Source: Sphaeroforma arctica JP610
Lineage: Eukaryota
Direction: 5' to 3'
DNA: 38,070 nt
Assembly (NCBI RefSeq): GCF_001186125.1
Contig: NW_014039925.1
Location: forward strand, 16,142-54,211
Below, piece by piece: positions 1-38,070 of the stretch. A program made the position numbers and the translations under genes. Below the pieces are notes generated by a model. That model saw nothing but the letters and a program-made list of their open reading frames with translations, was not told the origin of the DNA and searched no databases. Within the stretch, counting starts at the first letter, position 1. The number at the start of each line of letters is the position of its first letter.

Positions 1-272
1 CGTGTGTGTGTGTGTGTGTGTGTGTTTGTTTGTGTCTCTGTATGTGTCTGTGTCTGTCTGTGTCGGTGTATGAGTCTGTGTCTGTGTCTGTGTCTATGTT
101 TGTGTCCGTGTCTGTGTCTGTGTCTGTGTCTATGTTTGTGTCCGTGTCTGTGTCTGTGTCTGCGTCTGTGCCTGTGCCTGTATATGTGTCTGTGTCTGTG
201 TTGTGTATGTGTCTGTGTCTGTGTCTGTGTTTGTGTTTGTGTTTGTGTTTGTGTTTGTGTGTGTGTGTGTGT
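1..272. repeat. (TGTGTC/TGTGTT/TG)n microsatellite
   Basis: Visible hexamer/dinucleotide tandem array. The ORFs over it are low-complexity artefacts. Confidence 0.95.
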
Positions 273-543
273 ATTCTAAGAATTATACGTATATTGATAT
301 ACATGCATGTAGTTCTCAGTGCAAACCACTTCGTACTATTTAAGTCATCATTTAAATGCAGTGAACAAGCGCATCTAAAAGGCAAGGACAGAGAATACAC
401 CAATGTGCGTTGCCCCCAATTTCTTTAAAACATCAGGAAAGACGCAACTCAACAAAACCTAAAGTCGCCCTAATGCATAAGCTTAGCATACTCTCAATAC
501 TAAACCTGACATAGCCCACACACACCATCAGACTCGATTAAAA

Positions 544-3500
544 CTATCCAGATTTTGCTTTATGTGTGTGGACTGGCGACCATTTGGTCATACTAAGAAC
601 GCCCCAGCCAAGCGCACTCGACGCGTATACACACGTGCAAGCAATACACGAGCTGATCGGCCAGGGCTGCCACGGCCTATCCCAATCCAATGGTACAGCT
701 ATGGCACCCACCCACATCCCAAAGTGTGTCCCTATAAAAGCTGTGTAGGCGAGCGCTTCCTGCCGTGCACATATGTGTACATAGGGTCATATGAGAAATG
801 GGGGAATTGGAAATGGACAAATTAAATGTGCAGATACAGTCTAATGACACTCACCCGCAACCCAAGGCGCACATATACGAATGCTGGATGAACGCGTACT
901 TTCTGCGGTGTATACTTAAAAGGGTGTATAGTCTTGTGTAAAATTATAGAAACGGATCCTTAGTTTCCGTATCTCAGGATGAAGGCGCAACGACAGTACC
1001 CGCGCACATCTCACTATGAGACCACATATATATCGCAGGCTAACAACGCCCGTGCGCAAACGAATAATTGTTGGTAGCCCTGTATAGAAGATAGCTCTCT
1101 TCATAATGTAGTGTGGTGGGTATGTGTAGGGTCTTGTGTGAGACTGGCTGCGTGTATGCATGCAGTGCGAGGAGGCTTATCGAATACGTCGGATGGTGCT
1201 ATCCGAATAGTGATGTGCTTGGATGCGTTGAATATGCACTCACATTCTATCGGGAGAACATACAGCAGTTAAGTGACCATGCAGCTCTGGTGGTGGTTGA
1301 TGTATGCGTGTGTGCATTCAATATTGTGCAAATAATTCTGCGTGCATAGACACGAGGTGTGCAAGGTCTACTAGCAAGTGGAAGATATTATACATGAATG
1401 CTTGCCTGATGTACAAAAAAAAACATCCTTGTGCCGTAGTGTGTCTACCCAACCAGTACAAACATGTTTGCCTAAAAACGGAAAGATACGTTCCATAATG
1501 TGGCTAAACGAGCTTTGTGCAGACACGTGCTTCCTGCAGTGGTCATCGTGCTGGTAGCTGCGTACGAGTGTAATAACTATTATGCTTTTATACAGTATAT
1601 GGCGTGCCTGTGTACTTGCGAGTGTATGGCATGTATAGTTATACCCGCTTAAGGACAATTCACCACCGCCACCTGCAAGTATGCAGTCCAAGTTGCTCAC
1701 ATATATCCACAACCCTATACCAAGCCATAGGTGTGAATCGTAGATGTAAATCGTAGATGTAAATCGTAGATGTAAATCGTAGATGTAAATCGTAGATGTA
1801 AATCGTAGATGTAAATCGTAGATGTAAATCGTAGATGTAAATCGTAGATGTAAATCGTAGATGTAAATCGTAGATGTAAATCGTAGATGTAAATCGTAGA
1901 TGTAAATCGTAGATGTAAATCGTAGATGTAAATCGTAGATGTAAATCGTAGATATAAATCGTAGATGTAAATCGTAGATGTAAATCGTAGATGTAAATCA
2001 TAGATGTAAATCGTAGATGTAAATCGTAGGTATAAATCGGCATATATTTAAGCATACATACACGAAATATAGAGATATGCAATGTACCGATACAACTTAT
2101 CCTTCTTTAGAGTAGCTTCATTGCGCATGCCTGGTCAATTCCATATAGGACGCCAACTAACACGTAGGCCAGACAGCTCACATTACACACAACATTGCAT
2201 AGTTGCATTATTATCAACTGGCTCACAATCACACACATATACGAGATATAGACTAATGCGATGGCGTAGCAGGAATTGCATGATGCGTCCCTGGTAAGCT
2301 CCACAGAGCACGTCGACAGGTAGGTGGGTCAGACACTTCACATACACACGCAATCTTCTCTGGGTACAAATCAGTATACCGGTATATAGAAACGCATGTA
2401 TAAACGGGATATGCATCAATGCGATGTCACCACACACCTTGTCATCCCTCCACGCTTGGTGAAGCAGTAGTTTCATTATGCCTTCCTGGTCGATTCCGCA
2501 CAGGATACCTATGGGCATGTAAGCCAGACAGCTCACATACACACAAGCCGACAACGTCACATCCAACTTTTCCAACAGAGGCGCCCCGAAGCAGACGAAA
2601 TTGAAGTACAGGAAGGGAATGCTGATGCTGAATTGTAGATTTGCGGATAGAATTAGGAAATTTGAATTGAGACAATTGGGCCGAAAAGCATACCCATTAA
2701 TAGAGAATAGGATTTAGAAAATGGAAACTCAATACTGAAATGAGCTATCTCATCATGGGGCAAATGCTGACGACATAAGTGCCAATAAATAAGCCGTACA
2801 AACAGCTGGTTATGAGATCTGTAAAAGTCTCCGATCAGTCATATGCCTCAAAGTAGACATAGATTCATAGTATGAAGATTGGTCATCTGCACAACATGCA
2901 CACCACCTCATTACTGGTCCAAAATATACATCTGGGATCTGGAAATGTTGTTATAACACCGGTTTGCCTGTCTGGTAAGGATTCTTCATACAGCAACGCA
3001 TAAAGACTGTACCCAAACAGAGCACTATTTAGCACGAGGCACAAGTTCTTGTACGGTGCTGAGAATAATGGGACACGGCAATACAAACAACCTTTCAGTG
3101 TCCAATCAGGTAGTAGGCAAACACAACATATACAATATCGTTTCGGCAAGTGTACATTGCGCCCAATGCATTCAAGACCACACAGATACAGATGCCATCC
3201 ATCCACCCATTCAAGTGACCTACAAAAAGCACACAAGCCAGGGCTATTCGTTCAGTACACAGTACTAAATAGAGAGCCTACATATCTATTTGAAATTTTC
3301 AGCACAAAACCAGTACTCGGCAAATTAGCTATCGTCACAGTTGTCAGTACTACACTTGAGGCCTACATTACAAACCCGTGTGTCGAGTGTAAGTGTAAAG
3401 TGTTCTTTAGTTTTGCAATGCAACAAACACACTGTCCTGCACTTCAGTCAACACGGGGCGTGTGGGCCTGCCAGTACCGTCTCTTGCAGTGCTATATATG

Positions 3501-5905
3501 GACTGTCAAGTACGAAATGGAACACATCCAATGCTAAGTATAGAACATATAGTGCTATACTACACAGTTCGGTACTTAGTTCAGCCCGAGGCGTCTTGAT
3601 CTGCTGTGAGTATTCCTAGACTGCTTCATATAGAGCCCAACGTGCGAAATACATGACAGTACCGAACTTACAGCGCTATAAATAGCCCATCGAGCACTTG
3701 AGTCAGCAAGGGGCGTATCGGCCTGCTAGTCGCATTCTTTGCGAGTGTAGTGGGGTATAGTATTATGTTGGCTATAGCTACAGCCTGTGATGGAAAGTGT
3801 GAACGTCGTGTTAATACATCAGCACACCTGTGGGGGAACAGTAGCGCGTTAGTGTATACACACAAAAACATGAAAGGACAAGCTCGGATTCAACGCAAGG
3901 TATACTGCTGTAGTGATAGGTAGAACTTTTGAAATGCTAGATATAGCATATGCAGTGCACAGTATACAGAAGCGACAAGGTTTGCAACCGCAAGTGTTCG
4001 TAGCTGTGTCGTCAGCCGAATCTATAGTGGCGTTTGAAGCAATTCGGTGCAGGCCTAAGTAGACGTACTGGACTGCCCTTTGTTATATCAAACTATGTTT
4101 GGGATAATTACTTAATGCACATGTACATCATCGAGATACCGCTGTGTCTGTGATCAGCTTGCATTTTTGCGAGTGTTAAATCAGTATATAAGATTACAAT
4201 ATTCTAAAACTGACAGAAGCCAAAGACGTTAAAGAATATATTCTGTGGTACATCTGCTTAGCCTCTAGTACGGAGTGCAACACATAGTAATAGCAATATC
4301 GATGTCACCAAAACACAATGGGTTGGGTCTATATTAAGCTCAAAATTATATGCGTCCGGTCTATTTCGTGAAATATGCGCTATTGTTCTGCGGGATTTGA
4401 TAGTACTGACTGCATACTATACGCTCAATCTAGGAGTCTGAATTTGTCTTGCAATGTCTGATATGTATGTCTACTATATGTCTACCCGGACGACTGTTAT
4501 GGATACGATATATGTCGACATGCTAGAAATAGTCCAAATATTCTTTCTTACAGCTGTGTGTAGCTACAAACGTCGTGATCATACCATGACCGTGTATTAA
4601 AACGCATGTTCAGTGCCACACTCTGTGATAGTATCCGACGGGTATCCTAAACCCTGAACCTTAAACCCCAAACCCTAAAGACGTATGCTTATTACCACAT
4701 TCTATGATGATATCCGATTGATAACCAGCGGTGCATTGGATATATGTGATGACATACTGTCAAGCTCACAAGTTCCATTATGAGCCAGCACCGCTACCGC
4801 CACAAACTCACTGAATTCTTGACACCCACTTAGATCATAGTGGTGTACCCTTTCTACGCAACTATGAAGCTATAGCCAGATATTCGCAAACTCAACACTG
4901 CACTGTACCCTGAATGGCCCACTACACAAGGAAAGATAAGTGCGACTAGCCATGCTGTACAGTCTCGCATTAGGGAAACTGCATATGATATTCATCGCAT
5001 TAACTCTTAATTATCAAAGTGTGTGGAACGTATGAGCATTTAGTGACACTCGTACACGAACGAGAGAGAAAAATATCATTTAACATTTACCTGTGCTCCG
5101 AAAACCACTTTTGCCACTAAACTGTAACAATTGATTTATTTACACTAGAGCTACGACGTACCAGGACAAACATTGATTTCGCTCGAAAATCACAGTTCTT
5201 CAACCCCAACATATCCTTATCGGAAGTTGGATAGAGTTGTAGCATAAAACATTAAATATGCATACACCGATTATATGAAGTTCACGCAAGCGGAGCATGT
5301 AATAGTTAAAATATGGAGGTCTTACGTCCGCATTCATAGCATGTCCTGGATGTACATGGTGTGCAAAGGCAATGATGCGCTGGCGGTAAAGCGCTTCTGC
5401 ATATGTGTGTAATTTTCCACGGAATGTACATGCATATATAACTCTGTGTATGCATAGCAATGTGTTCAAATTTTATCAGTCAGTATGAACCACCTTACAT
5501 ACGTATCTACATATGCATAAAAGCCTGTACCTGCGCAATACACATCTTTTGCACGATTGCACATATACTTTGCACCTAACGGATTGCCTTCAGCTCATAC
5601 GATAAGTAGTAAGCTCCGCAAGGCTATATACGTTTAATACCAACGCTAAACATAGACGATTGACATACGCCATTGAACAAATACGCTCTGTACACAACTG
5701 AGCAAGAAGGCATTCTCAACAAAACAAGAACCAAAAAAGGTATCTGTAGCCACACGCCACATACTAGAGTGGTGAGAAGAATCGTTCGATTGGTGTCTGT
5801 GACCACATTTGCTCCATCTCCCAATATAAGTGGTGGAAAGAGTGTGAAGAAACATACGCATGTCAACACTAGCAAGCTACTGCGTGTCATACTGGATACT
5901 GCCAT
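544..5905 (-). CDS. PIGF: PIG-F/GPI11, stabilising subunit of GPI ethanolamine-phosphate transferases; exons 5905-5765, 3784-3672, 2627-2438, 759-544 (660 nt, 219 aa)
   Basis: The last exon reads GMWVGAIAVPLDWDRPWQPWPIS (PIG-F hallmark PLDWxRPWQxWP) and exon 3 reads FVCFGAPLLE. All introns are GT..AG with matching phases 0/2/0. The exon 1 donor at 5764 was chosen by homology; 5668 is an alternative. Confidence 0.92.
1736..2038. repeat. 13-bp minisatellite (TAGATGTAAATCG)n in PIGF intron 3
   Basis: About 23 near-perfect tandem copies visible. Confidence 0.95.
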
Positions 5906-6586
5906 TCTGGAGATTAGTTAGTTTTACCCGGGTGGTGACAGTCTAATTTATTTAAAAATTTTGAGTTACATATACTCGTGGTTATGGATCTATGTATTTG
6001 AGTATTCGCAGTGTACCGAGTATTTGGATCGATGTTTGCACGTGTTAGCGTTTGTATACTTTTGACGGAACAAATCGTGCTTTCAGATGTCTTAGCTATA
6101 TGCATCCCAATGTGCGTTCTGAAGACCTTTCAGACATACACGCCCACAGTTTGCGACTCAGATATATACAATACTGTCTGCATGAAAGGGAGAATGGTGT
6201 GTAAGGCGGGGTGGGTCGCAAGTATGGCTTTATATGTTTACCTATATAAATATACGGTTGCTATGTATGTATTTATATAGGCGCCGTGGAATCCAGTGGT
6301 CTTGGATGACGCAATAAAAGTCAGTATGTATAAAAAGCCGACCGCTTTTTCTGCGGTTTGGTTTTCTTTTGAAAAAAAACATTTCACGTGGAACTCGAGT
6401 CAAGTCGACATAACAGCCAAAATATACTGAAAGATGCTGCGTACTGTGCTCACCGGTGTGTAGGATCTTTATTTTTTATGATTAGTATTGATACGGATAA
6501 CAATAGTAAACTCAAAAGCGAGTATAGCTGTAAAACATAGTCGACAGCAAACAGTGATTGTGCTGATTTAACAACAACTAGGAATA
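5906..6586. promoter_or_regulatory. Probable bidirectional promoter/5'UTR region between head-to-head PIGF and HYPK
   Basis: The two start codons diverge about 0.7 kb apart, and each is preceded by an acceptor-like site (CTAAC...CCAG|AATG on minus; CTAG|GAATAATG on plus), implying 5' introns. CACGTG at 6385-6390. Confidence 0.45.
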
Positions 6587-8563
6587 ATGTCTAAAGACGA
6601 GAATCAGAACAATGGCGATGATGTCGACAGTGACACCGAAGAGAACCAAGTGGTGGAACACGGGCATAAAAGCGGCAAGGCAGACCTAGCTAAGGTATGT
6701 TGGTGTCATGAATTTAATTATATGTATCCCTCTGATGAAGTATTGATGAAATTTTCATAAATAAATAAGAGTCCGTTCAAGAGAATACATTCTAAAAGAA
6801 TGTGGTGTATGTATCTATGTATGTATCTATGTATGTAAGAATGTATGTATGTTTGTAGGTATGTNNNNNNNNNNNNNNNNNNNNTATATGCTCTGCCTTC
6901 CATACTGTACGCGCATATCATGCATACATCAGATTTGATTGTCGTAAATTGTCACTCGCCTCATATCAACCATAAACACACACAAGTCGACTTTGAGCAA
7001 TTCAAATCTCATTGATCTTTGCCCATCCCCGTTCTGTTACTAGATCAAAATCGAACGAATGGTTCGTGACAGGAAATTGGCGCTCGTAAAAGTCGAGGAA
7101 TCCGATGTCGAGCTATTGGTATGTGTGTGGTATTGTTGTTATTGGTATCTGTGTGGTATTGTTGCTATTGGTATGGGTGTGGTATTGTTGCTATTGGTAT
7201 GGGTGTGGTATTGTTGCTATTGGTATGGGTGTGGTATTGTTGCTATTGGTATGGATGTGGTATTGTTGCTATTGGTATGGGTGTGGTATTGTTGCTATTG
7301 GTATGGGTGTGGTATGGATGTGGTATTGTTGCTATTGGTATGGGTGTGGTATTGTTGCTATTGGTATGGGTGTGGTATTATTGCTATTGGTATGGGTGTG
7401 GTATTGTTGCTATTGGTATGAGTGTGGTATTGTTGCTATTGGTATGGGTGTGGTATTGTTGCTATTGGTATGGGTGTGGCATTGTTGTCAGGCACGTTAT
7501 CCTTCTTGAATGTGTAGTTTAGCAAACGAGTCGTGTCTAGTATGAGCTATTGGTATGGGTGTGGTATCGTTGTCAGGCACGGCATCTTTCTTGAATGTGT
7601 AATTTAGCAAACGAGTCACCTGTAATTTTGTCTAGTATGAGCTATTGGTATGGGTGTGGTATTGTTGTCAGGCACGTCATCCTTCTTGAATGTATAGTTT
7701 AGCAAACGAGTCACCTGTAATTTTGTGTCTAGTATTTGCATTTGCTTCATTTTTTGAAATAGTGTATGCCGCCAGCATCAACCGTATATATGTCACGTTT
7801 TAGGCTATTTGTAGTATTTTCATATACTTTGACCATGCTGAATAATCAGAGCTCATTTATATATAATTCGTGTCGTGGAGGTATGTTGTGTCTTGTCCTG
7901 GAGCTCTGCATATGTATAACGCATGGCGCGTGTTCACGGGTGGTCAACCACTAACCAGAATGTTGTCATGGTGATTGTTGTCATGGTGATTGCGATACCA
8001 TGCCTACTGCGAGATTGCGGTTTGCGGTTTATGGTGTGTAGTTGGCAGTAGTCGCGTATGAGCGAGTATCAGAGTATCAACATGAACTCGTGAGCACTTG
8101 AGAACGGGACATTGGGTCGTTTGACTTAGCGGGTATCTACCTGGAGAAGTACCTGATCTCACATGGTACTATATTCCAGTCTGTGTGGGATCCAGTGATA
8201 TCTTACTCACCCGTCAACCCCCGTTAGTCAACCCCTCTTGCCGTGTCAAGTTATATATCGCATAGTATTCATCTACGACACCTATCGGACCTACCAATAT
8301 ACACAATATACACCACTACAAACCTACTTCAACCGCCCATCGATACGCATTGGTAGGCGTTTGTGTAGCTCTATGCCTATACCAATAAGACCTATCACTT
8401 TTAAGCTAACGGAATGACACAACCCCTGACTTGCATCCAGAAAACGGAACTAGGAATTGACGAAGCCGATGCCAAACTCATGTTACAACGGGAGGGTGGA
8501 AACGCGTACAAGGCTCTGAGTACGTTTATCACTGCGCACAACGGGACGCTGACCACGTGTTAA
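6587..8563 (+). CDS. HYPK: HYPK-like protein (huntingtin-interacting protein K, NatA partner, C-terminal UBA-like domain); exons 6587-6694, [probable exon in the N-gap near 6865-6884], 7044-7118, 8441-8563
   Basis: The exon peptides HKSGKADLAK|, RDRKLALVKVEESDVELL| and KTELGIDEADAKLMLQREGGNAYKAL match the HYPK pattern (HDSGAADLERV..EKELAKVTIKKEDLELI..GNVVEAL). Junctions are phase-0 GT-AG and there is an AATAAA at 8584. A possible extra in-frame 5' exon lies at 6434-6455. Confidence 0.85.
7112..7490 (+). repeat. 26-bp minisatellite (GCTATTGGTATGGGTGTGGTATTGTT)n built from a HYPK donor junction; longer-unit copies extend to about 7735
   Basis: The tandem unit contains the exon end CTATTG plus the GTATG donor. 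Confidence 0.92.
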
Positions 8564-8902
8564 GAGCACTTGCGACTATTCAGAATAAACGCTTTCATGT
8601 GCTTTGGTAGTCATACGTATTGTATTCGAGTCTGCCGTTGGACGTGCTTGGCGGGATTGCATGTTGAAGGTTTAGCTGAGCTAGAGGATTGTGAGTGCCT
8701 GAAGATACATCTACAGACATTTGTCATTTTATTTCCGTGAACTTTACTGTACACAAAGCACGGGTACGACGCACACAAGTGGGGACCATCTGGCACAGGT
8801 ACAATATACAGCAACACCCTCTGGTGCTATCGCTACTGAGTCGAGGGCGATAGGTTTACATCTACCACCCCCACAAGAGAAGGAATAGCCTCTAGCCGCC
8901 TC

Positions 8903-9445
8903 ATCACTAGATGTACTATCTCACTGTCATACGCATGAGTCATCACTTCACTAGTAGATGTACAATCTCACTGTCATACGCATGTGTAATCACTTCACTA
9001 GTAGATGTACTATCTCACTGTCATACGCATGAGTCATCTCATCATTAGGTGTACTATCTCCCTGTCATACGCATGAGTCATCACTTCACTAGTAGATGTA
9101 CTATGACTGTCATACGCATGAGTCATCACTTCACTAGTAGATGGACTATGACTGTCATACGCATGAGTCATCACTTCACTAGTAGATGTACTATGACTGT
9201 CATACGCATGAGTCATCACTTCACTAGTAGATGTACTATGACTGTCATACATATGAGTCATCACTTCACTAGTAGATGTACTATGACTGTCATACGCATG
9301 AGTCATCACTTCACTAGTAGATGTACTATGACTGTCATACGTATGAGTCATCACTTCACTAGTAGATGTACTATCTCACTGTCATACGCATGAGTCATCT
9401 CAGCACTAGGTGTACTATCTCATTATCGTACGCATGAGTCATCAC
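8903..9445. repeat. 45-bp minisatellite (CTGTCATACGCATGAGTCATCACTTCACTAGTAGATGTACTATGA)n
   Basis: About 12 tandem copies. They account for the 15-aa periodic ORFs on both strands. Confidence 0.93.
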
Positions 9446-10450
9446 ATACATTTCCATCCATAAATAGCGAGACGAATTGTCATGGCACATCACTGGTCAT
9501 GCAGCGGCTCCCCCCGTAGTGCCAAATCCTCGTTAATTGTCCTCATGGGTTTTGCTTTGGGATAACCGAGTCTTCAGTTACTACTTGACTACATCGGCAA
9601 TGGTCCAAGTGCCGAGTGCCGTGTTCTTAACCCCTCCGAGATCCACCGCCACTGTGGAGCGTGTGATTGATTGAGTGTGACTACGAGTGCTAAACCGCGA
9701 CGGGTGTGCACTGAACAGTGCTGATGTTCGGTACTTAGTTGGAAAGTGGTCCGTATCTTTGCATGTATCTCGCATCCCGCCATAAGCATACCAGATATGG
9801 GTGTGTACAAATATACACTGCTACATGAGTATACCCGGTGCCTGGAGATGTGTGCTTACACCCTCCAATACTTCATGCGTATGTATACACTGAGGACAGC
9901 GTGGTGAGTACTTCCCCAGTACCACCTCTGTATGAGAAGTGACTCACCGGACTGGGAGCGTCGTAGAGATACTTTAGTGTATTGTTGTAGCTGTACTCGT
10001 GCCACTCTCGTCCTAAAAGATCGCACATGCGCGTTCGTGAGTGCGTCTAAGTATATGTTTTCCTTTTCTTAAACACTTCCACACCTATTAGAATGCAGGT
10101 AATATAATGCAAGTCTATGAAGCCAAGGCCTGACAACGCCCATCCGAGCATATACTCCAATACTTGCACTACTCACCTACACCTACCTACAAGTGTAGTA
10201 TACACATACACTTGCAGTATAGTATGTGATTGATTTTCAGGAACAATCCATGCATATATCAGCCCATTACAGAGGGAGCCCCCTAGCAGTGCGGCGGTGC
10301 AATTCAAGGGCTTCTTCATAATTCATACAGTTCGACTGGTAGGTATGTCACCCATGGCTTCGGCTCAAATCTCCATGATTTGCACACAACTATACGTACA
10401 ACAAGCACATATAAGTGTGCATGGATGATACGATGTATCATCTGAAAGTA

Positions 10451-11018
10451 TGTATGCACTTTACCATGTATTATTTGGCAAAGTACAGCAACGTAACGCA
10501 ACATGCGCATATAAGCATACATGGACTATACTATGTAGTATTTGGCAAAGTACAGTCACGTAATACTAAACATAGGCATATAAGTATGTATGTACCTTAC
10601 TATAAATTATTTGGCAAAGCACAGTCACGTAATACTAAACATACGCATATAAGTATGTATGCACCATACTATAAACTATTTCAAAGTACAGCCACGTATC
10701 GCCCCAGTGCAACGCAGTGAGGTCCTCCCAAACACTACGCGCGGGATAATCAAACGTGTCTTCTTGTGCAGGTTTTAGACGTCACCGGTTGCACCAGCTC
10801 TACGCAGGTGATTCCGAACGGAAGGGACAAGTATGAAGGTACGTATAAAACACAATGTATATAACTTTATATGTTATGTATTTTTATAAGTTATTTGTTA
10901 TTTGTTTAACATGAAGGTACGTATAAAACATAACGGATATAACTTTATATGTTATATATTTGTTTAAATATTTTTATATGTTGTTTGTTATTTGTTTAAT
11001 ATGAAGGTACATATATAA
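10451..11018. repeat. Two AT-rich tandem arrays (about 70-bp units at 10451-10690; about 80-90-bp units at 10832-11018)
   Basis: Repeated TATTTGGCAAAGTACAG... and ATGAAGGTACGTATAAAACA... blocks. Confidence 0.75.
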
Positions 11019-11218
11019 CAAATAACGAGTTTTGGGATGTATTTTTCTATTTGCGCACATCTCTCTGCGCAACTTACAGATGTGGCTATACATGGACAAG
11101 CGGATGTATATATACATAATAAAAATCAGTACTGCATAGACACATGTATGTACCTATGCACACTAAATCTTTTGACAAATGTATGTACATATGCATACTA
11201 AACCGTCGTATGCGCATA

Positions 11219-14200
11219 TCAGTGCAATGCCGAGAGTGCCTCCCCAACACTACGCCCTGGCAAATCAAGCGTTTCTCCCGGCTTCAATTCGCACACATTG
11301 ACCGTCTTGGACGTCACCAGCTTCTTCAGCTCGGCAGGGGTGCCCGCGAGTAAGGGGAAGGTACCGAAATGCATAGGAACAACGATGTTCACAGACTTGA
11401 GCAGGTTGTTGATTGCGTATGCCGCCCCACGTGGTCCCATGGTGTAGTGGTCGCCGATGCTGAGCAACGCTACATCGGGGCTGTATAGGTCCGAGATCAC
11501 CTTCATGTCTCCGAACACGTCTGTGTCACCTGAGTGATAGATGCGGTGGCCTAATATACGCCCCCCCATACACATCCCCCACAGATTGAATAAATAAATA
11601 GATAGTCGAATGTTGAGTTTCGGATAGCAGGATATGATATGAGGCTTGTGGACACGGATGGTTTGAAAAGCGATACAAACAGACCCACCGGATGAAGTAC
11701 ATCGGTCCATACGCCTATGCATGGGAGTGCTACACCCAGATGTAAAGGACGAGGGTTCTCAATATGTTCCGTTGACGTTTTGTACCACCTGAGTGGTGCA
11801 TGCGCAGCCCTCTATGTAGAGTGGGTCTAAAGCTAACACCGCTGAATACGTCACGTGCGTATATCCAGCTACACATACGATTGTATTCCACCCGGCAACG
11901 GGCCTTCACAATTCTCTCACTACGAAAACATACACTGTGTACACGTTTTCTGACATCACAGACTATTGTGCAACCCTCTATGTAGCGAGGATTTGAGGGC
12001 CAATGATTTCTGACTACTTCACATGTGTGCCTATATTCAGCTACACACACGATTGTACTCCACCCGGCAATGGGGGGCTACTGGAGCGAGCGATGTGTTC
12101 ACAACTAGCATGAGCACGAACACGGGCCCTCATGCAAATACCGAACTTCACGATTCTCTTACTATGAAAACATGTGGTGTGCACACGTTTTCTAATACCA
12201 CACACCATTGTGCAACCTCTTTCGTACAGCGCAGGCAGCGCTATACACGTGGTGAATACGACATACCATTGAGAACCAATGCTGCAGCATGACATGCCAC
12301 ACAACCCTCCCAGTATCACATTCTATTCCAAAGTCTACCTCACACCAGACACCATTCCAACAAGGCACCAATATCAACCGCATGTAGCGGCGTCCAAGTG
12401 TCAACAGTGTACATACCATTGGGCAAGTGGACCACCCAGCCAGCCGCTGCACCTCCGACCTGTAAGGGATGTTCCGATCCACACCCACCTATAAATAGCA
12501 ATAGCATTAAACTCGTTCAGCGAAGAAGAAGACAAGACACAACATCCGTGTGCTGTGCCTATGGCTGTGCTGTCAATAGGACTGGACTGACCATAACGCA
12601 GTCATTCCGGGACAGCTCGTTTACATGGTCTGATGGGGAGATGTGCCCGTGTGGCGTGTAGACTGAATGCGTGTGATATGGCAGCTATGACTCACGACCT
12701 TGCACACGAGTGATTTAATGTGCAGGTATGCACACGCCCTACACATGTAATCTTGAACGCATATGGTTTGTAGGTGCTCGATAGGTTTACGCTTATTTGC
12801 TCTATAGTGACTTGGTAATTTGTAGAACGTACGGACCATACCTCAACTGCACACTGTGTGTTATGTGTCACATATAACCATACCTTAACTGCACACTGTG
12901 TGTTATGTATCACATATAACCATACCTCAACTGCACACTGTGTGTTATGTATCACATATAACCGTGCATGTGTATACGCGAGTAGATGCCAAGTTCGCTA
13001 CATGCTTGAGATGTATAATTTACAAACGACTACAACGTGATAGTTTGTATGTCTGAGGTTGAGACACTTTAATGTGCGATAGAGTATGCGTATACTATGT
13101 GCAAGTAACTGTGGTTTTGTACGGTTTCTACAACCCTTATATGACTTTCACCATCGCTGCATGGACAACTGCACACATACTTCTATACCCATCCAGGCGG
13201 TCGCCCCTACACACATGCACATACACACACACACGCACATACACACACACATGCACATACACACACACATCTGCAATTTCCAGGTATACTACATAATACA
13301 TACATTCCTTATGTACTATGAATCCGTGACAGATACAACTATGACCTCAACTGAGTGCACTGCTTGTGTCATAGTAGGTATACTGCATATTATATACATG
13401 CACTATGTACTATGAATGCGTATACTACATATTATATACATATATTATGTACTATGAATGGGTATACTACCTATTATATACATGCATTATGTACTATGAA
13501 TGGGTATACTAAATATTATATACATTCATTATGTACTATGAATGGGTATACTACATATTATATACATTCATTATGTACTATGAATGCGTATACTAAATAT
13601 CATATACACTCATTATGTACTATGAATCCGTGAAAGATACAACTATGAACTCACCCGAGTGCACCGCTTGTGTCATAGTGGCCTGGCATCCGTTTCCAAG
13701 GTCTGCCGTGCCGCCTATATTCATGCCCACTATTTGCTCATCCGCCACTCCCTCGCCCTTCAGGTAGAACGACACCTCGTGTATACAGTACACTGTGAGT
13801 ACATAACAAAGTAGTTAGTAATAGTATAGCTCTTAGAGTACATAACAAAGTAGTTAGTAATAGTATAGCTCTTAGAGTACATAACAAAGTAGTTAGTATG
13901 CCTAGGACAGTTGTCATGAGTGTGTGCGGAGCATTGTCAGTATTTATAAGATGAGGAAAGGTAGTTTCCTCTCTGTTTGTTTACCCCTGAATTGTTGTTT
14001 TGTGTATGCAAGGATGATTTCACAAGAACGCGCAGACTCATAAATTTAAATGATAACTCGTTTGTGGAAATAGTGGCTTGCCAAAGTGCACGTTCAGCTA
14101 AATCCCCAATAGTATACTTTAGGATAAAAGTAAGCCTGCTATCTCAATATCCAGTCCACTACCCAAAAACAGAACGAATCACTATCCATTTAGTAGATAC

Positions 14201-16925
14201 TGACCCTCGAGCAGAGCCATACCTCTACGTAAAGCACAGACTGAACTGGCACGGACATAGGCTGATTGGTCAAGCGCTTCGCCTAGTGCTTTTGGCTGAA
14301 TGGCCCCTCGTTATAGTATAAACGTAAAAACGTTGAAAGACATACGCAACAATCCATGGACTGAACTATAGTAATTACGATAGAACGGTGTGTCTAGAGG
14401 CATGCACGGCCAGTACAATGGGCTATGCATGTTCCGATGACGGTTGCAGAAGAAGTATTGTCCATCCACACCCCTTAAACAATGCACACGAATGCTTATC
14501 GTCAGACCTCTTTACGAATACGAAACTCACCCTGGGCCTTAAACTTCTTGGCGAGCATCGCCGCATCACCCACGTGGTCGAAGTGACCATGACTGATCAG
14601 AATGACATCCACCTGGGCGGTGGTAGAAAGCGATAGCAAAACGGTAGGTGAGTGGATATTGGTCAGAGTAAACGGTAGATGAGTGGATATTAGTTGCAGT
14701 AAACGGTAGGTAAGTGGATATTGGTCAGAGTAAACGGTAGCTAAGTGGCTATTAGTTGCAGTAAACGGTAGGTAAGTGGATATTGGTCAGAGTAAACGGT
14801 AGGTAAGTGGATATTGGTCAGAGTAAACGGTAGGTAAGTGGATATTGGTCATAATAGCATTTCCCTGTGTGATGATTTACCACGTGAAAGATATTCAGTT
14901 GTGAATTGAGAGTTGTTTTGAATGGCAATAGGTGTACAAGTGTATTGTGTGTTTGTTTGTGTACTAAAATACCTCACGTTGAGCCTAAGCGATTTACTTG
15001 TACGCTGAGATCCGCATCGCATCAGTCTAGATAGCAATCAACGCACTACACACTTGACCCGGCTAATTGAACCATACAGTAGTCTATTCATGCGACTAGC
15101 GATAAACGTACTAACTAACAAAACGACAGCAGCATTCAGCATTGAGGATAGAGCTGGAACAAATCAGTAAACGTATTACATGGTACATATAGTGCCGAAC
15201 AGTAAGTCATGCAATACAAATAACGACAAACCTCTTGTGAAAGTATGAATACATGCACAAGTTGTTTGGGAGTGTATGTACACTTGTAGGACAACATTGG
15301 ATACGCCTGTGCATAGAATCCAACATACATGACGAGGTTTGTAGAGACCATACAAGTTAGCACCATATGTTTCGAATACCCTGTACATCACACCCGCCCA
15401 CTCTGTATAGATGACACACCCGGCCACTCTACATAGATAAACACCCGCCATTAAAACACTCTCTCGCGCATCGTTCTTACGCATACCTTAGTCAGTGTGT
15501 CAATGGCGCCTTCGGGTGCTTTGGGATTGTTCAGCCAGGGATCGATGAGAATCACAAACCCCTTAACTGAGATGGAAAAGGCCGCTGTAGGTTTGGGTAT
15601 CGCATACGATGGATAAGTGCAAGTGATGGTACTGAAAAAGATAGAACACGTGTTACATGGGATCTGAAATAGGAATACTAGCAGTCGTTGCACTATTAGG
15701 GACCAATACATGAACACCTTACGGGTACTAACATCTGTTCGTGTACGTCACATACGCTCATACACATATCCCATGATGGTCACGTGAAGCCATATCGTAG
15801 AAATAAACGGATGGGGTTAGATACCAGTAATCGATCGAATTCCTACATATGGGTTAAGTTGACGTGCAACTTTAATCCCCACAGCAAGAACCCAACAAAA
15901 GCCAAGAGTCACACAACAGCGCTTGACAGGAACCGCGTATAGGTGCGCATAAGAGCGTGGTCAAATAGAGCTACCTCTCTCACGCACTATATATAGAGAT
16001 GCTCGGCAATTAGAGATTCACTGCAGTGTGTTGTATATCGATAGAAAACCCTAAACTCGGATATGAGTACGAAATGCCAATCCACACGTGAATTTTGATG
16101 GCTATGTATGATGCACGCAGGACCAGAATCGTCCGGAGTGGTTAACTCCACGATTTATATAGTATTTAGCTCACACTGCATATTGCTTTGCATACATATT
16201 CGTAACCTCGATTTTTGTTTTAAAGTCTCGATTTACGTCACAACTAAAACTAAACTGTGTATGAAGCCAATTACACACCGCGCCATACGAGAATACATAT
16301 TGTGTCATTTTACTTGTCTGCTGAGGCTGTAGGTGTCGTAGAATATCAATACTGTGTGCAAACACATAATAAAAATAAATATCGATTGACCGTGACAACA
16401 CTATGTGCACCGACCAATGGTAGTACGATATCTTTCAAACCCAGCCGTTATCTTTCAAGTCCCGCCGACGTCTCCTGTAGAATCCTCGTGTATTTGCGTG
16501 TTTGTGGTTCGTGGCGAGGTCGTTAATGTGGTAGCGCGCAACCATACAAGACACGACAGTAATTCCAAATTTTGTATATACTTGTTGATGGTTTCTGGAA
16601 ATTGGCACACGCATCGAACTGTACTCCTCACAGCTCGTTTTTTCTTTTGGATTGAGCTAAACACGCAAGTATTGTAATATTTTAAGAATATAACAGACAC
16701 CTGGCCACAGCATACCAGTGCAGCACATTTAAATTTAAAAACGGACCATAACCAATGTTACAAGCCTTTAACACACGTCGCTATGATTTTCAAACATTAT
16801 ACGAGTCTGGACTAGCTTACACTACTGGCAAAGTAAAAGCATACACGCAGAGTTTAATTGCAGAGAGAACAGATCAACAAAATACCATGGCCGAGGAATT
16901 GAATCGTGACATCGGAGTTTGACAT
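11219..16925 (-). CDS. UPF0173/YtkL-like metal-dependent hydrolase (metallo-beta-lactamase fold); exons 16925-16886, 15584-15487, 14612-14531, 13792-13655, 12488-12417, 11550-11219 (762 nt, 253 aa)
   Basis: Spliced product: MSNSDVTIQFLGHAAF..ILIDPWL..ILISHGHFDHVGD..GMNIGG..AVHS..IYHSGDT..YTMGP..VPMHFGTFP. It has the full HxHxDH motif and the other metal ligands. All five introns are GT-AG with consistent phases. Confidence 0.92.
12835..12963. repeat. 42-bp tandem repeat x3 (intronic)
   Basis: ACCATACCTCAACTGCACACTGTGTGTTATGTRTCACATATA repeated. Confidence 0.9.
13376..13630. repeat. 42-bp minisatellite x~6 (intronic)
   Basis: TATACTACATATTATATACATKCATTATGTACTATGAATGSG units. Confidence 0.9.
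13797..13898. repeat. 39-bp tandem repeat x~2.6 covering the branch point of the hydrolase exon 4 acceptor
   Basis: GAGTACATAACAAAGTAGTTAGTAATAGTATAGCTCTTA repeated; ACTAAC on the minus strand. Confidence 0.88.
14638..14850. repeat. 31-bp minisatellite x~7 (GTAAACGGTAGGTAAGTGGATATTGGTCAGA)
   Basis: Tandem copies lie next to the hydrolase exon 3 acceptor. Confidence 0.92.
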
Positions 16926-17271
16926 GTTGCTTGATATGTGCGGGTACGGGAAGCGCAGTATATTTAAATAACGAATTCACAGTGGTGGGCTGTGGTCAGT
17001 GGTGTTTGACTGTTTTTGTTGTTGATTTCCGATTTACTTTTATGCTCTCTACCAGTGAAAGTGAGTATTTTTGAGAGAGGTTGTAGATTCTAGAAAATGG
17101 TGTTCCCTGACCTAGCCCGCCAAAATGACAATGTTTCTATATAAAGTAAAGTAGAGTATCGTATCTAAAATTCTAATACGTTTTTCCGTTGCTCCTTTCG
17201 GCTGGGCCCGCGGAGGTCTCCAGTACTCAGTCGAGAATCGCGCTAGCTTATCCAGTTGGGAGCTAAAAAAA

Positions 17272-17344
17272 TGGAGAATGAGAGAATCGAACTCCCGACT
17301 TCGTGCATGCAAAGCACGCACTCTACCAACTGAGTTAATTCCCA
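17272..17344 (-). tRNA. tRNA-Ala (anticodon UGC), possibly damaged at position 1
   Basis: TGGGAAT TA ACTC AGTTGGTA GAGT G CGTGC TTTGCAT GCACG AAGTC GGGAG TTCGATT CTCTC ATTCTCC A folds as a cloverleaf. It has the G3:U70 Ala identity pair, A73 and a T7 Pol III terminator at 17271-17265, but a U1:C72 mismatch. Confidence 0.9.
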
Positions 17345-18870
17345 TATGGTTGTGGGCTCAAATTTATGTTTAAGAATGCGGAGGCCAACGAGGTGGCAGA
17401 GGCAAGCTCGAGATTCTTCATGCTGTACATAAGAGAAGGTTTGTCGAAAAGCCACTCGACATTGCCAGAATCGCGGACCATGGCAGGAACTACCTCATCA
17501 ACATAAACGACAAGAATAAATCGCGTTCAGAGTGAAGCCAGTTGTATTCGTCCTGTTTGCTATGTATAAATCCGAGGTGACATAATGTGCGGCCTATGTC
17601 CTGATTCCAAAGCCGGCCGGCTTGCTTGAGGCCGTAAAGGCTACGGAAGAGTCTGAGAATCTTATTGGGTGCGTAGTGGTCCAGCTCAACGTTACCCTTC
17701 GATGGAAACATGTAAACCGGGGTGTCAAGCTTGGCGTATTGGTAGGCGGTATTTAAATCGAAATGATGTACCGACCGATTTTGGAATGCTGCGGTAGCAA
17801 GGAAGGTACGGAGAGTAGAGGACGATGCGGTAGGGGCAAAAGTGTCCCAAAATAAGTCCCCGTGGAGTTGTTCATCTCCACGGGCGACCATGCGGGTCTT
17901 ATAAACTGTTAAATCGCCATTTTCATCATGTTAACTGGTAAAAGCATACTTGGAATGGATGATTTTGGCGGTTGAGGGGACATCAGATAGAGGAATGGCA
18001 TCGGCGAGGCTATTGCGGTCGTGAGCGGCTCGCTCCCGATCGATGGCGTCAGACCAGAAGTATCAGTCGGGAGGCTTGGATCTAAATCAACGGCATCTGC
18101 AAGTGTGAACTCAGGCTTTGTTGTAGAGATGAATGATTTGATTCGATGTTTGAGTTGGTGAATACGATAAGCTAGACGGCGTTGCTGGGATGAATTCATA
18201 CGGCGGGAGAGAGTACGGCAAGGTACATTGGTCGGCGCACAGGATAAATGATCAGCTGGGATGAGGGGGATTTGTGCGCGTAGGGCGGCGGGTTCGGAAT
18301 CAAAGAAGTCAGCGTTGGGACCGGGGGCATATACTGGAGTTGTGACGGGCGTATAAAATGCTGCGAGGTTAGAGTCGAATCCAAAAGCATGAGTGACGTC
18401 GAGATTATCGTGGGGAAAGGGTATAGGGGAAGGGGGAGGTGGTATATGGGAATTGTGTGTAGTAGCGGAGGGGCTGGGTTTGTGGAGAAGAGGTATAGTG
18501 GAGGGGGGAGGTGATATATAGGAATTGTGTGTAGTAGTGGAAGGGCTGGGGTTGCGGAGAAGAGATATAGGGGAAGACGGAGAGTATATTGTGATGGCGT
18601 GATGAGGGGGTGGTTGGATGGGAATGGGAGTCGGCGGGGGTGGTTGGATGGGAATGGGAGTCGGCGGGGGTGGTATGGTGTGACTATGGAGAAGAGGAAT
18701 GGGAGTGGGCAGTGGGGGGTGTGGTATGTACTAAGGGTATTGGGGAGGGGGGGGGGGGTCTGTTGTGTTGAGAGGGTATTTGAGAAGGGAAGGGCATACC
18801 ACTTCGGGTTATCGTATGCGGAGATGCAGTGGAGTCGGTACTGTCAGAACTTGTTGGGGTGGTGGGGCTA
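17345..18870 (-). mobile_element. Degenerate Ty1/copia LTR-retrotransposon pol fragment (RVT_2 reverse transcriptase plus upstream Pro/Ser-rich linker)
   Basis: YKTRMVARG..DTFAPTA..HHFDLNTAY..VYM..RSLYGLKQAGRLWN (17490-17905), with a frameshifted YVDE motif. The extent beyond about 17950 is inferred from composition. No LTR seen. Confidence 0.88.
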
Positions 18871-18875
18871 ACTGA

Positions 18876-20208
18876 GTGGGGACAAGGGGGGGGGCGTGGG
18901 CTGCACTTATATCAATAAATCAAAACAAACAAACACAAAACCCACGTGTACACACACTCTCTCTCTTTGTAGAGATAGATGGCAAGTCTATCACGTCGCT
19001 CAAAGCGGTACCCACACATATATCACTACTCAGACCACAATTAGAGAACAAGGTCTGCTATGTAGATGCTTCCTCTTTAGTTCACTTGACTATGGAACGG
19101 TGCACACGAAATAACTTTATAAATTCACTATAGATTGCACACGGGATCCATGTCCACAACAATGGGGGAGGGGGGGGGGGGGGGAAGTAACAGAGCCGCG
19201 TACACAGGAAAAATCAACATATTTAGTCTATTCAACAGTACCTGCAGCAATATACTTGGCTGTACTCCAGTCTACGTATTCGACGGTGATGTACCTCCAG
19301 CGAAACAGAAGGAGAAAGAAAAATGCACAGATGACGCGAAGAAAGCATTTTCCGAATTTTGAGAGCTGGATGGTAAAGGCCTGGCGGCAACGAAAGAAGG
19401 TATGAAAACGCTTTTGGCTGCGTGCATACGAACCTGGCAACAAACACGTATTGGTATAAGCAGTTGTGTAACCATGCGATGTGAGAAGTGGATTGCACCC
19501 TATGAAGCGGATGTTCAAATCATCTACTTATGTAGATTATCAAATAGAGAATGCTTTGTAGCATGTATATATTCCGACTTCTTAGTATATGAAGGTGGCG
19601 TAGACATTTGTTTTGGTCTGATCAATGAAGCTGCGAAGTATATGCTATCGTCTTTTATAATCTGTATGTTTTCTTATGATCACAGAAGACAGTTTCTTGA
19701 CACTGAGCACCTGACGGATGCTATGTTTCTTGCAAGAGCTATCCTAAAAGGATGTGATTACATCAGACACCTGTACTCTTCGAAGGGGCCGGGGCCATTG
19801 TTTCGTATTCGAGTAGATAATTTATTAGTTAATATGAAGATGCATCTTAGTGACGCAAACAGAGAGTACGACGACGATGAAATGCTGAAAGCATTAAAAG
19901 CATGTCTCACGTCCGACAAGTATGTGCCGTGTGTGCGGTCATTTCGCCTGGCTTTGAATGCATTTAGGAATGCGTGAGTGTTTGATATCTCGGGTACTAA
20001 ATGTATCACCTTGAGAGGAGAAGACAGTCCAAAGGATGGATGTGTAGGAATTACTGGACACAATATAGACGACAGCGTCGCATTTGCATACAGTTCAGGA
20101 GAGTCCAATCCCATCAAGAAAATCCCTGAGGTTCTTGAAGATTTCGGTGTTTGTCCAATACCAGATGGTTTTAGACATACGTATGTTGCGGTTGCTAAAG
20201 TAGATTAG
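18876..20208 (+). pseudogene. Disrupted Exo1/XPG/FEN1-family (PIN-fold) 5' nuclease
   Basis: Ordered motifs HIS..KVCYVDASSLVH, PVYVFDG..PPAKQKE, APYEADVQ, SDFLVY, AILKGCDY..KGPG, ALNAFRNA*VFD. In-frame stops at 19360 and 19975, and a frame change near 19133. Confidence 0.85.
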
Positions 20209-20314
20209 TATCGTTATCCGGTTGTAACAAAGGGTACGATGTTGGAGTTTTTTTTTTGCTTTGCTACGTACGAGAAGGGCCAAACCAGAACGGCTTCCCA
20301 TGTAGCTGAGCCTA

Positions 20315-20968
20315 ATGAGAAGGCGAACACTGCAGTCAGAGCTGCTAAATCTCTGTCTAAGTATAAGTGGGTGCAGTTGTGTTTTTCAGACTGTATTTCA
20401 CGCTAATCATGAAACCTCAGTCACCGGACGAATACCTAGATCACAATTTCAAAATTTGACGCAGGCATATGCTAATATTGCTTTAAATAACGAAGGTAAA
20501 TATTATGTTAAGAAAGGTTACTGCGTGTGTCCGTTATGTATCGAAGGGAAGTGCGTGCACGTGGCAGCACTGATATGGAGTACGGCGCAACAGGGTGCCA
20601 GGACTCGAGCAAATAAGCTTGAGAAATATCGCCATGATTCAGCCGTGACGAAAGCACCAAACGGTGAATCAGATGATGAAAATGTTGTGTGTACCAGTAG
20701 ATTAGGCAATTGGGTCATACCATCAGGTAACGAAAAGATGGACTTGAGAATGGACCCCCACACAATTGCCGAGAGACAAGATGCGTTCGTACAACAAAGT
20801 GATGAAGCGAATACAGAACCCGATATACGGAAGCGGAAAGTACGCGAAGGCCTATGTCAGAAACAGTACTTAAAGGAGTGTATGAAATTTTCTGGATCCT
20901 TTATCGTATGCTGGGACACCGGAGGCGTTCGTAGTCATGCGCAACAATCATATAAAGCTGATAGATGA
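20315..20968 (+). CDS. SWIM zinc-finger ORF of transposon accessory-protein type, probably the C-terminal part of the Exo1-like frame
   Basis: GYCVCPLCIEGKCVHVAALIW (CxC..CxH SWIM) followed by VCTSRLGNWVIP, resembling the SCTS..C.W..P motif that follows SWIM in ISL2EU/Harbinger accessory proteins. Confidence 0.72.
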   Translation: MRRRTLQSELLNLCLSISGCSCVFQTVFHANHETSVTGRIPRSQFQNLTQAYANIALNNEGKYYVKKGYCVCPLCIEGKCVHVAALIWSTAQQGARTRANKLEKYRHDSAVTKAPNGESDDENVVCTSRLGNWVIPSGNEKMDLRMDPHTIAERQDAFVQQSDEANTEPDIRKRKVREGLCQKQYLKECMKFSGSFIVCWDTGGVRSHAQQSYKADR

Positions 20969-21039
20969 TGTGGCAGAATTTTATAAACTAAATTGATTTA
21001 GGTTGAATAAAAAATATCGTTCACACATCACGTCAAACA

Positions 21040-22790
21040 CAGGGCCAGATGATATCGGTAAGATAAAAAGCAAGTTACACTTGCTAATGAAACCGACATA
21101 TTTCAGCTCGACGGCTAACTCGCTCTATATGTATGCGAGATGAAGTTATTTTCTTCGTTGTACGGTTTTCATCCCTTGTGAATTGTTGGTCTCTATTTAA
21201 GAGGGGCGGTACGTTATATGTACAGTCAGGCGGTAAAAGACTATATATGTGAAATCCTTTATCACCTATAACATATGATTTTCGCCATAATCTTCCAAAC
21301 AGTTTGTCCCGATATAGCTCGGTGATATCGGGGTCGCTGATCTTACCAGGCATAAGGCGAGTAGCGAACACACAATGCGCTGCCCCTGAAATAGCTACCA
21401 ATTACTCCGGGATATTGTGATGCTTGTAGTTGCTACACGAGGCTCTTTGTGTGTCTAAGTTAGACGAGGTTTCCAAGAAGTACTCTGTACAATCTATGAC
21501 GAGTGCTGTATTTGGGTAATCTACCTCAAAATACGGTAACAGCCAGCGGTTGTTGATTCTTCGTCTAATAGCAAAAATCATGTGCTGGATGTCTGAAATA
21601 GGCATACATCACAAAATTTACCATTATTAAGTATGTTTGATACTGTTTGAGTACAGGACAGCCCAAATAAATGCATTACTACACCCTGCTCTAAGTTATG
21701 ACGAACACGGGCGAACCACATCACAATTGCATTCTCAAAAGTCCCAGATCTTCTCCCCGGTTCATACTTGGCTCCGAAGCTCTTCATCTGTGTCATAAAC
21801 GCTCCAAATTTGCCTACTGATTGGAATCCGGTACAATATCTAGTCACCTCCCTCGTGCCTAGGATATAACCGTAAGAAAATATGTACACTCTCGTTTCTT
21901 TCATCATCGTAGCCATTTTGCTCATTTGGAATTGCATATGTTCAAGCTTGCCTGGTTGTGTATCTACCTCGTCTCGTAGTGTCACTCCTAGTTTTGTTGC
22001 TGTCTTGATTGTTTGTTCCGCTTTTACACCATCAGCAACCATTTTTAGTATAGATTGGCTTGTTTCATCTAACTTCTTGATAGCATTATGAAGCGCTATA
22101 GCTTGAGCTTCTAATCTGTGTTTCACCTCACTTATCGTCGTCTGGGGTGTATACATCTTTTTAGTATTGGCTGCTGTTGCAACAGGAACATTAATTCGTG
22201 TACAAATACGAAGTAGTGGTGTGTGCATCTTGTATCTGATCTCTAGTCATCTGTTCCCGAGTCCGTAAATTCTCTTGTTGTCTTTTTGCCGGTGTAGTGA
22301 TCACTGTGGCATAATTTGTTGGTTGTTGAGGTGAGCTTACACCAAGTTGAAATGCAGTAGTGTGATTGTCGCTTGGCGGTGTACTGAGGCGGGATGCAAG
22401 GTCCACGATTTCTAATGTAGGGTTTTAATTAGATCATGGAGCGTCGCGATCGATTTAAGCATATTTGCCCAGTCCTTGGATGAAATATAGTATGTACCAG
22501 GCACATTGGTAGGAGTTGGTGCATTTTGCACCGACATTTCACCGGGAAAACTGGGAGCCCCAGCAAATAAAATTTGGGAGGATGGGGGAGCTTTTGGATT
22601 TTTTTTAATCCTTTTTTTCATCTTCTTTTTCTTGTCCGAGACTTAGACTTTCAGATCAAAGGGGGTCTGAAGATTTATATTTCCGTCTTTAATTCTACAC
22701 TGGTGACCTCGGGGAAACTAAAAAGACGAAAAGGTTTTGTATTTTTCTCTTTCTCTCTTTACATGATTTCTATGGCCGAGAACTGTTCTT
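21040..22790 (-). mobile_element. Degenerate PIF/Harbinger-superfamily (ISL2EU-like) DDE transposase with HTH_Tnp_4 + DDE_Tnp_4 domains
   Basis: YCTGFQS..ENAIVMWFARVRHNL..HLFGLS.TQTVSNIL (HTH); YPNTALVIDCTE..SNYKHHN..GKISD..IGDKGF..RIHIERV (D-D-E triad). Broken by frameshifts and stops. The 5' limit is approximate. Confidence 0.88.
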
Positions 22791-25477
22791 ATTTGGTAAA
22801 TTAGACAATCCAAACAAACCCAAATCTGAAAAAGAATGGACTGAGCATCAGCTTAGACTGAAAATTCATGTTTATCCTGCTTTAAAGAAGGTACGAGTAT
22901 CTTCATAAACTCAAAAAAAGATGGGATGAGAAACACAATATCGCCCATTTGAAGAAAGGTGATTATGTAATCCTTTTATCAAGAGGATCTCATTAAACAA
23001 AACTCTCTGCATGATATGTTGAACCATATCGTATATCAAAAGCTCATAAAAATGGTTATGAACTAAATTGAACAAATTGAAGAATTGAGGTATATGTTGG
23101 TTTGGAAGTTTCTTACATACAAAAATATAGAGAATATATATATATATGCTGGTTGCTGGTTTCATCTCTAAATAGTATATAGAGACTCTCATAAAACATT
23201 GGTGGTTGTATCATAGCCCTCTAGAAGGTCTCCGCAAAATTATCGATGTCGCAGAGATAACCTTTTTTTCCGCTCGAGACCTTAAATCTAGAGGGTGGGA
23301 TGGGGTCATGGGGAGGGGTATAGCTATTGCTGTAGCTCATGTATTTATTATGCCATAGTTGTTTTTGAATTTGGAGGTGAGCATTTTGGTATTCACGAGA
23401 CCGGGTTTTATTTTATTTTAGAAATAATCAAATTGCAGAACAAGCGCCAAAATTGTACTGCCGCTGCGATCGCCCATAATGGCGGCATGCCAGCATGGCC
23501 CTCTCTCTGAGCCCCTGGGGTCGCTGGATTGTCGATTTGCGTCTCTGACTCTCTGCAAGTCCGCGACCGCGTGGAAAAGGCCGAACAAAGGCTGCATCTT
23601 CTAAGTTCCTGGAGACTTTATCCAGTCTCCAGAGGTCCATGGATCGCCGATCATAACACTGATAAGTGATAACAGAATCAGATTCCACATATTTTGGCTT
23701 TTGCAGCTTTGAGACCGAATCTATTGGTGGTCGTCAAACAATGTTTATTCGGCTTATAGTATTGGTACATAAAATACACAAGCAAGGGTTTCTTTCTAAA
23801 ATTCTGAATCCGAATTTTGATTAAAAAAATTTGATGATGAATATTTTGATGATGTCAGCCCTGTCTTGTCCAATGGAAAAATGTAAGTTTATCTTTTGAG
23901 GATGTATCATGTTTGGATGACATATATATGTCTTATTAAAATATAAAATGGCGGCAAATGCAAATTGCATTTGCCTAAAAACTTTGACAGAATTGAAAAG
24001 AATATACCTCAAGATTTATAAAACTCAATAGAAGTTTAAAAAACCTGATAAACCCCAGAATTAATTATTCGCGTTGTGCTTGCACAACTGTGAGGGAGGG
24101 GGGTTGCTGGCTTCTGGGAGATATAAAGATATAAAACCTCATATATTCAGGGCACAATAGTTTTCAAATATATGTACAATTCGGTCATATAGGACCGTCT
24201 TGCACCTTAAGAGCACTTGCTGCTAAGACAACACCATGGGGCGTTGTATTTTCTTATAGTCGACCGGGGCTATCAGAAGACCTCCAGACCGACTCTCGCT
24301 ATGATTTGCTTGAAGTCCTAGTGAGGGCTTTTCTCCGAAATAAAACATTTCGTTTTCCCTCACTAGCAAATGAGATAAATATATTCTAATAACGAAATCA
24401 CGATAGGAGATACTTATCTTCCTCGTGCTAACTGATTACCCACAGTTACACACTAGGTGGCCCGGTTAATTGAATGCCAATCTACACTTTCTTCGCGGCA
24501 TCAAAAGTATCTAGACCGCAACCGGGCTACAACATGAATTTTACGATGATCGGGGTGAATTCATTCCGACAGGTATCGGCACAGCCATACATTCACGTAC
24601 TGACCTTTATGCCAATACTCTTTAATGTGTTCAACAGAATTACAACACAATACCTTAATGTACTAACAATCTTAAGTATATCACTATGATAACAATCATA
24701 AGCATACCACTATGATTGCCTGTAACACACGAGTATATAGGGTCCTTGGCCAAATATGCAGCGCAATCAGAGGGCAACAAACAACAGGGAGTCAATATTC
24801 ACACCGGTTCCGGTGACTACAATAATAGGTTACGAGTTCTACACGTTTCAGGTAACCCAGCTGGCGATCAGATATCGCCATGATCATCAACAGATGCTAG
24901 CTCGGCTCGAGGCCAACATCGAGCGATTGTATCAATCACAGGATCAGGACCAACACAACAGAGCCACCACGAACTGATTTCACAACGGAGGATCGCACAA
25001 CATGCACTAGGGGATGCACGGCACGATAGGACAACGAATACATAAGTGCAGAACATACACCAACAATACGGATAATATTATTTATTTTCAAAATGGCCAG
25101 TAGGTATGATACACCAACAATAGGCGAACATACAAAAAGCACATGCCACAGTATAGTACAGAGTGAGTACACAAATAGACTACAAAGCAATAACAATAAA
25201 GAAAGAAGACTACTATTGTTTTGGTTTCGAGTTTTGGTCTATGAGTTTTGCTTTTGTCTAATAGTATTGTCTTCTGGTCGGCCCAATCTCGTGATTTCAT
25301 TGGCTGTAAACAGTAACTATATTTAGTAAAATGGTTGGTTTTGTTTGATTTCAAATTGAACTCGTGTAAGCACCTCGTGTATTGGCTTGGAACTTGTGGC
25401 AAAACTGTCGCAACTCGTAACTCAACTCGACGGTTTTTTTCGGGGTTGATTTTGCAACTCATTTTGAACCACGAGCT

Positions 25478-26035
25478 CCCCTAAAAAAAGACTCGTTGAG
25501 CAACTCGTTTACTCGGTATTGAAACCCATTCCTAAAAAGGTAAAACTCGTTGCTGAAACTTGTTCAATTGCCAAACTCGATCATAACTTTTCAAACAATT
25601 TGATATCTGTACAATTTTTTTTGTCGGCTTGGCCACCCTTAATTGAAAGAAGAAAAAAACTGTCGTACCTGGCAATACAATATACACAGAGGAAAAACCC
25701 TATTTGTGTATGCCCTACATGGGAAAGTCACTAGACGTACATGCACTTCCGCGTTCCAAAACTGGTCGTAAAACCAAACCCTCTAAAAAAAAACTCATTG
25801 AGTAACTCGTTTACTCAGTTTTATAACTCGTTCCAGGCCATTAACATCGTTGTTATAAACACATCCAATTTTCAGACTCGAGCAAATCATTTCAAACAAT
25901 TCGATAGCTGTACATTTCTTTTGTCGAGAATAGCTTGATTCACCCCTAGCTAAAATAAAGTCCGTCGAGCCCGGCACTACAATATTTATAGAGGAAATAC
26001 CCGAAATGTACATGGCCTACACGAGAAAGTCACTA
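25478..26035 (+). repeat. Diverged tandem duplication of about 300-bp period (about 25478-25735 vs 25780-26035), rich in AACTCG
   Basis: Shared blocks TAAAAAAA.ACTC.TTGAG.AACTCGTTTACTC, TTCAAACAATT.GATA.CTGTACA and AGAGGAAA.ACCC..CCTACA.G.GAAAGTCACTA. Confidence 0.8.
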
Positions 26036-26573
26036 TATGGTTCGGTGGTGTCTCATAAACTATATATGTACATACAAATTTACGGGTACGTTTTCTAATT
26101 TCCCGATCAAATTCTCTAAATACGATTTTCAATTCCTTTCTCCTATTTATTGCGATTAAATTTATTAAAAAGTACATTTAAAAAGACTTTTTATGTACAT
26201 TTGGTTAATTTCCAGGGCTGTTTTAGGGTTTAGGCTCTACCATTGGGTGAGAAATAAAACATGTTTTAGGGTTTAGTGANNNNNNNNNNNNNNNNNNNNN
26301 NNNNNNNNNNNNNNNNNNNNNNNNNNNNNNNNNNNNNNNNNNNNNNNNNNNNNNNNNNNNNNNNNNNNNNNNNNNNNNNNNNNNNNNNNNNNNNNNNNNN
26401 NNNNNNNNNNNNNNNNNNNNNNNNNNNNNNNNNNNNNNNNNNNNNNNNNNNNNNNNNNNNNNNNNNNNNNNNNNNNNNNNNNNNNNNNNNNNNNNNNNNN
26501 NNNNNNNNNNNNNNNNNNNNNNNNNNNNNNNNNNNNNNNNNNNNNNNNNNNNNNNNNNNNNNNNNNNNNNNNN

Positions 26574-27477
26574 AGAGCTAAGTCATCAAGTTGCTCAAAT
26601 TACTCTCGGGGTTTTGGTAATATGGACTGAGTTGGTCTGAGATATTTGAACATGATACCAAGGAGGGCGATGTTGTCATCCGCAATTCTGATTCAGAGCG
26701 AAGTTGGGGGCTGTCCGATACCACACCACACAACTGATATATTTGGGATATCCTTGCTAGCCATAACCGGAAGTATCATAGGTGGTACCAGAAGTCTCGA
26801 AGATTTGGTATCAATCTATCGACTAGTACTGGATAGGGACAATTTGGCGCCTGTTGTTTATGGAGAAGGAAGCTCCCGAGATGTTCGTAGAGAGTCCATA
26901 TGCCGTGGTAATCATGCCAATCCTGTAGTTGTTGTAGTAAGCCCGGTCCAATTGGGGGTAGATTAGGGCCCACCAGAATACGCCTTATCGGAGAACTGAT
27001 ACAGGCAAAGAGGCTGGACGTAAAAGACTTATCTTCAGGGCACACAGGACAGAGGCATCCATCAGTACGATAGTCACGCAATTTGAACAGGAACGTGTTG
27101 GTTGTTACCATGGCACAAAGGCAGATTTGGGTGTGTTCGCGGCAATGGGTAAAACTATCATGGGATAGCTTGTCCCGGTCCATGGTGGGAGGTTCTCCAC
27201 TTATAAGCCGCTAGTAGTATAGGCGGCGAACCTTGCCTGCTATCTCCTGGGTTGTGAGACATTGTATGGTATTATGTCGGATCTGCTCGCGGAGCTGACG
27301 GAGTTCTTTGTGTTGAGGTGTGCACCCGCCCTTTGATTCTAGATAAGCGTATATACTGAACGCGAATTTGTCTCAAGGTCTGTTACGTGTCCAAGCGGGT
27401 CTCGTAAGTGGGGCGAGTGGGTGTGTACTGTTGATTGAGTCAAGATGTAGTCCCAGGCAGCCTTCAAGGTACTCCAC
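26574..27477 (-). mobile_element. 5'-truncated non-LTR retrotransposon (LINE) fragment, C-terminal zinc-knuckle region; same family as 28690-31192
   Basis: EYLEGCLGLHLDS..HPLAPLTRPAW and RDYRTDGCLCPVCP..GPNLPPIGP..HGIWTL align with the second copy. In-frame stops are present. Confidence 0.85.
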
Positions 27478-28547
27478 TAATTGGCGTGCTGGAAGTAAAC
27501 CGAAAAAGCGAAGAAGATGTAAGGGTAGAGAGTAAGCTGGCTAACGTTTAGCTTGCTGAGAATAAAGGGAAAGCCATGACAACTATTCATGATCTCGTTA
27601 AAGTAATGTGCGGCATGTGTTTGACTAATACATATATACCATGTGCTGTGTAGTGTTATATACATTCTTTGTACTGTAGATCCATGATGCAGAACAAATA
27701 CAAAATTCCAGAGCTTGATGTGGCGAAAGCATGTATGTAAGGACGTAGTGTCCTTTCTCAATCAAGATGTTGCAAATTCTTATAGCATTATGCATCGATG
27801 AGGATATTGAATATCATCGCTTTGCAACTTCAAGAGTATATAGTATATATTGGCGTACGGCTCTGATTACATCGTGATATGCTGTGATAAGTTAATTGTG
27901 GATACTAATGAAATTTTGGTATCGCAAACTTATTCTATAGAAGAAAGGTAAGAATGCAGATGCAGCAAAACTTTCGACAATGCGGACACAAGTTTTAAGA
28001 TCTGTTACAAAGTGCGAGTCTGACTATGCAGTTTTGATGGCAAACATCTTTATTCACCGTGGAGTCAGCTTATATGTATAAACGGAGTGCTCCGGGGTGT
28101 ATAATTAATATTCAGATTATTAAATGTTACAAAGTTTCTTTTATTCCAGAATATAGTGGTGTGATATCAGGTTGATGAAGTGTATACTATTCTAACTCAA
28201 GCACGCCAGTACAAGATTCATATAGCGGATAGCATAACTGACGAGTGCTTATTATTTGATCACTACACATTAGATGTAAGGGTTATACCAGATATTGGTT
28301 AGGGGTGTTTGATAGTAGATATCTCCCCTGTGATTATGTGTGGTATAGGCGGGTAGGGGTAAATTCAATTGGTTGGTCTACCACAAGTATGGAGAGTGAT
28401 ATACAGGCCTTCAACCTCTTGCGTAGAGTTGTCTCTTCTACAGAGTTCCATTCTAAAGCATTCATTGTTCTAATCCTCATACTGCCAGGGCTGCGCTAAG
28501 GCGAATTCCTACCCATGGGGCCCTACTGCACTCTTAGCAGCCTGCTT

Positions 28548-28673
28548 GAGTATAGGGATAATATAATTTATTTCAAAAATGACAAGTATGTATGATACAA
28601 TGTATGAACACGAGTATAGGGATAATATTGTTTATTTCAAAATGGCAAGTATGTATGATACAATGTTTGAACA
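28548..28673. repeat. About 64-bp tandem duplication at the LINE 3' end
   Basis: GAGTATAGGGATAATAT..TTTATTTCAAAA..CAAGTATGTATGATACAATGT.TGAACA occurs twice. Confidence 0.85.
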
Positions 28674-28689
28674 TATGATATGGCTCTCA

Positions 28690-31192
28690 TAGTCGCTGTA
28701 GTGGTTCAGGAAAGATTGATGGGAAGAAGTGGTCAGTAAATTCCCGTTTGAAGCTTGGGCCAAGTGAGTCGACAATGGAAGATATGTGCTGAGTCAATTC
28801 GGGCCGGTGTTGACAAAACACTATTACAATCGAATGTTCCATATATTCGCTTGCTGACCTACTAAGTAGAGTACCCACCTCTGTGGTACGGATCGGGTCT
28901 GTGCCGTGTAGTGCCGCAGAATGGGTTAGTGCAGAGTACGAAATACCGAGAAGGACCAGGTTATCCGTCATAATCCGGTCGAGAAGCGAGAATGGGGGTA
29001 AGCCAAACCATGGATGAATTCGGTATGTGTTGGCTGGCCTGGATCGGAAGTATCATAGTCGGAACCAACAAGCGCGATGATTTGGGTTGAACCGATATTT
29101 GGAAGTAGTACTTCAACAGCGTGATTAGCCGGGGTATAGGGAACATCTGTTGATGTGTCAGGGACGGGTGAGGGTACAGTGGTTCTTCAACATGCTGGAG
29201 AAAAGATCCAAGGTGTTCGTGGAGGGTCCAGATACCGTGGAAGTCGTGGCACTCTTGTAATTGCTGAAGGAGATCAGGGCCAATGGGCGGCAGTTTCGGG
29301 CCTACCAGGATGCGTCGAATCAGTTGTTGGATGCAGGTAAAGTGGCTGGTAGTGAACTTGTGGGTACCGGGGCAGACAGGCCAGAGACAGCCATCGGTGC
29401 GGTAGTCGAGCAATGTGAACATGTACGTATTCGTTACAATCATAGCACAGAGCCGGATTGGTGTAGACTCGAAGCAGCGATTGAAGCTGTCGTGTCTGGC
29501 TGTGTCTCGGTTTGAGGTTGACGGTTTACCCATAACCAGTTGGTGGTAGTATTGGCGCCGGGCCATTGCCGCGATCTCCTTGTTGGACCAACGTTTTGTT
29601 GAGTTCTTCCTGATGTCGTCACAGCGTTGGCGGAGGGCTACATGGTCGGGTGTACGTCCGCCCGTGGGTTTGTGTACAGTTTTCAGGTGAGCATAGATAC
29701 TGTACGGGAAGCGCAGTTATGGTTTATCGTGGGCCCAGGCGGGTTGCGTCAGAGGGGTAAGTGGATTTGTGCTGGCCATTGAGTCGAGTTGTATTCCCAG
29801 GCAACCTCCGAGGTAGTCCGCGAATGGTCGCGCGGGGAGCAGGCCGCAAAAGTGAAGTAAGTTTGTTTGATGTTTGGGAAACCGAGGGTATTTAGTGCCC
29901 GTGATGATGGCTGCTGCTTGGATGAGTGCTGAGTTAAAGCGCTCGAATAGGGGATCCAACGCATCCTTCCATATAGGCGGAGCCCAGACAATAATGTCCA
30001 GCCCATATGTAGCTGTGGATAGGATGAATGTTTTGAACATCACCAGTCGGTTGCGGAGGTGTCGCCAGCTGAAGCCATGTAATCCATAAGCGCGGAAAGA
30101 GGCGATACCCAGTGACAATGCTGCAACCAGAGATTCCATATGTCTAGCGAGGTTGATTCCTGGTACTCCGTGAGAGAGTGGGAATCCCAGGTATTTGGAG
30201 TGTTTCGGTTCGGCATGTGTGGGCGCCAGTTTCAATGGGAGGAAACGTGTGTTCCAAGGTGCGTCTGCAAGCGTCGGCGTGATAAGCTCACCATTTATAC
30301 AGAGGGTTGGCGCCGCCTGTCACAAGTCGGTAGATCGTACTCGGGGTTTAACGACACCCTATTCGAGGCCAGATTTGCGTCCCCACGCATCAATGTCATC
30401 TAAGAAGGGCTGGAGCGAAACCGATCGAGGGGCTTGGAGCCGTGTGTCATCGACAAATAAATAAGAGCGGAGGAGCTTGGGCCGAAATTGTGCTAGCGTG
30501 ACAGCTAAGGAATCCATGTAGATAATAATGAGCTGGGGGCCAACGATTGAGCCTTGTAGGATGCCATTCGTTCTATGGAATAGAGACGAGAGCGTAAAGC
30601 GGTATGTCACTCGGGTAGGGACTCTCCCAAACAGCGCGCGGAGGCAGTTGATCCAGTTTTCAGGCATTCCAGCGTGACGCAGAAGTACCCATAGGGATAA
30701 TATTATTTATAGGGAGAGCGAACTTGTCGTATGCCTTGGTTATCCTCTTCTGACTGTGTCTCAGATTCCATGGCGGCAAGTGCTTGGGTATGACAGGAGT
30801 ACCGTGATTTGAAGCCAGCTTGGGTGGCATGGGTAGCGGAGCCGGGGTGGCTCGTAATCAGATTAAGAAAGCACTTTTCAAAGATGCGTCTAACTATTTG
30901 CGTAAGCGTGATGAGGCGGAAGTCGGCGGGGGAGGTGATATATGCATCGGCTTTCTTTGGGTGCGCTGTCAGGAGGCTGCAGTTCAGGGCTGCGGGGAAA
31001 GTACCCGCCTTCAGTAGCTCAGTGAATGCTTCGGTAAGGAGTCTAATCAGTGGGCTATTGGCGTCGGGGCGTCCTAATGTTCAGGAGGCTGCAGTTCAGG
31101 GCTGCGGGGAAGGTACCCGCCTTCAGTAGCTCAGTGAATGCTTCGGCAAGGAGTCTAATCAGTGGGCTATTGGCGTCGGGGCGTCCTAATGT
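28690..31192 (-). mobile_element. Degenerate 5'-truncated LINE: reverse transcriptase plus C-terminal zinc knuckle
   Basis: FRLITL..RRIFEK..QAGF, KAYDK, GILQGSIVGPQL..YMDSL, YLFVDD, KYLGFP, then a PVC..H.TC knuckle. Contains stops and frameshifts. Confidence 0.92.
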
Positions 31193-33914
31193 CCAAGGAT
31201 TTGACAGATAGATTCGTGAAGAAAAAAATGGTATTACAAAATTATGACTTGAATGCGATAAAAGGGGTAGTGGTTTGCGAACGATGTAATAAAAGCAAAT
31301 TTTGGGGCGACCGCAAACACACACCGTCAGACCAAAAAGCAAGAACACAAGCTGTAGCAAGGATACACAAAGCTACATGATGACACACAACGGAAACATA
31401 GATAGACAATGTATTTTAAGGGAGAATGTACAGACATGATCGAATGCGTGTTTTATGTGTCGCTGTAATATACGGGGATAAATCAACCGGTGCCTGGTTT
31501 GTCGACAAAGTCGAAGTTGCCAATTGCCTACTGCCACTAACAAAGAGGACGCGGGTCACAACCGATGAACGTGAAGGAGAAGTATTATATTGAAGGTAAT
31601 ACCTTGCCACAATCATATAAGTTGTGTCCATGCAAGGGCTCTATTAGAGAGTTTTTGCGAGTTAGGCGATCCTGGCGAAACAGATGGACAGTCACGTTTA
31701 TCAAAGAGTTTGTCGAAGTGAATCGTGCTCGATGGAATCCAATGCATACAATGCATTCAATTTTTTTAAAAGAGGAGATGATTTTGGATGAACGTAGTAT
31801 GGTATATAGACGAATATTGAGAGAGGACTAAAGATGTATCAGGTGCTCGATTGGGTGCCGGAACATGTTAGCTGAGAAGAAATGACTTGATAACTAATGT
31901 TCAGCCTTTCATAAAGTTGTATACAACCACAGCGTATGTATTGTATTATACGACGAAAATTTGAACCGATACCACCCATTACATGTAAAGTTTAAAATAT
32001 TTACATGTTGGAGTATCACCATCTTAAGAACGTTTAAACTAATCATTGGTCTGGAATGTCAGTAGAAATCAAGTGCTCGAAGTGACCACTCTGATTTTGT
32101 TAGCTGACATCAACTTCTCCTTTAAAGAAAACTGTTTGTTGTCTTGAGTTTTGTTGATCACTTCGCAATATATATTGAACAAATTCCGAAAGTTTTCGTA
32201 GACAAGGGGGATGTAAGTGAGTGTCAGGCCAATTATGCATCGTATCTGTAAAATCAGCACAACGTTGCAAATTAACATGCCATCTCGGATTATTCTGTAA
32301 TTGTCGGAAATGATGTGGAAAACATTGTTTTCATCGAACTGATTTTGAACCCCTGTTTGAGTTCGCGTGGTTGTCACCGCCGATGACTGAAACGTACTAT
32401 TTGTCAAATTGTGTGATACTGTTTTCAAGGTGCTTTTTAACTAGATTTTTTTTTGTAGTATTCGAGTGCTCAATGTGCCCACCCTCTGTTTTTTTGTTGA
32501 TAGCGATTTGACTGTTCAGCGGGATGCGCAAGTTGACTTGTAATTATCATCACATCGCAAAATAATCATCAAATTCTTTTGATTCTAAGTACAAATGTCC
32601 CTTTTGCGTATCCTGCTACTTGATTCCCCCATTGGTTTATAGGAGGAGTCATGGATTTGCTTAAACTGATTGTATATATACTTTTCGAGAGGTGGGTAAT
32701 TTCACCCCACCATAGACACATGAACCCTACTCTGGTAGCACTTAGGAGAGTAAGGCAGAGGCTCCCTCTCCCCCCCCTCTCAAATTGCAAAACTTTCTTG
32801 GGCGAGGAGTGTTGTATTTTAGGTCGGACGCGTCAAGTATTTGTATGTTCATTGCAGTGTTGTAAACGAACCTAGCACTTTTTGTTTCTTCAGCAATGGC
32901 CAGAGACGGGATGAAATCACATTTTTCATTGTAATGTTTTTCAACCTTTTAGATTTTGCGTGGATATCACCGCATATACAGCAACGTACTCATCAACAAA
33001 TGAAGTTACATAATTTTAGATATTTGTAGTATCTTTTTTATTGTTGGTAGTATTCAAGATCTCGAACTGACCGCCGTGTTCCTTTGATGATAGCGAATTG
33101 GCTGTTTAGTGAAATACGTTTGTTGTCTTGAGTTTTATTCATCATATCGCAGCAAATGTATCAAGATAATTGCCGAGCTTTTCGTTGATCAAGAGTTTGG
33201 CAGCGTCCGTCCATTTCTACATTCATATTTGTGTTCAGTACAACGTTGCATTTGGGAGGCCCCCCTTTTGGAGACGGTGCTAAGATACGTGTTTTACCGA
33301 CTTATTTTTGTATCTCTTGTCGATTTCTTGTGGTAAACTGGTCGATTTTGTTTACGATCTGAATAATTTTTACATCCAAAGTCCCGAGGGTGTCCATCAA
33401 CTGCAGACTTTTGCACCAGAATGTTGTCATCATTTTGCACTCGACGCCACACACATCGCCCAACGTAGATGGATATACTGTATTGTACACGAGATGTTAC
33501 GAAAACTCAAATAGTCAAATAGACGGTGACGCAACAGTAGACTATCGCACCCCACATTCCTCCTATCCGGTCACAACACATCGAGTACGGCAGAACCTCA
33601 CTAAAATCTATATAAGCGCAACTTAGATACATCTGCTATACACGTTTTATAAACCAAAGGAGCAGAGCACTAGAGTTGACAGCTGTATCGTCAGCTGATC
33701 TCCGGTTCGTGCATGCACCAGGGTGTGGAATATGATCTCCTCGACCACGACTACCACAGGTGTACACGATCCGGTATACGTTCCCCTGGGGAGCGCTGTG
33801 AGACTCTTACACTGATTTATTGTAAAGACCATACATAACCAAACGGCAACAAGAGCTCGTGGTTCGACTGTCCAAAGAAGCCCAGTATGTACAGGTTAAC
33901 CTGGTTCATATATC

Positions 33915-36900
33915 CTACCGACCAGAGTAGAAGCCCACCAAAGACGACGGCCGTACTATCAGCTGACCTTCAGATTCTGTGGCATGGAATTCTCTGCTCC
34001 CGCTCCCGCCGCCCCCTCCTGTCTCTTTACGCCTACACATACACTGATCACGGTCTTTGTCACAGGCACACACACCTGCATGTGTGGCACGTTCGTCTCG
34101 CGGGGTGTGTGCTCGATGCTGTTGTCGCTCAATGCAATCGTACTGTGTAAGCCGTGGCGAGGACTCACGCGGATGAGATGACCCGGGTGTATGCCCACCC
34201 CCAGGCGTAGGCCGATCTCTTGGTTCCTCAGTATCCTCAACCCAAGCCTCGTACGTATAATGTGCCGCCAACCCCAGCAAGCAAACGTACAACAGCACCC
34301 ACGACCGTACAGACACGTGCACACACACCAACAAAGCGACCGCCTGTTGCGGGAGAAGCCCGAATAAGCCCCGTTTGGAGGCCCTTGATTCGTGCTCAAT
34401 GACCCAGCTCACCACCACTACCAACCCAACTACGCCTAATGAATGCATATCAGTAAACACATGGTACCAGGCAGCTTCGCTCGTTTCCATCTGTGCTTGT
34501 GTTGTAGCAGGTACGTATCGAGCTAGCGCAAAGAGCACCCCCTGTGCTATGCTAGACAGCACAAACCAGTGAGATGCTATAACCTCCAAGGATGTGGAAA
34601 GGTCTGCATATGTCCCATTCCCATTCCCGCTTCCCTGCATATGGTCATGTGTACGTGCCTGTGTACGCTCCCTCATGCGCGCACATCGTTGTGCAGCAGG
34701 TTCTCCTGGGCCACACTTGCCACGGCTGTACGCCTGACTGTGTGCGTCGGTGTGTGACGTACTCATAGGCTCGGTGTAAGGGGGCGGGTGCTCGGACGGG
34801 GCTGTGTGTAGTGCCAGTACTAACGAACTACCGCTGCCCCCAGTGCTGATCTCACTACTACTACTACTACTACCTTGACTACCGGGACATAAAACACCGT
34901 TGTTGGCGACACCTCCACCAGAACCGATTGCCTCGGCACCAAACGTATGCCTGCGCTCTCGTTTCGACGTATTCGTTCGCCCGTCCTGTGACTTCTCGTG
35001 CGTGTGTGGCGTGCTTCCTTCACCATCGTTGGCATACAACGGTGCGTGTAAAGCGTGTGTACAGGCATCCGCCTCGGAATACACCCCGGCCAGGTACACG
35101 TCACTCATAATCATGACGAGTGCGGGGAGCAACAAGACAAGCGCCGGGGCGGTGGGATAGTCCATCTTGAACAGCCACCCGATCTTCACCACACCCACCA
35201 TGCAATACAGGGCTGCCTTGACATTCCGGGGTGATGGTGCAGGGGCATGCGGATATGTATGGGAGTAGGTGTGGGACTGTGTATGTGGTGTACGTGCTTC
35301 TGGATCGAATCGAGGGCGGGGCTGTGTCTCGGAGAGCGCTAGCACGTCTCTGTCCCCAGCTCGCTGCGTATGCGTATCTGGTTGCGTGTGCGTGGGTGTG
35401 TGCGTGGGCGTGTGCGTGGGCATGTGCGTGGGCGTGTGCGTGGGCATGTGCGTGTTCTGAGTGTGCACCCCCCCGGTACTTCGGTCATGGTGTGATTGCC
35501 CAGTGGTACGTTCAGATGTATCCTGCGCCAACATCTTTCGCCCCAAACACCAGTCCCACACCTCCCGCACGTGCGCCTGTACCGTCTCTAGACGACGCCT
35601 GTGTCTATCGCGTGACCCGTCCTCTACATCCCGTCCGGTGTAACATCTATCTGTACGTGCGTGCGTCGACTCCTCCAATTCCTGGTTAATTGTCCGTGGT
35701 GTCCTGCGCGTAGAAGATGTGTTGGGTAGTGCATTATCTGCATCGGTATCTGTATTCGTATGCACACGTGTGTCGGAAGCCGGCCCGACCTCCCTGGTTG
35801 TGCGCGGGCGAGTACTAGGCCGGAGGTTTGCACGAGTATCTGTGGAATATTGACGGGTATCTGTGGCATTTGCGCCCGATCCTGATCCACTATGGCTCCA
35901 ATGGGGCCGCGAAGAAACAGACGGAGACGTGCCGACTCTCCGCTTCTCTCCTTTGTCTTGTGGCGCAGACCGACTGTACATACTGGCACTGGAATGTGAA
36001 TATCTTCTTGTGTGGGTGTGTTTGGGTGTGTGTGTAAGTGTAAGTGTATGTATATGTGTGCGTGCGCGTGTGAGGGGTGACGCTGTGTTCCTATCACGCA
36101 CACATGTGCCGGAGGACGTACTACGAGTATTCCCAGGTGTGGGCTCAGTGTGTGTAGGTAGATCATCGTCACTTGCCTTATATGGTGCAGAGTTGGAATG
36201 CGCGGCAGAATCGTCATACGAGACCAAGGTTCGGGTAGTGGGCAGCGAGGGACGTGCGTATGCCGCCAGCTGGCCCTTGTTGTCATGGGAACCGCGGTTG
36301 GCATGGTTACCGTTCGAGTGTCTGTACGTATGCACATCCCGGGAGTCGCTTTCCGAGCGTCGAGCTACACGCTTCCTTGGACTGTCGCGCATCGAGTGTG
36401 TGTGACCAGTCCCTTTCTCCTCCGCCGTTTCCGCCCCACCTGCTCTACTTGCACCTGAGCTCTCCTCGTTCTGTTGTGTGCGAGTGTGAGACGGTTGTGA
36501 TTGGTGTTCTAAAGAGAGCCTCGCCACACTCTCCAACGGCTGCGGTTGCGATGGGTGCTGCTTGGGCTCCTGCGATTGTGATTGGTGTTCTAAAAATAGC
36601 CTTCCCAGTATAGTTGCGGTTTCCTTTGCGGTGGGGCGGTTGTTGGGATTGCGTGACAGAAGACTCCGTGCCAGCGCTACTAAAGATTTGGATCGTTGAG
36701 TGTCCTGTGCATAAATTGATGTACAGAACAGGAGCGGTTCAATGTTAAAATCACAATTGACAGTACAAACACGCTATTCATGGATGGAAGTAAGTATGAA
36801 AATGTTAGTGAGTAAGCAATGCATGATGATTCAGCGTGTACAAATAGTATGCACAGACGCGGGGTTCAAGGAGAGGGGGGCGGCGAAAGGTAGTAGGAGT

Positions 36901-37177
36901 AGATCAAAGGCATAGAAGTACATTAGATGAATAGTGGAATCAAGTCGATATGGGAAACCCTTGACACGTGACTATAAAGCTAAGCGGGCAATGCGAGTAG
37001 ACGTATCGATGGCATAAGGTGATTCGCCGAAATATACGTATCAGCATCGCAATTTCAGGGCAAATTATCATACAACAGCACACACACTACCACAGTACCA
37101 CGATATCACCGAACACAACTAGCATGGCACCCATATCCGCGACTATCATACGTATATATATATATATTTATATATAC

Positions 37178-37221
<44 letters not shown>

Positions 37222-37592
37222 ACTATACTATACATATATACATACATACATACATACATATATAAATACATACATACATCCACACGTCCATACTTACATA
37301 AATAAATACATATATACATACATACATACATATATACATAATATACATACACACAAATACACACATGACAAAGACACACCGACTAGTAAATACGATACCT
37401 TGACCGTGTCTGGGTAGGTAATGGTTTGTTCGCAGTTCAGCATCTCCTCCGCTAGTTCCTGGGGAGAGTCCGCATCGTACTGCCACGGCAGTTTCCCGTA
37501 CAACAGCACGTACAGTACTACGCCCACACTGAACATGTCACTCTGCGAATCGTAGGCCGTTTTGTAGACCCCCCCCTCGTTTTCAAGTAGCT
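33915..37592 (-). CDS. Ser/Thr protein kinase, last two exons (37592-37399; 36704-33915), with a long low-complexity tail and C-terminal transmembrane segments; possibly IKS1 family; 5' exons lie outside the window
   Basis: (AP)[27 protein letters not shown] (subdomains VIII-IX) splices in phase 0 to [18 protein letters not shown] (XI), which is in frame with the 873-aa ORF. Hydrophobic blocks include [26 protein letters not shown]. Confidence 0.85.
37148..37365. repeat. (TA)n/(TACA)n microsatellite in the kinase intron
   Basis: Directly visible. Confidence 0.92.
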
Positions 37593-37917
37593 CTAGGTGT
37601 GATAGAACGCGCAGGTGTACGAGTATGGTATGTTAGGTGGATTGGGGTCTACGTACATGCGTTTACTTAGTTGATTCACCAGAAGATGACAGAATAAATG
37701 ACTAAACAATGCGGGGCAGAACCTGGAAAGTGCAGCCCAATACACAGCCGTGAGAGCGTGCTCGAAGAGGTATTGTGTGTCGGATATATGATGTGATGTG
37801 ATGCACATTAGCGAGATGCGGAGATACCACTCTGCGAATGGTTTGTGTCACCAAAGTCACAGTCAAACACTATGTAGTGTGCTCAATGTGGGGTGGTTCT
37901 GTGCAACCATTCCAAAC

Positions 37918-38070
37918 ACTCACACCCACATATCTACTTACACATACGCACAATCACACATACACATGCACATATACACACACACGCGCCTACATCAACA
38001 TGCGTACACCTACATACACACATACACACACACACATACGCATACACACACACACACACACGACACACAC
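37918..38070. repeat. (CA)n-rich microsatellite
   Basis: Directly visible. Confidence 0.85.

What the first reader, a model, noticed from the sequence alone, without database searches (positions are those of the whole stretch)
18876..22790. ISL2EU/Harbinger-type transposon whose partner gene is an Exo1/XPG nuclease-SWIM protein rather than the usual YqaJ exonuclease or Myb protein
Seen: a DDE_Tnp_4 transposase (IDCTE / GDKGF / HIER plus HTH) on minus converges tail-to-tail, about 100 bp apart, on a plus-strand frame. That frame carries all ordered Exo1/FEN1 motifs (VDAS, VFDG, PAK, APYEAD, SD, GCDY) followed by a SWIM finger and a CTS..W..P motif. Both genes are similarly decayed and largely intron-free, unlike the intron-rich host genes nearby. 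Established: PIF/Harbinger elements carry a Myb/SANT accessory protein, and ISL2EU elements carry SWIM + YqaJ lambda-type 5'-3' exonuclease. Inference: this is a two-gene element in which a PIN-fold 5'-3' exo/flap nuclease has replaced YqaJ, suggesting these transposons supply their own end-resection or flap-processing activity. I know of no described family with this architecture.
Basis: partly seen in the sequence, partly recalled or inferred. Interest (0 to 1): 0.88.

Follow-up and report, generated by a model that had tools for sequence, protein, structure and literature searches.

The report
Dead transposon carrying its own EXO1
In a single-celled relative of animals lies a broken copy of what is likely a two-gene jumping element whose helper gene joins a relative of the DNA-repair nuclease EXO1 to the helper module that in animal elements carries an unrelated nuclease, which suggests that this kind of jumping likely needs a second, 5'-trimming enzyme.

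Summary
Observation confirmed, with corrections. The host is Sphaeroforma arctica. A decayed ISL2EU-type transposase (minus, ~21030-22640) converges on a decayed plus-strand gene (~18876-20968): an EXO1-like nuclease followed by the ISL2EU partner's SWIM module. The module begins in the nuclease's frame, and an intact 656-aa metagenomic protein has the same fusion. There is no YqaJ and no room for it. The nuclease and two 35-42%-identical Sphaeroforma paralogs fall in a supported clade apart from host EXO1. Corrections: the nuclease lies N-terminal to SWIM, whereas YqaJ lies C-terminal, so this is not an in-place swap and the direction is unknown; two active-site residues have decayed. Not shown: terminal repeats, target duplication, close copies, or a second locus linking both genes (0 of 120 SWIM-motif loci had XPG). 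The scan found this pairing before in algae and diatoms; none of its notes names this host. I found no paper describing it; Repbase and the AcademX paper were unreachable. Verdict: new variant of ISL2EU, dead copy.

The parts
18876..19163 (+). N-terminal piece of the EXO1-like nuclease (VDAS, the D30 equivalent, at 19062-19073); no ATG start found; stop at 19131; frameshift at the G run that follows
   Evidence: Paralog P0027 aligns to 18987-19163 at 42% (E 2e-10); frames; the start at 18876 is inferred
19164..20208 (+). EXO1-like (XPG_N/XPG_I) nuclease core and linker; stops at 19360, 19975, 20206; D171 and R92 equivalents decayed
20209..20968 (+). ISL2EU-partner SWIM module (CxC-x7-CxH at 20522, then CTS..W..P), frameshifted near 20380, with an 81-aa tail and no YqaJ; partly annotated as gene model SARC_07739
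21030..21608 (-). DDE catalytic domain of the ISL2EU-type transposase (D 21494, D 21263, E 21125); in-frame stop at 21402-21404; broken C-terminus
21581..22246 (-). Transposase coiled-coil, YTG-like motif and HTH region, in a different frame from the DDE piece
   Evidence: ISL2EU transposase profile iE 1.3e-3; no Pfam HTH_Tnp_4 hit
22247..22640 (-). Probable broken N-terminal part of the transposase; 22284-22571 is shared with other contigs at about 80-87% identity
   Evidence: Inferred from position; no Pfam THAP hit

Best explanation
This is a dead, likely end-truncated copy of what is likely a two-gene ISL2EU-type cut-and-paste transposon, whose partner gene encodes an EXO1-like nuclease fused in front of the ISL2EU SWIM module and lacks YqaJ; in live relatives the SWIM module would likely dock the nuclease on the transposase-DNA complex, where it would trim 5' strands. 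Shown: the domain content, the fusion, the convergent layout shared with canonical ISL2EU, a nuclease clade apart from host EXO1, and the decay. Inferred: the DDE transposase nicks and joins the 3' ends, and the partner removes the non-transferred 5' strand or flap at the element's ends (my preferred role, about 0.45). The main alternative (about 0.3) is that it resects the donor break so that repair from the sister chromatid restores the element. The argument is that two unrelated folds, both recalled as 5'-to-3' nucleases (lambda-exonuclease-type YqaJ and FEN/EXO1), hang on the same SWIM module, so the activity rather than the fold seems to be what is kept.
For: PHIS signature met. The transposase falls with 16 ISL2EU transposases against 5 prokaryotic IS5-like ones, 97/96. 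The first part of the SWIM module lies in the nuclease's frame: the two pieces score 3.7 and 14.5 bits alone and 26.1 bits (E 3.6e-10) joined with X at the best of 26 break points. Intact P0006 has XPG_N, XPG_I and the SWIM module (iE 9.6e-13), a 96-aa tail, no YqaJ and all nine EXO1 active-site positions. From SWIM to the transposase end is about 510 bp here, against at least 1165 bp in all 32 convergent pairs of the reference loci. Nine divergent nucleases form a 95/99 clade apart from 17 host-type EXO1 rows, and the three Sphaeroforma ones group at 96/90. Their profile matches human EXO1 best (4.6e-33, against 3.5e-25 for Rad2). Paralogs SARC_05401 and SARC_05911 lie on other contigs. The flanks are retroelement debris (RVT_2 E 2.9e-26).
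Against: No second locus with both genes was obtained: 0 of 120 SWIM-motif metagenome loci and 0 of 4 GTDB loci had XPG, though the motif favoured animal types and that scan covered 55 of 64 parts. Only 2 of 91 fetched proteins plus one near-copy show the SWIM motif (the locus's own gene model, P0006 and P0072), so most of the 'mobile' clade is untested for SWIM and all of it for a transposase neighbour. The rows were hand-picked as divergent, branches are long, and a tenth row (P0044) fell outside the clade in the careful tree. No TIR above chance (6 pairs against 0-16 in 5 shuffles) and no ATAGA[G/C] end like the reference elements'. No close second copy of the core is visible at 80% identity or more (tables cut). 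No Harbinger, Spy, Pangu or Nuwa sequences were in the transposase tree. No activity was tested.
Confidence: 0.75

Rival explanations
1. The two genes are neighbours by accident: an EXO1-SWIM gene (mobile or host) and an unrelated ISL2EU transposase remnant landed side by side in a repeat graveyard.
For: No ends, no close copies and no second linked locus were seen here; the region is full of retroelement debris.
Against: The SWIM module matches the profile of ISL2EU partner proteins, and the tail-to-tail layout is that of 32 of 33 SWIM-transposase pairs in the reference loci. Unchecked scan notes report the same pair in algae and diatoms (a lead, not support).
Confidence: 0.08
2. A local accident: a host EXO1 pseudogene lies upstream of an ordinary ISL2EU whose partner lost YqaJ by deletion.
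For: Stops and a frameshift separate the nuclease from the SWIM finger; the annotated gene model covers mainly the SWIM part.
Against: The SWIM module starts in the nuclease's frame; an intact fusion with a similar short tail exists elsewhere (P0006); the nuclease is far from host-type EXO1 and has two divergent paralogs.
Confidence: 0.04
3. The element is real but the nuclease activity is not part of transposition: the SWIM module is the needed part and the nuclease is replaceable cargo, for example for clearing intermediates or shaping host repair.
For: The function of PHIS second ORFs is stated to be unknown (PMC4482050). Spy elements mostly have one ORF (PMC4122938). Kolobok lineages carry many different accessory enzymes, including a 3'-5' exonuclease (PMC9587614).
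Against: Active-site residues are kept across very divergent members, and both ISL2EU partner types carry a nuclease.
Confidence: 0.2
4. The architecture is already catalogued, in Repbase or in a paper outside the searchable library.
For: Repbase and Kojima's 2020 review could not be searched, and the AcademH paper is not held. An XPG-type nuclease in AcademX is recalled; PMC10045372 says only 'nuclease'.
Against: Harbinger+XPG+transposase gave 0 papers and Academ+XPG gave 0. The ISL2EU passages read name only YqaJ and only animals.
Confidence: 0.2

Closest known systems
ISL2EU group of the PHIS superfamily (PMC4482050, parts 1-3 of 4 read; PMC4122938 and PMC9179366, passages read)
   Same: DDE_Tnp_4 transposase with the PHIS signature and ISL2EU-like motifs; second gene convergent on it; partner carries the same SWIM module.
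   Different: The partner has an N-terminal EXO1-like domain and lacks the C-terminal YqaJ (and PHD) of the reference partners; no THAP detected; no TIR or AT TSD found; the host is an ichthyosporean, whereas the 25 published families are all from animals.
PIF/Harbinger, NuwaI, NuwaII (PMC4482050)
   Same: Same transposase superfamily; two genes.
   Different: Their partner is a Myb/SANT protein; Pfam found none here.
AcademX (PMC10045372 passage; the XPG identity of its nuclease is recalled, paper not held)
   Same: A DNA transposon that carries its own nuclease, recalled as XPG-type; TSD length differs between nuclease- and helicase-bearing lineages.
   Different: Different transposase superfamily; recalled as lacking a convergent SWIM partner gene.
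Kolobok lineages E, D, P, H (PMC9587614, passages)
   Same: Precedent for one superfamily exchanging accessory nucleases, including a lambda-exonuclease-like one.
   Different: Unrelated transposase; the paper's text has no XPG or SWIM.
Host EXO1 (human EXO1, PDB 3qea)
   Same: Closest solved relative; same active-site motif order.
   Different: Separate long-branched clade; SWIM module in place of the host C-terminal tail; several divergent copies per genome.

Membership tests
PHIS superfamily | DDE core with D(19-29)K(29)D(18-40)D(11-19)P(18-28)R(3)E | tested here: met
   Gaps 22/29/23/17/23/3; DDE_Tnp_4
ISL2EU | Transposase in the ISL2EU clade | tested here: inconclusive
   Profile iE 1.7e-24; with ISL2EU against prokaryotic IS5-like, 97/96, but long branch, 34% best identity and no other PHIS group in the tree
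ISL2EU | Transposase with HTH and THAP | tested here: inconclusive
   HTH region aligns weakly (iE 1.3e-3); Pfam HTH_Tnp_4 and THAP not hit on decayed pieces
ISL2EU | Second ORF with a YqaJ exonuclease domain | tested here: not met
   A YqaJ-region profile from 20 reference partners finds nothing in six frames of the window or in P0006; too little space
ISL2EU | Convergent second ORF with the SWIM module (seen in my reference loci; not stated in the passages read) | tested here: met
ISL2EU | Terminal inverted repeats | tested here: inconclusive
   None above chance; both flanks abut retroelement remnants, so the ends may be lost
ISL2EU | AT target-site duplication | not testable with these tools
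   No ends, no close copies and no genome held
PIF/Harbinger | Myb/SANT second ORF | tested here: not met
   No Myb/SANT Pfam hit at E up to 1 on 16 pieces
Host EXO1 ortholog | Groups with host EXO1s, single copy, no SWIM | tested here: not met
   Separate clade, three divergent genes in the species, SWIM fusion
FEN/EXO1 5' nuclease | Seven acidic residues plus K85 and R92 (roles recalled; numbering) | tested here: inconclusive
   This copy keeps 7 of 9 in a broken gene; intact P0006 keeps 9 of 9

The most novel reading that the evidence does not exclude
An undescribed, ancient branch of ISL2EU, spread from algae to the closest unicellular relatives of animals, transposes as a two-enzyme machine in which the SWIM module is a docking unit for an obligatory 5' nuclease. 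The EXO1-type partner may be the older state, with animals having exchanged it for YqaJ. PHIS transposases of this branch would then cut only one strand and leave the second to a partner.
Probability: 0.3. Interest if true: 0.85.

Novelty: new variant of a known kind. Interest (0 to 1): 0.62.

Why it matters
The role of the second gene of PHIS transposons is an open question (PMC4482050). One conserved module carrying either of two unrelated nucleases points to 5'-strand processing as that role and makes it testable with an active-site mutant of a well-understood enzyme family. This copy places the EXO1 type in an ichthyosporean, next to the animals in which the YqaJ type is known, which bears on which partner came first. 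It also warns that some 'extra EXO1' or 'SWIM-domain' gene models in protists may be transposon debris. The locus itself is dead and cannot be assayed.

Tried and rejected
No genome is held. Word-seeded protein searches found nothing for the SWIM ORF (0 of 349 candidates) or the read-through nuclease (0 of 4623), and only itself for the C-terminal part of P0006 (1 of 7762). Viral-contig scans found no related element; the one confirmed hit (L121) is a FEN1-type gene in an AT-rich viral contig with no transposase, SWIM or YqaJ and served as outgroup. Two alignments were too loose to scan with. The GTDB scan gave 4 loci, all YqaJ-type. Plasmid and phage searches gave nothing or only IS5-like transposases. 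The single-sequence fold of P0006 was unusable (mean pLDDT 42), so no fold search was run. Atlas: whole P0006 hit a 658-aa XPG cluster (commonest diatoms, 0.92) and an 804-aa one (commonest green algae, 0.91); its C-terminal part gave only 0.80 leads to SWIM-type clusters; leads only. No RNA holder was listed; one run guessed as RNA has a contig over 21106-22411 and none over the nuclease, not used as evidence. The narrower read lay over the element's ends was not obtained, so the ends remain unmapped. CpG depletion was not marked (observed/expected 0.96 and 0.85 against 0.90 for the window). The missing first codons of the nuclease were not found upstream. Rejected: real introns as the cause of the breaks, since the sequence that the gene model splices out is in the nuclease's frame and continues into the SWIM module. 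In the transposase tree, 15 of the 16 rows labelled YqaJ had a YqaJ-profile hit; L009 had none. Supplements of the PHIS papers were not opened and may list elements with unannotated second ORFs (the Pangu ORF2 has 'no known motifs').
Full report
Host and setting. No genome is held for the window. An HMMER search with the read-through nuclease frame found 67 proteins at E up to 0.001. The best is this locus's own gene model, named by the source as Sphaeroforma arctica SARC_07739; it matches 20441-20965 at 100%. The region is repeat debris: a copia-type RT remnant on the left (17493-17930, RVT_2 E 2.9e-26), a stretch on the right (about 22760-23070) that looks by eye like a gypsy integrase tail but has no Pfam hit for the piece tested, and a further RT remnant at 30362-31080.

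Observation. The minus strand carries a DDE_Tnp_4 domain in two pieces split by a stop. Its spacing meets the published PHIS signature (PMC4122938, passage; gaps 22/29/23/17/23/3). The plus strand carries XPG_N and XPG_I hits with the motifs in order. The gene is in three frame pieces with four internal stops and two frameshifts. Numbered on human EXO1, it keeps D30, D78, K85, E150, D152, D173 and D225 but has Tyr for D171 and Cys for R92, each one base from the expected codon (the catalytic roles are recalled). Single contigs of two DNA runs span both genes and keep the stops; both may be the source of this DNA. The copy is dead.

A reference set. A scan of metagenome contigs for a SWIM motif gave 120 stored loci (the scan stopped at 55 of 64 parts). 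Of these, 41 have a transposase-profile hit, 61 a YqaJ-region hit, 34 both and 0 an XPG hit; among the 55 of 3 kb or more, 33 have both. Pfam confirmed YqaJ in 6 of 6 partners and DDE_Tnp_4 with HTH_Tnp_4 in 5 of 5 transposases, 4 of them with THAP. These are canonical ISL2EU as described (PMC4482050, parts 1-3 of 4 read; PMC9179366, passages). I built profiles from them.

Is the SWIM part of the nuclease gene? Yes. The piece 20209-20403, in the nuclease's frame, scores weakly on the ISL2EU SWIM-module profile (E 2.8e-3). The next frame scores 14.5 bits (best of 500 shuffles 5.5). Joined with X at the best of 26 break points, near 20380, they score 26.1 bits. Independently, P0006, an intact 656-aa protein from metagenomic contigs, has XPG_N and XPG_I, the same module (iE 9.6e-13) and all nine active-site positions. 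Neither it nor the window has YqaJ. Their tails after W..P are 96 and 81 aa, while five reference partners run 421-464 aa past the finger. SWIM lies about 510 bp from the transposase end here, against 1165 bp or more in the 32 convergent reference pairs. So the nuclease sits in front of the module and YqaJ behind it: a gain at one end and a loss at the other, not an in-place swap.

Is the nuclease host EXO1? No. Two other S. arctica gene fragments on other contigs, SARC_05401 and SARC_05911, match it at 35-42%. In a quick tree of 67 rows, 11 rows that I picked by eye as divergent stood apart from 56 others (SH-aLRT 98). In a careful tree of 29 rows rooted on two FEN1-type proteins, 9 of 10 such rows formed a 95/99 clade within the EXO1 radiation; the Sphaeroforma trio grouped at 96/90 and P0044 was unplaced (P0051 and 39 other rows left out). 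Branches are long, and the host's own EXO1 was not among the named rows. A profile of the divergent rows matches human EXO1 far better than Rad2 or FEN1. Only P0006 and its near-copy P0072 show SWIM besides this locus; the others are shorter, perhaps cut or spliced.

Transposase placement. With 16 reference transposases and 5 prokaryotic IS5-like ones, the window's protein falls on the ISL2EU side (97/96), nearest to the divergent L076 and L124 types, at 34% identity at best. Whether YqaJ-bearing elements form a clade without it is unresolved (AU p 0.42). Other PHIS groups were not available.

What is missing. No TIR above chance. Most reference element ends that I could map start ATAGA[G/C], and no such end lies near either boundary. 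The nuclease's 5' end abuts the copia remnant, so the left end is probably lost (inference). At 80% identity or more the core shows flat depth and no second contig among the 31 of 190 pieces listed. Only 22284-22571 is repeated, at about 80-87% identity, which is unexplained.

Mechanism. Shown: a PHIS transposase and an EXO1-like nuclease on the ISL2EU partner module in the canonical layout. Inferred: the module docks the partner on the transposase complex, as the Myb-like partner binds the Harbinger transposase and the TIRs (PMC9179366). EXO1 is a 5'-to-3' exonuclease with flap activity (abstract starts of PMC6337416 and PMC4613700 in the listing); YqaJ belongs to the lambda-exonuclease family (recalled; Viral_alk_exo hits). 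I favour trimming of the non-transferred 5' strand or flap (about 0.45) over donor-break resection (about 0.3) and a dispensable cargo role (about 0.2).

What is known. ISL2EU+exonuclease gave 7 papers; the passages read name only YqaJ. Harbinger+XPG+transposase and Academ+XPG gave 0 papers; the listings showed no title on this pairing. 'XPG' does not occur in PMC9587614, PMC10045372, PMC5751038, PMC5718144 or PMC10799480 (passage searches). The AcademH paper was not held; that AcademX carries an XPG-type nuclease is recalled and would be a precedent in another superfamily. Repbase, Kojima's 2020 review and the papers' supplements were not seen. The scan's own notes hold 15 findings with these words in at least 4 genomes; the 8 shown are mostly from algae and diatoms. 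None is from this genome or names this host. They are leads; I tested the fusion and the clade, not their linkage or end claims.

Verdict. A real, dead member of an EXO1-carrying variant of ISL2EU. It works like ISL2EU by inference but fails the YqaJ criterion, so it is filed as a new variant. Interest 0.62: the architecture seems unpublished and makes an open question testable, and this copy extends it to the animals' unicellular relatives, but it is broken, has no ends, and linkage was not replicated here.

Noticed in passing
window 17272-17344 (-): A tRNA-Ala(TGC) gene lies about 150 bp beyond the truncated copia remnant and 1.5 kb from the element.
   Followed up: partly
window 22284-22571: Segment shared at about 80-87% identity with several other contigs in all four runs laid, including a 2298-base contig in a run guessed as RNA, while the transposase core is not shared. 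It could mark deleted derivatives or an N-terminal domain common to other elements; the listed changes lean weakly to third codon positions.
   Followed up: partly
L122, L123, L124, L125: Animal-type ISL2EU elements (transposase plus SWIM-YqaJ) sit in contigs labelled as Nitrosopumilaceae, Nitrospirales and Poribacteria MAGs, three of them 207-932 kb long; likely host DNA binned into these genomes.
   Followed up: partly
window 19834-20965 (+): Gene model SARC_07739 splices out two stretches that hold the stops and the frameshift of this pseudogene; likely an annotation artefact.
   Followed up: yes
L002:818-3130, L076:5165-6700: Some YqaJ-type partners carry a SAP or SAP-like domain in front of the SWIM module, so the N-terminus of this partner takes additions.
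   Followed up: no
window 28961-31080 (-), with a similar piece at 26776-27210: Decayed element with RVT_1 hits (30362-30706, E 2.4e-6), probably non-LTR; the downstream part appears duplicated.
   Followed up: no
window 11219-11758 (-), 2183-2713 (-), 37294-37632 (-): Host-gene exons: metallo-beta-lactamase fold, PIG-F and protein kinase.
   Followed up: no
window 33915-36773 (-): A 952-codon low-complexity ORF without a Pfam hit, next to kinase exons.
   Followed up: no
window 23922-24456: Another multi-copy repeat with loose ends at 24016, 24087 and 24456; not identified.
   Followed up: no
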